From: a virus
Lineage: Duplodnaviria; Caudoviricetes
Length of the DNA stretch: 64,000 nucleotides
Strand: one strand, 5' to 3'
IMG/VR virus record: IMGVR_UViG_3300027672_000010
Coordinates: 1 to 64,000 of that record
A model generated the notes under the pieces. The model saw nothing but the letters and a program-made list of their open reading frames with translations. It did not search any database and was not told the origin of the DNA. The position numbers and the translations under genes were made by a program. The stretch's first letter is position 1. Each line of letters begins with the position of its first letter. Below, piece by piece: positions 1 to 64,000 of this stretch.

Positions 1-348
1 TGGTCTACTCGTAAACTACCCCCTCTTAAAGGTGCCAAGCGAAAGCGAACAGTCGTTAAACAATCTGACTGGCAGGACTACTACGGTTCGTCCGAACACC
101 TGAAGGAAGCAGTAGAACAAAAAGGTACCGAAGCATACCACCGAGAAATCCTACATCTTTGTAAGACCAAAGGCGAATGCTCCTACCTAGAAGCAAAGGA
201 ACAGTTTGATCGTGATGTACTATTACGAGATGACTACTACAACGCGTTCATTGGTTGTAAGATCCACGCCAAACATCTCCCCAAATCTCTCCAACCTTTC
301 ATAGAAAGACCGCCTACCAGTACTTGGAAGCGTAATACCTTTCCGTAA
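1..348 (+). CDS. denA: Endonuclease II-like GIY-YIG nuclease, 5' partial (not in ORF track)
   Basis: Frame 1 reads WSTRKLPPLKG...SDWQDYYGSS...REILHLCKTKGECSYLEAKEQF...YYNAFIG to TAA at 346-348; motif typical of T4-like DenA. Confidence 0.75.
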   Translation, partial: WSTRKLPPLKGAKRKRTVVKQSDWQDYYGSSEHLKEAVEQKGTEAYHREILHLCKTKGECSYLEAKEQFDRDVLLRDDYYNAFIGCKIHAKHLPKSLQPFIERPPTSTWKRNTFP

Positions 349-386
349 ATAAGAACCGGATAAGTTAAATGAGTCACCGAAAGTAC

Positions 387-415
387 TTGCTTTTATTACA
401 AGAGTAGGGTATAAT
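387..415 (+). promoter_or_regulatory. Early sigma70-type promoter P1
   Basis: TTGCTT-17nt-TATAAT; about 45 nt nearly identical to P2. Confidence 0.85.
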
Positions 416-441
416 AGGTACTTAATTAATTGAGAAAGAAT

Positions 442-651
442 ATGAATATGAATATGAACGAATTATCCGATACAAACTTGAGTCTATACGAATTATCCGA
501 TGTAAACTTTGATAACTACCAAGAATATATTATGGACAATGCTTGCCCTTCTGAGGTCACCATCTGTAATAGTCAAACACTTCTGGAGGCGGCAGAGAAT
601 TCCTACCTTCTAGAAGACTTCATTCAATCTTCCTCTTTCGTGACTGAATAG
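442..651 (+). CDS. Small acidic early hypothetical protein
   Basis: ORF directly downstream of P1. Confidence 0.6.
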   Translation: MNMNMNELSDTNLSLYELSDVNFDNYQEYIMDNACPSEVTICNSQTLLEAAENSYLLEDFIQSSSFVTE

Positions 652-674
652 TTTGAATCAGTCACCGGAAGTAC

Positions 675-703
675 TTGCTTTTATTACAAGAGTAGGGTAT
701 AAT
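675..703 (+). promoter_or_regulatory. Early sigma70-type promoter P2
   Basis: TTGCTT-17nt-TATAAT. Confidence 0.85.
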
Positions 704-735
704 ACTTGTATTGAATTGATTGAGAGAAATAAATT

Positions 736-927
736 ATGAAGAACTTACCTACTGTCTGCGGTTACTTAGGAGCGATCCTAATGGCAATCTTTGCCTTTCA
801 CATGAACCCTGTCATTGCTATCGTAGGTCTGTGTCTGTTGTCTGTCCAAAGTACCAATGCTCGAATGTGGAACCTAGTAGCACTAAACTTCATTAGTGTC
901 TGTGGATTCATTACTCAACTGATCTAA
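736..927 (+). CDS. Small hydrophobic membrane protein
   Basis: 63 aa, mostly hydrophobic, follows P2 with GAGAG RBS. Confidence 0.65.
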   Translation: MKNLPTVCGYLGAILMAIFAFHMNPVIAIVGLCLLSVQSTNARMWNLVALNFISVCGFITQLI

Positions 928-938
928 GGAAATATATT

Positions 939-1145
939 ATGATGAAAGCAAAAGATTTATATGACGCGAAGTGTAAAGCAATCGAGTACTTCAAAGTCCC
1001 CAAGAGCAAGACTAACCTTGTTGCGGTGGAACCGGGATACGAATGGGTGCGTGGGCGGGCGGGGGACTGTGTGCGTGTTTGTGTAGGGTGGTTCGCATTC
1101 TACAACCAAAAGAAAGTCGCAATTATGAGGGAGTACTTAGTATGA
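939..1145 (+). CDS. Hypothetical protein
   Basis: AAGGA RBS, operonic spacing. Confidence 0.6.
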   Translation: MMKAKDLYDAKCKAIEYFKVPKSKTNLVAVEPGYEWVRGRAGDCVRVCVGWFAFYNQKKVAIMREYLV

Positions 1146-1312
1146 GAGCATTACTTGGAGCGTTCTTAATAATGGGTGCGGTTGGTAGTCAAGACTACGC
1201 AATCGAAGCAGGTGAGGTTGCGCCTCATATAGGTTTGACTATGGCATATGCTTTGGCAGGTTTCACCTTAGTCTATTACGGTCTAAAGAAACATATCATT
1301 ATAACAAAATAG
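1142..1312 (+). CDS. Small membrane protein (MRALLGAF...)
   Basis: ATGA overlap with upstream stop, GGAG RBS, two hydrophobic stretches. Confidence 0.6.
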   Translation: MRALLGAFLIMGAVGSQDYAIEAGEVAPHIGLTMAYALAGFTLVYYGLKKHIIITK

Positions 1313-1325
1313 TCTAATAATACTG

Positions 1326-1354
1326 TTGACTTTAAAACAAGTCTAGGGTATAAT
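1326..1354 (+). promoter_or_regulatory. Early sigma70-type promoter P3
   Basis: TTGACT-17nt-TATAAT. Confidence 0.85.
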
Positions 1355-1391
1355 AGGTACTTAGTTAATCGAGTTGAGAGAGAAAATAGTT

Positions 1392-1916
1392 ATGGCATAC
1401 ATTAGTCAAGAAGAGAAAAAAGAGTTCACTCCTGCGATCAAAGCAGTCCTAAAGAAGTACGGTATGAAAGGTACCCTTGCTATCCGTCATCACAGCACTT
1501 TAGTCTGTAACATTAAAAGCGGTGATCTAGATATCATCGGTTGTAACAACAAGACCACTATGAAAAGCAATCGCTACTACGACACCAACGTCTATGACCT
1601 TCGTGGTAAGATGGCGCGTCTTCAAGAGCAGTACATTCAAGTCAACCCTTACTGGATCGACGAGAACTATGCCGAAGATCAAAAAGTTGTTGCTTTCATT
1701 AAAGAACTCAAAGAAGCAATGGAAGGGCCACGTTTCTTCAACGAAGATGATAGCATGACCGATTACTTCCACCGTAGTCACTACACCGACATCAATGTCG
1801 GAAACTACAACACACCTTACGAGTGTACTACCGAAGGTTATGATATACAAGAAGACCTTGATATGCTTCAGGGACGCATTGATGACCTAGAGCGTGAAGA
1901 TAAGATGGTCGCATAA
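1392..1916 (+). CDS. Conserved phage early hypothetical protein
   Basis: MAYISQEEKK...RHHSTLV...DDSMTDYF motifs seen in phage early proteins; follows P3. Confidence 0.75.
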   Translation: MAYISQEEKKEFTPAIKAVLKKYGMKGTLAIRHHSTLVCNIKSGDLDIIGCNNKTTMKSNRYYDTNVYDLRGKMARLQEQYIQVNPYWIDENYAEDQKVVAFIKELKEAMEGPRFFNEDDSMTDYFHRSHYTDINVGNYNTPYECTTEGYDIQEDLDMLQGRIDDLEREDKMVA

Positions 1917-1983
1917 ATGAAAGGATAAACCTACCGGGCCCTCCCTGAGTAAATACTCGTTGGCACTCGGCATGATGGTTTTC

Positions 1984-2023
1984 TCCCCCCCTCTTTTCGA
2001 AAGTGATTGGGGGGGTTTTTTTT
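1984..2023 (+). terminator. Rho-independent terminator
   Basis: C-run/G-run stem followed by T8. Confidence 0.75.
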
Positions 2024-2096
2024 ACATTTAGCACAGTTATAAGTAACTGTACAAACTCTCTAAACACTATATACTATTAGAAACAGGAATTATTTA

Positions 2097-2525
2097 ATGG
2101 CACATTACCGAACTTACGAGGTCTTTGAAGTATTTGACCTCTTCGCAAAAACAACTGATAACGCAGAACGTGTTGCGTTGTTACAAAAGCACGACACTCC
2201 GGCACTGCGAGATGTCCTGCGTGGAACCTTCGATGATCGCCTTGTGTGGATCTTGCCTGAAGGTACGCCACCCTATACCCCGAACCGTCCAGAGTCATCT
2301 CCGCAAAGTCTCCATAAAGCACATAAAGAATTTGGATACTATGTCAAAGGTGGTTATGGTAACAACATGAACTCTATGAAGAGAGAATCCATGTTTATGC
2401 GTATGCTCGAAAGTGTACACCCTTCCGATGCAAATATAATCTTGAGCATGGTAGCGAAGAAGCGACCAGTCAAGTACCTTAACAAGAAACTAGCACAGGA
2501 GACTTTCCCTAACTTAATACCGTAA
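2097..2525 (+). CDS. Conserved T4-like marine phage hypothetical protein
   Basis: LRGTFDDRLVWILPEGTPPY...RESMFMRMLESVHP motif; AGGA RBS. Confidence 0.75.
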   Translation: MAHYRTYEVFEVFDLFAKTTDNAERVALLQKHDTPALRDVLRGTFDDRLVWILPEGTPPYTPNRPESSPQSLHKAHKEFGYYVKGGYGNNMNSMKRESMFMRMLESVHPSDANIILSMVAKKRPVKYLNKKLAQETFPNLIP

Positions 2526-2565
2526 CCCCTAAACCCACTTAACCGTAATAGAAAGAGAGGTGTTG

Positions 2566-2730
2566 ATGTCGAAGAACCAAATAGATCGATTGAAGAAGGA
2601 CAACAAAGAACTAGGTCATTACATTGCTAAACTTCATAAGAAGGGCAAAACAGATCTGGCATATAAGATGTCCAAGAAGCAAGACTTTTTAAATCAAACT
2701 ATCGCAGATACTCTGCAAATGACTCAATAA
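2566..2730 (+). CDS. Small basic protein, 54 aa (not in ORF track)
   Basis: GAGG RBS; MSKNQIDRLKKD...QMTQ*. Confidence 0.6.
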   Translation: MSKNQIDRLKKDNKELGHYIAKLHKKGKTDLAYKMSKKQDFLNQTIADTLQMTQ

Positions 2731-2797
2731 GGAAGGTGATCCATATCTCTTCATCCCTCTTCGGAGGGGTGTCGTATGGACAGTTAGGACAAATATT

Positions 2798-3034
2798 ATG
2801 CCATTATATGACTTTAGAAACATAGAGACCGATGAGATTACCGAAGCAGTAGTATCCATCGCAAACTATGATCAATACCTCATCGATAACCCCCATCTAG
2901 TAAGGACGTTCACCAAGGCACCTAGTCTGGTGTCAGGTAGTAAGTCTGCTCTGAGTATGGCGGGGTCGGGACACCGTGAACTATTACAACGAATCAAAGA
3001 AGGTTCGGGAGAAGGGAATACTATTAAGACATGA
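2798..3034 (+). CDS. FmdB-like small regulatory protein
   Basis: MPLYDF start, position upstream of phoH as in T4-like phages. Confidence 0.6.
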   Translation: MPLYDFRNIETDEITEAVVSIANYDQYLIDNPHLVRTFTKAPSLVSGSKSALSMAGSGHRELLQRIKEGSGEGNTIKT

Positions 3035-3768
3035 AACCAAAACTCGCGCATAAACCAAAGACCTTACGCATAGATGATCTGCTTACCGTAGACCCTATGA
3101 CTACAGGACAGGAAGAAGTATTTAAAGGATATAAGTCTGGAGATCACATTGTGATGTCTGGTAGCGCAGGAACAGGCAAGACGTTCACTGCTCTTTATCT
3201 GGCACTCGAAGAAGTGTTGAATAAAAGCAACCAATATTCACAGGTTGTTGTGTGTAGGTCAATCGTACCTACGCGAGAGATCGGATTCCTTCCGGGAACA
3301 TTGGAAGAGAAGATGGATGCGTACACCGCACCCTACAAAACAATTTGTGCTGAGTTGTTTGATGACAGCGAAGCATACTCTAAACTTAACGAGAATGGAA
3401 GTATAGAGTTTATTAGTACATCTCACATCCGTGGTACCACTATCAATGATGCGGTAATCGTGGTGGATGAGATGCAGAACTTGACATTCCACGAATTAGA
3501 TAGTATAATAACTCGTGTAGGTCAGAACTGTAAGATCATATTCTGTGGTGACTACTACCAGTCTGACTTCGTTAAAGACGGAGATAAGAATGGTATCATC
3601 CGTTTCATGGATATCCTTGAAATGATGAAAGGTTTCACAGTAGTAGAATTCACTTGGAAAGATATTGTACGTTCGGACTTCGTTCGTGACTATATAATGA
3701 CTAAGGAAATGATGGGCGATAAAGATAACGCTCGTAGACCAAACGGCAAGAAATTTCTCAGGGAGTAA
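3031..3768 (+). CDS. phoH: PhoH-like ATPase
   Basis: GSAGTGKT Walker A, GFLPG, RGTT, DEMQN, GDYYQSD, DIVRS motifs. Confidence 0.95.
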   Translation: MKPKLAHKPKTLRIDDLLTVDPMTTGQEEVFKGYKSGDHIVMSGSAGTGKTFTALYLALEEVLNKSNQYSQVVVCRSIVPTREIGFLPGTLEEKMDAYTAPYKTICAELFDDSEAYSKLNENGSIEFISTSHIRGTTINDAVIVVDEMQNLTFHELDSIITRVGQNCKIIFCGDYYQSDFVKDGDKNGIIRFMDILEMMKGFTVVEFTWKDIVRSDFVRDYIMTKEMMGDKDNARRPNGKKFLRE

Positions 3769-3951
3769 ATGATGCCAACTAAATTTAAAGAGAGTAGTGT
3801 GATTCGTGCGAAGGGTTCTGGTAAAGCAACAGTTCAACACTTCTACATGAAGGATACACCGACTAAAGTATTAGAAGAAGCACTGGAACGCGCAATACCA
3901 AAAATGAAGCAGAAGATCAACAATGAGTTGGTCAAGCGGAGTTTAGCGTAA
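3769..3951 (+). CDS. Small basic hypothetical protein
   Basis: Abuts phoH and overlaps next start. Confidence 0.6.
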   Translation: MMPTKFKESSVIRAKGSGKATVQHFYMKDTPTKVLEEALERAIPKMKQKINNELVKRSLA

Positions 3952-4565
3952 TGAAATACCCTGCCTACGATCCTGATGGTAACGTTATTCGTAATGCCAC
4001 CTATAATGTCGAACTGATAAAGAGACGTTATAACGCTTGGCATACCTACGAGGAACAGGCACTCGCATTGGGTTGTGTCTCTCACGAGAAGATGGCAGAG
4101 GTAATGAATGACCTACCAGATATCGAACAACGAACAGACAAAGCAGATATTGGTTGTGGTACTGGACTTCTCGCCAAAGCATGGCGAAGGGGAGACATGG
4201 TTGGATATGATGTGTCTATTGGTCAGGTAGAAATTGCACGAGCGAGTGGAAGATATGCTCGTGTGTCAGAACTTGATATTAATGAACATCCTTTACCAAA
4301 GAAATATGACTTAATTACTGCGTGTGATCTATTTAACTTAGAACTTGCCACCGCAGAATGTTTGCCTAATGTGGCATCTAGTCTCAAAGAAGGTGGTCTA
4401 TTGATAATGACAATGCCACAGCACAGTGGGTACCATGACGAAGCAGGTTGGCAATTCCAAACATCTTTTGAGCAGGTAAGCGAAACTGAGGAATATGTCT
4501 ATTGTCGCGGTGAGATTTCTGGTAATGATAAGTATCATAAAGTGATAACGTGGAGAAAGTTATAA
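3951..4565 (+). CDS. Class I SAM-dependent methyltransferase
   Basis: DIGCGTG motif I, GYDVS, YDLI, LKEGG. Confidence 0.85.
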   Translation: MKYPAYDPDGNVIRNATYNVELIKRRYNAWHTYEEQALALGCVSHEKMAEVMNDLPDIEQRTDKADIGCGTGLLAKAWRRGDMVGYDVSIGQVEIARASGRYARVSELDINEHPLPKKYDLITACDLFNLELATAECLPNVASSLKEGGLLIMTMPQHSGYHDEAGWQFQTSFEQVSETEEYVYCRGEISGNDKYHKVITWRKL

Positions 4566-4568
4566 GTA

Positions 4569-5117
4569 ATGGATCATGTACAGTCTTACCCAGTCAAAGA
4601 CTACAAGGAGTGGAGAGAAAGGTTTTTAAATGAAGTGTCGTTAGAAGATGGATATTCTATCTACGGTGATTACGATATCACCCATGATTTTCATCCATTG
4701 TCTAATCGTATCGAAAAGAAGTCTCAGTTATTTCAGAGATACTTTTTAGAGATGGTCGCACCTGCTCTTGATCAATATTGCAAATCATGGGGATGCGAAG
4801 ACTGGGGGATAGTGACTGCATGGGTACATAAATATGAGACAGGTGGTGAGTATATACACCATACCCACACATTATGTAATATGGCAGGAGTCGTTCATCT
4901 ATTATTAGATGATGAGAAAGACCATACATATATAGAGTATTACAGCAAACCTATTAAAGAGGGCGAGGTTGTTCTATTACCATCTATGCATCCACACTCG
5001 TGTAAACCAGTGAATGCCAAGAAGATTGTTATATCCTTTAATTGGAATATGCATGGGGATATGAAACAATACGCGTCACCTAGAATTAAACAATCGGAGA
5101 AGAAGAATGAGCAGTAA
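4569..5117 (+). CDS. Putative 2OG-Fe(II) oxygenase (HxH...H type)
   Basis: HTH...EGEVVLLPSMHPH...KIVISFN; paralog of 9065 and 9592. Confidence 0.7.
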   Translation: MDHVQSYPVKDYKEWRERFLNEVSLEDGYSIYGDYDITHDFHPLSNRIEKKSQLFQRYFLEMVAPALDQYCKSWGCEDWGIVTAWVHKYETGGEYIHHTHTLCNMAGVVHLLLDDEKDHTYIEYYSKPIKEGEVVLLPSMHPHSCKPVNAKKIVISFNWNMHGDMKQYASPRIKQSEKKNEQ

Positions 5118-5559
5118 ACAGAGACAAGAGATTTTCGAAACCCTAAAGATAGACGAAGGAGTCAAGTATGAAATCTATGCCGATCACCTCGGTTACCCTA
5201 CTTTCGGAGTCGGCCATCTCGTACTCGAATCGGATGCGGAAAGCGGAATGGATCTCGGAACACCTATTAGCGAAGAACGTGTTGCACAATGTTTCGACGC
5301 AGACCTTAACCTATCCATCGCAGAATGTGTTGCTCTATACGGAGATGGGTTCAATGACTTCCCGGATGCCGCACAGCAAGTACTGGTTAATATGATGTTC
5401 AATATGGGACGCACACGTCTTGGTAAGTTCAAGAACTTCCGTGCCGCATTAGAAGACCATGACTGGAAACGCGCAGGTGTCGAAGGACGAGATAGTCTGT
5501 GGTATAAGCAAGTAACAAACCGTGCCGAACGATTAATGGTACGATTAGAATCAATCTAA
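5107..5559 (+). CDS. T4-type lysozyme (GH24) endolysin
   Basis: DEG...YADHLGYPTFGVGHL catalytic E/D/T, NMMFNMG, SLWYKQVTNRA. Confidence 0.92.
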   Translation: MSSKQRQEIFETLKIDEGVKYEIYADHLGYPTFGVGHLVLESDAESGMDLGTPISEERVAQCFDADLNLSIAECVALYGDGFNDFPDAAQQVLVNMMFNMGRTRLGKFKNFRAALEDHDWKRAGVEGRDSLWYKQVTNRAERLMVRLESI

Positions 5560-5572
5560 AGGATGACCAATC

Positions 5573-5713
5573 ATGGCAAAGTACACACGCCACGATGATA
5601 GTAATAAGAAACGTGATAAGCATAAGAAGTTGTACCAATCAGGTGTAACTAAATTAAGGATCAAGGACGTAGACACTGAGCGTCCTAGATCTAAGAAACT
5701 ATTGATGAGATAA
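5573..5713 (+). CDS. Small basic protein, 46 aa (not in ORF track)
   Basis: AAGGA RBS; MAKYTRHDDSNKKRDKHKK... Confidence 0.55.
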   Translation: MAKYTRHDDSNKKRDKHKKLYQSGVTKLRIKDVDTERPRSKKLLMR

Positions 5714-5714
5714 T

Positions 5715-6539
5715 ATGAAGAACGCGATATTCCAGTACATGGTAGTTAATGATAAAGTTGATGAACGTGGGATGATCAAGGACAGGAAGAGAGGTGAACT
5801 GTATCTAGAAGTTGCGGAACATTCTCGAAAATCCTTCGAACAGTATGCCTTAACCATAGGTGCGGATCATCACTATGCTGATACACTAGAGTTCGTTAAG
5901 TCAGATGACAGTACCGCATTGTTGTTTGAATGTTTGCGCGTAATATATGACCCTATGTTTGACCAGTACGACAAGGTATTGTTTGCTGATACTGATATCA
6001 TGGTCAACACCGACGAGGACATCTTTGATCTCTGCGAAGAGGGAGAAGTCTTTGGTGTCCTAGAGAGTGACTATGTAACTTCTGGGGGTGGTGGTTACAA
6101 CTCGTGGGACTATAAGAAACAGAACTTCGCAGACTTCTCTGCCAAGTATCAATATCACGACATTCCTGTCGTGCCAGTATTCGCACCAAACAAACCATCC
6201 AAGATCACCATCCTTAATACAGGTATGGTCATATGGTCTAAGGAAGCACGTCTTCGTGCGCGTGAGTTGTTTATGGACTGGGAAGAGTGGTTCTTCGCAC
6301 CAGAGGCACAGTACCATATGTCTATTATGAACGACCAACCTTTCATATCAGGTCAGTTGATGGAACACGACTTTGACCTAGTAACCATTCCCCAGACGTG
6401 GAACGACTCCCCACACTATGTCACAGAGAAGGTATTCTTTGAGACTGCCAAGATGTGTCACTATACAGGTGGTGAGTGGAAGTTAGATATGCTACGTCAC
6501 ATCAAAGAAGGTCGATTCAGTCAGTACTACAAACAGTAA
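5715..6539 (+). CDS. GT-A glycosyltransferase (GT8-like)
   Basis: FADTD DxD, NTG, NDQ, WN, H-Y-T motifs. Confidence 0.8.
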   Translation: MKNAIFQYMVVNDKVDERGMIKDRKRGELYLEVAEHSRKSFEQYALTIGADHHYADTLEFVKSDDSTALLFECLRVIYDPMFDQYDKVLFADTDIMVNTDEDIFDLCEEGEVFGVLESDYVTSGGGGYNSWDYKKQNFADFSAKYQYHDIPVVPVFAPNKPSKITILNTGMVIWSKEARLRARELFMDWEEWFFAPEAQYHMSIMNDQPFISGQLMEHDFDLVTIPQTWNDSPHYVTEKVFFETAKMCHYTGGEWKLDMLRHIKEGRFSQYYKQ

Positions 6540-6577
6540 TCCGGTCACGCTTAATTGAAATTAATTCTCGAAATCAC

Positions 6578-6606
6578 TTGACTTCAAAACAATAGTAGGG
6601 TATAAT
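6578..6606 (+). promoter_or_regulatory. Early sigma70-type promoter P4
   Basis: TTGACT-17nt-TATAAT; 3' part identical to P2. Confidence 0.85.
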
Positions 6607-6643
6607 ACTTGTATTGAATTGATTAATGAAGAGAGAAATGATT

Positions 6644-6856
6644 ATGAATGAAGCACAAACTGTTGAGAAGATGATAGAACTGATTCGCGCAAATGGCGGT
6701 GAGAATGCCGCCACAGACTCGCGAGATGGTGGTGCCAACTATATGTTGGGTTACCTCGGTTCAACGATAGTATCACTTGCCACTAAGTACCCCGAAGTAC
6801 TCGAAGAAGTTAACAACACGATTGATTGGTTGGAAACATCTCGCGTCAAACACTGA
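6644..6856 (+). CDS. Early hypothetical protein
   Basis: Follows P4 with GAGAG RBS. Confidence 0.65.
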   Translation: MNEAQTVEKMIELIRANGGENAATDSRDGGANYMLGYLGSTIVSLATKYPEVLEEVNNTIDWLETSRVKH

Positions 6857-6873
6857 TTGGAGGCACAATAATA

Positions 6874-7017
6874 ATGAAACATACACCTAGATATGTTAGA
6901 TTCAATGACGGAGTGGAGTTCATCTCAGAAGGTGAGTTCCAAATTTTAGACGAATGGTTCTGGGAGTTGAGAGATCACTACCCAGTTGGTTATAAGAAAA
7001 GAGAGAATTATGTATAA
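6874..7017 (+). CDS. Small hypothetical protein
   Basis: GGAGG RBS. Confidence 0.5.
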   Translation: MKHTPRYVRFNDGVEFISEGEFQILDEWFWELRDHYPVGYKKRENYV

Positions 7018-7591
7018 CGATGAGAAAATAATATTAACAGACATTGATGGTGTAGTCCTTAACTGGGCATACGCTTTCCATGTTTGGATGTCCGAACAAG
7101 GACAAGAGATTAAGAAAGAACACTGCTACGACATATCAGAGACATATGGTTTATCATATCCTGAAGGTAAGTTCCTAGTAAGAATGTTCAACGAGAGTTC
7201 TATGATGGGGTTCCTACCTCCTCTTAGAGACGCAATGCATTACATGAAGAAGTTACACGAAGAGCATGGATATGTATTCCACGCGATCACTAGTCAAAGT
7301 AATCAGGTCAACGCACAGAAGTTGAGGATTATGAACCTAGAGAAGTTGTTCGGTGAGACCCTGTTCGAGAAGTTTATCATTCTTGGATGTGGTGATGACA
7401 AGGACGAAGCACTAGAACCTTACAGAGACTCTGGATATATCTGGGTAGAAGACAAGGTTAAGAATGCTGAGTTAGGTGTTGAGTTAGGACTAGACTCTAT
7501 ACTGATGGAACATAGTTTCAATATGCACCACGAGACTATCAAACTTGCCAAGAACTGGAAAGACATCTACGAATACATAACAGGTATCTAA
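7010..7591 (+). CDS. HAD-family phosphatase/5'-nucleotidase-like (T4 30.2-like)
   Basis: DIDGVV motif I, AITS, WVEDK motif. Confidence 0.85.
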   Translation: MYNDEKIILTDIDGVVLNWAYAFHVWMSEQGQEIKKEHCYDISETYGLSYPEGKFLVRMFNESSMMGFLPPLRDAMHYMKKLHEEHGYVFHAITSQSNQVNAQKLRIMNLEKLFGETLFEKFIILGCGDDKDEALEPYRDSGYIWVEDKVKNAELGVELGLDSILMEHSFNMHHETIKLAKNWKDIYEYITGI

Positions 7592-7630
7592 AGCATATAT
7601 ACTCTCATAGACAACCCATGAGAATATAAT

Positions 7631-9064
7631 ATGAGATACGTTGGTTTTAGTGAAGACTTCCATGACTCTGCACTATCAATAATAGACAAAGGAGTGGTGA
7701 CCTATGCGTCCCACTCCGAACGCTATTCCAAGAAGAAGAACGACAAGAAAATCCACGAAGATCTATGGAGTGAGGTTCGAGAAGATGACTCGCTTTCATT
7801 CTACGAAGGTGATCAAATATCACCCAGTGGTTTTATCCACAGAAGAAACACCTCCCATCACGGAAAAGCATTACAACCAATATACTACCACAACCATCAC
7901 AAGTCGCATTGTGCTATGGCATTCTACACACGTCCGTGGGAATCTACCAAAGATACCGTAATGGTTTCTATTGATGGAGTAGGAGAAGGTCAGTGTGCTA
8001 CCATATACAACCACAAGTTTGAGTTACTACACAAATGGGATAACCCTAAGTCTGTAGGATTAGTCTACACTACTGCCACAGATCTGTTGGGTTTACGTCC
8101 ACTTGAAGATGAGTATGTTGTTATGGGACTAAGTTCTTATGGCACCGCACCCCCAGATATGGTAAAATACCTTATCGGTTGGTGGAACAGTATTCGAGAC
8201 TTCCCAGAACATAAATCAGATGCCGAACTCATAAGACGTATGGACTATAGAACTGCAATGAGAAACGAACTGACTAAGTTCCTTGCAGTCAATAGCAGAG
8301 AAGACTTTGCGGCAGGTATCCAAGAGTTTGCTAAGTATGGCATAATGACAGTAATGACACTCGCAAGACAGTGGGGATCCAAAGTTGTCTACGGTGGTGG
8401 GTGCGCACAGAATGTTGTTATCAATACATTAATACACAAGATGTTCGATGAGGTACATATTGCTATCTCACCCACAGACGCAGGATCGTCATTGGGTTGT
8501 GCGGCATTGCAGTGGGCAAAGGAAACTGGAGGAGATCGATTAGTTTGGTCACCATATTCCGGTTACAACATAAGAAGAGAGGTTAACCCTCGTCTAGTAG
8601 TCGATCACCTGTTAGACGCTAAAGTATGCGGTCTGGCGAACGGTAAAGCAGAGTTTGGCCCAAGAGCGTTAGGTAATAGATCTTTGATAGCAGACGTGCG
8701 ATATGACGTAAAAGACACAGTAAACGATATAAAGCAGAGACAGAAGTACCGTCCATTCGCCCCTGCTATCCTAGAAGAGTATGCGGACGAGTACTTCTCT
8801 GGCCCTATGAATGAATATATGCAATACACCTCGATTGCCAAACACGATTATGATTCAGTCACCCACGTTGATGGTACTGCTCGTGTCCAGATAGTCAAGA
8901 AGGATTGTAAGTCAGTCTTCCGTAAAGTCATCGAAGAATACTATGAGAGGACAGGAGTTCCTATGTTACTAAATACTAGTCTAAACATTCGAGGAAGACC
9001 GATGGTTAATGATGAGCATGATGCTCACCTCTGGGAACAGAAGTACGGTGTAAAGGTATTCTAG
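7631..9064 (+). CDS. Carbamoyltransferase (NodU/CmcH family)
   Basis: HDSA, HHKSH, DGVGE, GGCAQN, AEFGPRALGNRS, RPFAP, HVDGTAR, LNTSLN. Confidence 0.95.
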   Translation: MRYVGFSEDFHDSALSIIDKGVVTYASHSERYSKKKNDKKIHEDLWSEVREDDSLSFYEGDQISPSGFIHRRNTSHHGKALQPIYYHNHHKSHCAMAFYTRPWESTKDTVMVSIDGVGEGQCATIYNHKFELLHKWDNPKSVGLVYTTATDLLGLRPLEDEYVVMGLSSYGTAPPDMVKYLIGWWNSIRDFPEHKSDAELIRRMDYRTAMRNELTKFLAVNSREDFAAGIQEFAKYGIMTVMTLARQWGSKVVYGGGCAQNVVINTLIHKMFDEVHIAISPTDAGSSLGCAALQWAKETGGDRLVWSPYSGYNIRREVNPRLVVDHLLDAKVCGLANGKAEFGPRALGNRSLIADVRYDVKDTVNDIKQRQKYRPFAPAILEEYADEYFSGPMNEYMQYTSIAKHDYDSVTHVDGTARVQIVKKDCKSVFRKVIEEYYERTGVPMLLNTSLNIRGRPMVNDEHDAHLWEQKYGVKVF

Positions 9065-9592
9065 GTGGAGTTCATAAAGAAGTATAAGATCCAACACTTC
9101 GAACAGTACCAGAGAGTGTTTCTCAAATACATAGAACAGGAAAGAAAAGACAAACCCTGTATATGGAGAGATGACGAAGATGCCGTTGATAATGTGCATA
9201 GTGATTGGTTAGAAATTGCCGATGCGAGATACTGGGATCTTGTTTTACAAATAATAGCAGAACCCATGCAGAATTATATGAAACAGGGTGGCACAGACTA
9301 TTATGAAATGCTTACCTGTTGGTGGACTCAGTATGACGAAGGTGGCACATTTGACTGGCACACTCACGAAGGTTGCAACCTAGTCGCAGTACTACAGTTA
9401 CAAATTGATGACCCTAGTGACAGTACAAAGATATGGGGTTACAATGAAGTGTTAAAGGAAGGTGAGTTAGTGATATATCCTGCAAGCGCGGCACACACTG
9501 GCAGTCCTGCTAAAGGTAAGAAGACTATCATTGGCATGAACTTTAATGTTATGATCGGTAATGGAACAAGTGGATATAGGAAATATGGTTAA
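9065..9592 (+). CDS. Putative 2OG-Fe(II) oxygenase
   Basis: WHTHEGCN...EGELVIYP...H. Confidence 0.7.
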   Translation: MEFIKKYKIQHFEQYQRVFLKYIEQERKDKPCIWRDDEDAVDNVHSDWLEIADARYWDLVLQIIAEPMQNYMKQGGTDYYEMLTCWWTQYDEGGTFDWHTHEGCNLVAVLQLQIDDPSDSTKIWGYNEVLKEGELVIYPASAAHTGSPAKGKKTIIGMNFNVMIGNGTSGYRKYG

Positions 9593-10116
9593 TGTTCGAA
9601 TATATAAAGAAGTATAAGATTAAAGACTTTGACAGATTGCAGAACGAAGTGTTGATGGCAATCGAGATGATCAAAGCAGATAACGAAACCAAGTATGCCA
9701 AGATGAGTGCCTCTGATTATAAGGTAGATCTGAAAGGTGGATCGGAGTTGTATCGGAAACAAGTTCACGAGATGGTGAATGAGTGCGTAGAAGATTATAT
9801 GGCAGGGTGGAGATGCTCGGATTGGGAAATGCAGAACTGTTGGTTCGCAGAATACCGTGATGGCGCAGACTTTGATTATCACACACACGAAGGTTGTAAT
9901 ATGTCTGGTGTTATATCACTAGTACTAGACGAACCTCGTAATGGCACAAAACTAATGGGGTCGGATATCCAACCCTCGGAAGGAGAAGTCGTATTGTTTC
10001 CCGGTATGTTACCACACAAGAGTCCGTATGTATACGAAGGTGAGAAGATCGTTATAGGATTCAACTGGAACATGATGGGAAGTGAAGTTCATTCAACAGG
10101 AATAAGGGAAGAATAA
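9592..10116 (+). CDS. Putative 2OG-Fe(II) oxygenase (tandem paralog)
   Basis: YHTHEGCN...EGEVVLFPGMLPH. Confidence 0.7.
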   Translation: MFEYIKKYKIKDFDRLQNEVLMAIEMIKADNETKYAKMSASDYKVDLKGGSELYRKQVHEMVNECVEDYMAGWRCSDWEMQNCWFAEYRDGADFDYHTHEGCNMSGVISLVLDEPRNGTKLMGSDIQPSEGEVVLFPGMLPHKSPYVYEGEKIVIGFNWNMMGSEVHSTGIREE

Positions 10117-10117
10117 A

Positions 10118-10459
10118 ATGGCAGATAAGAAAGTATTAACAGTAGACTCGGATGGTTCGATGTTAGGAGCAGACGTTGACGGTGATGGACATATCACTGA
10201 GTCAGAACTCTCTATGCACCTAGAGTTTAAACGTAAGGAATTAGAAGACGCAGATGCGATGCGCGATGCCCAACGTAAGATGGCGTGGTTTGCCCTCTAT
10301 GGTATGTTGTTGTATCCGTTCGCAGTTGTACTTGCCTCACTCGCAGGTTTGTCCGAAGCAACGACTACATTAGGTTCAATGGCACCCACATACTTTGTAT
10401 CAGTTGCCGCGATAGTTGCCGCATTCTATGCGAAGGAAGCATTGAGTACGAAGAAGTAA
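10118..10459 (+). CDS. Two-TM membrane protein with EF-hand-like loop (holin-like candidate)
   Basis: DVDGDGHITESE, then two hydrophobic helices and basic C-terminus. Confidence 0.55.
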   Translation: MADKKVLTVDSDGSMLGADVDGDGHITESELSMHLEFKRKELEDADAMRDAQRKMAWFALYGMLLYPFAVVLASLAGLSEATTTLGSMAPTYFVSVAAIVAAFYAKEALSTKK

Positions 10460-10460
10460 G

Positions 10461-11327
10461 GTGGAGATTATATCATGGCGTGGTACTCCCGGAGTAGGTG
10501 ATTTTATGTGGGCACTTAATTGTGCCCATAACCACGCCTATGAAACTGGCACAAAGGTCGAGTTAGAGTTTCATTGGGAACATGATGAGAGTCACAACCA
10601 CCACTTCGAGGATCCAGAGACGATCATCGAACGGTGTGACTATCTACATTCATTCTATAACAGACAAGATGATGTAACGATCAAGCACATCTACGAAGCA
10701 TACAGTCGCTACAGAGATTGGAAGTTCGGAGATGATGTCGTAGAAGAGGCAGACGGTAGTAAACGTATTGCCGCGATAGTCCGTAAGAACAAGGCAAGGT
10801 TCTGGTTTCAGAATGGTAGGTATGATGATAAGGAAGGATCTGACATACCATGTAATGATTGGGGATTCAGAAAAGATGCGTTCAGGGATATCGACAAACG
10901 TAAGGTAGTTATCTGGAGACCAACGTTTAATGCGGAAACTCCAAGAACATGGAAAAAAGAGTTGACAAACGATGAGTGGGATGTTATAATAAGACAGTTG
11001 TCTGCGGCAGGATTATATGTAGTAGAGTTGACTTATAGAACACCAGTGAGAGAAGCACTGTATCACATATCAACCTGTAGACAGATCGTATGCTATGATG
11101 GAATGTGGCATTACATTGCTCGTAACTTATATAGACCTATGTTAATTATAAGTAGAGAGGGTATCACTAAGTATCATACACCCCATGCCCTTACAACAAC
11201 CTATGATAAAGGTAGAAACATATGGTCTTGGTTAGATGACATGAAAGACCTATTAGGTAAAAGTAAACACAAAGCAAGACACTTCGAAAAGAAGGATGAG
11301 AAATATTATAATGACAATGCCCGATGA
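10461..11327 (+). CDS. Putative GT-B glycosyltransferase (GT9-like)
   Basis: GVGD N-terminal motif, YDGMWHYIA C-terminal motif. Confidence 0.55.
   Translation: MEIISWRGTPGVGDFMWALNCAHNHAYETGTKVELEFHWEHDESHNHHFEDPETIIERCDYLHSFYNRQDDVTIKHIYEAYSRYRDWKFGDDVVEEADGSKRIAAIVRKNKARFWFQNGRYDDKEGSDIPCNDWGFRKDAFRDIDKRKVVIWRPTFNAETPRTWKKELTNDEWDVIIRQLSAAGLYVVELTYRTPVREALYHISTCRQIVCYDGMWHYIARNLYRPMLIISREGITKYHTPHALTTTYDKGRNIWSWLDDMKDLLGKSKHKARHFEKKDEKYYNDNAR
10962..10990 (+). promoter_or_regulatory. Perfect sigma70 consensus promoter inside a CDS
   Basis: TTGACA-17nt-TATAAT with extended -10 TG and upstream A-tract. Confidence 0.7.
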
Positions 11328-11520
11328 AAGATACCAAGCACTAAAGCGTACCGCAGAGTTCTTGAAAGATTTACAGACTCATAGTGGTAAGTACACGAGA
11401 GATGATATGAAAGAGATACGAAGAATGGCATCCTCTTGTCTACGTCATTACCCTTGGGATATGTACCTAGAAGATTTAGCAGAGATAGCACCACACATAC
11501 TGGAGAACAAAGATGGGTGA
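11311..11520 (+). CDS. Hypothetical protein
   Basis: MTMPDERY...CLRHYP motif; overlaps flanking genes. Confidence 0.6.
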   Translation: MTMPDERYQALKRTAEFLKDLQTHSGKYTRDDMKEIRRMASSCLRHYPWDMYLEDLAEIAPHILENKDG

Positions 11521-12496
11521 CATAAAGATAGATAGAGCAGTAATCGAAGTTAACGGAGCGTGTAACTTTGACTGTACTATGTGTCCCCAAGATAAACGTG
11601 TGGGTGGTAGACATAAAGGATTCCTTGCGAAGATGAACCTTATGGAGTTCGAAGATAACCTTCGGGACTGTAAGCAACACGGTATGCGAGTAGTCAACCT
11701 AGATGGATCAGGTGAAGCAACCCTTAACCGTAACCTTCCTATGTACATAGCATTAGTTAAGAAGTATGATTGTCAAGCAGTCATCTTCTCTAATGGTTTT
11801 AAGATGCACGGTCAGTTTATGAAAGACTGCGTGGACGCAGGTCTAGACTTCTTTAGGTTCTCGTTCGTAGGATCTAACCCAGAGAAGTATCAAGAGTGGA
11901 TGAACAACACGCGTGGATCATCCTACCATATTATCAAGAAGAACATCGAAGAGATGATGGCATACGTCAAAGCGACAGGTAGTACTTGTGTGGTAGAGAC
12001 ATATCATCTAATCACAGACAATGCCAACTTAGACGCAGAACTAGACGAGTACAAAGCATTAGTAGAAGAACTTGGTTGTAAGACTGAGATCTGGAAGATG
12101 CACAACTGGTCTGGGGCATATGATATAGGAGATAATAAAAGAGAGGGTACAACTAAGACTTGTGGAAGACCCTTCTCTCCAGATGTCGTAATCCGCGCAG
12201 GTGGTATTGACGGTGGGCGAGGCGCAGTTCATCCTTGTTGTCAAGTACTTGGACGAGACGAAGAGGCAGTCATGGGTCATACGTCTCACAATACAATCGA
12301 AGAGATCATCCGTGGCCCAGAGTACTCTGCTCTGCGCGAGTCTCATCGAACTGGTGAGTATACAGATTATTGCGGAGATTGTGACTTTTTACTTGACGAT
12401 CCCGAAACTTTAGTGTATACTAATAATAATAGAGCAACACAAAAAATGATCGGTACAGACTTCAATCTGGAAGATTATAGGAATGGTGGAGTATGA
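11513..12496 (+). CDS. Radical SAM/SPASM protein
   Basis: CNFDCTMC (CxxxCxxC), GEA, C-terminal C...PCC...CxxC. Confidence 0.9.
   Translation: MGDIKIDRAVIEVNGACNFDCTMCPQDKRVGGRHKGFLAKMNLMEFEDNLRDCKQHGMRVVNLDGSGEATLNRNLPMYIALVKKYDCQAVIFSNGFKMHGQFMKDCVDAGLDFFRFSFVGSNPEKYQEWMNNTRGSSYHIIKKNIEEMMAYVKATGSTCVVETYHLITDNANLDAELDEYKALVEELGCKTEIWKMHNWSGAYDIGDNKREGTTKTCGRPFSPDVVIRAGGIDGGRGAVHPCCQVLGRDEEAVMGHTSHNTIEEIIRGPEYSALRESHRTGEYTDYCGDCDFLLDDPETLVYTNNNRATQKMIGTDFNLEDYRNGGV
12393..12421 (+). promoter_or_regulatory. Internal sigma70-type promoter
   Basis: TTGACG-17nt-TATACT. Confidence 0.5.
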
Positions 12497-12723
12497 ATAA
12501 GATAAAGAAGTGGATCAAGGATATATTCCTTGAAGTATACGTCTTGACTATTTGGTACAAAGAAGGTAACGAATTTGAAACCAAGATTACCAAGCGAGTA
12601 TACAATATGAAGAAGATTAAGAAAGCAACTGCCAAGCACGTCATTGGCATTAAGTCAGACGGTAATATGCTAGAGATTAAGACGGTCGAACCCTTTGACT
12701 ATCAAATTGAGAAGATACATTAA
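12493..12723 (+). CDS. Hypothetical protein
   Basis: ATGA overlap, GGAG RBS. Confidence 0.6.
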   Translation: MNKIKKWIKDIFLEVYVLTIWYKEGNEFETKITKRVYNMKKIKKATAKHVIGIKSDGNMLEIKTVEPFDYQIEKIH

Positions 12724-13515
12724 ATGAAAAGATTGATCTATCAGGTATGTTTAGGCGAACAGTACAAGAGTAAACTTTACTCGCATTGTATACAGAGTGT
12801 GGCAGACTATTGTGAGAAGAACGATATAGAACACTATGTATTGCGCACCCCCAAGTTAAGGATCAAACCCGATCCTTTCTCTGGTAATCGAAGCACCGAT
12901 TCGTATATGAAGCACGGTGGTTACCTTCCTATCTATGAGAAAGAGAATGCGTTTGACGAACTAGACAACTACGATCAGATTGCTATCATTGATAGTGACA
13001 TCTATATCAGAGCAGACGCACCGAACATCTTTGATGACTTCGGTACCGAAGATGCGTTTGGTTGTGTGTTTGAGCGTGAGATGCCCTTGACTGATAATTA
13101 TAAAGAGAAGATCCTTAACTACTCTCGTATGCAATACAAACCTTTACATGATACTGGTATTGATTTCAACCCAAGTACTATGGGTTATGAGTTTGCCAAT
13201 ATGGGTATGATCTTGTTGAACTGCTCGTTATTCAAACCCTATCTGAAAGGGCAGACCGCCAAAGAGTTTCTTACTCGTATGGAGTTCAAGGACTTTGTTG
13301 ATGGTCTTGCGGCATGGAAGTGGTCTACTGACCAGACGTTACTGAACTTCTTCCTAAAGAAATATAACGTGCCTGTGAAGCATATGGATCATGTATGGAA
13401 TGGACTGTATGGCGCAAACACAAAGGTTGATGAGTGTCACTTCGTACACTTCTTCTTGAAGACATTACTACCTGATCAAGGCGAGAACGTAGAAGAGTTG
13501 ATGAAGAAGATATGA
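12724..13515 (+). CDS. GT-A glycosyltransferase (GT8-like)
   Basis: IDSD DxD, NMG, DQTLLN, WN, HF motifs. Confidence 0.8.
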   Translation: MKRLIYQVCLGEQYKSKLYSHCIQSVADYCEKNDIEHYVLRTPKLRIKPDPFSGNRSTDSYMKHGGYLPIYEKENAFDELDNYDQIAIIDSDIYIRADAPNIFDDFGTEDAFGCVFEREMPLTDNYKEKILNYSRMQYKPLHDTGIDFNPSTMGYEFANMGMILLNCSLFKPYLKGQTAKEFLTRMEFKDFVDGLAAWKWSTDQTLLNFFLKKYNVPVKHMDHVWNGLYGANTKVDECHFVHFFLKTLLPDQGENVEELMKKI

Positions 13516-14084
13516 AGCAGTGGAAGTATAAAGATTCCGCAGATTATGAAGAACACCAGATTCTTGCCAACATTAAAAAGATAGACTGGGTTTGGATGGA
13601 AGCATCGACTGCCCAAAGGATTCAATATAGGTTTAAATCCGCATCTAGTATATTATGTCATGGCGCAAGAAATGGTACTGAGATTGAATACTTTCGAAAA
13701 TACTATGGACTAGATACAAAGATCATGGGCACGGACATATCACCGACTGCGATAGATTTCAAAGATATGGTTCAGTGGGATATGCAGAAACCCAACGAAC
13801 ACTGGATCGGTAAGTGGGACATTGTATATTCAAATTCGTTTGATCACTGTAATGACCCAAAGAAGTGTGTTAAGACTTGGACTGATCAAGTATCCCCTGA
13901 TGGTATATTGGTAGTAGAAATACCGACAGGAGAAAACAACTTCAGTACAGTGATGGATCCGTTAATGATAAGTAAGAGTGAGTTCCTTGAAATGATAGAA
14001 CCACATGGGTTTAAACTAGTCAATGAGTTCTATGTTGACGCTAAACTAGGAAGCAGTCGCGTACTGCTATGTAAGAAGATATGA
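13512..14084 (+). CDS. SAM-dependent methyltransferase
   Basis: CHGARNGTE, GTDIS, WDIVYSNSFDH. Confidence 0.75.
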   Translation: MKQWKYKDSADYEEHQILANIKKIDWVWMEASTAQRIQYRFKSASSILCHGARNGTEIEYFRKYYGLDTKIMGTDISPTAIDFKDMVQWDMQKPNEHWIGKWDIVYSNSFDHCNDPKKCVKTWTDQVSPDGILVVEIPTGENNFSTVMDPLMISKSEFLEMIEPHGFKLVNEFYVDAKLGSSRVLLCKKI

Positions 14085-14770
14085 AAGCATTTGTAATTGC
14101 GTTAGTGGGTCAATCATACGAACCACTAACAAGAACTATTGAGAAGACCGAATCGCCTTTGGAGTTACATTGGTTACCTGCCACAACACCCAAAACTATC
14201 AAAGATGACCGTAAGGCATTCCCTAAGTTCAAGTGGACTTGGCCAATGTTAGCAGAACAAGATGGTCTTTGTATGGAAACAGGAGTATTCAAGTTTGTCT
14301 ATCAGGCACAAGAATACAGCAAGAAGATTGCCTGTTCGATCAGTCATATGAGAGCATGGCAGAAGTGTGTTGATCTAGATGAACCTATTATCATATTCGA
14401 AGCAGACGCAGTGGTCAAACGAAAGATAGACATTGAACCTGATCAGGCACTCTTGATTGGTCTTAACGATCCTCGTGGTGCCACCAGACGCGCAGGTACA
14501 TATCATGCCAAACAAGTTGAGTACGGAGAAGGAATCAATCCTGTATCCACAGTCAATGAGTCTGGAGAGAATCCAGTGCCCCAAGGATTAGCAGGTAACA
14601 GTGCCTACTATATAACACCTGTAGGAGCAAAGAAGTTACTACAGGAAGCAGAAATATACGGTATGTGGCCAAATGACGCATTTATGTGTAAGGAATTATT
14701 TCCTTTCTTACGACAAGCATATCCATATTATACAACAATCAGTGGAGCAGAATCCACAACAACAAGGTAG
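14081..14770 (+). CDS. GT25-family glycosyltransferase
   Basis: ACSISH...W...IFEAD, AYYITP.GAKKLL. Confidence 0.8.
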   Translation: MKAFVIALVGQSYEPLTRTIEKTESPLELHWLPATTPKTIKDDRKAFPKFKWTWPMLAEQDGLCMETGVFKFVYQAQEYSKKIACSISHMRAWQKCVDLDEPIIIFEADAVVKRKIDIEPDQALLIGLNDPRGATRRAGTYHAKQVEYGEGINPVSTVNESGENPVPQGLAGNSAYYITPVGAKKLLQEAEIYGMWPNDAFMCKELFPFLRQAYPYYTTISGAESTTTR

Positions 14771-14777
14771 AGATGAA

Positions 14778-15047
14778 ATGAGCGAACGAGTATTAGGTGA
14801 TAATGTATTAGTCACAGAACGTAAAGAAGCAGGTGAGACACAAACCGCAGGTGGCATTATCCTCAGTGGTGATCTCAGTACAGGTAACAAAGCGGCATTG
14901 GTATTAGCAGTTGGCCCAGATGTCACAGATATTAAGTCTGGTGATGTATGCTATCTCAAATGGTCTGAGTGTTTGCCAGTAGAATTAGAAGGTGTCAAGT
15001 GTGGCATCGTAGCACAAGAGTTTATTAAGATGGTTGTGGATGCGTGA
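14778..15047 (+). CDS. groES: GroES-like co-chaperonin
   Basis: LGDNVLV...TAGGIIL...VLAVGP...IKSGD. Confidence 0.9.
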   Translation: MSERVLGDNVLVTERKEAGETQTAGGIILSGDLSTGNKAALVLAVGPDVTDIKSGDVCYLKWSECLPVELEGVKCGIVAQEFIKMVVDA

Positions 15048-15697
15048 AAGCATACGTCATAACAATACTGGACAATGATTTATCGCAAGAAGCGGCAGAT
15101 ACTTGTATTGCTAGTGCCAAAAGGTACGGCATTGAAGTAGAGAAGTTTCCTGCTATTACCCCTCGCACAGAGGGGTTTCAACATAGGGTAGCATTAGCGA
15201 ACCTAGACATAGAAGCATTCTCTGGTGGATGGTCGAGGGTAGAGAACGCATTGGCGTGTTTCCTATCCCACCGTGAGTTATGGAAGATGTGTAATGAGAC
15301 GCGAGAAGATATTATGATTCTTGAGCATGATGCGATATTCAAGGATGGTATACCTAAGAACTTCGCATTCAATAAGTGTATTACTCTTGGTAAACCGTCT
15401 TACGGTAACTTCGAAACTCCTACTGGATTCGGGGCACAACCACTATCCCAAGCAAAGTACTTTAAGGGGGCACACGCATATATTATCAAAGCATCTGCCG
15501 CAGAAGACTTTCTAATGAGTATCATCTCTAGACCAACCGACATCTTTCTTAACACGTTTAACTTCCCGTACCTTGAAGAGTATTATCCTTGGGTGGTTGA
15601 GGTTGAAGATACTTTCTCTACTATTCAAAACAAGAAAGGGTTGGAAGCAAAACATACCTATGTGGCAGGGAGAGATGTTAAGGTGGTGGTGGCATGA
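15044..15697 (+). CDS. GT25-family glycosyltransferase
   Basis: CFLSH..LW, ILEHDA, GAHAY. Confidence 0.85.
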   Translation: MKAYVITILDNDLSQEAADTCIASAKRYGIEVEKFPAITPRTEGFQHRVALANLDIEAFSGGWSRVENALACFLSHRELWKMCNETREDIMILEHDAIFKDGIPKNFAFNKCITLGKPSYGNFETPTGFGAQPLSQAKYFKGAHAYIIKASAAEDFLMSIISRPTDIFLNTFNFPYLEEYYPWVVEVEDTFSTIQNKKGLEAKHTYVAGRDVKVVVA

Positions 15698-16401
15698 GCA
15701 AGCGAAAGATTAACTTTATAACAGTATGTACAGACGCGTATCCTATGGAGTATGCGCGTAAGATAATAACTCAGTTCGAGAAACTATCTAACTTCAATGT
15801 AACATCATACTGTATAACAGACCGACCAAACGAGATCTCTGACATTGCCACCCCCATTGCTCCACCCTTCGGTATTGGTAAAGGTTGGTGGAATAAGATG
15901 TATCTTTATAGCGAGGATATGCCCAAAGGTTACAGTGTGTACTTAGACATAGACACAGTTCTAATCAAGAACTTTGATGATGAGATCATAAACTGTATTA
16001 TTAACCTATCGTTTGGTAGAAAGATATCAGTCGTATCGGATGCGATTATGTGGAAGAACAATAAGTACAGTTCCTCTATGATGGTTATGAAGCACGGTCA
16101 GATGGTAGATGTATGGGAGAAGTTTGAAAAGAACAAGGAGTCTTTGTACGGTTACGATGGGGGAGACCAAGTATGGACAGGTCACCAGTTGAGCGACAGT
16201 GATGTATTCTATATCGATGAGTCATTCCCCAAGTTGAAGATGAATTTAAAATTCCACTTAGGTAAGAAGATATTTGGTCAATGGGATTTTCCCAAACGAC
16301 TGCCAGTGGGTACTAAGATAGTTGATTGTGGAGGCAAACCTAAACCGCACGAACTGAGTTATTTACACTATGTAAAGGAGAATTGGCACGATGTTGAGTA
16401 A
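15694..16401 (+). CDS. Glycosyltransferase-like protein
   Basis: GWWNK, YLDID, SSMM, GDQ, GKPKP motifs. Confidence 0.75.
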   Translation: MSKRKINFITVCTDAYPMEYARKIITQFEKLSNFNVTSYCITDRPNEISDIATPIAPPFGIGKGWWNKMYLYSEDMPKGYSVYLDIDTVLIKNFDDEIINCIINLSFGRKISVVSDAIMWKNNKYSSSMMVMKHGQMVDVWEKFEKNKESLYGYDGGDQVWTGHQLSDSDVFYIDESFPKLKMNLKFHLGKKIFGQWDFPKRLPVGTKIVDCGGKPKPHELSYLHYVKENWHDVE

Positions 16402-16786
16402 ACTATTTGCCGGAGTAATCCTTGCGATGAGCATAACAGGTTATCTGTTCTATACGCAAGTACACAAACCACTATTAGCACAAGTGGCACAACAAGCGGC
16501 AGTGATTGCCGCACAAGAGATCCGTCAACAAGAACAGATCAGAACTCTCGAAGCACTACAAGCAAACTTCATTAAGACAACCGAAGCACTCAATGTAATG
16601 AGCGCAAAGAATGCGGAGATCGAAGCAGAACAAGCAAGATACCTCGACATATTCAAACGTCATAATCTAACTAAGTTGGCTGCCGCTAAACCGGGACTAA
16701 TAACAACTAGAATCAATAGGGGGACTAAAAATGTATTCGATTCAATTGAGAACGATTCTACTTTCATTGATAATCTTGACGAGTAG
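16391..16786 (+). CDS. i-spanin-like protein
   Basis: N-terminal TM followed by coiled coil; overlaps a lipoprotein gene. Confidence 0.65.
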   Translation: MLSKLFAGVILAMSITGYLFYTQVHKPLLAQVAQQAAVIAAQEIRQQEQIRTLEALQANFIKTTEALNVMSAKNAEIEAEQARYLDIFKRHNLTKLAAAKPGLITTRINRGTKNVFDSIENDSTFIDNLDE

Positions 16787-17159
16787 TGGATGTTCCACCA
16801 TAGGTGGTTTGTTCACAGATGATATGGTACCTCCTGTAGTTGAGATTCGTACCATAGAAGTTAAGATACCTATCACACACCCAGTGATGCCTCGTGCTAT
16901 TGATCTAAAAGACCCTGAGTTCTTTGTTGTGTCCGAAAAGAACGTCGAAGAGTTTATGCTCGATATAAAGAAACGTGCCGGAACTTTGGTATTTATTGCG
17001 ATAACAGTTGACGATTACGAGTTAATGAGTTATAATATGCAAGAGATAAAACGTTATGTTAATCAGATGAAAGAAGTTATCGTGTATTACCGTACCATCA
17101 ATGACTTCGAAGAAGAAGTCGAAACCGAACCAACAACCAAACAGGAAAGTGTACCATGA
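16731..17159 (+). CDS. o-spanin-like lipoprotein
   Basis: Lipobox-like SSGC, Pro-rich segment. Confidence 0.65.
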   Translation: MYSIQLRTILLSLIILTSSGCSTIGGLFTDDMVPPVVEIRTIEVKIPITHPVMPRAIDLKDPEFFVVSEKNVEEFMLDIKKRAGTLVFIAITVDDYELMSYNMQEIKRYVNQMKEVIVYYRTINDFEEEVETEPTTKQESVP

Positions 17160-17497
17160 AGACAGTAGTACTAATCTCATCGTTATTGTTTTGCGGAGCA
17201 GTCGATTCGACACCATATATTGAAGCAAAGAGCAAAGCAAAAGTTACCAGTGATTCTTACGCAGTATCTTATTTTACAAACGAGGCAGTCAACCACATAC
17301 GATTGGGTAACGCGTGGGATAATGCGTATATCGAAGCAGGTAAGATGACAAATGGTGTATCTAGCGAAGCAGGTTATAGGTTTCGGAAGATCGGTGGAAG
17401 TAACTTTACTCTGAAAGGTAAGGTAGAGAGTACTAAGCGAGATGGTGAACAGTGGGTTCATGGAGTCGAAACCGAACTCCGTTACACCTTTGACTAA
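17156..17497 (+). CDS. Small outer-membrane beta-barrel-like protein
   Basis: Signal peptide, alternating beta pattern, C-terminal RYTFD. Confidence 0.5.
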   Translation: MKTVVLISSLLFCGAVDSTPYIEAKSKAKVTSDSYAVSYFTNEAVNHIRLGNAWDNAYIEAGKMTNGVSSEAGYRFRKIGGSNFTLKGKVESTKRDGEQWVHGVETELRYTFD

Positions 17498-17544
17498 CAA
17501 ATCGTATACATACATACAGAGAATAACTAATAGGTTAGAAGAAT

Positions 17545-18021
17545 ATGTATGAATATAGCGCAAAGATTGTTAGGGTGGTTGACGGTGATACTGTGGACGT
17601 TGACCTTGATCTTGGTTTCGGTATCGTGTATGCTAATCAGCGCATTCGTCTATACGGTATCGACACTCCTGAATCACGGACAAGAGATCTTACAGAGAAA
17701 GTCTTCGGTAAAATCGCAGGGAAGTTCCTTGAAGGAAAACTTGGGGAGCGATGCAAGATCCGTACTCGAAAAGACGGAAAGGGAAAGTACGGACGTATCC
17801 TCGGAGAGTTTGTTGTCTACGATCACGAGACTGACTCGGAGATGACCGTCAATGATATTATGATCCGCGACCACTATGCGGTTGCGTACTTTGGTCAGTC
17901 TAAGGATGATATCGAAGCAGAACACGTTATCAATCGCGCAAAGTTGGCAGAACATTACGGTCACCCTAGCGAAGATGGAAAGTACATAGAATTGAAAGAA
18001 TCATTTGGATTAGACTTTTAG
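17545..18021 (+). CDS. Thermonuclease (SNase-like)
   Basis: VVDGDT, RIRLYGIDTPE, GKYGRIL. Confidence 0.9.
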   Translation: MYEYSAKIVRVVDGDTVDVDLDLGFGIVYANQRIRLYGIDTPESRTRDLTEKVFGKIAGKFLEGKLGERCKIRTRKDGKGKYGRILGEFVVYDHETDSEMTVNDIMIRDHYAVAYFGQSKDDIEAEHVINRAKLAEHYGHPSEDGKYIELKESFGLDF

Positions 18022-18029
18022 GATAGATT

Positions 18030-18659
18030 ATGAGATGGAATGTACTTGGTAATGGGGATAATGCCCATATGTTTGAACGTGGGACAAAAGGTAAGTTACT
18101 GATATGTAATATGCCTCCCTTCGAGATACCCACTAGGGAAGTCCACGCTACCTGTATGGTAGACTACAAGATGATGTTGGCACTAGCACAGGGTCACATC
18201 AAACTCGATATGTATGATTGGGTTCTTGGTATGCGTCCCAGACATTGGATGGAGATGAACCCTGCGTTCTATCTCAAGTATGCTCAGAAGATCAAGGCAA
18301 TGCATACACACATACCTAAGTACGCACAATTGGATGGACAAGACGCAGGACAGGCATCCACTAACTATTCCTGTGGACATATGGCAATCGACTATGCCTG
18401 TCGTGTTAAGGGCGCAACAGAAGTACACATCTATGGTTTTGATGCTATGTTCGATACTAACCTCAGATCTTATACAGACCTATTGTTAGAATCAGATCGT
18501 AGTGAACAAAACACCTATAGGATTGCCAACAACTGGAGACCAGTATGGACTGGACTCTTTAAAGAGTTCAAGCACGTTAAGTTTTACTTGTATCACAAAC
18601 ACGATAGACTTCAAGTGCCTGTAGGTAAGAACGTAACAGTAATAGTAAAGGAGAGATAG
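18030..18659 (+). CDS. Maf/GT42-like glycosyltransferase candidate
   Basis: VLGNG start and NYSCGHMA...G..EVHIYGFD motif. Confidence 0.45.
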   Translation: MRWNVLGNGDNAHMFERGTKGKLLICNMPPFEIPTREVHATCMVDYKMMLALAQGHIKLDMYDWVLGMRPRHWMEMNPAFYLKYAQKIKAMHTHIPKYAQLDGQDAGQASTNYSCGHMAIDYACRVKGATEVHIYGFDAMFDTNLRSYTDLLLESDRSEQNTYRIANNWRPVWTGLFKEFKHVKFYLYHKHDRLQVPVGKNVTVIVKER

Positions 18660-18660
18660 T

Positions 18661-18810
18661 ATGCCAAGTAAAGAAGACCTAGTAGTAGTAATGAGAAGGT
18701 TAACCGAATTCTTAGGAGACACAGTGAGTGACTTCATTTCGGTTTGGAGGATATATCCTAATGTACTTATTTGGTGTGGACTTGCGTTCTTGATTGCCGC
18801 ATTTGTATAA
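18661..18810 (+). CDS. Small membrane protein (not in ORF track)
   Basis: AAGGAG RBS; C-terminal hydrophobic helix. Confidence 0.5.
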   Translation: MPSKEDLVVVMRRLTEFLGDTVSDFISVWRIYPNVLIWCGLAFLIAAFV

Positions 18811-18813
18811 ATA
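18806..18813 (+). promoter_or_regulatory. T4-type late promoter
   Basis: TATAAATA shortly upstream of 18849. Confidence 0.8.
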
Positions 18814-18848
18814 AACGTATATTACAAACCATTACATACAGGTAACCC

Positions 18849-19541
18849 ATGCAGAAGTTTAAGACATTCACCGAAGAACTAGAATTACAAGAAGGGGTCA
18901 ATGATCCTGCCATCTTTAAAGCAGTATTCCTAGCAGGTGGTCCCGGTTCGGGTAAGTCATTCATAGCAGGTAAGACTGGTCTTGGATCTTTCGGATTCCG
19001 TATCATCAACTCCGATGACGCGTTCGAGAACTCTATGAAGAAAGCAGGAATGGAGATGTCACCCGAAGAGATCTTCTCGGTCAAGGGACAGGAACTTCGT
19101 GGTAAGGCAACAGCGATTACTGCCAAGAAGAAAGAGATGTATCTTAAAGGTCGATTGGGTATTTGTATTGATGGTACTGGTAAAGACTTCGAGAAGTTAA
19201 ACAAGCAACGTAAAGAACTAGAGAAGATGGGTTATGATTGTGCTATCATCGTAGTCAACACTAACCTAGATACTGCCGTAGGTCGTGACCAAGCACGGAA
19301 ACGTACTATCGGTAAGAAGATGTTAGAACCAATGTGGCAAGCAGTACAAGACAACATTGGTAAGTTTCAAACAGCATTCGGACGAAACAAAACCTTTATC
19401 GTAGATAACTCAGACGGCAAAGACTACCAGAAAGAAACAATGGCGGCATACAAAGGCGTTGGTGTCTGGGCAAAGAAAACACCAGACAACTCCAAAGCGC
19501 GTAAGTGGATCGCCAGTGAGACTAAGAAGAAGACTCGATAA
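18849..19541 (+). CDS. P-loop kinase (zeta-toxin/AAA_33-like), probable internal head protein
   Basis: GGPGSGKS Walker A, IINSDD, IDGTG; N-terminal MQKFKTFTEE..LQE. Confidence 0.75.
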   Translation: MQKFKTFTEELELQEGVNDPAIFKAVFLAGGPGSGKSFIAGKTGLGSFGFRIINSDDAFENSMKKAGMEMSPEEIFSVKGQELRGKATAITAKKKEMYLKGRLGICIDGTGKDFEKLNKQRKELEKMGYDCAIIVVNTNLDTAVGRDQARKRTIGKKMLEPMWQAVQDNIGKFQTAFGRNKTFIVDNSDGKDYQKETMAAYKGVGVWAKKTPDNSKARKWIASETKKKTR

Positions 19542-20456
19542 TTACTCGAAGTCATATCCTCGCGGATAAGTAATACCTCCGGGAGTCTTGTAGCAGTCAA
19601 TCATAGTATCTAGTACAGAGTATTCTATGTTCTTGTCTGCTTCAGACTCTTCTCTGAATCTTTCGTCCCAGATAGTCCGACTAACAAACACCTCGTTCAA
19701 CCAATCAGAATTATTCTCACGGACACCACCGATATACTTATCGGTGTCTTTGTCCTGATAGTTAATATCAATGATCTCGAATCCTTCACAACATATTGGC
19801 GAGAACGTAGATCGAATGTGATGTTCGGTGAATCCCTCGTCTTCTCCAATCTTAGGTACACCTGCGAACACAACCGCATCATACATTGTATTCTGTGGGG
19901 GTGTTATAGTAACGTTACCACCGTGCTTGTATTGCTCGGATGCAGGAACAAGATCAATCTCGTATCGTCTATATAACGAGTGCATCAACTGAGTGAACCT
20001 AGACTCTGGTGGTTTGGCAGTATGCATTTGGAAGTTCCTATAACCCATTGCCATCTTAACAATAGGAAGAAACTGAATCCAGATGTTAGGATCTACCATA
20101 GTAGTATCGGCAGACTTGAACGTTGGAGTTGGATGTAGGTTACGATCAGTCTTACGCGGATACGTCCATGATGTTTGTGCCGCATTGAAGTGACCAACAA
20201 ACAACACCTTATTGAATCCCTTCAATGAAAGATAGTTAAGCACCATAGGGCAGTAGTTGAACACATCATTAACAGTATGAGAGTCGGCATCCTTCCATCG
20301 TGTAACTAGATCATTTTTACGTTTCTCTGCATCTATGGTGTAGTTTAACTTACCCCATTGGTTCTGCTTATCGTGCTTATGAACATAAGTCCCAACAGAT
20401 GATCCTGCCGCCCTTTTGCCCTTCTGAAGAAGTTCATTCACTGCTCTGTATTGCAT
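19542..20456 (-). CDS. Hypothetical protein (late)
   Basis: 304-aa ORF, AAGGA RBS, downstream of minus-strand late promoter. Confidence 0.75.
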   Translation of the reverse strand: MQYRAVNELLQKGKRAAGSSVGTYVHKHDKQNQWGKLNYTIDAEKRKNDLVTRWKDADSHTVNDVFNYCPMVLNYLSLKGFNKVLFVGHFNAAQTSWTYPRKTDRNLHPTPTFKSADTTMVDPNIWIQFLPIVKMAMGYRNFQMHTAKPPESRFTQLMHSLYRRYEIDLVPASEQYKHGGNVTITPPQNTMYDAVVFAGVPKIGEDEGFTEHHIRSTFSPICCEGFEIIDINYQDKDTDKYIGGVRENNSDWLNEVFVSRTIWDERFREESEADKNIEYSVLDTMIDCYKTPGGITYPRGYDFE

Positions 20457-20459
20457 GGT

Positions 20460-20723
20460 TTATCCTTTATAAATCTTTTGTATGTGAGTCTCGAATAGTT
20501 CGATCTTCTCTAGTCGTTGTGGCCACAGTATATAATCCTTCTCAGGATTCTGTTTCAAGTTGTTCAGCAATGGTTGAATGCCATTATACAACTTGTCTAA
20601 TCGTTCTTTGTATGTGTCCACTTCGTCAGATGTAGCACTGGCACTAGCAACGGCACTCTGTACTGCCTCTAGTTCATCCTCATCTACAATGGTAAATCCA
20701 AAGTCAAAGATCTCGTCACTCAT
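20460..20723 (-). CDS. Conserved T4-like hypothetical protein
   Basis: FDFGF...LLNNLKQNPEKDYILWP motif. Confidence 0.75.
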   Translation of the reverse strand: MSDEIFDFGFTIVDEDELEAVQSAVASASATSDEVDTYKERLDKLYNGIQPLLNNLKQNPEKDYILWPQRLEKIELFETHIQKIYKG

Positions 20724-20751
20724 ATTTATACCTTTATTTTGCGTTTACCTT

Positions 20752-20800
20752 TATTTATACCTTGACAAAGTTCCAAAAATACTATATAATGGTATAAATA
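20752..20800. promoter_or_regulatory. Divergent promoter hub: minus late, plus sigma70 and plus late
   Basis: TATTTATA 20752-59; TTGACA 20762-67 -17nt- TATAAT 20785-90; TATAAATA 20793-800. Confidence 0.8.
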
Positions 20801-20813
20801 AGTGGAGAATTAC

Positions 20814-20999
20814 ATGAGTGCAATGGGTGATGTAGTACAGCAGGTACAGGAGTTCGTAGATCCTATGTTATACAATGGGTATACTAACCAACAAATCTTA
20901 GATGAGTTCCAACGTCTATACCAAGACGATCCGAACTTCTTCTATATGAACAAGGTTATCACGGAACAACTCCGTGGTCGATCATTCCTAACGGAGTAG
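20814..20999 (+). CDS. Hypothetical protein
   Basis: GGAG RBS after promoter. Confidence 0.6.
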   Translation: MSAMGDVVQQVQEFVDPMLYNGYTNQQILDEFQRLYQDDPNFFYMNKVITEQLRGRSFLTE

Positions 21000-21008
21000 A
21001 TACAATCA

Positions 21009-21194
21009 GTGAAGAACTGGGACAATCCACAATCCAAATGGACAATTTGGAAACACGCACTTGGGTCATTCTCCGATGAACAGACCTATGGGCAAGACGA
21101 TAAGATTGCGTTGATCAGAACGGTCATTGTTGCCAGTAACCTATTGTGTGCGTATTTGTTTATGATTAATATTATAGTAGGATGGATTGGATGA
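21009..21194 (+). CDS. Small membrane protein
   Basis: WxIWxxxLG...IRT motif plus TM; related to 21318. Confidence 0.55.
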   Translation: MKNWDNPQSKWTIWKHALGSFSDEQTYGQDDKIALIRTVIVASNLLCAYLFMINIIVGWIG

Positions 21195-21370
21195 GACGTG
21201 GTACTCAACCACTAGCAGTTCGTGCCAAGCAACACATATCTATTTGTTGTAAGACTCTCTGCGAGAGAGAGATAGTAGAAGAATACATCAATCAATTAGA
21301 AGAGAGAGTAAAAGAACTTGAGCAAATGGTGGAGAATCTGGGCGAAGAGTCTAGGGGAGAAGGTCGGTGA
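21191..21370 (+). CDS. Small coiled-coil hypothetical protein
   Basis: ATGA overlap. Confidence 0.5.
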   Translation: MRRGTQPLAVRAKQHISICCKTLCEREIVEEYINQLEERVKELEQMVENLGEESRGEGR

Positions 21371-21497
21371 GTCAGACAAGCAAGCAAATACTATCGCAGG
21401 TGTCCGTACCGTGTGGTGGTTCACTCACATGGCAACCTGTTTCGCAATCATCCTTAATGCCATTGCCAATCACGGTTGGGGTTTGTTAGGACTGTGA
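21318..21497 (+). CDS. Small membrane protein (not in ORF track)
   Basis: MSKWWRIWAKSLGEK...VRT...TM; GTGA overlap with iscA. Confidence 0.5.
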   Translation: MSKWWRIWAKSLGEKVGESDKQANTIAGVRTVWWFTHMATCFAIILNAIANHGWGLLGL

Positions 21498-21841
21498 TCA
21501 CCGTAACACCAGACGCATTAGTCGTTTTACAACAGAGATTAGTCTCTCGACCTGACTGTGATGGTATTAGGTTAGAAGTTAAAGGCGCAGGTTGTAGTGG
21601 GTACGCATATCATATGGAGTACTCATACGCAAGAAAGCACGATGATGTTATTGTTCCACTAGAGGAAGTGTCCCTAGTGATAGACCCCAAGAGTATGCTG
21701 TTTATGACTGGAACACAGTTAGAATATGTAGTCGAGGGATTCAGTGAAGGATTTCAATTCGTCAACCCCAATGTAACAGGGGAATGCGGATGTGGTGAGA
21801 GTTTCTATTATGATGGCGAAAAAGTACCAACTAGCGAATAA
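21494..21841 (+). CDS. iscA: IscA/HesB Fe-S cluster assembly protein
   Basis: GCSGYAY, F.NPN...CGCGESF. Confidence 0.93.
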   Translation: MITVTPDALVVLQQRLVSRPDCDGIRLEVKGAGCSGYAYHMEYSYARKHDDVIVPLEEVSLVIDPKSMLFMTGTQLEYVVEGFSEGFQFVNPNVTGECGCGESFYYDGEKVPTSE

Positions 21842-21853
21842 CTACCAATTAAG

Positions 21854-22573
21854 ATGAACTATGATATTAATAAGTTTGATGAATTCGGTTACGTTGTTGT
21901 CACTGACTTTCTGTCGGAAGATGAACACCACCGTTTAAACACACAGTGTGATTACTTTACCATGCTCGGTAGCAACCTCACCAATAACGAAGATGGGTGG
22001 ATACTTAATTCCCCTAACAATCCATGTAAGTTAGATGGAGCAATGCATAGAAGTCAAGTGTTTAGAGACCTTGCCTCCAACGATACTTTAAGTAGTATTG
22101 CTCGAACACTTCTTGGACAAGAGAACATAGACACTTACATATCCAAGTTCTTTCCTATGGTACCACACGAAGGGTTCTCTGTAGGTTGGCACCAAGATAA
22201 CTTTTATATCAAAGCAGACCCTAGTCGTTTTATCAGTTGTGATGTGTTTGTTAATGGTGCGGATAAGGAGAATGGTTGTCTGCGAATTATACCCGACACC
22301 CAGATGGGTATTTGGGAAGTTCATCAAAAAACACACGGTGTGTTCTACTGGATAGATATAGAGGAAGAGGGTTTAACTATAGTAGACATAGAGTGTGATA
22401 CTACGTTCGCAGTATTCTTTCACCCGAACCTAGTACATGGTTGTTATAGAAACAAGAGTGACAGATATCGTTACAGTATTGCTTGGGAATATATTCACGA
22501 AGGTTATGTACCACAGACCCATATAGGTCATCAATCACAGGACAGGTTACCTGTATATTCCAAAAAGTTATAA
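21854..22573 (+). CDS. Phytanoyl-CoA dioxygenase-family 2OG-Fe(II) oxygenase
   Basis: WHQD, ENGCL, H...R motifs. Confidence 0.85.
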   Translation: MNYDINKFDEFGYVVVTDFLSEDEHHRLNTQCDYFTMLGSNLTNNEDGWILNSPNNPCKLDGAMHRSQVFRDLASNDTLSSIARTLLGQENIDTYISKFFPMVPHEGFSVGWHQDNFYIKADPSRFISCDVFVNGADKENGCLRIIPDTQMGIWEVHQKTHGVFYWIDIEEEGLTIVDIECDTTFAVFFHPNLVHGCYRNKSDRYRYSIAWEYIHEGYVPQTHIGHQSQDRLPVYSKKL

Positions 22574-22602
22574 GGTTATGCGATAATAGTCTAAGAAAGG
22601 GG

Positions 22603-22631
22603 TTGCGCGATACATAGAATGGTGGTATAAT
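22603..22631 (+). promoter_or_regulatory. Early sigma70-type promoter P5
   Basis: TTGCGC-17nt-TATAAT; upstream AATAGTCTAA shared with P3. Confidence 0.7.
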
Positions 22632-22658
22632 AGTACCCTATTCAGTGATAAAGAGAAG

Positions 22659-22961
22659 ATGATTATGAAAGACAGAATATTCAACTACGCCAAGACTGAT
22701 GACACTAACGTGTTCTACTTCAATCGTGTAGCAGATGCGTTCACTTCTAAGTTAGATTGGTACGACAATGATGACGTTGATATGATCGTCGTTGATGCCA
22801 CTAATACCTCACAAGAGACTGACAACATTTTCTCTTTCCTTTACCAAACTGAACCTAACACTGATCAAGTATGGATGCGCTTCGCCAAAGAGTTCGAAGT
22901 GACCAATGCTGATCTGATTCTTGATCCAACTAAACCTTCTTATATGATACAGGTGAAATAA
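22659..22961 (+). CDS. Early hypothetical protein
   Basis: Follows P5. Confidence 0.65.
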   Translation: MIMKDRIFNYAKTDDTNVFYFNRVADAFTSKLDWYDNDDVDMIVVDATNTSQETDNIFSFLYQTEPNTDQVWMRFAKEFEVTNADLILDPTKPSYMIQVK

Positions 22962-22963
22962 AT

Positions 22964-23320
22964 ATGTTTAATAATTATACATGCAATGCTGTTACTGGTG
23001 CCGCAGGTGGTTACACTCTTCGCTTCGGTGGTCTTGATATGGCGGCACTCCGTCCTGAATGTGTTCTGGGCGAGACTCCTATGGTTGACAAAGAAATATC
23101 TCTGTCTGCCAAGAAGTACAGCGTCGATGAACTTATGATCGGTGAGAAGTTTATCTCTTACGATCTAATCCTACGAATGATGCTGAAGGAAGGTGTAATC
23201 ACTCCCCAGACCAAAGTTAAGATTGGTGCCACTGGAAGACTTCGTGAAGTCTATAACTGTAAGACACAACTCGCATATCGTATGTGGGGTAAGTCGTACT
23301 ACGGTTGTGTGTCCAGATGA
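22964..23320 (+). CDS. Hypothetical protein
   Basis: Operonic spacing, AGGT RBS. Confidence 0.65.
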   Translation: MFNNYTCNAVTGAAGGYTLRFGGLDMAALRPECVLGETPMVDKEISLSAKKYSVDELMIGEKFISYDLILRMMLKEGVITPQTKVKIGATGRLREVYNCKTQLAYRMWGKSYYGCVSR

Positions 23321-23420
23321 TTGACTTTATCGCATCACTAACATTCAGTGAGGGGTTATCCATCCTCATCGTGTTTGGTGTGTTTGTCTTGTGGGTAGAG
23401 ATTAAAGGGAGAGACGAGCA

Positions 23421-23564
23421 ATGAGTAAACCACGCAATCCTGTTGCCAAGTTCCAACGCAAGTACAACAAGGCAAAGGTCTTTCTTGATCGCAAGCGCGA
23501 AGCAAAGAAGCAAGGCAAACTTGTGTATGCTGAATACCAACTACTAAAGGATAGTGACGAATGA
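23421..23564 (+). CDS. Small basic protein (RNPVAK type; not in ORF track)
   Basis: MSKPRNPVAKFQRKYNKAKVFLDRK; ATGA overlap with denV-like gene. Confidence 0.55.
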   Translation: MSKPRNPVAKFQRKYNKAKVFLDRKREAKKQGKLVYAEYQLLKDSDE

Positions 23565-24130
23565 ATATATTTAGATTAGATAATGATCCTGTTGTTGCCG
23601 CACAGATGATGTGTGATAAACACGTTGTCAAGATGGTTACTGAGTATGGTCAGTTACTCTCTACTGCCCACCGTGTACTAATGGGTACTCCAGAGAAACG
23701 TCTATCCAAGTCTGGCAAGCGTATGGTCGATCACTATGTAGTAAGAGGTGCCGCCAAAGAACGATTGCTATATAAGGTTGCCCATAAGAATCATCCGTCT
23801 GCTATCTGGGCACGAGAGAATAACGAAAACTACCGATGGTTATACAAGCACTTCCAAGCAACTGCGAAGGAGTACGAACATCGTTATGGTCGTGTACACA
23901 AGACATATAAAGATCTAGGTAGTATGTTGTGGTTCTCACCTATCGTACCAGACGGTACTGATTACCGATGGGCACGAGAGACAGAGATGCCTCAGTGTAT
24001 GCCTGATCACTGCAAACAAGACGATGTGGTTGATGCTTACCGGAAATACTATATAGAGGAGAAGAAAGGTTTTGCTAAGTGGACTAAAAGAAAGACACCC
24101 GACTGGTTTCACAAAGAAGATGTCGGTTAA
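23561..24130 (+). CDS. denV: Pyrimidine dimer DNA glycosylase/endonuclease V-like
   Basis: MNIF.LD...DKHVVKM..E..QLLST, H.NHP..W, AYRKYY. Confidence 0.85.
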   Translation: MNIFRLDNDPVVAAQMMCDKHVVKMVTEYGQLLSTAHRVLMGTPEKRLSKSGKRMVDHYVVRGAAKERLLYKVAHKNHPSAIWARENNENYRWLYKHFQATAKEYEHRYGRVHKTYKDLGSMLWFSPIVPDGTDYRWARETEMPQCMPDHCKQDDVVDAYRKYYIEEKKGFAKWTKRKTPDWFHKEDVG

Positions 24131-24245
24131 GGAAGTCATCGCCACAGCAATCCTATTGGTATGGTTATCTGCGTCATTAAACAAGTATGACGAACTATAT
24201 GGAGTAAGAATGTCAATGCGTAGAATGAATGAGTGCCGGAAAGTG

Positions 24246-24274
24246 TTGACAACATCAAACTAGCGTGGTATAAT
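24246..24274 (+). promoter_or_regulatory. Sigma70 consensus promoter
   Basis: TTGACA-17nt-TATAAT. Confidence 0.85.
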
Positions 24275-24431
24275 ATAAACTTAATACACAGACAAGGATA
24301 CCAATGAACAAGCGACTCAGACATTTACAACTTAGATCCGCACAGACTGCGCAACAAAGTAGAAGAAGAATGATGAGACTGAATGTATTATTTGAACAAG
24401 AAATTAAATCAATTGAAGGAGAAGATCCGTT

Positions 24432-24743
24432 ATGGCCTATACAGAAAAGCAGTGGAAAGCAGATGTCGAAGTAGCAAAGGGCGTTCTGAAAGAAACTTAT
24501 GTTAACAACATCATCTACGTTCAAGAACGTGTTAAAGATGGTGCTACAGAAGAAGAATTGAAACAGATCGAAGATCTGATCATGGCGAACGAGCGATTGA
24601 TTGTATACTTTGATGAAGGTGATGATTGGGTCAAAGACCTACACGAACAGGCAAAAGGCGATAATGCCGATGATGCCGAATTTGAGGAAGTTAAAGATGA
24701 TGAAGACGAAGTTGCGAGGATCGACAATGCCAGAAACTCTTAG
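24432..24743 (+). CDS. Acidic hypothetical protein
   Basis: AAGGAG RBS. Confidence 0.65.
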   Translation: MAYTEKQWKADVEVAKGVLKETYVNNIIYVQERVKDGATEEELKQIEDLIMANERLIVYFDEGDDWVKDLHEQAKGDNADDAEFEEVKDDEDEVARIDNARNS

Positions 24744-25068
24744 TGAAGAGCAACTAGCGAAGATCCAACAAGAACTGGTAGAAGAGACAGAACGTGTTGC
24801 TACTCTTGTTAAAGTGAAGGAAGGTTTGGTAGGTGCGTTACGCGATGGTGTGACACATTTATCTTTTAAGAAGGTTAATGGTAGCACTCGCAATATGATT
24901 GCCACCCTGAAGACTGACTTGATCCCCGAAGATAAGATTCCCGAAGAAGGTAAGGAACGTAAAGAGAGCGAAGCACTCGTTGTGTTGTATGACCTTGAAG
25001 AGAATGATTGGCGATCACTGCGCACCGAGAACCTTGTCGAATATCGGTGTGAAGCATGGCAAGCGTAA
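24727..25068 (+). CDS. SH3/WYL-like small protein
   Basis: F.KVNG..R.M.ATL...YDLE..DWRS motif. Confidence 0.65.
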   Translation: MPETLSEEQLAKIQQELVEETERVATLVKVKEGLVGALRDGVTHLSFKKVNGSTRNMIATLKTDLIPEDKIPEEGKERKESEALVVLYDLEENDWRSLRTENLVEYRCEAWQA

Positions 25069-25625
25069 AACGCAAACGGAAACCCATGTCCGAAGAGCAA
25101 CGTCTTGCGGCAAGCGAAAGACTTGCCAAGGCGCGTGAAGCACGAGGACATGATGGTTCCAAGAGCGTACATCCCTTGTTATTGGAACAAGACGATGATA
25201 GTCCTATTCATTGGAAGAAGGTTCGAGTATGGATCAAGGAGATCCAGTCGGAACTTACCTCAATGAAAGCAAAGAGACTGTCCAAGGATACCAAAGAGAG
25301 ACAAGAGTATCAGATACTTGAAGTATACCTTGGTAACCTGAAGAAGTTCCTAGAGTCTAGCATATGGTTAGATATGAGATACGGAAGACATCGTGAAGGA
25401 AGGATGAAGACTATCGTTACGACAATGGCATACTTTCCGTGTGGGAGACCTAAGAGGACTGTAGGTTTTTATTATAAAGATGTTGGTGTTTACACCGAGG
25501 AGATGAAGTCGCATGACGATAGAATTTACAGTACAGACGAACACACCCCCAGTAGCAGAGAACTTTATGAACAAGAAGAAGTTCTCGAAGATGGTGGAAC
25601 GGACGGTGAGGAACTCTGGACTTAA
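25056..25625 (+). CDS. Conserved hypothetical protein upstream of gp33
   Basis: PMSEEQR...ERLAKAR motif, synteny. Confidence 0.7.
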   Translation: MASVKRKRKPMSEEQRLAASERLAKAREARGHDGSKSVHPLLLEQDDDSPIHWKKVRVWIKEIQSELTSMKAKRLSKDTKERQEYQILEVYLGNLKKFLESSIWLDMRYGRHREGRMKTIVTTMAYFPCGRPKRTVGFYYKDVGVYTEEMKSHDDRIYSTDEHTPSSRELYEQEEVLEDGGTDGEELWT

Positions 25626-25776
25626 CTACATGGATTCTATTGTACATATGTGCGATACGAATAACATGGAAGTAGAGGACGTTAAGAAGTATTTGACAAC
25701 CTCTATCATTGACTGCCTTGAAAGTGAGGCAATGAGTTTAAACTTTCTAGAGAAAACTAACTCACTAGATGTTTAA
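25513..25776 (+). CDS. gp33: Late promoter transcription co-activator
   Basis: FS..VE...YMDSIV..C....E.E...EA..LNFL; immediately upstream of gp32. Confidence 0.85.
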   Translation: MTIEFTVQTNTPPVAENFMNKKKFSKMVERTVRNSGLNYMDSIVHMCDTNNMEVEDVKKYLTTSIIDCLESEAMSLNFLEKTNSLDV

Positions 25777-25783
25777 ATAACAC

Positions 25784-25812
25784 TTGACTTATGTGTATAA
25801 ATAGGTTATAAT
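25784..25812 (+). promoter_or_regulatory. gp32 promoter: sigma70 site with nested late promoter
   Basis: TTGACT-17nt-TATAAT with TATAAATA at 25796-803 in the spacer. Confidence 0.8.
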
Positions 25813-25892
25813 ACAATGGTACAATCAAGTACAAAGTGAACATACGCTGAGTAACACAACTGTAATACAATGCATATACTGGAGAAACAAAT

Positions 25893-26810
25893 ATGTCTTT
25901 TGCAAACCTAAAGTCTCGATCAACCGATATGAGCAAACTAGTAACTGCCGCGCAAGAAGCGTCAGGTCAAACAACCAAAACCAATAAGTACGATGATGAT
26001 CGTAAGTGGAAACCTACCGTTGATGATAACGGCAATGGTTACGCTGTGATTCGTTTCCTCCCTGCGATGGAAGGGGCAGATATGCCTTGGGAACGATATT
26101 GGGATCACGGATTCAAAGGCCCCGCAGGTCAGTGGTATATTGAGAAGTCTCTCACTACCATTGGTCAGAAGGATCCTGTATCCGAACTGAATTCACGTTT
26201 GTGGAACTCAGGTATCGAAGACGATAAAGAAACTGCTCGTCGGCAGAAACGTAGACTACACTATGTGTCAAACATCTTAGTAGTAAACGATCCAACTAAC
26301 CCCCAGAACAATGGGAAAGTATTCTTCTATGAGTATGGTAAGAAGATCTTTGATAAGATCATGGATATGATGCAACCACAGTTTCCGGGTGAAACTCCGA
26401 TTAACCCATTTGACTTCTGGGCAGGTGCAGACTTTGAATTGAAGATTCGTAATGTTGCAGGATATCGTAACTATGACAAGTCTGAGTTCAAATCAACTAC
26501 TGCTCTATATGAGTCTGATGAAGTTAAGTTGGAAGCAACGTACAACCAACAGTATGACCTACATGAATTTGTAGATCCTGCTAACTACAAGTCGTTTGAT
26601 GAACTTTCTTCTAGATTAGAACTAGTTCTTGGAACTGCTGTAGGTGGTAACGTTACACAAAAGAATGAAGCACTCACTCAGACTGCTGAGATGAATGTGG
26701 GACGTTCTGCTCCTCAACCAGAGATCGTTTCTGCTCCTGCCCCAACGGTAGGTGCGGCATCTGATGAAGAGGATACGCTATCTTACTTTGCTAAGATGGC
26801 ACAAGAATAG
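25893..26810 (+). CDS. gp32: Single-stranded DNA-binding protein
   Basis: NGYAVIRFLP, WYIE.SLTT, GKKIFDKI, YRNYDKSEF, acidic tail. Confidence 0.97.
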   Translation: MSFANLKSRSTDMSKLVTAAQEASGQTTKTNKYDDDRKWKPTVDDNGNGYAVIRFLPAMEGADMPWERYWDHGFKGPAGQWYIEKSLTTIGQKDPVSELNSRLWNSGIEDDKETARRQKRRLHYVSNILVVNDPTNPQNNGKVFFYEYGKKIFDKIMDMMQPQFPGETPINPFDFWAGADFELKIRNVAGYRNYDKSEFKSTTALYESDEVKLEATYNQQYDLHEFVDPANYKSFDELSSRLELVLGTAVGGNVTQKNEALTQTAEMNVGRSAPQPEIVSAPAPTVGAASDEEDTLSYFAKMAQE

Positions 26811-26943
26811 GTGATTGGAACTCAGTGAGTGAAAATCTGCTGATATTAAACTCACCTTTAACTAAAACACTAAACCAGACGTGGGTCACGGAGAAGTTTC
26901 GAACCAGTTGATCGGGTGTAGGGATGGAGTGATGAGTGTTTAT

Positions 26944-26977
26944 AAGGGGTATGACTGGATGTCATCCCCTTTTTTTA
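26944..26977. terminator. Terminator hairpin between convergent gp32 and iscU
   Basis: AAGGGGTATGAC-TGGAT-GTCATCCCCTT followed by T-run. Confidence 0.7.
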
Positions 26978-27345
26978 TTCCTGTAATCTGAGATTGCGCT
27001 CTTGATCGCGTCCTCTGCTAGGACAGAACAGTGTATCTTAACAGGTGGCAATGCTAACTCTTCTGCCAGTTCTGTATTCTTTATAGTGTTGGCATCATCC
27101 AAGGACTGACCAATGACCCATTCGGTAAGTAGACTACTAGAAGCAATAGCACTACCGCAACCATAAGTCTTGAACTTCGCATCTTCTATTATCCCTTCTT
27201 CGTTTACTCTTATCTGTAGTCTCATAACATCACCACACGCAGGGGCACCTACCATACCAGTGCCCACGTTCTTGTCGTGTTCGTCCATGTTTCCTACGTT
27301 TCGAGGATTCTCGTAATGGTCTAGTAACTTCTCACTGTATGCCAT
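26962..27345 (-). CDS. iscU: IscU Fe-S scaffold protein
   Basis: DHYENPRNVG, GAPACGDVM, FKTYGCGSAIASSS, LPPVKIHCS. Confidence 0.97.
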   Translation of the reverse strand: MAYSEKLLDHYENPRNVGNMDEHDKNVGTGMVGAPACGDVMRLQIRVNEEGIIEDAKFKTYGCGSAIASSSLLTEWVIGQSLDDANTIKNTELAEELALPPVKIHCSVLAEDAIKSAISDYRNKKRG

Positions 27346-29387
27346 TAACCAAATCCTTGGTCGTGGAAACTTCTATCATTGTGATCTTGGGTTGGTAAGT
27401 TCTGATCTATGATAGCGGCAGTGTTACTGTTACTATTGTTTGTTACTGTCGATGTCTGGGGAGCAATCATAACGGCATTAGTACCACCTGCCGCTTGTGT
27501 GTTCTCTCTAGACATTCCGTCTAGTTCACCGCCTCTTTGTGCTTTGATTGCTTCGATCTGTTCGAGTTTATTATCATTGTTAGACAAGATGCGTTGTCCA
27601 TATGCGCTGTCCTCATCTAGTTTCTGACCATTCTTCATGCCAGTAGACTTGATCTTTAGAAATTTCTCTTCGTCTCTGAGCAATCTATCTTCGGCACGTC
27701 GATCCTTGTCTGCCTTTGCTTTGGCACGTTTCTTTCTCTTTTCTTCCTGATCTTTTTGGTATGAAGGATCGTCCAGATCCTTTAAGAATTCCGCTGTGGA
27801 CGCGTTCATTGGTTTAGGATTAGTATCAATTGCCGCTTTAGTCTTCGTAACTTCTACAGGAAGTTCAGGAACTTCGGATGTATTCTCTGCTACAGGAAGT
27901 TCAGGAACTTCGGATGTATTCTCTGCTCCCACTGCTTCTACAGGTGGGGGTGGAGCAACATTAACATAATCGTAGACTGCATCTGGTACTAGTTTACCTA
28001 ACAGTGAGTCTGCGTCTGGTAGTATACTACCTATCAGTTCCTTTAGTTTATTCAATGCCATTGCCGCGAAGTCACCGACTGCACTCTTGGCATCATCAAA
28101 CTTACCCTCAAGACCGAGCAACTGAAGGATCTTTGTGAATGCCCCAGTGACCAACGTCTTGATGGTATTCCAAACCCTAGTAGGAAGTTCCAGTAACCAT
28201 TCGAAAGTAAACCCTTCCCCATCTAACCCAAGCATATTACCAACCGCAGAGAACCAATCACTGATTCCTTTTATAGCGTCTTGTATAATCAAGTCCATCT
28301 TTAGTTTGAATATATCTCCTGCATTATCTGTGTTGGTGAATATGTCACCTATACTATCAAAGAAGTCTCCAATCAAATCCATTAGACTGAATTCTGAGAC
28401 CATCTTTCCAAAGTCTTCAAAACCAAGAGTCTTTGCTACGAAAGCGACGATCTTCTTTGGTATGAAGAATATGATATCAAACAAACCACCAATAATATTC
28501 TTTGCAAGAGAACCTAAGAAGTCAACGATACCTCTTGTCATCTTCTTACCAAACCCACCTGTCTGATTCTTGAATCCCTTGAATCCATCAAACAGACCGA
28601 TTAGGGCACTGATGACTTGACCAATGATAGGAATCTTAGTACCGAACACTTTGAATGCAGCGAAGACTTTTCCTAAAGATCCACCCTTAGAAAACATATT
28701 GCCAAACCCACTCAACAACTTTGTAGGGCCAGCGAACAGGTTCTTAAAGGTTGCCGTTATTTTTGCTAACAGACCACCTGCTTCCTTACTAGACTCGATT
28801 GCTTTACCAACGGCACGGAAGGGAGTCAGTAAGAATCGTATCCCTTTGCCAATACCATTCATTATCTTAGACAACATGCCCATAGGTTTGAATGCACCAT
28901 TGACACCCCTACTGATACTCGTGAAACCTCTAGTACCTGCCATGAACGCATTACTAACGTTCTTCAAGTTCCTACTTAGACTCTTTACTCCCTTGGCAAT
29001 AGAAGAACGGAATCCTGCTGTTGCTTTGTCAATCCAAGTACCTTTGAGTAATTTAGAGGCAAACCCACCTAACCAAGTTGCCACACCAGTGACGAATCCT
29101 GAGACTGCCGCACCGAGAGTTAGGGCAAATCCTGCGATACCCATTCCACCAGTGAAGTCATCTTTCTGGAAACCTTTGATAGGGTTAGGCTTTTTGCCCT
29201 TACCTTTCTTATCGTCTCTGCGCTTCTCTTCATCGTCAAGTTTATCCCCCGCAAACGACTTCAAGAACTTTTCCATGTTCTTGTTTAGGTTCGTTAACTG
29301 GGTAGTAGTCGCTTTATCTCCACTCTTCGTTGTATCGTTGAGTTCTCTTAAACCGACTGCTACTTGTTTTAGGTTGGTCTCTGCCAT
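27345..29387 (-). CDS. Tape-measure/baseplate hub-like protein (gp29 position)
   Basis: Long Gly/Phe/Ala amphipathic helical protein downstream of gp26/gp51. Confidence 0.6.
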   Translation of the reverse strand: MAETNLKQVAVGLRELNDTTKSGDKATTTQLTNLNKNMEKFLKSFAGDKLDDEEKRRDDKKGKGKKPNPIKGFQKDDFTGGMGIAGFALTLGAAVSGFVTGVATWLGGFASKLLKGTWIDKATAGFRSSIAKGVKSLSRNLKNVSNAFMAGTRGFTSISRGVNGAFKPMGMLSKIMNGIGKGIRFLLTPFRAVGKAIESSKEAGGLLAKITATFKNLFAGPTKLLSGFGNMFSKGGSLGKVFAAFKVFGTKIPIIGQVISALIGLFDGFKGFKNQTGGFGKKMTRGIVDFLGSLAKNIIGGLFDIIFFIPKKIVAFVAKTLGFEDFGKMVSEFSLMDLIGDFFDSIGDIFTNTDNAGDIFKLKMDLIIQDAIKGISDWFSAVGNMLGLDGEGFTFEWLLELPTRVWNTIKTLVTGAFTKILQLLGLEGKFDDAKSAVGDFAAMALNKLKELIGSILPDADSLLGKLVPDAVYDYVNVAPPPPVEAVGAENTSEVPELPVAENTSEVPELPVEVTKTKAAIDTNPKPMNASTAEFLKDLDDPSYQKDQEEKRKKRAKAKADKDRRAEDRLLRDEEKFLKIKSTGMKNGQKLDEDSAYGQRILSNNDNKLEQIEAIKAQRGGELDGMSRENTQAAGGTNAVMIAPQTSTVTNNSNSNTAAIIDQNLPTQDHNDRSFHDQGFG
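27854..27927 (-). repeat. 36-nt perfect tandem repeat x2 (AENTSEVPELPV)
   Basis: CTACAGGAAGTTCAGGAACTTCGGATGTATTCTCTG at 27854 and 27890. Confidence 0.9.
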
Positions 29388-29389
29388 TG

Positions 29390-29587
29390 TTACTGCCCTT
29401 GTTGTTCTTGTTTAATTCTATCGTTCTCTTCCTTTACATAATCAATTAACATACTTACATATATCTCCCTTTCCCACGGCATCATTGTATCTATTTCTGA
29501 TAAATTATAATGATGGTGTTGCATCAACGAAAAGTTGGTCTTATAATGATTGACCAAGTTATCGTGAGAAAGGTTTATGACAAAAAA
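29390..29587 (-). CDS. gp51: Baseplate hub assembly catalyst; possibly a -1 frameshift extension of gp26
   Basis: YKTNFSLMQHH..Y.LSEI..MMPWEREIY motif; start uncertain. Confidence 0.8.
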   Translation of the reverse strand, partial: FFVINLSHDNLVNHYKTNFSLMQHHHYNLSEIDTMMPWEREIYVSMLIDYVKEENDRIKQEQQGQ

Positions 29588-30288
29588 TCTGATATTCCTT
29601 TCAGTTTCCTTTCTACCGTCTCTCCGCAACCTTCACACGCAAATTTAAGATCATGTTCTATTGCAGGTAGTTCACTAAGGAACTTTGACACACCTGCAAA
29701 CTGGTCTGATGTCATGGACTCAATGAAATCAATCAACTCTTCTTGTGTCGATTCACTGGCATCAATCCTTTCGTCTTCGGTTAGGATGGCGGCAATTGAT
29801 TGTGCTAACATAGCAAAACCCATCTCCGTCTGATCGCCCTCTTCGAGATCCATCTTCAATACATCCGAGTACTTTGGGTATTGCATCTCTACTGATATGT
29901 TGTCTGTTATCTCAATTGTGTTTTCCTGATCTTCGGGGAACTTAACTTGAATTGCCGCGATGTCTAGCGACACTTCGTTCTTATGTCCACACCCTTCATT
30001 AGAGCAAGGTACAACAATAGTCGCACTCTCTCCAACTGACTTAGATCTAACCTGAGTAAACAGATACTCTACGTCAAATGTCGTTAGACTTCTTGCATCT
30101 ATGTTTTCAATACAAGCGTCTAGTGTATTGACGATTGCATTCAATGCTTCTTTCTGATGACCAGTCTCAAATGCAATCATTAGTATCTTCTCTTCTTTGA
30201 CCAAGTATGGTCGGTAACTGACAGTATCTCCAGTAGAAGGGACTTTACAAGTGTATTGCGGTGATGCGTTTAGTTTTGGTAATGCCAT
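29575..30288 (-). CDS. gp26: Baseplate hub subunit/chaperone
   Basis: MALPKL..P.Y...PSTG...YRPYLVKEEK, RSKSVGE, CxxC motifs. Confidence 0.92.
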   Translation of the reverse strand: MALPKLNASPQYTCKVPSTGDTVSYRPYLVKEEKILMIAFETGHQKEALNAIVNTLDACIENIDARSLTTFDVEYLFTQVRSKSVGESATIVVPCSNEGCGHKNEVSLDIAAIQVKFPEDQENTIEITDNISVEMQYPKYSDVLKMDLEEGDQTEMGFAMLAQSIAAILTEDERIDASESTQEELIDFIESMTSDQFAGVSKFLSELPAIEHDLKFACEGCGETVERKLKGISDFLS

Positions 30289-30313
30289 AATATTCTCCAA
30301 TATTAAATAATAA

Positions 30314-31048
30314 TTAAATCTTTCCTAATAGAAAGTTTGTTAATGATGAAATAGCACCACGACCAATTGCTTCGCCTGTGCCTGTATGTTGTCCTACCGT
30401 GCTTTCCCAATCAGTGTACGACAGTTGTACTGTCAATTCCATTACACCTTCTTCGGCATTACCTAACTGCTGATCAGAGATCGTAGTAGGGTAACACTCT
30501 CGTAATGAAACCGAGTATGTCTTCTTCTCTTGAAATGACGCACCTGCGTCTATCTCGCCTTGCTGTAGATCAATCGGGCCAACCTTGGGTAGTCTGTTCC
30601 GTATGAAGGATGGGATCTTATCTATGAATCCCAACTGCTTCTTAAAGATAGACAACCTAAGTCCTCTCTCTATTAACGCAACCTTCACTGGGTATGTATA
30701 ATCTTCGAAGTAACCTACTGTACGACTGACTGGATCGTGTGCTTCTGCTTGCCATGCTTCGAAGTATTGTCGTGCCACATGATCGTTTCCTACCAAGAAG
30801 GTCAATGTTAGATCTGTAGTAGCAAAACCATTAGCAATCTTTCGTAAGGTTGTTCCCATCTGCTTATCGATGGATGTGATCTGCCGTCCCGGTAAAGACG
30901 CAACCGTACAGAAAATGTTCAATGACTGTGCGTCTACAGGAAAGGATGCGAGTTGAGGTAGTTGAACCATGAACTGATTCGCCTTTGCCAATCCACCCGA
31001 CTTACTGAGTTCTGCCTTTAATGTTTCTATTGATGAACCTGCGCTCAC
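30314..31048 (-). CDS. Tail tube-like protein (gp19/gp54 fold)
   Basis: C..ASLPG, YFE.W, YP..I...L...ELTV.LSY..W. Confidence 0.75.
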   Translation of the reverse strand: MSAGSSIETLKAELSKSGGLAKANQFMVQLPQLASFPVDAQSLNIFCTVASLPGRQITSIDKQMGTTLRKIANGFATTDLTLTFLVGNDHVARQYFEAWQAEAHDPVSRTVGYFEDYTYPVKVALIERGLRLSIFKKQLGFIDKIPSFIRNRLPKVGPIDLQQGEIDAGASFQEKKTYSVSLRECYPTTISDQQLGNAEEGVMELTVQLSYTDWESTVGQHTGTGEAIGRGAISSLTNFLLGKI

Positions 31049-31629
31049 TGAATCATACTCCTACTATCGTAATGTACTTTATAACTGTTTGCTTTACGGA
31101 ACTGAGCAGTAGGTAAGAAGATTGCGACTTCCCATTCTGGTGCTAGTACCTCTGCGAACTTACTTGTTACCTGAGAGTTCAAGTAATGCTTTAAACAAGG
31201 TTTGAAGTATCTTAAACTAGAAGACTTCTTCAACATCCTATAGGTCAATGAAAACTTGGCATCATCTGTCAACTTACTACCCTGTATGTCCATTAAGTTT
31301 GCGAAGAACTGCATACGCAACTTGGGTGGCAGGTAGTGTAGGTTGAGTCCCATAAACCCACCTTTGGCAGGGCCAAGTACGATGACCAATGGAAAGATAT
31401 CATAGTACGGTAATTTGTCTTTATGTTTAGGATCATACATAAACATCTGCATAGAACCAATGATCTGCTTGGCACCTTGCTTCAACTCATCTTCTTGCAT
31501 TAGTGCCGTTCTATTGATCGACCTCATGTTCTGTGCTTTCTTTAAAAACCACTCACGACTTTCTTTGGTGCGAGGTGTTATACCTGCACGGAATGCTTGT
31601 CGTTCTAGTCTTTGTAAAATCTTAGACAT
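31045..31629 (-). CDS. gp2: DNA end protector
   Basis: YDPKHK..LPYYD.FPL, GLNLHYLP, FLPT.QF. Confidence 0.93.
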   Translation of the reverse strand: MSKILQRLERQAFRAGITPRTKESREWFLKKAQNMRSINRTALMQEDELKQGAKQIIGSMQMFMYDPKHKDKLPYYDIFPLVIVLGPAKGGFMGLNLHYLPPKLRMQFFANLMDIQGSKLTDDAKFSLTYRMLKKSSSLRYFKPCLKHYLNSQVTSKFAEVLAPEWEVAIFLPTAQFRKANSYKVHYDSRSMIQ

Positions 31630-31656
31630 TGTTAATCCTGTAATAACTCATGTGTT

Positions 31657-31664
31657 TATTTATA
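31657..31664 (-). promoter_or_regulatory. Late promoter
   Basis: TATAAATA on minus strand upstream of gp2. Confidence 0.8.
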
Positions 31665-31670
31665 TGAATA

Positions 31671-32204
31671 TTAACGCTTTGCTCGTGGTTTCTTTACACG
31701 AGTCTTTGCTTTAGGTCTGAATGGCGGTAAAGGTTTAATAGGTTTCTTTGATCGTAATGGTTTAGGCATCAACCCCATTGCTTGAAGTTTCTGTTCAGTC
31801 CAGATCTCGAAGTGCCACCCCCTATCTGCCGCATACTTAGTTGCTTCTTTCCACTTACTCTGGTTCTTAATATAAGTCATACCTTCGTTCAGGACGATAC
31901 GTCTGGATCTACCTTGACCAGTCTTGGGTGGTAATGTCTGGGCATGGGGTTTGACCTCTACCAATACGGTACGACCATCCCTGAACTTTATCAAGAAATC
32001 CATGAAGTACCGGTGAATTCGCTTGTCAGTCTCGCATAAGTATGGTATAATGACTTCTTCGGAGTTCCACTTAACTACCTGTGCGGAATCGTCACACCAC
32101 TTCATAACGTGCCTTTCCCACATACTTCGATACTGTACCTTGGTATGGTCACCTAGATACTTATCTTTATTCGAAGGTTTGTATCTTCCCTTGTAAGTTT
32201 TCAT
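31671..32204 (-). CDS. gp4: Head completion nuclease
   Basis: YRSMWE, W.SEE..IPY, HRYF.DF, EVKP, NQ.KW. Confidence 0.93.
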   Translation of the reverse strand: MKTYKGRYKPSNKDKYLGDHTKVQYRSMWERHVMKWCDDSAQVVKWNSEEVIIPYLCETDKRIHRYFMDFLIKFRDGRTVLVEVKPHAQTLPPKTGQGRSRRIVLNEGMTYIKNQSKWKEATKYAADRGWHFEIWTEQKLQAMGLMPKPLRSKKPIKPLPPFRPKAKTRVKKPRAKR

Positions 32205-32211
32205 ATAAATA
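32204..32211 (+). promoter_or_regulatory. Late promoter
   Basis: TATAAATA upstream of gp48. Confidence 0.8.
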
Positions 32212-32253
32212 GATCTATAGAATTTCAGATAAACCTATTTATGGAATAGTTAA

Positions 32254-33375
32254 ATGCTAGACAAATTAAAGACAAAAGCACAACAAAAAGCGGATGAACT
32301 AAAAGCAGGTGTTACTGGTTCCTATGAAGCGAATAGCACCCCTCCCAATACACCTGAAGTCGCATCATCTAGTCAGAGGTTATCATACCCTTTAGATGAT
32401 GCCGATTATAAAGCAAGGGTTATCTTTAGTGTGCTTGCCACAGAGTCTACTGGTGTTGATGATAGTTTCACTCAACTAGCAGAATCCTCAGATTCTAAAG
32501 CAAATGCAATCAAAACACAGATCCAAGAAAAGATTGATGAGGCAAAGGCAAATTCAAAGAATGGGGAACTTCGCCAGTCTGATATCGATGACATTGAGAC
32601 ACTAGTTGCCGAGGGTAAACAACTCAGAGAACAACAAGCAAAATTCGAAGGTCTATCGAAACAAACTAACACCAAGACATCTATTGAAGATGCAGGTGCG
32701 CGTATATCATTATACCTACCGATGGGTCTTGCGTTTCGAGACAACGTAACCTATGAGAACTTCGATCTAGGTGTTGTTGGGGGTGCAATGGCACAGGGAG
32801 CAGGTATGGCATCTGCTATGACGGACGGCATTGGTTCATTCATTGGTGGACTAAAAGGGCCCGGTGGACGAGATCTTGCCAAACTAGCAGGTGTTCAACT
32901 CGCCAAACAAGCAGGTTCATTTGGCGCAGAAGCACAAGCGGCATTGAAAATTCAGGGTGGAGTAACACTAAACCCTAACTCGCGTATTATGTTCAAGCAA
33001 CCTAACATACGAGAGTTCGCATTCGCATTCAAGTTTATCGCAAGGTCGGCAGAAGAACAGGAATCAGTCAATCAAATCATTAAGACATTCCGTACTGAAC
33101 TATACCCTTCTAGTATTACTGCTCAAATTGGTGGACAAACTATCTCATTGGGTTATAACTTCCCAAAGAAATTCCAACTCGCATTCGAATATGATGGAGG
33201 AGAGATCCCCGGACTTGCCAAGATTAAACCTTGTTATCTCCGTGACGTATCCACTACATTCAACTCATCACAAATGGCAATGCACAAAGATGGTAACTTC
33301 ATGGAAGTCGATATGACTCTGAGTTTCCAAGAGACTGCCGCATTGACCCAATCAGATATTAAGGACGGATTTTAA
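32254..33375 (+). CDS. gp48: Baseplate tail tube cap
   Basis: LYLP, NPN...F..P..R.F.F.F, P..F, L.FQE. Confidence 0.85.
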   Translation: MLDKLKTKAQQKADELKAGVTGSYEANSTPPNTPEVASSSQRLSYPLDDADYKARVIFSVLATESTGVDDSFTQLAESSDSKANAIKTQIQEKIDEAKANSKNGELRQSDIDDIETLVAEGKQLREQQAKFEGLSKQTNTKTSIEDAGARISLYLPMGLAFRDNVTYENFDLGVVGGAMAQGAGMASAMTDGIGSFIGGLKGPGGRDLAKLAGVQLAKQAGSFGAEAQAALKIQGGVTLNPNSRIMFKQPNIREFAFAFKFIARSAEEQESVNQIIKTFRTELYPSSITAQIGGQTISLGYNFPKKFQLAFEYDGGEIPGLAKIKPCYLRDVSTTFNSSQMAMHKDGNFMEVDMTLSFQETAALTQSDIKDGF

Positions 33376-34436
33376 TGTCATACTTTAAGAACTTCCCACC
33401 TGCTCTATACAAGTTTGGTGACGAACAATCTTTCGCACTTACGACTAACTTGTCCCAGTATGTGGATCTGATTGATCAGGTGAAGGTCAATGATATTTTC
33501 CTTCAGGACTATATTATTCCTGCCAACGAGAGACCCGATCAAGTATCATTTAAAATCTATGGTACTACTGACCACTACTGGACATTGTTTCTGGCAAACG
33601 ATCATATCAGAGAGAATGGTTGGCCGTTAACTCTACATGAAGTAGACACTGCCGCGATTAAACGATATCCGCACAGACAGGTTACAGTAAAGATCAAACA
33701 ACAAGATGTCGTGGACTACTACGATGATGATAACAAACCAATCTTTAGAACTAAACTAGTAGGTACATCTCCCGATCAGTTTGAGATTGGTTCTAAGGTT
33801 ACTGGTAACGTCTCTGGTACTCAGGGTATCATAATAAAACGTGATCTTTCATTAGGTACATTTATCATTGATACTCTTAATGTATCTAACCTATCTGAGA
33901 TTGTTGAACAAGTGGTCGTTCCTAACGGTAATGGTATTGTTGTTTTAGAAAGAACAGATGTTAACGAGGCAGAGACCTTTGACTTACCACTTCAGTGGGT
34001 GTTACTAAAGGATGATGTTCCTGTTAACGTAACAAAGACACTAGATCCCTTTAAACGTAAGGCAACAATAACTGGTATACCGTTTAGTCCTACTTCAGTA
34101 TATAAACTGTCTTACTGGATCAGTACCAAGAACCTTACAGACGGTAAGTTTGCCGCGAACGAAGAACTATCCTATCGTAATCCAGATGGGTTCGATACTT
34201 CAATGATCGTTGAGTCTGATGTTGAACAATATAAAGGCACTCATCATTACGAAGATGCGACTGGTGCGTGGGTGGATATTGATCCTCTATCCCAGACGAT
34301 ACCTTCGGGGGCGGTAAAGGTAACTTTCCTAGACAACCTACGAAAGAACAACGAGAAGTTGAGACAAATTAAGATACTGAAACCTTCTGCTATTAAAGGT
34401 TTAGTGAATGAGTTCGCAAAAGTAATGAGTGAATAA
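33375..34436 (+). CDS. gp53: Baseplate wedge subunit
   Basis: MSYF..FP, ERPD..S..IYG....W..FLAN, NE..RQIKILKP. Confidence 0.88.
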   Translation: MSYFKNFPPALYKFGDEQSFALTTNLSQYVDLIDQVKVNDIFLQDYIIPANERPDQVSFKIYGTTDHYWTLFLANDHIRENGWPLTLHEVDTAAIKRYPHRQVTVKIKQQDVVDYYDDDNKPIFRTKLVGTSPDQFEIGSKVTGNVSGTQGIIIKRDLSLGTFIIDTLNVSNLSEIVEQVVVPNGNGIVVLERTDVNEAETFDLPLQWVLLKDDVPVNVTKTLDPFKRKATITGIPFSPTSVYKLSYWISTKNLTDGKFAANEELSYRNPDGFDTSMIVESDVEQYKGTHHYEDATGAWVDIDPLSQTIPSGAVKVTFLDNLRKNNEKLRQIKILKPSAIKGLVNEFAKVMSE

Positions 34437-35785
34437 TGGAAAGACAATCCCAGTTTAAATACAAGGTAGCAGAGATTACGTCCGATAGGATGGGTGATCA
34501 GTTTACCTTGGATGTTCGTCCATTGATTGTTGAACTCGTGTTCTTCGAATCTTTGGATAAACCATATGTGACAGGACAGATTGCGATCTCTGATGATCAG
34601 GCAATCTTTGATAGTATTACATTCTCTGGTACAGAAAGACTTAATATCCAAATGACAAGTGAGTTGTCTGCTAGTGAGAATGAAGATGTTGTTATGGATA
34701 GAAGTTTTATTCTAACAGGCATTGATACTATTGTCAAGTCATCTAACTCTGGTTCTTCTTCGATCTATGTGTTCTCCTTTATGGACGAACACGCAATGAT
34801 CAGCAAGACCAAGAACATCTCTCGTTCAGTAAAGGATGATCTCAACACCGAGATCCTAAAGTTATGTGGTAATGAGTGTGGTGCTGATGTTGATATGTCT
34901 TATGCGTCTGAGTCTGTCCAAGGTAACTTCCGTGGTATCATACCCTATATGCATCCATTAGAAGCGGCATCATGGTTGTGCGGTAAAGCAACAACTAACC
35001 TTGGTATGCCATTCTTCTTATATGGTACTGCGTTTGACAAGAACATACGACTTGGGTCTCTGGATAAGATGTTGGAACAACCTGCTTGGAATGAAGATAT
35101 ACCATTCCTGTTCTCTCCTGCCAATACACAGGCACAAGAGTTGACTGGCAGTCCTACGTCACAGTACTTCCAAGTACAGAGTATGAAGTCTACGTCATTA
35201 CAGAATACATTTAAACAACTACAGACAGGTGGTATTGGTTCAAGATATACTGTTACTGATATATCTAACGGACGTAACACTTCTCAGCATTTTAGTATAG
35301 ACCGCATGATTGATCAAGCACATGAGGCAGGTCTTATTGATAAGACCAAACAGAACATATATGATCCCGAATATAAGACACCTGACTTTGATACTGTTAA
35401 CATCTCTGGCGATCATCTACATGACACAGACGCACAGATATTCCACAATGTAGTTTCTCGTGGAGTATATGGTGATAAGAAGTCTTTACACGACGAAGTA
35501 AGTCCTGCTATGTTTCTCAAGAAGATAGAGAATCTGGCATACCGTAATGCAATCTACAAGAATATGATTGACGTTACATTACCGGGACCGGGATTCATTA
35601 AGTCTGGTGGTACTGTTGGTGACAAGATTAAGATCAATGTATTGAATGATGATAACGGTAAGGATGGTGGACTTGATAGACTGAGGAGTGGTGATTTCCT
35701 TGTTTACAATACAAGACATACCTTTAAGAACACTCGTCACGATGTGGCACTTACCGTGTTCAAATTAGAGAAGGGATCAAAATGA
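34436..35785 (+). CDS. Baseplate hub protein (gp27-like)
   Basis: FESL..PY.TG...I.D, G.E.L; lies between gp53 and gp5. Confidence 0.65.
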   Translation: MERQSQFKYKVAEITSDRMGDQFTLDVRPLIVELVFFESLDKPYVTGQIAISDDQAIFDSITFSGTERLNIQMTSELSASENEDVVMDRSFILTGIDTIVKSSNSGSSSIYVFSFMDEHAMISKTKNISRSVKDDLNTEILKLCGNECGADVDMSYASESVQGNFRGIIPYMHPLEAASWLCGKATTNLGMPFFLYGTAFDKNIRLGSLDKMLEQPAWNEDIPFLFSPANTQAQELTGSPTSQYFQVQSMKSTSLQNTFKQLQTGGIGSRYTVTDISNGRNTSQHFSIDRMIDQAHEAGLIDKTKQNIYDPEYKTPDFDTVNISGDHLHDTDAQIFHNVVSRGVYGDKKSLHDEVSPAMFLKKIENLAYRNAIYKNMIDVTLPGPGFIKSGGTVGDKIKINVLNDDNGKDGGLDRLRSGDFLVYNTRHTFKNTRHDVALTVFKLEKGSK

Positions 35786-36648
35786 TTAAGTATTATGGAG
35801 ACAAGACACGATGGTTCGTGGGCGATGTCATTGACGGAACACCCCCTTATGGTTTCGAAGGTAGGGTACGAGTGCGCATACACGGTGTACATAATCCGTC
35901 TGCTCGTCAAATAGCACAGAACGATCTACCTTGGGCACAGGTTGTATTACCAACTACCGAAGGTGGTGTGTCTGGTTTGGGTACTACTCCAAGAATAGAA
36001 TCAGGGGCACTAGTCTTTGGTTTCTTTATGGACGGCAAACAGTCTCAGGTTCCCTTGATCCTTGGGTCAATACCTCGTACCGAATACCCTAGTCCAGTAC
36101 AGAAATCTGTTGCATATCAAGATCTAACCGAAAGAACTGATCCTAACACAGAGTTCTACAATATATCTGTATCAGGTATCAATGAGAATGATCCTTCCCT
36201 TGGCAACGAATTGTCTAAGCAACCTATCACAGAAGTGATGGCAAAGTATCGTAGAGATATTGCTGTTAGATTCTTTTTGTCAAATGGTTACACAATCAAG
36301 CAGTCGTGTGCTATCGTGGGTATTATGGCAGAGACAAACCCTACATTCGATACTACTTATGAGAATGCAGGTGGTCTTGGATTGATGGGATGGAGCGACA
36401 TAAGATTAACTCGACTCAAACAGTTTAGTACTTCGTGGATGTATTTTAGCGTACAACTTGCCTTCATTATGTTTGAACTAAATACTACAAAGGTAGATGC
36501 GAACGTTCGTATACTTAACTCTGATGTTATTGATAAGAGTAAAGGTAAGTCTTTAGGTGAGATACTTTCTCGATTCTATGCTCCTATTGTAAACGATTAT
36601 AGTTCCCAAGTCAAGAGAGTATATGAAATATATGCTAATAAGGTATAA
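35782..36648 (+). CDS. gp5: gp5 N-terminal OB-fold plus tail-lysozyme-like domain
   Basis: GRVRVRIHGVH, LPWA, VFGFF.DG...Q.P.ILG; C-terminal AIVG...E...GL.GW. Confidence 0.8.
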   Translation: MIKYYGDKTRWFVGDVIDGTPPYGFEGRVRVRIHGVHNPSARQIAQNDLPWAQVVLPTTEGGVSGLGTTPRIESGALVFGFFMDGKQSQVPLILGSIPRTEYPSPVQKSVAYQDLTERTDPNTEFYNISVSGINENDPSLGNELSKQPITEVMAKYRRDIAVRFFLSNGYTIKQSCAIVGIMAETNPTFDTTYENAGGLGLMGWSDIRLTRLKQFSTSWMYFSVQLAFIMFELNTTKVDANVRILNSDVIDKSKGKSLGEILSRFYAPIVNDYSSQVKRVYEIYANKV

Positions 36649-36650
36649 CG

Positions 36651-38651
36651 ATGTCTAAGATAGATACAATCAATGCTAAACTTTCCTCCAATGCCAAACA
36701 GGTCGGAGCAGAGTCGCACACTGGTAATATTTTACAAGCGGCAAAGAATGCTACCGAAGTAAAGAAAGCAAACACGTTGACCGTGCTTGGTAGTGACGTA
36801 GGTGTGTTGACGAATGGTTATGAGAGTTTAGACAACTGTCCTATTAGTCAGACCGATCCAAGCAAACTATTAAATAATGTATTATCAGGTGATACCTCTA
36901 GTAAGTTGAATCAGATGATGCCTAGTGCCACAGCATTCCCTAGTACTGATCCTGCCGCATTCAAGGTAAAGACACTGGGTGCCGCGACTACCTCAATGGT
37001 AGCACAGGTTATCCAAACAAATGTATTCGATAGCGCAGGTGATCTAGTAGGACACGATTCTGCATCCTTGGGATCATTGGTTCCTACCGTGACACTTGGT
37101 GCTGATGTAACTCAGAATGTAAATGAAGTAATGACTTCCTTGACTGGAATCGTACCTCCACTCGAACCAATTACTATTGTGTCTTTGGGTGGGTCTGCCG
37201 TAGATGCTATCGCAGGTGCTATAGGAGAAGCAAAAGATTCTAAAGCAACTATCCTCGCGAAGATATCCACTGTGGCAGGTGAAGCAAGTAAACAAAGCGG
37301 TGGTGTTGGACAGGATGCGTTGAAAGGTAATGCCGCCATGAAGGAGGTAATGCAGAAAAAAGATTCATTAGTCGGTGATATTCTGGGTGCGGTAAGTGCC
37401 GTAGAAGGTCTTGCTGATACTGCCGCTGAAACTGCCGCAAATGCTGTAGGATCTGCGCTTGGTGGACTACAAGACAAATTAGAAACTACTGTCGGTGATC
37501 TTACTGAATCTATTGAAGACTCCGATGGATTGGATAAGTTATTGAGTAGCATCACTAAGGCAGTAGGCGAAGGTATTTCTAATATTGTTGGTCAAGTTGC
37601 TGATGGATTATCTGATGTGGTAGGTTCGTTACAAGTATTGGGAGAACAATTGACAGGTACATTGAGAAGTGCTTTCGCAGGTGCGATAGGTGGGTTGCCA
37701 TTATCTGATGAAAAGGTTTCCGAATTAACACTTCTTATGCAAAAGGGTGATGATGTTTCTAAGACTAAAGCGGCAGTGATACTGGCACAAGCGGCAGATC
37801 CTAGTCCTGCTATGAAGAAGGTTATTGCTGAAGCAGGTGATAATGCTTCTACTGTAACTGGTTTTAAAGAACTAGTAGAGTCTAAAGCAAGGGCGGCAGG
37901 TATTCCTACCGCAGAAGTACAGAAGTTTAGTTCTACTCAAGACAAGATTGAATCATCATTAGAAGCAGTGACTACTACTATCGCAGGATCTAATGTATCC
38001 GAAGCAGGTACATTCTATAAAGAAGAAGTCGATCTAGCAGTCCTTGCCAAAAGATATAAAGAATCAAGTACTAAAGTATTCCCTTATGTTAACTCTAAGG
38101 AAGAACTTCAGTTAGAGATCTTCAAGACAACTCGTGAAGTTAGCGAGATAGTTGTCCATGCCACCGAGAGTTACACCAATGCTAATATCGGTAGTGAAGA
38201 GATTCATATACGACACATCGAAGCAGGGCATGATGGTATTCAATATCACTATGTCATTAGGCGCGATGGTACACTACAACGCGGTATCCCAACGGATACT
38301 CCGAGTACTGCCAGTGCTATTCTGGGTCACGACAAGAACTGTATTGATGTTGTATTGGTCGGTGGTGTTAACGTACCGTCCGAAGCAGACTATCCGTTGT
38401 TGAATCTAAGTGCTTCATCATTTACCCAAGCACAGATGAAGACTCTAGAAGCAATATGTGAATCATTCTACCTGAAAGTTTCGGGTGGTCAAGTGATGGG
38501 TCATAATGCTATAGATCGAAACTCTCAAGATCCATACTTTGATGTTGTGTCTTATGTCGAAAACAAGTTCGGCAAGAAGAGTGTGTACGAAGACCTTCTG
38601 ACCGAAACATCATTATCACTGAAAGACTTGATTACGAAGAGAGCAGTATGA
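36651..38651 (+). CDS. Long helical protein with C-terminal T7-lysozyme-like amidase domain
   Basis: IVVHAT, IQYHYVIRRDG.LQRG, I...LVGG, FT.AQ..TL, GH...DP.FDV. Confidence 0.8.
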   Translation: MSKIDTINAKLSSNAKQVGAESHTGNILQAAKNATEVKKANTLTVLGSDVGVLTNGYESLDNCPISQTDPSKLLNNVLSGDTSSKLNQMMPSATAFPSTDPAAFKVKTLGAATTSMVAQVIQTNVFDSAGDLVGHDSASLGSLVPTVTLGADVTQNVNEVMTSLTGIVPPLEPITIVSLGGSAVDAIAGAIGEAKDSKATILAKISTVAGEASKQSGGVGQDALKGNAAMKEVMQKKDSLVGDILGAVSAVEGLADTAAETAANAVGSALGGLQDKLETTVGDLTESIEDSDGLDKLLSSITKAVGEGISNIVGQVADGLSDVVGSLQVLGEQLTGTLRSAFAGAIGGLPLSDEKVSELTLLMQKGDDVSKTKAAVILAQAADPSPAMKKVIAEAGDNASTVTGFKELVESKARAAGIPTAEVQKFSSTQDKIESSLEAVTTTIAGSNVSEAGTFYKEEVDLAVLAKRYKESSTKVFPYVNSKEELQLEIFKTTREVSEIVVHATESYTNANIGSEEIHIRHIEAGHDGIQYHYVIRRDGTLQRGIPTDTPSTASAILGHDKNCIDVVLVGGVNVPSEADYPLLNLSASSFTQAQMKTLEAICESFYLKVSGGQVMGHNAIDRNSQDPYFDVVSYVENKFGKKSVYEDLLTETSLSLKDLITKRAV

Positions 38652-40087
38652 CTACAACAAATAAAAAAGTATCAATAGGTGACAATCCTTCAGTAGAGAA
38701 TACCGAAGGAGTACCAATTGATGGTTTCCAAGATCCTACAGGCGAGTATCCCAAGAGAGAATACCACTACGGATCTTCGATAAACAAATCTGCTCGTGGA
38801 CTAAAGGTAGAGAACCTTTATCTGGGTGGTGGTACCGAAGGGGTATCGCTGAATCTAGAAGACCAAGAACCTTCTCGTTTCCCTTTCAACCAAGTCAAAG
38901 AGACTTCCTCTGGACATATCATCTCATACGATGATACTCCCGGTGGCGAACGCGTACTTATCAAACATCGTACAGGCGCAGGTGTAGAAGTTCGGGCAGA
39001 TGGATCTGTTATTATCTCTTCTTTGAATAACAAGGTTGAAGTAACTGGGGGTGACCAAACTGTTATTGTTGAAGGTAATGGTAAGTTGGTGTATAATGGT
39101 AACCTCAACCTAGAAGTTACTGGAGATTACAATGTCAATGTTGGGGGTGACTACAACGTCAACACTAATGGCAATCAAAACACCAAGGTAAGAAAGAACA
39201 ACATAACCGAAGTAGGATTGAACACAAACTATCTTACCAAAGGAACTCACGTCCAGAAGACAGTAGAACACGAGTCGCGTATAGTATTGGGTAACGAGAA
39301 TCATATCGTTAAGGGATACTGGAGAAACCAGATTGGCGCAGAGATCGAGATGTTCACTGGTAACCGTTTCCAAGTGTCGGCAGAAGAAGAGTTTGCGATC
39401 ACCGCACTCCAAGGTAATATCTCTGCGACCGAAATATCAGTAATTGGTATGAAGGGCGTGATTGGTGGTGAGGCAGTTGAGTTTACATCTCCTGTCTATA
39501 TGGGGCCACAGGGTGCTGTACCATTTACTTCTGGCGCATCTTTCTATGGTTCATTTCACGGACAGGCACTAGAAGCAATCAAATCTAACTATGCGTACAA
39601 AGCAGAGAATGCCAAGACTTCCGAGAAAGCAAGTAAGGAAAGTCCGGGACAACCAAGCGGTGGTGCCCCAGAAGTACCTACCAATATGGAGAGTGAAGTT
39701 CCTGTTAAACCAGTACCAATTTGTGATGCTGTCTCTGGCATACTCTCTGATGGTCATCTTTCTATCCGTGCTGTTAAAGTAGATCCAAAGGACGCATTAA
39801 GAAACTCATTATTATTACGAGACGATTACGCAGGGTTGTTCGAGAAAGACCCAACCATCGATGAGATTAGATCAACGCTAAGAGACGTTGCCAACCGTAC
39901 AATTACGAATGCCGAAGATAATAAGTTTGTTGACATAATGATACAGAACGAAGTGATAAGTGCCCAATGGGAAGCACCACTACCATTCAAGATAGGTCGT
40001 GTTGCGAAAGGAACTGCTACAACTCCTAAGTTTGGATACACTCCATTAGGCAACTCAATAGACCATAGAGGAAAGATATTCAAATGA
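38648..40087 (+). CDS. gp5 C-terminal part (beta-helix spike)
   Basis: P.N.V.ET.SGH...DDTPG.ER....HRTG; V.GDYN repeats. Confidence 0.8.
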   Translation: MTTTNKKVSIGDNPSVENTEGVPIDGFQDPTGEYPKREYHYGSSINKSARGLKVENLYLGGGTEGVSLNLEDQEPSRFPFNQVKETSSGHIISYDDTPGGERVLIKHRTGAGVEVRADGSVIISSLNNKVEVTGGDQTVIVEGNGKLVYNGNLNLEVTGDYNVNVGGDYNVNTNGNQNTKVRKNNITEVGLNTNYLTKGTHVQKTVEHESRIVLGNENHIVKGYWRNQIGAEIEMFTGNRFQVSAEEEFAITALQGNISATEISVIGMKGVIGGEAVEFTSPVYMGPQGAVPFTSGASFYGSFHGQALEAIKSNYAYKAENAKTSEKASKESPGQPSGGAPEVPTNMESEVPVKPVPICDAVSGILSDGHLSIRAVKVDPKDALRNSLLLRDDYAGLFEKDPTIDEIRSTLRDVANRTITNAEDNKFVDIMIQNEVISAQWEAPLPFKIGRVAKGTATTPKFGYTPLGNSIDHRGKIFK

Positions 40088-40689
40088 TAGTTTTACCTGA
40101 CCAGAAGTTCAACCCTAACTTCCAAGACATAATATTGTCTAGTACAAAACTAGCACCGGGAGTGGCATTGTCCAAGTTCCTTGGTACGAAAGGTAACCCT
40201 TGTAGTTTGACCACAGTATCAAAGTATCAAAATAACCAGACAGAACGGAAACAACTCGCACGGAACCTATACCTCCACGCAGAACTGTTCCGTAGTGTTA
40301 ACGGCAATACTGATATGTTCAAGGACGTTCGTTTGATTGTGACCGAAGGTGTCTACCGTGGTGGCCCAATAGAAACAGTCGCAGGTGATAACCTCACTAA
40401 GCAAGAAGGTAGATTGGTAGTATATAAGGTTATTGACGAAGACGGAAAGATCGATTATGAGAGAACGTTTGATCTAGCAGTGTATTGGAAAGACTATATG
40501 AACTACGATAAACTCTCATTAGAATACGATATGTGGAATCCTAATGGTGTACTGAATGCCCAGATAGCAGTCGAGACACCCAAGGTACCAGAGTCTTTTG
40601 ATATATCATTTGGTGGTAAAGTACAGACTAACTTTAATGGGTCGCTTTTATCGGCAGATGAACTCACAGAAGTTCTAGAAGATGTATAA
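40084..40689 (+). CDS. Baseplate-associated hypothetical protein
   Basis: ATGA overlap, between gp5C and gp25. Confidence 0.7.
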   Translation: MIVLPDQKFNPNFQDIILSSTKLAPGVALSKFLGTKGNPCSLTTVSKYQNNQTERKQLARNLYLHAELFRSVNGNTDMFKDVRLIVTEGVYRGGPIETVAGDNLTKQEGRLVVYKVIDEDGKIDYERTFDLAVYWKDYMNYDKLSLEYDMWNPNGVLNAQIAVETPKVPESFDISFGGKVQTNFNGSLLSADELTEVLEDV

Positions 40690-40692
40690 ATA
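40685..40692 (+). promoter_or_regulatory. Late promoter
   Basis: TATAAATA upstream of gp25. Confidence 0.8.
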
Positions 40693-40719
40693 GAACTATA
40701 AGAATTTTAGGATAGTAAG

Positions 40720-41169
40720 ATGGCAAGAGCATTCTCAGTAGAAGACGGTAAACTTGATAACCAAGTCACGTTAAACGCTACAAATAATCGCGAGTACATA
40801 GACATTGATATGTCTTTCTCTGCGAAACCGACTGGTGACGTTTATAAAAAGAATGCTGTGGCGGCAGTTAAGCAGTCACTCAAGAACCTATTAATGACAG
40901 CACGAACCGAGAAACCATTCCAAGCATACTTTGGATGTAATCTCAATTCGTATTTGTTTGAACTTGCGGACGCAGGAACAGTAGGTGAGATCAAGATTGC
41001 TATCCGAGAGAATGTAAGAGTGTATGAACCAAGGGTTGATCATAAGAAATTGGTAATCCGATGTGTATTGTCTCCGAACGATAACACTCTTATAATAACA
41101 TTAGTTTTTAACGTATTGAATTCTGGCGAACAAGCAGAGTTCACAACACGACTGAATAGGTTACGATAA
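40720..41169 (+). CDS. gp25: Baseplate wedge subunit
   Basis: AVKQS..NL..T...EKPF...FG, LFE, YEPRV. Confidence 0.92.
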   Translation: MARAFSVEDGKLDNQVTLNATNNREYIDIDMSFSAKPTGDVYKKNAVAAVKQSLKNLLMTARTEKPFQAYFGCNLNSYLFELADAGTVGEIKIAIRENVRVYEPRVDHKKLVIRCVLSPNDNTLIITLVFNVLNSGEQAEFTTRLNRLR

Positions 41170-43148
41170 TGGCAACAACAATACACAGTTCTTCTTTAGA
41201 CTTCACAGCGATAAAGAATAATTTAAAGACATATTTACAGCAACAGTCTGAGTTTAAAGACTACGACTTTGAAGCGGCAGGTCTTTCAAATATTCTTGAT
41301 GTGTTGGCATACAACACGCACATGAATGGACTGACTGCCAACTTTGCCTTGAACGAATCGTTCTTGAATACTGCACAGTTGAGATCCAGTGTTGTGTCAC
41401 ACGCAGAGACTTTGGGTTATGTTCCTGCGTCTAAGAGTGCCGCACAAGCGACAGTCAACCTATCCTTTAACATTGGTATCGACCAAGAAGATGTACCTGA
41501 GAAATTACAGGTATCTTCTGGTTATAAGTTTACCTCTTCTGTTAACGATGCGTCATATACATTCCAGACTCAAGAGTTAATCGAAGCAACAAACGATGGT
41601 AATAACTTCTTCCAATTCCAAACACTAGAGGGATCCACAGAGATTCCTGTCTTCGAAGGTATTGCTAAGACTAAGACATTCTTCGCAGGTGAAGATACCG
41701 AAGGTACGTTGTATATAATCCCAGATATAAACATGGATAGATCTACTGCTGTAGTAAAGGTATATGAGAGCGCAACTTCTGGTGACTTTACCTCATACAT
41801 TAACCTAGAGGTCGCAACTAACATTGACGTAACAACTCCTGCTTACATACTCAAGGAAGCACCTAATGGATACTATGAGTTGTCGTTTGGTAATGGTTCT
41901 ACTTTAGGCGCAGTACCTACCGCAGGTTCTAAGGTCACAATAGAATACTTATCCGTAGATGGTTCTAATGCCAACGGTGCAAGATTGTTTGAACCAGTTA
42001 ATACTATCGAAGTAACCGAACCCACAAGTGGTATCGGTCTAGAACGATTACCTATTGTATCTACTACTAACCGATCAGTCGGTGGTTCTGCCAAAGAGTC
42101 ACTTGCGTCTATTCGTAAGAACTCTCCTTATCGCTATGCCACACAGAACAGAATGGTAACCCATGCTGACTATGCATCATTAGTACTTCGTACATATGGT
42201 TCATTGATCAGTGACATAATTGCTTGGGGTGGAGAAGATAACCTAGTACCAGAGTATGGTATGGCATTCCTCTCTATCAAGTTCAAGTCAGACGTAACTG
42301 ACAGTCTCAAAGAAACAACTAAAGATAACATCCGTGTGTTGGTGGATCAATTGTCAATTGCCTCCTTTGGATTGAAGTACACAGATCCAGTACTAACTTT
42401 TATTGAAAACAATGTGTTCTTTCAGTATAACCCAGATTACACTAACTTGTCAATCAATGCTTTACAGGAATCTGTAAGAAACGTGATGACTAGTTACTAT
42501 ACGACTAACACTGGTAAGTTCGGACAAGCATTCAGACGTTCGCAACTACTCGCATTGATTGATGACGTGAGTCCTGCTATCCTATCTTCTCGTGCAGATG
42601 TTAAAATGCAACAACGTTTCACCCCCTCTGGTGGTGTAGAAGGTAACTTCAGTTTTGACTTCCCGACTCAAATATCTAATCCTCTGATTGATCAGAAGGT
42701 TATTACGTCTTCGGTATTCAAAAAGACTACTGCCAAAGGATTATTGAACTGTCAGATAGTAAACAAAGAGACAAAGAACATCGTAACGATTGATACACTA
42801 ACATCGAACGTAGTTGTTGTTGGTAAAGTTAATACAGTTAATACTGCCGCAATTGGCGAGAACAATATAACTACCACGTCCTCTTCTACCCAAGAAGTTC
42901 AACAAGGTCTAGTATTACAGATCATTGATACTGGTACAGGTGATGTTGTTGTAGATAATGTAGGATACTATATACCCGGAGCAGGTATAGTGCATCTAGT
43001 AGGATTCAAAGCAGACGAATCTACTGAGATCAAGATGAGCGTAATACCTGCCAACCAGAGTGCGATAGTACCAAATAGAGAATACATTCTCGAATACGAT
43101 AACACTAGACTAAGTGCTAAAGGTCTGCGTACTACAGCGAGTAACTAA
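41169..43148 (+). CDS. gp6: Baseplate wedge subunit
   Basis: LDF..IK, DYDFE, LAYNTH, E.FL.TA..RSSV, QNR.VT..DY. Confidence 0.93.
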   Translation: MATTIHSSSLDFTAIKNNLKTYLQQQSEFKDYDFEAAGLSNILDVLAYNTHMNGLTANFALNESFLNTAQLRSSVVSHAETLGYVPASKSAAQATVNLSFNIGIDQEDVPEKLQVSSGYKFTSSVNDASYTFQTQELIEATNDGNNFFQFQTLEGSTEIPVFEGIAKTKTFFAGEDTEGTLYIIPDINMDRSTAVVKVYESATSGDFTSYINLEVATNIDVTTPAYILKEAPNGYYELSFGNGSTLGAVPTAGSKVTIEYLSVDGSNANGARLFEPVNTIEVTEPTSGIGLERLPIVSTTNRSVGGSAKESLASIRKNSPYRYATQNRMVTHADYASLVLRTYGSLISDIIAWGGEDNLVPEYGMAFLSIKFKSDVTDSLKETTKDNIRVLVDQLSIASFGLKYTDPVLTFIENNVFFQYNPDYTNLSINALQESVRNVMTSYYTTNTGKFGQAFRRSQLLALIDDVSPAILSSRADVKMQQRFTPSGGVEGNFSFDFPTQISNPLIDQKVITSSVFKKTTAKGLLNCQIVNKETKNIVTIDTLTSNVVVVGKVNTVNTAAIGENNITTTSSSTQEVQQGLVLQIIDTGTGDVVVDNVGYYIPGAGIVHLVGFKADESTEIKMSVIPANQSAIVPNREYILEYDNTRLSAKGLRTTASN

Positions 43149-44299
43149 TGCCAAACCATACTATCTTTGATAAAACACTAGTAGACACGAATAGACGTGA
43201 CATCAACCTTAGAGAACCCCAAGTTGAGTCCGTCTTACCCGATCATATTCTAGCAGAGTATCCGAAGTTTGTCTCGTTTCTAAAACACTACTATGACTTT
43301 GAGTCACAGAATACATCCTTAACTCGTTTCTTAAACAATATGTTCGAGACGAGGGATGTTACACAGACTGACAAAGATCTACTAAGTTATTTCGAAGACG
43401 AGTATCTATTAGGTCAGAACTACTTCAAAGGTTTCGTAGATAAGAGGACTGCTGTTAAGTACTCTAGTTATCTCTATAGAACCAAGGGTACTAGATACTC
43501 TATACAACAATTCTTCAAGACATTCTTTGACATTGAACCAGATGTGGTGTATACTAAACAATATATATTTACATTAAATGAATCAAAGGTAGGTGCAGAA
43601 TCATCTAGATTTCTCACCGACAACAAATTATATCAAACCTTTGCTGTACAGATTAGATCAGAATTATCTATCGCACAGTGGAGAGATGCCTATAAGTTGA
43701 TCGTTCATCCCGCAGGAATGTATCTTGGTGGACTTACACAGATCGTAGGTGCCGCAGGATTCGATAATGCTCAGTACGATCCGGGTCAAGCAATTAAACC
43801 ACCAATCGTATTGGAAGGTGAAGGTGGATTTACAACATTAGGATTCGAGCAGAACACCGCACTATTCGACTTTGGTATAACAAGTGACGCAGGTAACGTA
43901 TTGAAGTTTAGAACTAGATTGGGTAGTAGCGCAGGTAAGGCAAAGGATAGTGATCAACTCGCACTAGGTATTCCACGCGGTAATGATTGGTCAGATCTTG
44001 AGAATCTTACTGTCGATAACCTTGACAGAATGTATTCTAGTCTTGGTGAGTACCTCACTCCAGATAGTCCAACGTTGGATGATGATAGTGATGGATCAAC
44101 ATTGTACAGTGGATTCGACTTATCTTCTAGCGAACTGATCGACCAAGAGACATTCACTTGGAACCCTGCTGTGACTAGGTTCGACTCTGATAACTCATCA
44201 TTGCTAGTTACAGATACAATAAATAGAGGAGCAATACGCTCCGTAGGCGATTCCGATTCTGAGATATCTTTGCGTGAGATAATCAGAAGAGGGATGTAA
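43148..44299 (+). CDS. gp7: Baseplate wedge initiator-like
   Basis: YP.FV.FL..YY, Y..KGT..S, HPAG. Confidence 0.7.
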   Translation: MPNHTIFDKTLVDTNRRDINLREPQVESVLPDHILAEYPKFVSFLKHYYDFESQNTSLTRFLNNMFETRDVTQTDKDLLSYFEDEYLLGQNYFKGFVDKRTAVKYSSYLYRTKGTRYSIQQFFKTFFDIEPDVVYTKQYIFTLNESKVGAESSRFLTDNKLYQTFAVQIRSELSIAQWRDAYKLIVHPAGMYLGGLTQIVGAAGFDNAQYDPGQAIKPPIVLEGEGGFTTLGFEQNTALFDFGITSDAGNVLKFRTRLGSSAGKAKDSDQLALGIPRGNDWSDLENLTVDNLDRMYSSLGEYLTPDSPTLDDDSDGSTLYSGFDLSSSELIDQETFTWNPAVTRFDSDNSSLLVTDTINRGAIRSVGDSDSEISLREIIRRGM

Positions 44300-44306
44300 A
44301 TAATAG

Positions 44307-44314
44307 TATAAATA
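44307..44314 (+). promoter_or_regulatory. Late promoter
   Basis: TATAAATA. Confidence 0.8.
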
Positions 44315-44339
44315 GAAGTAATAATATTCGGGAAGTAAG

Positions 44340-45359
44340 ATGACTAGACAAGTATTAAACAGAGGAACGATTGCGAATGATGGCACAGGCGATACGCTTC
44401 GCGGTGCCGCATTAAAGATCGAACAGAACATTATCGAGATCTACAATAAGTTAGGTGACGGTGATGCACTGACTCCTCTTATTGACTTTGACTCCAGTGG
44501 AATTATATTTAAAGATTCCGCAGGTGGATCATTCTCGTCTCGAATTGGTGTTGTTGCTCCGACTGCTAGTAACCTAATCTATGTCCCGAATGCTTCGGGT
44601 CAGTTGGTTATGGATGCCGCAACTCAGACACTCACCAATAAGACTCTGACTAGTGCGGTTCTTACCACTCCTCAGATCAACGACACTAGTGCTAATCACC
44701 AGTATGTTGTTGCAGTAAGTGAACTTGCCGCAGACAGGACAGTCACACTCCCATTGTTGGGTGCCGCAGATGAGTTTACATTCAATAGTCATACACAGAC
44801 ACTTGTTAACAAGACACTTACTGCTCCACGAATAGATAATATTCGTATGGGTGACGGTGATGGTATACTTGATAGTGCAGGTAACGAACAACTATTATTT
44901 GTTGCAGACTCCTCTTCTCCAGTTAACTATCTTCGCATTACAAGTGGACGTACCAATGTTGCACCGATACTTAAAGCAGTAGGCGAATCTACTACTTCAT
45001 TGTCATTGCAAGGATCTGGTAATGGTGCTGTACAGATTGACTCTAAACTTGTTCTTAAAACACAAAGTGTGGGTGGTGCAGGTGCGTTAAGTGTTAATGT
45101 TCCAGTATCAATTATCGTGAATAATTCTGGTGCAGATTATACTCTACCCAATGGTACTCAGACTGGTGAAGTGAAGTATATAACCAACACAAAGAATGTC
45201 AATGCCGTTATCAAACCAACATCATCTAACATTGGTGCAGTTTCTACTATAACATTGACACAAAATGACTCAGTAATGCTTATGTGGTTCACCAACCAAT
45301 GGGCAATAATAAATACATATGGTGCGTCTACTGGATCCTCTGATCCGGCAGTTGCGTAA
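44340..45359 (+). CDS. gp9: Baseplate tail-fibre connector (gp9/gp10 N-terminus)
   Basis: G..ANDGTGDTLR....KI..N..EIY; QTLTNKTLT repeats. Confidence 0.75.
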   Translation: MTRQVLNRGTIANDGTGDTLRGAALKIEQNIIEIYNKLGDGDALTPLIDFDSSGIIFKDSAGGSFSSRIGVVAPTASNLIYVPNASGQLVMDAATQTLTNKTLTSAVLTTPQINDTSANHQYVVAVSELAADRTVTLPLLGAADEFTFNSHTQTLVNKTLTAPRIDNIRMGDGDGILDSAGNEQLLFVADSSSPVNYLRITSGRTNVAPILKAVGESTTSLSLQGSGNGAVQIDSKLVLKTQSVGGAGALSVNVPVSIIVNNSGADYTLPNGTQTGEVKYITNTKNVNAVIKPTSSNIGAVSTITLTQNDSVMLMWFTNQWAIINTYGASTGSSDPAVA

Positions 45360-45382
45360 CAACATAAATTAGGAATAGATAA

Positions 45383-46753
45383 ATGCCAGTAGTAACCGAT
45401 ACATTTAAAAAACAAGTCTTGGATGATCTCCTTGCCGATCAAGTCAGTGCGTCCATAAGATATTATGCCGCAATTGGTAGATCAGAAGACTGGAACGATT
45501 CGGATGTGGCAACTGTTCCTACGAATGATGCCGCAAGTGCGCGAGATGCTCGTGGTGGTTTCCAATCACTCAAACTTATTGAGGATGCCTCTTATGTCAC
45601 TCCTCGTAGAATCTGGATTGCTAACCTGATCTATTCTGCCTTTGATGACAATGATGTTGGGTTCCCAGTGAATCCTTTCTATGCCATCAACTCTAACAAC
45701 GAGATCTACATTTGTTTGGAGCAGGGTAAGAAGCAGGATGGTACCTCTCAGTTGTCTACTATTCAACCTACAGGTAATACTATTGGTTCTCCTTTCCGTA
45801 CTGCGGATGGATACACTTGGAAATTCCTATACTCTATTGGTGCATTGAGAGCAGACAAGTTCTTATCCTCTGCATATCAACCAGTACGGTATGTTGCCTC
45901 AACTGACTCAGACAGTCCTGCCGAAGATCTTCAACAAGAGATCGTACAGAACAATGCAATTCCGGGACAGATCTTAGGATACGCAATCACCAACGGTGGT
46001 ACTGGTTATACTTCTACTCCTACAGTAAGCATTATCGGTAACGGTACTAACGCAAGAGCATATGCAGTTAAGTCTGGTGAAGTAATCATCGACATTAAAG
46101 TTGTAGCAGATAGTTCTGGCAACTCTAGTGCGTCTTACTTCGGTAAAGACTATGACTATGCTAACGTAGTTATTACTGGTGGTGGCGGTGACTCGTGTAC
46201 TGCACGTCCTATTATAGGACAACGTGATGGTATCGGTGCTAACCCAGTAATTGATCTTAAATCAAATGGTATGATGTTTAATACAAAACCAGAAGGAATA
46301 GAAGGTGGTGACTTTGTTACAGGTGATGAGATCTTCCGTCAAGTATCACTCGTTCGTAATCCTCGTGTTGACTCTGCAAATGGGACTCTTCTCACTTCTA
46401 CCACCGCTAGGGTCTTAGACAAGATTCGATTCAACTCTGGTGCGTTCTTGAAGTCTACTGTACAGAAGTCTACCATTAGTGGTGCGACCTCTGGTGCTAC
46501 AGCAATTCTTGATGACACAAATGATTCGGATACTGTATGGTATCACCAGAATACAACAACAGGATTTAAACCTTTCGCAGTAGGAGAAACTGTGTCGGTA
46601 GTTGGTAATGCATCTATCACTGGAGTTATTGCCGCAAAGACTCAGGGCGAAGCAGATCCTTACTCTGGAGATCTCCTATATATAGATAACCGATCACCAG
46701 TAACACGATCTACCGACCAAACCGAAGACTTGAAAATAGTAATCACTATCTAG
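45383..46753 (+). CDS. gp8: Baseplate wedge subunit
   Basis: YICL, S...PT, DGY.WK.LY, SG.LLYIDNR..V.R...Q.EDLKI. Confidence 0.9.
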   Translation: MPVVTDTFKKQVLDDLLADQVSASIRYYAAIGRSEDWNDSDVATVPTNDAASARDARGGFQSLKLIEDASYVTPRRIWIANLIYSAFDDNDVGFPVNPFYAINSNNEIYICLEQGKKQDGTSQLSTIQPTGNTIGSPFRTADGYTWKFLYSIGALRADKFLSSAYQPVRYVASTDSDSPAEDLQQEIVQNNAIPGQILGYAITNGGTGYTSTPTVSIIGNGTNARAYAVKSGEVIIDIKVVADSSGNSSASYFGKDYDYANVVITGGGGDSCTARPIIGQRDGIGANPVIDLKSNGMMFNTKPEGIEGGDFVTGDEIFRQVSLVRNPRVDSANGTLLTSTTARVLDKIRFNSGAFLKSTVQKSTISGATSGATAILDDTNDSDTVWYHQNTTTGFKPFAVGETVSVVGNASITGVIAAKTQGEADPYSGDLLYIDNRSPVTRSTDQTEDLKIVITI

Positions 46754-46762
46754 GATTAAGAA

Positions 46763-49700
46763 ATGCCAAATACGTTTACAGAACAGACAATGAGATCGAC
46801 CTATAAGGACGATTATAAAGATAGTGATAATTACTCACAGATCTTATTCAACGCAGGTCGTGCGCTTCAAGCGCGTGAACTTACGCAGATGCAGACTATC
46901 ATCCAGAAAGAAATCCAACGGTTTGCTAATAATGTATACACCAAAGACGGTGTGGCAACTCAGACTGGTGGTATAACTGTTCAGAACTGGCAGTTTGCCA
47001 AGATCTCGAATGATGCGAACAACACGTTCGATACTACTGATAACCTTAACGGTGTTGTCCTTACTGGTTCACAGTCTAGCATTAAGGTAAAGGTTTACCG
47101 TGCAGTCGCGGCAACTGGTACTGATCCAGATACAATCTACATTCAGTATCTAGAAGATCCTACTGCTCGTAGTCCTGCTACTACTTTCCTAGAACCTGCT
47201 CGTGTAACTCCGGGAGAAGTTCTTTCTAATGGATCGAACATCAACCTGACAGTACAGACTACTAACACAACTGCAAACCCTGCTATTGGTACTGCGTGTG
47301 CGGTAGAAGTCGGTTCTTCTGAATTCTATGTTAAAGGACACTTTGTATTTACACCAAAGCAAGAGTTGATCGTATCTAAGTATTCGGCAGATGCAACGGC
47401 AGACATTGGTTATAAGATTGTACAAGATGTTGTTACTGTATCTGATACAGATGACTTATATGATAACCAGAATGCAACTCCTAACCGTTCAAGTCCCGGT
47501 GCTGATAGACTACGAATCAGACTTACTTTGGCAAAACGATCATCATTGGTCGCAGGTGAGACCTTCGTATACTATGCTACTATGTTCCGTGGTGTTATGG
47601 AGAACGAAGTAACTCAGAAAGAAAACTATGGTTTCCATGATCATGTCGCTACACGCGTCCGTGAGATTCATGGTGACTTCATTACAAAATATTGGAAGAT
47701 TGGTATTGCTCCAGACGCAAAGAGTACAACCAACTTCATCATGCGAGTAGATCCGGGAACTGCATATATTGACGGTCACCGTATTGCTACTAAGCAAACT
47801 CAAAGTCTTATTGTTCCTCGTGCTACTGATACTATTGTTCGTGAAGAAGATCAGGTTGGTGTTGACTACGGCAACTACTTCTACTTCAACGATGGCGTTG
47901 GTATGTTGGATATCGATGTCTGTGAATCAGTTAACCTTTATAAAGGTACGGCAGGGCAAGACTCAGTAATTGGTACTGCTAACATTCGTGCGATTACCGA
48001 AGGTGCTTCGGGTACAAGAGTAGGTGGAAACTCTTACGATAGCGTACCTGCATTTAAGGCACACTTATTCAATATCAATCGTACTAACTTTAACTGGTCA
48101 CTTGCAGACGTTTCGTCTATCAAGTCTGTTGCAAACACTCATTATGTCAATACTGTTAAGACAACTAGTAGTGGCAATTCGATTAACAGTGCGGCACTAC
48201 TTCACGAACCAAAGAAGAATGCTTTAATCTTTGATACGCCTTTGCGTAGACCAAAGAACTTCTCTGATGTCACTATGACATTTATGAAGAAGTATAACTT
48301 CACTTCTAGTGGTACCACTCACTTGATTAATCTAACTGATGCAGGTGAATCATTCGTTCGTGCTAGTGATGTGATTGTCGCATCTACTACAGATTTTAAT
48401 CCGAACGGTGTATCTGCCGCGATCTCTACCGCAGGTAATAAGAGAATAACTTTCTCTGGTCTTACTGGTAGTGTCGCATACGAAGTTATCGTATTCATTA
48501 AGAAGACTAATGCTACTGTTAAGTCCAAGACCCTAACGTCTGCGACTGTTACTGCCGCATTGGATTCTGATGGTCAAGGTCGTTACTTCTTAGATCTTGG
48601 TCAATCAGATGTCTATAGTGTTGAACGTATTCGTAAGACTAACTCCGATGGATCAGATCTCTTTACTAACTTCTTGTTTGATGCAGGTAACCGTACTACT
48701 CACCAAGCAGATGGTAAGTTAATCTGGTCTGGTGGTGGTCTTGATAGTTCTACAGATGGTCAAGTCTTTGCTCGATACAAGTACTTCGCAAACTCTACCG
48801 CAGGTTCATTCTTTGCAGTCAACTCTTATGATGGTCAGTTAGACTATCTTGATGTTCCTGCTCAGAAACTACCTACTGGCGGCAAGGTATCTTTGCGTGA
48901 CGCAATCGACTTCCGTCCTTCAATGAACGGTTCTGGTGCGTTTAGTGCAACTGATGTGCCACCTTTACCAGTACCATCCGATACAATTATCGCAGATGCC
49001 GAATACTACTTGCCTCGTGCAGACCGTTTGGTTATCTCAGACAAGAGCGAACTACGTTATATTACTGGTTCATCTTCTCTTAATCCTAAGTTCCCTGACA
49101 TTCCAGTGGATTGTATTGATCTTTATAAGGTTAAGTTAGGGGCGAACACTCTACACACCCAAGATCTCAAAACAACTATTATCCCTCGTAAGGGATATAC
49201 GATGCAAGACATCAACAAGTTGGAACAGAAAGTTGATCGTCTAGAAGAGATGACTACACTTTCATTACTTGAGTTGAACACTAAGTTCTTACAAGTATTA
49301 GATAGTGCTGGTGATGATCGTTCTAAGGCAGGTTTCTTTGTAGATAACTTCTCTAACCATTCCCACACTTCGATAGGTACTAATGTCGGTGGCGGTGGTA
49401 AGTCTTCGATTGATCCCCATGCTAAATTGATGCGTCCTACTTACTCAGAAGATGCTATCGATATGTACTATGATAGTAATCACTCTCTACAGTTAAACAC
49501 TGTTAAGCAAGGCGATTTCGTTACACTAAACTACTCTACGGTTGGATACCAGTCACAAGAACTTGCATCTAATACAGAGAACCTTGCGCCATTCTATGTA
49601 CAGACTTCTATTGGCGCATTGTCAATATCTCCTGAAACCGATAACTGGTTTGATACACAGAAAGTCGGTGAGACTGTTGTAGGTACAGCAACCGAACTAG

Positions 49701-52700
49701 ACTTAACCCATGCTTTATCTTGGAACAACTCTGAGAACTCTTGGTATGGTGTTGATCCTAGTGAACTAGATGTTGGTGATGCTTCTAACTCATTCATCTC
49801 TGGTACTTCTACTCAGGTTACTCACGATTCATTAGACCCAATCCTCATTGGTACTCAACAAACCGAGCATCTTGGAGAGTGGGTTAAAGTTGGTAACGTA
49901 ACTGATGTTGAAACACTATTCACCGAAGTAGTAGAAATCTCTAGGGAACGTGAAGAAGAGATCTCACGAACTACCATCGATTCTTATTGGCAAGCAATAC
50001 AAGATGGCACTTATGAAGATTACTGGGGCAACTGGGACGGTCACTGGGATGGCGTGAACTGGGATAGTCTCTATGGCGTAGGCACTAACTTCTTCACTGG
50101 TGACTTTGGTCTAGGTGGAAACAGTTACGAGGGCGGTGGTCTTTATGGATGGGGATCATTCGATTGGTCATTCGAAGAAATCACTACAGATATGTGGGAT
50201 GTTATTACTTCTGAAACAAGAGATACTGTACGGACTGCTAATACTTCTACATACGAGACTACTCGAACAATCAATACAGAGAATACCTACGAAGGTACTG
50301 TAGAGACAACTACTGCCACAAGCACTTCAAGCACAGTAAACCGTGTTGCAAGTGAGTCAACTATTCGAGACATTATTGGTAGTCGAATCGTAGATGTTGC
50401 AGTTATACCATTCATGCGTCCTATTAGAATCAACTTCAAAGCAGAAGGACTTCGTGCTAACACACAGTACTTCCCATTCTTTGACGGTGAGAACGTATCT
50501 ACTTTCTGTAGAGAAGAGACTGTATACCAAACTTATGGTGACAAGTCTTATACTCTTGCACAAGGTGTTGAGGATGATGAGGGGACTCAACGTCCTACTC
50601 AGGATCACTCACAAGGAAAGACTAACTTAGTCGCCAATGCAGACGGTGAGATCATAGGTTCTTTCGAAGTTCCTAATGGTACTCACATGAGATTCAAGAC
50701 TGGTAGTCGAACATTTGCGATGTATGATGTTAATGCTTCGGATCGGCAATCGGCAATGTCTTTTTGTGAGACAGTATTTACTTCGGCAGGTGTTTTGAAC
50801 AAGACCGAAGATAACGTACAAGTAACTCGCATACTCAAGATTGTTGGTGGATCGACTGTTGCAGTTGAATCCACTACGGCAGTTGAGAATACAGTATGGA
50901 CAGAAAGTGTTGTAACTACCGAAGTTGCCACCGATGTTAGATCAACATCTACTACTACTGTAATCGCAGGGGATCAGTCAACTACTCGCGAACACGTCGG
51001 TCAGACTGTCGTAATAGATCATGGTTGGGGAACTTATCCAGTAGATCATACTACTGACACAGTAACTCCTCCCGGTGGTTCTGGTACACCAGAAACTCAA
51101 CCTGCCGCAGAAGTTCCTGCCAGAAATAGAGGTAAGGGCAATCGAGGAATGCAAGATGGTGGCGCAAGATATGTCGATCCTATTGCACAGACTTTCCAAG
51201 TACTAGAAGCAGGTGGTATCTTCATGCCTAGCGTCGAAGTATACTTTGCGACTAAGGGTAGCACTTCGGTAAGATGTGAGATTCGTCCTGCTGTTCAAGG
51301 AAAACCTTCTTCTACTTCTATCTTGGCATTCAAGGTTCTTAAAGCAAGTCAAGTTAACTTGGTATCGGCAGGTTCTACAAACAAAGAGATGCTACAAAAC
51401 TCTACTAAGTTTATATTTGACAACCCTCTGTTCCTTGCTCCGGGAGAATACTCAATTGTATTAATTCCTACAGACAACAACCCAGACTATAATGTCTATG
51501 TTGGTACTGTTGGTGAGTTCCAGTTGGGATCAAGTACTTCGTTTATATCACAACAACCGACTCTGGGTGGATTCTTTAAATCTCAGAACGGTAAGTTATG
51601 GGAACCATCTAGTGACATTGACTTATGTTACAGACTTAACTGTTGTCAGTTTGTTAGTAGCGGTAATGCGATATTTGAGAACAGTAATGTATCACCACAA
51701 GCACTAGGCAAAGACCCATTACTTGTTGACTCAGGTAGTAACGTTCGAGTAATGTTACAGGGTCATGGTTTACGCGCAGGTGATATGACTTGGATTCGTG
51801 GTATTGACTCCGCAACTAACTTTGGTAATGGTCTTACTGGTGCTGATGTAATTGGCCCTAGAACAGTCATCCAAGCAGATAACTCTGGTTACACATATGC
51901 CGCAGATGCTAACGTAACTTCTCGTAAGTGGTTCGGTGGTTCTTCTGTGACTTCACAACGTAACATTAACTTTGACAGACTCAAACCAATAATGAACTTA
52001 ACTCAACCTTCTTCGACTAACATTACGTTGTCTATGAAGACTACTAGTCAATCTGCTCTGGCAGGTGATCAGACTAGGTTCGTAAAAGATAGTAAGTTTA
52101 GTATTGTTGAGAATAACAAGTGGATTGAGTTTGCTCAACCAAAAGCAATCTACAATAGACGTACCGAGAACTTGACTGGTGCAGGTAAGTTAGCAGGTGA
52201 GAGATCTTCTACTCTACAGGTTACTATGGCAACGACTAACCCATTCCTATCTCCAGTACTTGATCTGGAAGGAATGAGTCTGAATGCTTGTGCTAACTTG
52301 ATATCTAAACAAGACTCTGCCGCAACTGTCGGTTACAATGTTCCGTTAACTTATGTATCAGAGAGATCACCTCTCAACGGTACCGAATCTGCGAAGCATA
52401 TAACTAAGGTTACTACTCTAACAGATGCCGCAGTTGGTCTAAAGGTATTACTTGCCGCTAACCGTCCTCCTGAGTCTGACTTCCAGATTTACTGGAGAGT
52501 GGCGAGTGGTTCAGATCCTATCCAGAAGATGGCATGGACTATTGCACCTGCCGAAGTATCTCCACAACCAGATACGAACAAGAACGTGTTCCGTGAGTAT
52601 CGTTACCTAGTAGGTGGTGAAGGTGGTACTATGAATCCATTTACTCAGTTCCAAGTCAAGATTGTTATGCGATCTACTAACAGTGCGAAATGTCCTACCT

Positions 52701-52735
52701 TCCGTGACTTACGCATAATGGCATTGGCAGTATAA
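46763..52735 (+). CDS. Large virion structural protein (VrlC/DUF4815-like)
   Basis: LF..GRALQARELT.MQ, PGADRL, YYLPR.D, YTM.DI..LE, GFFVDNF, DP.AQTF. Confidence 0.8.
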   Translation: MPNTFTEQTMRSTYKDDYKDSDNYSQILFNAGRALQARELTQMQTIIQKEIQRFANNVYTKDGVATQTGGITVQNWQFAKISNDANNTFDTTDNLNGVVLTGSQSSIKVKVYRAVAATGTDPDTIYIQYLEDPTARSPATTFLEPARVTPGEVLSNGSNINLTVQTTNTTANPAIGTACAVEVGSSEFYVKGHFVFTPKQELIVSKYSADATADIGYKIVQDVVTVSDTDDLYDNQNATPNRSSPGADRLRIRLTLAKRSSLVAGETFVYYATMFRGVMENEVTQKENYGFHDHVATRVREIHGDFITKYWKIGIAPDAKSTTNFIMRVDPGTAYIDGHRIATKQTQSLIVPRATDTIVREEDQVGVDYGNYFYFNDGVGMLDIDVCESVNLYKGTAGQDSVIGTANIRAITEGASGTRVGGNSYDSVPAFKAHLFNINRTNFNWSLADVSSIKSVANTHYVNTVKTTSSGNSINSAALLHEPKKNALIFDTPLRRPKNFSDVTMTFMKKYNFTSSGTTHLINLTDAGESFVRASDVIVASTTDFNPNGVSAAISTAGNKRITFSGLTGSVAYEVIVFIKKTNATVKSKTLTSATVTAALDSDGQGRYFLDLGQSDVYSVERIRKTNSDGSDLFTNFLFDAGNRTTHQADGKLIWSGGGLDSSTDGQVFARYKYFANSTAGSFFAVNSYDGQLDYLDVPAQKLPTGGKVSLRDAIDFRPSMNGSGAFSATDVPPLPVPSDTIIADAEYYLPRADRLVISDKSELRYITGSSSLNPKFPDIPVDCIDLYKVKLGANTLHTQDLKTTIIPRKGYTMQDINKLEQKVDRLEEMTTLSLLELNTKFLQVLDSAGDDRSKAGFFVDNFSNHSHTSIGTNVGGGGKSSIDPHAKLMRPTYSEDAIDMYYDSNHSLQLNTVKQGDFVTLNYSTVGYQSQELASNTENLAPFYVQTSIGALSISPETDNWFDTQKVGETVVGTATELDLTHALSWNNSENSWYGVDPSELDVGDASNSFISGTSTQVTHDSLDPILIGTQQTEHLGEWVKVGNVTDVETLFTEVVEISREREEEISRTTIDSYWQAIQDGTYEDYWGNWDGHWDGVNWDSLYGVGTNFFTGDFGLGGNSYEGGGLYGWGSFDWSFEEITTDMWDVITSETRDTVRTANTSTYETTRTINTENTYEGTVETTTATSTSSTVNRVASESTIRDIIGSRIVDVAVIPFMRPIRINFKAEGLRANTQYFPFFDGENVSTFCREETVYQTYGDKSYTLAQGVEDDEGTQRPTQDHSQGKTNLVANADGEIIGSFEVPNGTHMRFKTGSRTFAMYDVNASDRQSAMSFCETVFTSAGVLNKTEDNVQVTRILKIVGGSTVAVESTTAVENTVWTESVVTTEVATDVRSTSTTTVIAGDQSTTREHVGQTVVIDHGWGTYPVDHTTDTVTPPGGSGTPETQPAAEVPARNRGKGNRGMQDGGARYVDPIAQTFQVLEAGGIFMPSVEVYFATKGSTSVRCEIRPAVQGKPSSTSILAFKVLKASQVNLVSAGSTNKEMLQNSTKFIFDNPLFLAPGEYSIVLIPTDNNPDYNVYVGTVGEFQLGSSTSFISQQPTLGGFFKSQNGKLWEPSSDIDLCYRLNCCQFVSSGNAIFENSNVSPQALGKDPLLVDSGSNVRVMLQGHGLRAGDMTWIRGIDSATNFGNGLTGADVIGPRTVIQADNSGYTYAADANVTSRKWFGGSSVTSQRNINFDRLKPIMNLTQPSSTNITLSMKTTSQSALAGDQTRFVKDSKFSIVENNKWIEFAQPKAIYNRRTENLTGAGKLAGERSSTLQVTMATTNPFLSPVLDLEGMSLNACANLISKQDSAATVGYNVPLTYVSERSPLNGTESAKHITKVTTLTDAAVGLKVLLAANRPPESDFQIYWRVASGSDPIQKMAWTIAPAEVSPQPDTNKNVFREYRYLVGGEGGTMNPFTQFQVKIVMRSTNSAKCPTFRDLRIMALAV

Positions 52736-52965
52736 TGAAACGCACATTGACTGCTGTAAAAGATGAACCCGATTTTGCCAGAGATGGTGAGTCGGGTGGC
52801 ATTATTAATATAAATAGAACTGAGATACAGAATGCTAAAGAACGGAAGAAGAACCGCCAAGCAAAACTTGCGGATGAAAAGAATCTGAAGGATAAGGTAA
52901 GTAATCTCGAAAATGATATGCGAGATATCAAATCCTTACTTTCACAACTAGTAGAGAAACTATAG
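52735..52965 (+). CDS. Small coiled-coil protein
   Basis: RD..SG.IIN motif, C-terminal heptads. Confidence 0.7.
   Translation: MKRTLTAVKDEPDFARDGESGGIININRTEIQNAKERKKNRQAKLADEKNLKDKVSNLENDMRDIKSLLSQLVEKL
52809..52816 (+). promoter_or_regulatory. Late promoter (intragenic)
   Basis: TATAAATA 150 nt upstream of the fibre gene. Confidence 0.6.
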
Positions 52966-55761
52966 ATGTCAAGACCATTTACTAAATTATCAGACTCGTT
53001 TAAGATATTACGAGACAACCTGAATACGACATCGTATAACGTTGGCGATCCAGATAACTTACTTACTTATGGTGACAGTGATGTTGTCATGGCAATCAAT
53101 GAGATCGAAAGAGTCTTTGATGCTTCGGCAGGTGAAATATTATATCCTACTGGTAATGCACTACAGGGCGAAACCCAAACACGACTATTGATTAGTACTG
53201 CACAAGCAAGTGGTACTGATATCCAATTTAATGTCGGAGCAAACTTCAACGTCAATGCAGTGGGTGATATTAACCTAGATGCAGGTGGAGCGAACATCAA
53301 CTTCCTTGATGATTCGGTTGCGCGTTTCAACTTTACATTAGGTGCAACTAACGTAGTAGACGTTACTGGTATCCTTGACCTTAATATTTCGAGTAACCTA
53401 GATGCAGATATTGCAGGTAACTCAGTACTTACGACCACTGGATCCCAAACCCAAGAGGGCACAACCCTTAACCTAGACTTCTCTGGTGATATCACCTTAG
53501 ACGCTGATGGTAACGACATCATATTTAAGAATGGTGCAGGTGGTGATCAAGTAACGCATACTCTTCTCGACAATGCAAAGTACACTATTGCCGCACCTGA
53601 TGACTACACTATTGATGCTGTAGGGGATATAGTACTTGATGCAGGTGGAGACAATATAACACTGAAGGATGCAGGTACTACTCGTATCGGTTATACCCTT
53701 GGTGCTACAAACACTATTGCGACTACTGGCAACTTAACAAACAATACGTCTGGTGCAGTAGTTGATTCTGCCGCATCATACACAGGTACATTCACTGGTG
53801 CATATGCTACTACCGCAGGTGGTAATCAAACTGCCACAGTGGGTGGTAACTATGTCCTAGATGCAAACGGTGACATAACCCTAGACGCGAACGGTAATGA
53901 TATTATCCTTCGTGATGGTGCAGATGATCGAATCAAACACACACTTGGTGCTACTAACACTACTGCCGTGACAGGTAACTATACTGTCGATGCGTCTGGA
54001 GACATTGTTCTCGATGCAGGTGGTAATGACTTAGACATTAAAGGTGCAGGTACTACTCGTTTCGCATATGGTCTTGGTACTAGTAACACAATAGATGTTA
54101 CAGGAAACTTAACACAGACTATTGCAGGTGCTTATTCAGATAGTGCTACTGGTGCTTATCATATTGGTGCTACTGGCGCACTTGACATTGTTAGCGCGTC
54201 AACTTTAGTAACTAGTTCTAAGGCACAGACCCACACATCTAACGGTGCATATAACGTCAATGTAACAGGTGCCGCTAAGATTGCCGCATCAACTACTATC
54301 ACATTAGACGCGGCAGGGGATATTATCCTTGACGCGGCAGGTGATGACGTAATCCTTAAAGATGCAGGGACAGAGTACGGAAGATTCAAACACGCAGGTG
54401 CCAATCAATTAGGTATCTACTCTAATGGTATCCTGACTGCAACACTGAATGACTCAGACATTGTATTCAACAACGATGTTAACATTGAGAATGATCTTGA
54501 TGTAGACCGTGACTTGAATGTTGATCGTAACACTACCTTAAATGGTAATGTTGATCTGGGTAATGCTACTGGAGATACTATCTCTTTCCTTGGTCGTGTT
54601 GATACAAACATCGTACCAAGCACAGACGGTACTCGTGACCTTGGTTCTGCCTCACTAGAGATGCGACATGGTTTCTTCGATGGAACAGTAACTACTGATA
54701 GTCTTGTCACAGACAGTGCAGACATTGCTAACTTTAATGTTGTTTCCAATACAATAAGTAATCCTAATGCAGTGACCCTAGATGGTGGTAATGCCATTAA
54801 CCTAGACACTCATACTGGTTCTTTGACAATGAAGAAAGCAGGGACTACTCGTCTTGCATATACTCTTGCCGCGAACAACGTATTAAATGCGACTGGTAGT
54901 TTGACTACTAATGCTACTACCCTGATAAAGGACTCTGCCACTACTAGTCACACAACTGTAGCAGGTACTTCGATAGTACATACCGCAGGTACCACACTGA
55001 CTAATACGTCTGGTGGCGCAATGACACAAACGTCTGGTGGAAACTGGACTGCGACTGTAACAGGTGCCGCCAAGATAGACGCGTCAACTACCATCACATT
55101 AGATGCGAATACAGACATTGTTCTTGATGCAAATAGTGGTAACGTATATCTCAAAGACAACGGTACTCAGTTTGGTCGATTCCAAAACAGTAGCAATCAA
55201 TTAGATATATACTCTGGGACTACACTTGCAGTAGCAATGGACGCAAGCAAAGTAGAGATTCATGGTCGCGCATTCTTCGTAGACAGTGGCGTGAATACTG
55301 TGGCACAGAACATAGCAGGTTCTATCAATGAGATACATACTCAGTTAGATTCGGCAGTATCAGAGATCCTTGTTAACAAGGGAAACATTGCTACTAATGA
55401 TGCAGAACTTGCAGTTCATCTTTCAAGACTCGATTCTGATAGTACTCAGTTGGCATTTAACATTGGAAGACTGGATTCTGATAGTACTCAGTTGGCAGTT
55501 AACATTGGAAGACTTGATTCTGATGCTACTTTCTTGCAATCTAACCTTGGTAGGATTGATACCAACTCAGCAAACATAGCGACTAACGTAAGTAACATTA
55601 CTGCTGTCAATACTTTGGTAGGAACTCTGAATACATTAGATTCTTCTGCTCCGGGCGGTTTCTTCAAAGGTATAAATAATGATAGTATCGTTAAAGCGTT
55701 AAATGAACTGGCAACTAGAACTGTCCTTATCTATGACGAAAGCGGTACTCTTCTAAACTAA
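52966..55761 (+). CDS. Tail fibre-like protein
   Basis: GDI.LDA.G repeats, C-terminal coiled coil; located in tail module. Confidence 0.75.
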   Translation: MSRPFTKLSDSFKILRDNLNTTSYNVGDPDNLLTYGDSDVVMAINEIERVFDASAGEILYPTGNALQGETQTRLLISTAQASGTDIQFNVGANFNVNAVGDINLDAGGANINFLDDSVARFNFTLGATNVVDVTGILDLNISSNLDADIAGNSVLTTTGSQTQEGTTLNLDFSGDITLDADGNDIIFKNGAGGDQVTHTLLDNAKYTIAAPDDYTIDAVGDIVLDAGGDNITLKDAGTTRIGYTLGATNTIATTGNLTNNTSGAVVDSAASYTGTFTGAYATTAGGNQTATVGGNYVLDANGDITLDANGNDIILRDGADDRIKHTLGATNTTAVTGNYTVDASGDIVLDAGGNDLDIKGAGTTRFAYGLGTSNTIDVTGNLTQTIAGAYSDSATGAYHIGATGALDIVSASTLVTSSKAQTHTSNGAYNVNVTGAAKIAASTTITLDAAGDIILDAAGDDVILKDAGTEYGRFKHAGANQLGIYSNGILTATLNDSDIVFNNDVNIENDLDVDRDLNVDRNTTLNGNVDLGNATGDTISFLGRVDTNIVPSTDGTRDLGSASLEMRHGFFDGTVTTDSLVTDSADIANFNVVSNTISNPNAVTLDGGNAINLDTHTGSLTMKKAGTTRLAYTLAANNVLNATGSLTTNATTLIKDSATTSHTTVAGTSIVHTAGTTLTNTSGGAMTQTSGGNWTATVTGAAKIDASTTITLDANTDIVLDANSGNVYLKDNGTQFGRFQNSSNQLDIYSGTTLAVAMDASKVEIHGRAFFVDSGVNTVAQNIAGSINEIHTQLDSAVSEILVNKGNIATNDAELAVHLSRLDSDSTQLAFNIGRLDSDSTQLAVNIGRLDSDATFLQSNLGRIDTNSANIATNVSNITAVNTLVGTLNTLDSSAPGGFFKGINNDSIVKALNELATRTVLIYDESGTLLN
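55425..55530 (+). repeat. 42-nt tandem repeat x2.5 (RLDSDSTQLAxNIG)
   Basis: Near-identical AGACTNGATTCTGATAGTACTCAGTTGGCA units. Confidence 0.85.
55671..55678 (+). promoter_or_regulatory. Late promoter
   Basis: TATAAATA about 100 nt upstream of 55774. Confidence 0.7.
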
Positions 55762-55773
55762 GTAGGAAAGAGA

Positions 55774-58700
55774 ATGTCGAATAATAAGACATTACCGTTA
55801 AAGTTAAAAGACAGTGATGGTAATCTCCAACAGATCAGTGCAACGGAGAAGAACTATGTTGCCTACCTTGCAGGACTACAGAACGCGCAAGCGGATAGTA
55901 GTGATGTAGGTCTTCTCACGCTTGCCTCTAGTGGAAACCGAGGAATCGGTTCCACCCTAGACACCTACTACCCAGAACCAGTAGGTACGCATCCTTACGA
56001 CCAAGTTTCGGTAATCAGTAGCACAAAGAACCTGTTCCAGATTAATGGTACGGCAAGCGAAGCAGATAGTGACTTCCGTCTACCCATTGCTCATTTCGGG
56101 GCGCACGTTTACGAACAACCTGCTTCGAACTTCAATGCCTTTAGTGATGAGATCAATGCTCGTATTGTTCTATCGGACTATCCGGGATCTTTAAAGTTAT
56201 CTCCAACTGCTCCTAGTTCTGACTATAGCATACTAGTACCTTCTGTTCTGTTAGACAAACGTGCTGATTCCGCAGGTAATGCGATTGTCATTAACGATTA
56301 CTCTATCTGGCGTAGAGATACAATGACTGCTCCTAGTGCTATCCTTGATAGTAAAGGCGGCATATCAAGTCTTGCAGGTATTAAGAGATCCAATGGAGAC
56401 TCTGGTACATTCCAAGGTATACAGAAATTAACTGACAGGCAGATCCAAGTATCTGTTGGTCAACGCGCAAAGACTAGACGTGCTATCAGTGGCAACGTTG
56501 GTTCATACGAACTTCGTACTGCTTCGCAAGGTGCCCCTGCCTCTGGAACTTGGGCATCTAAGGGTACCGCTACAAACACTATTCGACTGGTCAATGAAAT
56601 TGCGTACACAAGAACCAGTACTCGATCACGAGGTTCAGCATATGCAAGAACTCGTGTAGGTAACTATACAAGAAATTCTACTCGTAATGACCCACAGAAC
56701 TTTGCAGGTAATTATGGAACTACCTATGTAGGTAACTATACAAGAACATTTGCAGGTAATTATGCAGGTGACTTCACTGGTAATTATGCTCGTGACTTCG
56801 TTGGTAACTATCAGCGTGGATTTACTGGTGACTATACTGGTAATTACACTGGTGACTATACTCGTAACTTTACACGAAACCGCGCATCTACATTTAACCG
56901 CACTAGGGCGAGTAATTACGCAGGTAATTATACAGGCAACTATGCCAGAAACTTTGAACGTACTCGCAACTCAAACTATATTCTTAGTCGTGTGTCAACC
57001 TATCAACGTGGGTTCGCAGGTAACTATACTCGTATAATAGCAGACCAATACGCAGGTAACTTCGTAGGTAACTATGCTCGTACTGGTATTGTTTCTAGAA
57101 CAAGTGCTTACTCACGAACAAGAATTCAGAATAGAGTATCAAACTACTCTCGTGCTTTCTTAGGTAACTACTCAAGAGAATATCTGCGCACATCAACAGC
57201 AACAAGTACTACTGACTTTACTGGTGAATATTCTAGACAGTACCTCCGAACTCGTGTGTCTAACTATTCTCGTAACTTTGGTGGTAACTATTCAAGAGCA
57301 TATACTCGCGCATTCATTGGTAACTATGCCAGAACATTTGCAGGTAACTTTGTTGGTAACTATGTGGGAGGTGCCACTACTTATGGTACTCAAACTGCCT
57401 ATGGGAAAACTCGTATACAGAACAGGATAGTAACTTACATAGGTAACTATACACAGATTCGTACATCTCTCTATACAGGTAACTTTACGAGAGGCACTTA
57501 TTTTACAGGAAACTATATTGGAACTAATTGGCCAACAAGTGAAGTAAATCGATATGTCGGTAACTACACTCAGGGATTTACTCGCATATATGTTGCGAAT
57601 GCACAAAACTTCCAAGGTAACTACACAGGTGCGCAAATCTTTTATGGTGGGTTCTCAGGTGACTTTACTGATTATAGGTATGGTGGTTTCTACACTGGTG
57701 TAGAAAGTACCGTAACATTCACCGGTGACTTTACGAGAACTAGGGTAGCACTAGGAGCGTTTACTAGAGTATCTAATGTCGGTGATGGAAATTATCTTAG
57801 AAATAGTGGCGTTGGATACACTAGAACCAGAACATCTACTATAATCTCAGTAAGGGAAAGAGCAAGTACGAATATTGGTTATGCCAGACTTGGCCCCGCG
57901 AAAGGCGGCAGTCCGCTATACTATATTGGTGCAGGTTTCTATACAGGTAACTACACAGGCCTCCAAAACTTTACTGGCAACTTCCTTAGATTGTTTGTGG
58001 GCAACTACGTCCGTACCTTCAATAGATCTTCTAGTCGTCAGTTCAGTCGTCTAATATTGGGGTCAAGGTACTCAACCTTTACTGGCAACTATGTTGGTAA
58101 CTATGCTCGTGCCTTTACTAGAACTTCTACACGAAATAGAGACAGCACTTACATTAGAACTCGAACCTCAAGTTACACAAGAAACTTTGAACGTACTCGT
58201 GTATCAAACTATACTCGCGACTTCGCAGGTAACTTCTCAAGAAACTTCAGTAGAATACGCGTTAGTTCTTACATAGGTAATTTCATTGGTAACTATTCTA
58301 GAATCTTTGTGGGTGACTATAGTAGAAACTATGCGAGAACATTCGTAGGAAATTACACTGGTAACTATCAGAGAACGTTTATTGGTAACTACACAAGAGA
58401 TTATAACAGAACTTCTACGCGAACAAGTATCGTTAACAGAACCTCTGCATATAATAGAACTCGTGTATCAAACTATGCTCGTACCTTTGTAGGAGACTAC
58501 ACAAGAAACTTCGGTGGTAACTACGCAAGAAACTTTACTGCTGATTATACTAGAATAAGAGCATCATCTTTTGCTAGGACTAGAACTTCTAACTTTACTA
58601 GAAATCGTGGTTCAACATATACAGGTGTATACTCTGCTGTTTATGTAGGCATATATAGTAGAGCATATAGTCGTACCCGAACAAGTAACTACACTAGAAA

Positions 58701-58941
58701 CTCTACTAGAGATTCGACCAGAAACCGTGATTCGGCATATGCAAGAACTCGTGGTTCTACTTTTACTAGGTCAAGAACAAGTGCGTATACTGGTGACTTC
58801 ACTGGAGATTACACAAGAAACTTCGAGGGTAACTACTCACGGAACTTTGCAGGTAATTATGTTGGTAACTATGTTGGGCAGACTATCGGTAATAGTATAT
58901 TCAACGTGGAGACTTATACTTTATATGTAAGAACTGCATAG
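55774..58941 (+). CDS. Self-complementary repeat filament protein A (1055 aa)
   Basis: About 275-aa N-domain, then tetrapeptide repeats whose N- and C-arms (56608-57363, 58117-58872) mirror each other. Confidence 0.9.
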   Translation: MSNNKTLPLKLKDSDGNLQQISATEKNYVAYLAGLQNAQADSSDVGLLTLASSGNRGIGSTLDTYYPEPVGTHPYDQVSVISSTKNLFQINGTASEADSDFRLPIAHFGAHVYEQPASNFNAFSDEINARIVLSDYPGSLKLSPTAPSSDYSILVPSVLLDKRADSAGNAIVINDYSIWRRDTMTAPSAILDSKGGISSLAGIKRSNGDSGTFQGIQKLTDRQIQVSVGQRAKTRRAISGNVGSYELRTASQGAPASGTWASKGTATNTIRLVNEIAYTRTSTRSRGSAYARTRVGNYTRNSTRNDPQNFAGNYGTTYVGNYTRTFAGNYAGDFTGNYARDFVGNYQRGFTGDYTGNYTGDYTRNFTRNRASTFNRTRASNYAGNYTGNYARNFERTRNSNYILSRVSTYQRGFAGNYTRIIADQYAGNFVGNYARTGIVSRTSAYSRTRIQNRVSNYSRAFLGNYSREYLRTSTATSTTDFTGEYSRQYLRTRVSNYSRNFGGNYSRAYTRAFIGNYARTFAGNFVGNYVGGATTYGTQTAYGKTRIQNRIVTYIGNYTQIRTSLYTGNFTRGTYFTGNYIGTNWPTSEVNRYVGNYTQGFTRIYVANAQNFQGNYTGAQIFYGGFSGDFTDYRYGGFYTGVESTVTFTGDFTRTRVALGAFTRVSNVGDGNYLRNSGVGYTRTRTSTIISVRERASTNIGYARLGPAKGGSPLYYIGAGFYTGNYTGLQNFTGNFLRLFVGNYVRTFNRSSSRQFSRLILGSRYSTFTGNYVGNYARAFTRTSTRNRDSTYIRTRTSSYTRNFERTRVSNYTRDFAGNFSRNFSRIRVSSYIGNFIGNYSRIFVGDYSRNYARTFVGNYTGNYQRTFIGNYTRDYNRTSTRTSIVNRTSAYNRTRVSNYARTFVGDYTRNFGGNYARNFTADYTRIRASSFARTRTSNFTRNRGSTYTGVYSAVYVGIYSRAYSRTRTSNYTRNSTRDSTRNRDSAYARTRGSTFTRSRTSAYTGDFTGDYTRNFEGNYSRNFAGNYVGNYVGQTIGNSIFNVETYTLYVRTA

Positions 58942-58950
58942 TATAATTCT

Positions 58951-58958
58951 TATAAATA
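58951..58958 (+). promoter_or_regulatory. Late promoter
   Basis: TATAAATA about 30 nt upstream of GTG 58990. Confidence 0.85.
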
Positions 58959-58989
58959 GAGATAAGTTAAATTGATAGAGAATTAATCT

Positions 58990-61900
58990 GTGGCAAAGTC
59001 GAACATACCGCTAAAGGCAGAAGGAACAAACGCTGATCTGAAGGAGTTAACTCCTACGGAAGAGCATTACCTCGCCTATCAAGCAGGACTACAATTAGCG
59101 GCAGGTACCACAAGCGCAGGTACTCTACATAAGACTTCGGGTACCACTATCGGTACGTTCGTTGATACTTACTTCAATGAGGCAGACGGCACACACCCTG
59201 CCTCTGCCATAACTTCTGGTAGTACATCTACTCCCCTAAAGCAAATACAAGGTACTGCTAACTACACTGGTGCGAACTATCGCAGACCAGTAGGGTATCT
59301 GAACAGTGGTGCCGAAGGTCTATATGAATTTCCTGACTCTGATATGTCTACTCTTACGACTAGACTTAATGCTCGTATTGCTCTATCAGATTATCCCGGA
59401 ACATATAAACTAGGAACCTCTGCTCCGTCAAGTGACTATAGTGCCTTACTGTCAAACGTATACACCGATACATTGGGTAACGGAACAAGCACAGTATACA
59501 ACATCTACAAACGAAATACAATGACTGCCCCCTCAACTATCAGACCTATGGGTTTGGTTGGTTCAGATTCGGCAGGGTCGTTTAGTGGTATTCGTGAACT
59601 GAATGATAACGAGATCAAGCATACGTTTGGTCAACACGCCAAGACAGAACGTGCAGTAGTAGGTAACATTGGTTCTTATCAGTTGAGATCTGCTACCCAA
59701 GGTGTTCCTTCTGCTTCTGGTACATGGGCGGCAAAGGGTACTGCTACTAATACAAAGAGAACAACTTCGGAAGTTGCGTACACAAGAACTCGCGCATCCG
59801 CATATACTCGTAGTCGTGGTTCTGTTTATGCAAGAACTCGTACTTCGGCATACACAAGAAATTCCCTTCAGACCTTTACTGGTACTTACGCAGGTAACTT
59901 TGTAGGTAACTACACTCGCGCCTTTGCCGGTAACTATTCAAGAGACTTTGCAGGAAACTACGTTGGAGACTTCATTGGTAACTATCAACGTACTCGTGTG
60001 TCGCAATACACAACTAATTTCACAGACGTATTTACTAGAAACTTTGTAGGCAACTATCAACGTATTCGAGTATCAAACTATACTCGTGACCGTATTACTG
60101 TATTTACTGGTAACTTCATAGGAAACTATGTTCGTACTCGTATCTCTGCCTATGCTAGAACAAGTACTCGAACTAGAAACAGCACCTACATTAGAACTCG
60201 AACCTCTGCATACACGACTGTCTTCGCAGGTAACTATATTGGAGACTTCGTAGGAAACTACTCACGAACTCGTGTGTCTGGTTACTCTGGTGCTTACACT
60301 AGAATAAGAAACTCTGCCTATAACAGAACTCGTACTTCAACATATACGCGTGACCGTGTTACTAACTTTACTGGTGATTTCACTGGTAACTATTCTCGTA
60401 ACCGTGTGTCGGCATATACTAGAATCTCAACACGAACTAGAGTATCCGCATATACTCGCTCTAGAATCTCAACATATACTCGTGATAGATTACAAACATT
60501 TACTGGGGATTTCGTAGGTAACTATGGACGTACTCGCACCTCTGCTTATATCAGAACTCGTGCATCTAACTATGCAGGAAACTATACTGGGAACTATACT
60601 CGTACTCGTATCTCTGCTTACACGCGTGACCGTGTTACTAACTTTACTGGTGATTTCATTGGTAATTACTCACGAACTCGTAGTTCAGCATATATCCGTG
60701 ATAGACTAGTAACCTTTACTGGTGACTATGTTGGTAACTATAGCAGAACATTTGTTGGTAACTATTCCAGAACATTTGTTGGTAACTATGCTAGGGCATT
60801 CGCAGGGAATTACGTTGGTAATTATGCGAGGATCTCAACAAGAACTCGTACATCTACTTACAATAGAACATCAACAAGAGATTCTTTAGTAACATATACT
60901 CGCGATAATGTTGTTGGTTATACAGGTAATTTCGGTGGTAACTATTCCAGAAACTTTATTGGTAACTATTCCAGAACATTCGCAGGTGAATATGTTGGTA
61001 ACTATGCTCGTGCGTTCGCAGGAGAGTACATAGGTAACTATTCACGAACTTTCGTAGGAGACTACATTGGTAACTTCATAGGAAACTATGCTCGTGGATT
61101 CGCAGGTGAATATGTTGGTAACTATGCTCGTGGATTCGTGGGCGAATATGCTCGTACCAGAAACTCTACATACAATCGAAATAGTACTAGAATCTCTACG
61201 CGTATTCTTAACTATACCAGACTTCGAATTGCTATCAGTACTCGCATCCTAGACTATCAGCGTACATCCACAAGAACTAGCACACCTACCGAAACGTACA
61301 CACGAATTGGTTTCTATGCAGGTAACTTTGTAGGTAACTATACGCGTATCAGTATAAACACTGGTACCTATATTCGTATCAGAACTGCGACAGGAACGTA
61401 CACAAGAAATAGAACTGCGATAGGAACATACACAAGACTTCGAATTGCCATTAGCACAAACACTGGAACGTACACACGAAACCGTATTGGATCGTTCCTT
61501 GGTAACTATACTAGACTTCGAATTGCCATCAGTACAAACACTGGTACTTACATCCGTATCCGTACTGCCGCGTATCTTGGTAACTATACTCGTATATTAT
61601 ACTACGCAGGTAACTTCGCAGGTAACTACACTCGTACTCTGTATTATACTGGTAACTATACTCGTAATCTTTCTTACATTGGTAACTATACTGGTAACTA
61701 CACGAGAAACTTAGCATACCTTGGTAACTATACTCGTAATCTTTCTTACATTGGTAACTATACTGGTAACTATACTCGTACTCTGTATTATACTGGTAAC
61801 TATACTCGTACTCTGTATTACGCAGGTAACTTTGTTGGTAACTTCTCAGGGCAGTATACTAGAACATCGACTCGTACTTCTACTCGCAATGTTGCCTATA

Positions 61901-64000
61901 CCCGACAGGGTGGAAAGGGCGGTAACGTGACTCTATATTACATTGGTAGTGGTTATTACGCAGGTAACTTCGCAGGTAACTACACTCGTACTAGTACGCG
62001 GACTAGTACGCGGGCCCGTGCCGCGACTGGTACTTACATTAGAATTCGTACTGCGACTGGCACATACATTCGTATACGACTAACCAACCGTATTGCTACT
62101 GGCACATACACACGAAACCGTATTGCTACTGGCACATACATTCGTATACGACTAACCAACCGTATTGCTACTGGTACTTACATTAGAATTCGTACTGCGA
62201 CTGGCACATACATTCGTACCTCTACAAGAACCAGTACTCCTATAGGAACTTATACTAGAAACCGTATTGGTTCGTACACAGGTAACTATCAACGTACTCT
62301 GTATTATACTGGTAACTATCTTGGTAACTATACGCGTACTAGTGCGCCCTCATACATTGGTAACTATCAACGTACTCTGTATTATACTGGTAACTATCTT
62401 GGTAACTACACGAGAATCTTAGCATACCTTGGTAACTATACGCGTACTCTATACTATACTGGTAACTATCAGCGTACCTTATATTATACTGGTGATTACA
62501 CTCGTACCTCTACTCGTACCTCTACTCGTATACTTGGGTACACTAGAATCGGTTCATACGCAGGAGACTTTGTAGGTAACTATACTCGTATTGGTTTCTA
62601 TACTGGTAACTATACTGGTGACTACACGAGAGTAGGATACTATACTGGTGACTTCACTGGCAACTATGCTCGTGCTTTTATTGGTAACTATTCACGAACT
62701 CGTATATCTACATATAATAGAACATCCACACGGAATCGTATCTCGACTTATATTAGAACTCGTGCTACTAACTTTACTCGTAACCGTATCTCCGCATATG
62801 CTAGAACTAGTACGCGTAGTCGTATCTCAGCATACGCTAGGACTAGTACTCGCGCACGAGCATCTACCTACACTAGAGGTAGAGTAAGTGCATACACAAG
62901 AACATCCACACGAGATAGTACTGTAGTTTCTACTTCGGGTGGGGGTGCAAGATACTCAGATCAATCTAACTTGTTGTGGCAAAACTTCCCTGAGTGGACA
63001 GTTGGTACTGGATCCGCAACTAACTACGGACAGAATGGTGACGGTAACTCTCGTCTTGTAGTATCAGATTCCCCAAAAGGAAGTGATATCGTTTGGCAGA
63101 CACTAAACAACGATACAGCATCTAACGCAGATGGTGGTTGGAATACGTCTTCATTTGCAGTTGACCATACTAAGAAATATCGCTTCTCCGTTTGGATGAG
63201 AAGACCAGTAATTGGTAATGGATATGGATACTTAGGTATTGGTGGAGCAGTTCTTAACAGAGACAATGGTGCCGCCAATAGTAACCATTACTTCTGGTAT
63301 TCAAACTCATTCTTTAATTCTCAAAATGCAAACGAATGGTTCTTGATTGTAGGTCACGTCTGGCCAACTGGTTCTGGTGCAGGTGCGATAGATTCTGCTT
63401 CTGGTATATATAACGTTGCAGGTGAGAAGGTCGCAAACATTATTCGTGATGCGATATGGAATAATAACACAACAACTTACCATCGTTCATACTTGTACTA
63501 TTCAACTGATACCGCCACAAACCAACAGTTCTGGGAACCTCGTGTAGATGATATGACTCATTCACTTGTTCCAACTGTTGCTAATATGATTGCACAGTCA
63601 GGTTCATACACGCGTACATTCGCAGGTAACTTTGTTGGTAACTACTCTCGTGGGTTTGCAGGTAACTATACTGGCGAATATTTAAGAACCTCGACTCGTA
63701 CTCGTAACAGTTCTTATATCCGTAACCGCGTATCAACCTACACTAGAAACCGTGTGTCTGCGTATGCTCGTACTCGTATCACAGATTATGTTGCGAACTA
63801 TATTGGTAATTATGCTCGTAACTTTGTGGGAGAGTATACGCGTAACAGTATACAGGTATTCGCAGGTAACTTTGTTGGTAACTACTCTCGCGCATTTGCA
63901 GGAGAATACACAAGGATCTCTACGCGAACTCGTGTAAGTAACTTCGTAGGTAACTATAGCAGAAACTTCGCAGGAGACTATTCTCGTACTCGTGTTACTG
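58990..64000 (+). CDS. Self-complementary repeat filament protein B, >1670 aa, 3' partial (absent from ORF track)
   Basis: Frame 1 open from GTG 58990 to window end in my translation; N-domain paralogous to protein A (PLK...YxAYxAGLQ, GTHP, NARIxLSDYPG, GSYxLR, GTWxxKGTATNT). Confidence 0.92.
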   Translation, partial: MAKSNIPLKAEGTNADLKELTPTEEHYLAYQAGLQLAAGTTSAGTLHKTSGTTIGTFVDTYFNEADGTHPASAITSGSTSTPLKQIQGTANYTGANYRRPVGYLNSGAEGLYEFPDSDMSTLTTRLNARIALSDYPGTYKLGTSAPSSDYSALLSNVYTDTLGNGTSTVYNIYKRNTMTAPSTIRPMGLVGSDSAGSFSGIRELNDNEIKHTFGQHAKTERAVVGNIGSYQLRSATQGVPSASGTWAAKGTATNTKRTTSEVAYTRTRASAYTRSRGSVYARTRTSAYTRNSLQTFTGTYAGNFVGNYTRAFAGNYSRDFAGNYVGDFIGNYQRTRVSQYTTNFTDVFTRNFVGNYQRIRVSNYTRDRITVFTGNFIGNYVRTRISAYARTSTRTRNSTYIRTRTSAYTTVFAGNYIGDFVGNYSRTRVSGYSGAYTRIRNSAYNRTRTSTYTRDRVTNFTGDFTGNYSRNRVSAYTRISTRTRVSAYTRSRISTYTRDRLQTFTGDFVGNYGRTRTSAYIRTRASNYAGNYTGNYTRTRISAYTRDRVTNFTGDFIGNYSRTRSSAYIRDRLVTFTGDYVGNYSRTFVGNYSRTFVGNYARAFAGNYVGNYARISTRTRTSTYNRTSTRDSLVTYTRDNVVGYTGNFGGNYSRNFIGNYSRTFAGEYVGNYARAFAGEYIGNYSRTFVGDYIGNFIGNYARGFAGEYVGNYARGFVGEYARTRNSTYNRNSTRISTRILNYTRLRIAISTRILDYQRTSTRTSTPTETYTRIGFYAGNFVGNYTRISINTGTYIRIRTATGTYTRNRTAIGTYTRLRIAISTNTGTYTRNRIGSFLGNYTRLRIAISTNTGTYIRIRTAAYLGNYTRILYYAGNFAGNYTRTLYYTGNYTRNLSYIGNYTGNYTRNLAYLGNYTRNLSYIGNYTGNYTRTLYYTGNYTRTLYYAGNFVGNFSGQYTRTSTRTSTRNVAYTRQGGKGGNVTLYYIGSGYYAGNFAGNYTRTSTRTSTRARAATGTYIRIRTATGTYIRIRLTNRIATGTYTRNRIATGTYIRIRLTNRIATGTYIRIRTATGTYIRTSTRTSTPIGTYTRNRIGSYTGNYQRTLYYTGNYLGNYTRTSAPSYIGNYQRTLYYTGNYLGNYTRILAYLGNYTRTLYYTGNYQRTLYYTGDYTRTSTRTSTRILGYTRIGSYAGDFVGNYTRIGFYTGNYTGDYTRVGYYTGDFTGNYARAFIGNYSRTRISTYNRTSTRNRISTYIRTRATNFTRNRISAYARTSTRSRISAYARTSTRARASTYTRGRVSAYTRTSTRDSTVVSTSGGGARYSDQSNLLWQNFPEWTVGTGSATNYGQNGDGNSRLVVSDSPKGSDIVWQTLNNDTASNADGGWNTSSFAVDHTKKYRFSVWMRRPVIGNGYGYLGIGGAVLNRDNGAANSNHYFWYSNSFFNSQNANEWFLIVGHVWPTGSGAGAIDSASGIYNVAGEKVANIIRDAIWNNNTTTYHRSYLYYSTDTATNQQFWEPRVDDMTHSLVPTVANMIAQSGSYTRTFAGNFVGNYSRGFAGNYTGEYLRTSTRTRNSSYIRNRVSTYTRNRVSAYARTRITDYVANYIGNYARNFVGEYTRNSIQVFAGNFVGNYSRAFAGEYTRISTRTRVSNFVGNYSRNFAGDYSRTRVT
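62935..63600 (+). other. Globular carbohydrate-binding-like domain inserted in protein B
   Basis: Non-repetitive, Trp-rich, about 220 aa: NLL...W, DGGWN, YRFSVW, WFLIVGH, HRSYLYY, FWEPRVD. Confidence 0.6.

What the first reader, a model, noticed from the sequence alone, without database searches (positions are those of the whole stretch)
62935..63600. Globular domain looped out of one strand without shifting the register
Pairing runs ...TGNF/TRDS, VVGY/TVVS. About 220 non-repetitive residues then intervene in the right arm only, and pairing resumes with the next left units (TRDN/SGSY, LVTY/TRTF, TRDS/AGNF, NRTS/VGNY). The insert is entered through a STSGGG linker and resembles a Trp-rich jelly-roll carbohydrate-binding module (inference). 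It suggests a scaffold that displays a receptor-binding domain part-way along the shaft, like a bulge loop in RNA.
Basis: partly seen in the sequence, partly recalled or inferred. Interest (0 to 1): 0.75.

Follow-up and report, generated by a model that had tools for sequence, protein, structure and literature searches.

The report
Lectin-like domain bulged from folded-back fibre
A giant tail-fibre protein of a marine T4-like phage seems to run out to a tip and back, and a 222-residue sugar-binding-type domain is spliced into the returning strand without disturbing how the two strands match.

Summary
Observation confirmed. Window 62932-63597 (aa 1315-1536 of a 1934-aa ORF that starts at 58990 and ends 794 nt beyond the window) is a non-repetitive insert in a 4-residue-repeat protein. 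The outgoing and returning halves are complementary unit by unit: xGx(Y/F) with xRx(R/S), and xSxY with xRxF.

- With exactly 222 residues looped out, 73 of 94 post-insert units are complementary. The best of 539 other registers gives 35 of 92, and 100,000 shuffles reach at most 43.
- A gapped alignment places one 222-residue gap in the returning arm and none in the outgoing arm.
- Four homologues loop out 230, 221, 233 and 227 residues at the same site, again with no gap on the other arm.

The insert folds confidently (pLDDT 92.6) as a CBM4/22-like beta-jelly-roll (Z 12.3). It has no Pfam, PHROGs or NCBIfam match. Phage C48C1's 3347-aa homologue carries five different modules in its returning arm.

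Not shown: physical pairing, the distance between the insert's termini, or glycan binding. Fold and complex predictions of the arms gave nothing.

The scan had already noted the pairing code on this window (e1-6256940, e1-6256941).

The parts
58990..64000 (+). Fibre gene 'A'. The ORF is 1934 aa. It runs past the window to record position 64794.
   Evidence: ORF lists. The whole record G000 is 92,722 nt.
58990..59775 (+). N-terminal globular domain, aa 1-262. It is shared with paralogue B and with all family members. Presumed virion-attachment end (inference).
   Evidence: 27 of 30 candidate stretches in IMG/VR encode a relative, at 38-98% identity. No Pfam, PHROGs or NCBIfam match.
59782..61920 (+). 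Outgoing ('left') arm, aa 265-977. It is an uninterrupted run of 4-residue units.
   Evidence: Unit table. The gapped alignment shows 0 unpaired left-arm residues opposite the insert.
60886..60921 (+). Left-arm units LVTY-TRDN-VVGY (aa 633-644), which lie opposite the insertion point. They are atypical, hydrophobic units and are conserved as LVTY-TRDR-FQGY in L007 and L012.
61906..61926 (+). Turn QGGKGGN (aa 973-979). The register-derived centre, 977.5, falls inside it.
   Evidence: In L004, L007, L012 and L017 the centre computed from the register next to the insert also falls on a non-repeat turn or loop.
61921..62931 (+). Returning ('right') arm, distal part, aa 978-1314. It pairs with aa 641-977.
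   Evidence: My four unit classes read only part of the central third.
62932..63597 (+). Looped-out insert, aa 1315-1536. A TSGGG linker is followed by a CBM4/22-like beta-jelly-roll module.
63598..64000 (+). Returning arm, proximal part. It covers aa 1537-1670 inside the window and continues to aa 1912 beyond it. It pairs with aa 265-640 with no register shift.
   Evidence: 73 of 94 units are complementary only with 222 residues looped out.
55774..58941 (+). Paralogue B, 1055 aa. Same family, no insert. Its arms aa 279-530 and 782-1033 pair at i+j = 1312.

Best explanation
Protein A is a fibre of a marine T4-like myovirus. After a 262-aa attachment domain, the chain runs about 713 residues out to a Gly-rich turn and then returns antiparallel to itself.

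The two arms are held in register by small-against-large side-chain complementarity of 4-residue units. Gly/Tyr units face Arg units, and Ser/Tyr units face Arg/Phe units.

A mobile, independently folding beta-jelly-roll module of the carbohydrate-binding-module type has been spliced into the returning arm between two units. It sits about 380 residues from the base and about 337 from the tip. It enters through a flexible TSGGG linker and rejoins the strand directly after a short C-terminal helix, so the flanking units continue to face consecutive units of the outgoing arm.

The module is thereby displayed on the side of the shaft, about half-way along. It most likely serves as a lectin for a host surface glycan. 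If the fibre is trimeric like other phage fibres, there would be three copies.

Shown here: the insert, its fold class, the exact register, and its conservation.
Inferred: physical hairpin pairing, trimer, adjacency of the termini, and glycan binding.
For: Register:
- 113 of 178 unit pairs are complementary along the whole molecule once aa 1315-1536 are excised.
- The peak at 222 looped-out residues is unique: 73 of 94 against at most 35 of 92, z = 12.5 against shuffles.
- The gapped alignment gives 222 unpaired residues on the right arm and 0 on the left.

Homologues:
- L004, L007, L012 and L017 loop out 230, 221, 233 and 227 residues at the same site with 0 unpaired on the left. 71-75 of 93-97 proximal units are complementary.
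- Relative to A, they differ by 1-3 whole-pair indels, meaning a unit gained or lost in both arms at mirrored places.
- P0003 has registers 1196 and 1420, implying about 223-224 residues looped out around a 223-aa domain.
- The register-derived centres fall on turn motifs.

Not a DNA palindrome: 28.4% complementarity at the protein register, against 25.8 +/- 4.4% over 2074 registers.

Fold:
- pLDDT 92.6.
- CBM4-2 at Z 12.3, with CBM61, CBM16 and CBM22 next.
- Foldseek's top six hits are CBM4-2 variants.
- BFVD finds the same module (TMq 0.84-0.86) in phage tail proteins.
- One Atlas neighbour cluster is 56% PF02018 CBM_4_9 (a lead only).

Mobile module: 1454 representative proteins match at E <= 1e-3, in many architectures.

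Insertion-competent fold:
- The model's residues 9-211 align with nearly the whole CBM2 of phage J-1 'evolved Dit' (5ly8_A, Z 9.9).
- Evolved-Dit CBMs are inserted in loops of the Dit galectin domain (PMC7291167, passages).

C48C1 carries five modules in the returning arm. Their summed length is about 315 + 616, against 927 required by the registers.
Against: - No structure of the arms was obtained. The AF2 monomer of the full-length homologue P0003 left both arms unmodelled, with pLDDT below 50 at 386-668 and 894-1033.
- The distance between the insert's termini was not measured.
- Sequence searches give no CBM family membership in Pfam, PHROGs or NCBIfam.
- Compensatory class switches on both arms are few: 0, 0, 0 and 2 in the four homologues, against 0, 2, 2 and 5 one-sided changes that break a pair. 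The evolutionary support therefore rests mainly on mirrored indels.
- 21 of the 94 post-insert unit pairs are not complementary by my classes.
- The unit classes were taken from this protein itself. The register scans use them equally at every register.
- Lyases and glycanases with the same jelly-roll score only a little lower, at Z 9.3-10.3.
Confidence: 0.7

Rival explanations
1. The arms pair between chains, as antiparallel dimers or higher assemblies, and not within one chain. The module still interrupts one strand, but there is no hairpin and no bulge in a folded-back chain.
For: The relation i+j = constant is equally expected for an antiparallel homo-oligomer. No model of the arms was obtained.
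Against: - The symmetry centre derived from registers hundreds of residues away falls on a Gly-rich or tight-turn motif in A, L004, L007, L012 and L017.
- All family members end in the same C-terminal tail next to where the conserved N-domain ends.
- Known phage fibres are parallel trimers (general knowledge).
- The out-and-back topology has a precedent in T4 gp37, whose domain D10 is made of residues 811-881 and 1010-1026 (PMC6957217, passage).
Confidence: 0.1
2. The inserted jelly-roll is an enzyme, a polysaccharide lyase or glycanase (depolymerase) carried on the shaft, rather than a lectin.
For: - The same fold class includes the PL14 alginate lyase 5gmt (Z 10.3, 177 aligned), glucuronan lyase 2zzj (Z 10.1), GH16 enzymes (Z 9.3-9.7) and GH131 (Z 9.9).
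- At 222 aa the module is larger than a typical CBM4 of about 165 aa.
- Arg83 is invariant, and His141, Tyr186 and Gln197 are nearly invariant.
- Phage fibres often carry depolymerases (general knowledge).
Against: - CBMs head both structure searches.
- There is no Pfam lyase or hydrolase hit at E <= 0.1.
- No catalytic motif was identified here.
Confidence: 0.12
3. The module is structural. It could be a knee or hinge, a trimer collar, or a docking site for another virion protein, with no role in host recognition.
For: - It lies at mid-shaft (53% of the way out), where T4 long fibres have their knee (general knowledge).
- The units flanking the junction are atypical and conserved on both arms.
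- A bulge in one strand would naturally create a flexible point (inference).
Against: - The same module occurs in 1454 representative proteins of unrelated architecture. 74 of the best 150 hits are <=500 aa; in the two of these I scanned, P0006 and P0009, the module is followed by a Laminin_G_3 domain.
- It also occurs in tail proteins of unrelated phages. This fits a ligand-binding cassette better than a fibre-specific hinge.
Confidence: 0.1
4. The complementarity is a by-product of how the repeat array evolved and reflects no contact. The module then merely interrupts a tandem repeat.
For: The repeats are simple and of biased composition. Other in-phase registers already give 21% complementary units on average.
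Against: - The register is unique (z = 12.5).
- There is no reverse-complement symmetry in the DNA.
- Arm lengths change together in homologues. The distal arms measure 333, 255 and 269 aa on both sides in A, L007 and L012, and indels come as whole pairs.
- Insert lengths of 221-233 aa never shift the register.
Confidence: 0.03

Closest known systems
Needle (domains D10-D11) of phage T4 long-tail-fibre protein gp37, PDB 2XGF
   Same: A T4-type fibre in which each chain runs to the tip and returns. One domain, D10, is built from residues 811-881 and 1010-1026 (PMC6957217, passage).
   Different: - The gp37 needle is about 200 residues long and is held by His-x-His iron sites: seven irons, per the same passage set.
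- The arms here are about 713 residues each, with 0 His and 0 HxH motifs in 1426 arm residues. They use a Gly/Arg and Ser/Arg unit code.
- gp37's globular part sits at the turn, not in one strand.
- No sequence similarity was found.
'Evolved' Dit, Tal and MTP proteins of siphophages: CBMs inserted into loops of structural tail proteins
   Same: - A CBM-type jelly-roll is spliced into a structural adhesion-device protein without disrupting the host fold, adding glycan binding (PMC7291167, passages).
- The model aligns with the J-1 evolved-Dit CBM2 (5ly8_A, Z 9.9).
- BppA-type CBMs are likened there to PDB entries 1GUI and 1GU3, which the passage calls carbohydrate-binding modules without naming a family. 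Both are also in my Foldseek list, where their entries are titled CBM4.
   Different: The host there is a globular galectin or gp27-like domain in the baseplate hub. Here it is one strand of a long repeat shaft whose register can be read from the sequence.
CAZy CBM4 / CBM22 / CBM16 / CBM61 beta-sandwich carbohydrate-binding modules
   Same: Same fold. A whole CBM4-2 (residues 2-167) is covered by model residues 11-207 at rmsd 2.8 A, Z 12.3.
   Different: Identity is only 9-13%. There is no PF02018 hit. The module has about 55-70 extra residues. Ligand binding is untested.
Hypothetical protein WJE88074.1 of Phage C48C1 (GenBank OQ984149.1), 3347 aa
   Same: - Same family: the N-domain is 45% identical.
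- The same module sits in the returning arm with 0 residues unpaired on the other arm.
   Different: - It has four further, mutually unrelated modules in the returning arm, plus a partial tandem duplication after the first.
- The registers between those modules are ambiguous because the repeats there have a 12-residue period.

Membership tests
CBM4/CBM9/CBM22 (Pfam PF02018 CBM_4_9) | Significant match to the family profile | tested here: not met
   No Pfam family at E <= 0.1 for the insert. No NCBIfam or PHROGs family either. The Atlas neighbour cluster with 56% PF02018 is only a lead.
CBM4/CBM9/CBM22 (Pfam PF02018 CBM_4_9) | Beta-jelly-roll sandwich fold of the module | tested here: met
   AF2 model with pLDDT 92.6. 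4bj0_A at Z 12.3, rmsd 2.8 A, 150 of 166 residues. Foldseek top hit 2y64_A at E 1.1e-5, TM 0.50/0.64.
CBM4/CBM9/CBM22 (Pfam PF02018 CBM_4_9) | Binds a glycan in a cleft lined by aromatic residues | not testable with these tools
   There are 10 Trp in 222 residues, and Trp21, 54, 69, 87 and 135 are conserved. Their position in the fold could not be inspected because no coordinates are returned.
T4 gp37-type needle | The chain runs out to a tip and returns alongside itself | tested here: inconclusive
   Sequence complementarity with i+j constant, and a turn motif at the centre, fit this topology. No structure of the arms was obtained.
T4 gp37-type needle | His-x-His motifs that coordinate iron along the shaft | tested here: not met
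   0 His and 0 HxH motifs in the 1426 arm residues.
T4 gp37-type needle | Homotrimer | not testable with these tools
   Not tested.
Evolved-Dit-type CBM decoration | A CBM inserted inside a structural tail protein whose own fold continues on either side | tested here: met
   The register continues across the insert with 0 shift in A and four homologues.
Evolved-Dit-type CBM decoration | The host is the galectin domain of a distal tail protein (Dit) | tested here: not met
   The host here is a 4-residue-repeat fibre with no Pfam or PHROGs Dit match.
Self-complementary repeat fibre family of this scan (A, B, L004-L030, C48C1) | Conserved N-domain, paired 4-residue units, and the C-terminal tail ...TYTLY(V/Q)R(V/T)(A/S) | tested here: met

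The most novel reading that the evidence does not exclude
The family is a natural plug-in scaffold. Its shaft is a self-complementary beta ribbon, and globular modules can be spliced into the returning strand at unit boundaries without disturbing the pairing.

Phages would use this to present one to five different receptor-binding or enzymatic modules at set heights along one fibre. This phage has one module and C48C1 has five. It would be a protein counterpart of an RNA stem with bulge loops, readable and perhaps designable from sequence alone.
Probability: 0.35. Interest if true: 0.85.

Novelty: new variant of a known kind. Interest (0 to 1): 0.7.

Why it matters
- Fibre architecture from sequence alone. 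If the reading holds, one can say from sequence where along a very long fibre each binding module sits. The shaft could reach about 235 nm if its 713 residues per arm were fully extended (my estimate, an upper bound).
- A second route to decoration. It shows another way, besides evolved Dit and Tal proteins, in which phages decorate adhesion devices with CBM-type modules.
- An unnamed module. The module is widespread, with 1454 representative clusters, yet Pfam, PHROGs and NCBIfam have no family for it.
- Host recognition. The family is so far annotated only as 'hypothetical protein' in one deposited genome. It may therefore explain host recognition in a group of uncultured marine T4-like phages.
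- A possible scaffold. It offers a simple natural scaffold for displaying domains.

Tried and rejected
1. Complex prediction. I sent left-arm aa 597-684 against right-arm aa 1271-1580, each as a 5-row alignment. The verdict was 'no answer' (score 0.00, mark 0.32, controls not run). It counts neither for nor against binding.

2. Whole-protein AF2 of the 1043-aa homologue P0003 with an 89-row alignment. The N-domain and the inserted module were confident (blocks 79-98). Both arms had pLDDT below 50 and no secondary structure, so the model says nothing on pairing. The C-terminal tail 1034-1042 is a strand, but at pLDDT of only about 50.

3. Profile search of PDB sequences with alignment A1. For all 45 matched sequences the best stretch lies at profile positions 270 or above. 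That is the Laminin_G-like domain that follows the module in the ~440-aa proteins, not the module itself.

4. Family libraries. Pfam, PHROGs and NCBIfam gave nothing on the insert. Pfam and PHROGs gave nothing on the four other C48C1 modules.

5. DNA-level inverted symmetry is rejected.

6. megablast of the gene against 50,697 phage records found no match.

7. Literature. Five full-text searches listed no paper whose title or abstract start describes this fibre family or a domain looped out of a fibre strand. I opened only three papers:
- PMC6957217, passages.
- PMC7291167, passages.
- PMC12143355, RBPseg, where five terms had 0 occurrences.
Supplements were not seen. The primary 2XGF paper was not read; it is known to me from recall and from its citation in PMC6957217.

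8. Limits of my method.
- My four unit classes read little of the central third of protein A. There, 31 of the 178 unit pairs are unclassified on both sides.
- The gapped alignment makes a meaningless 100/100 detour in that region.
- Only one set of alignment parameters was tried.
- In C48C1 the registers between modules 2-5 are ambiguous because of the 12-residue period. There the alignment shows an unexplained skip of 132 left-arm residues.
- The P0152-P0155 subfamily uses other unit types that my classes do not read.

9. The distance between the termini could not be measured, because no tool returns coordinates.
Full report
**Context.** The window is the first 64 kb of a 92.7-kb IMG/VR virus record.
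- The genes upstream are T4-type baseplate wedge proteins: PHROGs 219 and 438, E 1e-125 and 8e-61.
- The gp6-like protein is closest to Phage C48C1 (38% identity). Next come Pelagibacter, Methylophilales and Synechococcus myophages at about 33%.
- The host is unknown, so I call it a marine T4-like myovirus.
- Two adjacent paralogous ORFs follow. B is 55774-58941 (1055 aa). A starts at 58990 and runs off the window; in the full record it is 1934 aa.
- Both have a ~262-aa N-terminal domain, a long region of 4-residue units and the same C-terminal tail.

**The observation.**
- I wrote the repeat region as 4-residue units and paired residue i with residue K-i.
- I used four classes: G = xGx(Y/F), R = xRx(R/S), F = xRx(Y/F), S = x(S/T)x(Y/F).
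- Of the 178 unit pairs, 82 are G with R and 31 are S with F. A further 31 are unclassified on both sides, mostly in the central third, which uses longer units. The remaining 34 are other combinations.
- The centre of symmetry, 977.5, lies inside the only Gly-Lys-rich break, QGGKGGN.

**Is it more than chance?**
- For the 94 units after the insert I scanned every possible register. With 222 residues looped out, 73 of 94 are complementary.
- The next best of 539 registers with at least 60 overlapping units gives 35 of 92. Other in-phase registers average 21%.
- Shuffling the 94 right-arm units 100,000 times gives 24.1 +/- 3.9, with a maximum of 43.
- In the 25 units before the insert, 22 are complementary at K = 1955, against at most 12 at any other K.
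- A gapped antiparallel alignment was free to leave residues unpaired on either arm. It placed a single gap of 222 residues on the returning arm and none on the outgoing arm at this junction. It then ran 380 residues to the base with 73 complementary units.
- The pattern is not a DNA palindrome. Watson-Crick complementarity at the corresponding nucleotide register is 28.4%, against 25.8 +/- 4.4% over 2074 registers.

**Homologues.** The N-domain retrieved 27 loci from IMG/VR and four proteins from the protein collection.
- I searched 35 family sequences: A, B, C48C1, P0003, P0152-P0155 and the 27 locus ORFs, seven of which are cut by contig ends. The insert domain is present in 13 of them, which represent seven distinct proteins.
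- In L004 (2102 aa), L007 (1790 aa), L012 (1830 aa) and L017 (5'-truncated), the same alignment gives one returning-arm gap of 230, 221, 233 and 227 residues. It gives 0 unpaired residues on the outgoing arm, followed by a 376-384-residue proximal stem.
- In those proximal stems, 71-75 of 93-97 unit pairs are complementary.
- The looped-out length thus varies, and is not a multiple of four, yet the register never shifts.
- The site is at the same distance from the base, with its left partner near aa 640-650. The distal arms differ in length but always equally on both sides: 333, 255 and 269 aa in A, L007 and L012.
- Relative to A, the proximal stems differ by 1, 3, 3 and 3 whole-pair indels.
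- Class switches on both sides that keep complementarity are rare (0, 0, 0, 2). One-sided changes that break a pair number 0, 2, 2 and 5. The evolutionary support therefore comes from mirrored indels rather than RNA-like compensatory substitutions.
- The centre computed from the register beside the insert falls on a turn or loop in each homologue.
- The more distant P0003 (1043 aa) has registers 1196 and 1420 on the two sides of its 223-aa domain.
- Family members without the domain (L015, L019, L022) show one register from base to tip. So does paralogue B over aa 279-530 and 782-1033.

**Other modules at such sites.** The only deposited genome with this family among 50,697 phage records is Phage C48C1. 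There the 3347-aa protein is annotated 'hypothetical protein'.
- Its outgoing arm is uninterrupted.
- Its returning arm carries the same module at about aa 1805-2047, followed by a partial tandem duplication.
- It also carries four further non-repeat segments of about 154, 159, 175 and 128 residues. Each is entered through ...G-P and left through G(F/Y)(V/A)GNY.
- The registers require 927 looped-out residues in all (3592 - 2665). The segments sum to about 315 + 616.
- The four extra segments match no Pfam or PHROGs family. They are not detectably similar to each other; the best pairwise hit is E = 0.012 over 27 residues.
- The registers between them are ambiguous because the local repeats have a 12-residue period.

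**What the insert is.**
- Sequence libraries are silent, but the domain is common. 1454 representative proteins match at E <= 1e-3, and 203 at E <= 1e-30.
- 74 of the best 150 hits are 500 aa or shorter. In the two of these I scanned, P0006 and P0009, the domain is N-terminal and followed by a Laminin_G_3 domain.
- Only four of the 150 (P0002, P0003, P0111, P0118) show it flanked by fibre repeats.
- With a 75-row alignment, AF2 gives pLDDT 92.6 and pTM 0.90. Only the first six residues (SGGGAR) are disordered.
- Foldseek's first six PDB hits are CBM4-2 variants, at E 1e-5 to 7e-5.
- The exhaustive VIA-align search puts CBM4-2 first: Z 12.3, rmsd 2.8 A, model 11-207 on chain 2-167.
- Next come a glucosyltransferase C-terminal domain, CBM61, a cyclase, CBM16 and CBM22. 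Several phage receptor-binding proteins also appear: the phi812 baseplate, CBA120 TSP4, Kp7 gp52 and the J-1 Dit CBM2.
- Lyases and glycanases of the same fold score Z 9.3-10.3, so an enzymatic role is not excluded.
- BFVD holds the same module (TMq 0.84-0.86) in a Vibrio podophage 'tail family protein' and in uncultured-phage tail proteins.

**Entry and exit.**
- Entry is through T(S/T)GG(G/T) in most homologues.
- The exit helix...VA(N/D)MI(A/T)Q, runs straight into the next unit.
- The units on both arms around the junction are atypical, hydrophobic and conserved: left LVTY-TRDN-VVGY, right TVVS | SGSY-TRTF.

**Mechanism proposed.** The sequence facts fit a chain that goes out and returns, as the T4 gp37 needle does. 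There domain D10 is made of residues 811-881 and 1010-1026 (PMC6957217).
- The chemistry differs, however. The arms here have no His, Cys, Met or Trp in 1426 residues.
- Every unit pair sets a small residue (Gly or Ser) against Arg, and an aromatic residue against Arg or Ser. This suggests knob-into-hole and cation-pi packing (inference).
- The module is then a lateral decoration, comparable in principle to the CBMs inserted in loops of evolved Dit proteins (PMC7291167).
- That a jelly-roll of this class tolerates insertion fits the alignment of model residues 9-211 with nearly the whole J-1 Dit CBM2. The distance between the termini was not measured.

**What failed.** The two predictions aimed at the arms gave nothing usable (see Tried and rejected). 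Physical pairing therefore remains an inference from sequence.

**Verdict.**
- The interpretation (a CBM-like module bulged out of one strand of a self-paired shaft) is the best reading.
- Binding function and three-dimensional arrangement are untested.
- The pairing code itself was already noted by this scan on the same window (e1-6256940, e1-6256941).
- New in this report: the fold of the insert; the proof that variable-length inserts never shift the register in five proteins; the insert-free relatives; and the five-module homologue.

Noticed in passing
The prediction is met. 61 units follow (aa 1669-1912), beginning VTDS, VGNF, IGNY, NRAF, AGNY, SRNF and so on, and ending AGNF SRNF AGNY SRNF AGNY plus a 22-aa tail. 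The only miss in the first eleven units is S in place of F/Y in the first.
   Followed up: yes
L001 3553-13596 (GenBank OQ984149.1, protein WJE88074.1): The 3347-aa homologue has five different globular modules in the returning arm. Directly after the first module there is a tandem duplication of about 78 aa, which repeats the last ~37 residues of the module plus ~41 residues of repeat.
   Followed up: partly
window 57364-58116 (paralogue B, aa ~531-781): The central ~250 aa of B are degenerate. Its GPAKGGSPLYY turn-like motif (aa ~706-716) lies about 50 aa to the C-side of the symmetry centre, 656, given by the outer arms. This suggests an asymmetric tip or a side branch on the outgoing side.
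   Followed up: partly
window 61300-62600 (A, aa ~770-1200): The central third of A uses longer units, such as ..ATGTYIRIR.. opposite ..LYYTGNYTR.. . My four classes do not read them, so pairing there was not assessed by me.
   Followed up: no
L017, aa ~815-850 of the ORF: At the register-derived centre this homologue has a run of nine Gly followed by a Lys/Pro-rich loop, instead of the GGKGG-type turn.
   Followed up: no
P0152-P0155 (1303-1403 aa): A subfamily has the same N-domain (47% identity) and C-tail but a different repeat 'dialect' (xxNY/xxTY units, few Gly or Arg). It also has a ~400-aa Pro/Gly-rich non-repeat centre.
   Followed up: no
P0006, P0009 and similar proteins (~440 aa): 74 of the best 150 hits are <=500 aa, and the two I scanned (P0006, P0009) are two-domain proteins: this module followed by Laminin_G_3. 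Neither Pfam nor NCBIfam has a family for the module itself.
   Followed up: partly
A, arms aa 265-1314 and 1537-1912: The composition is extreme. The 1426 arm residues contain no His, Cys, Met or Trp and a single Lys. Thr is 16.5%, Arg 14.2%, Tyr 12.1% and Gly 10.6%.
   Followed up: yes
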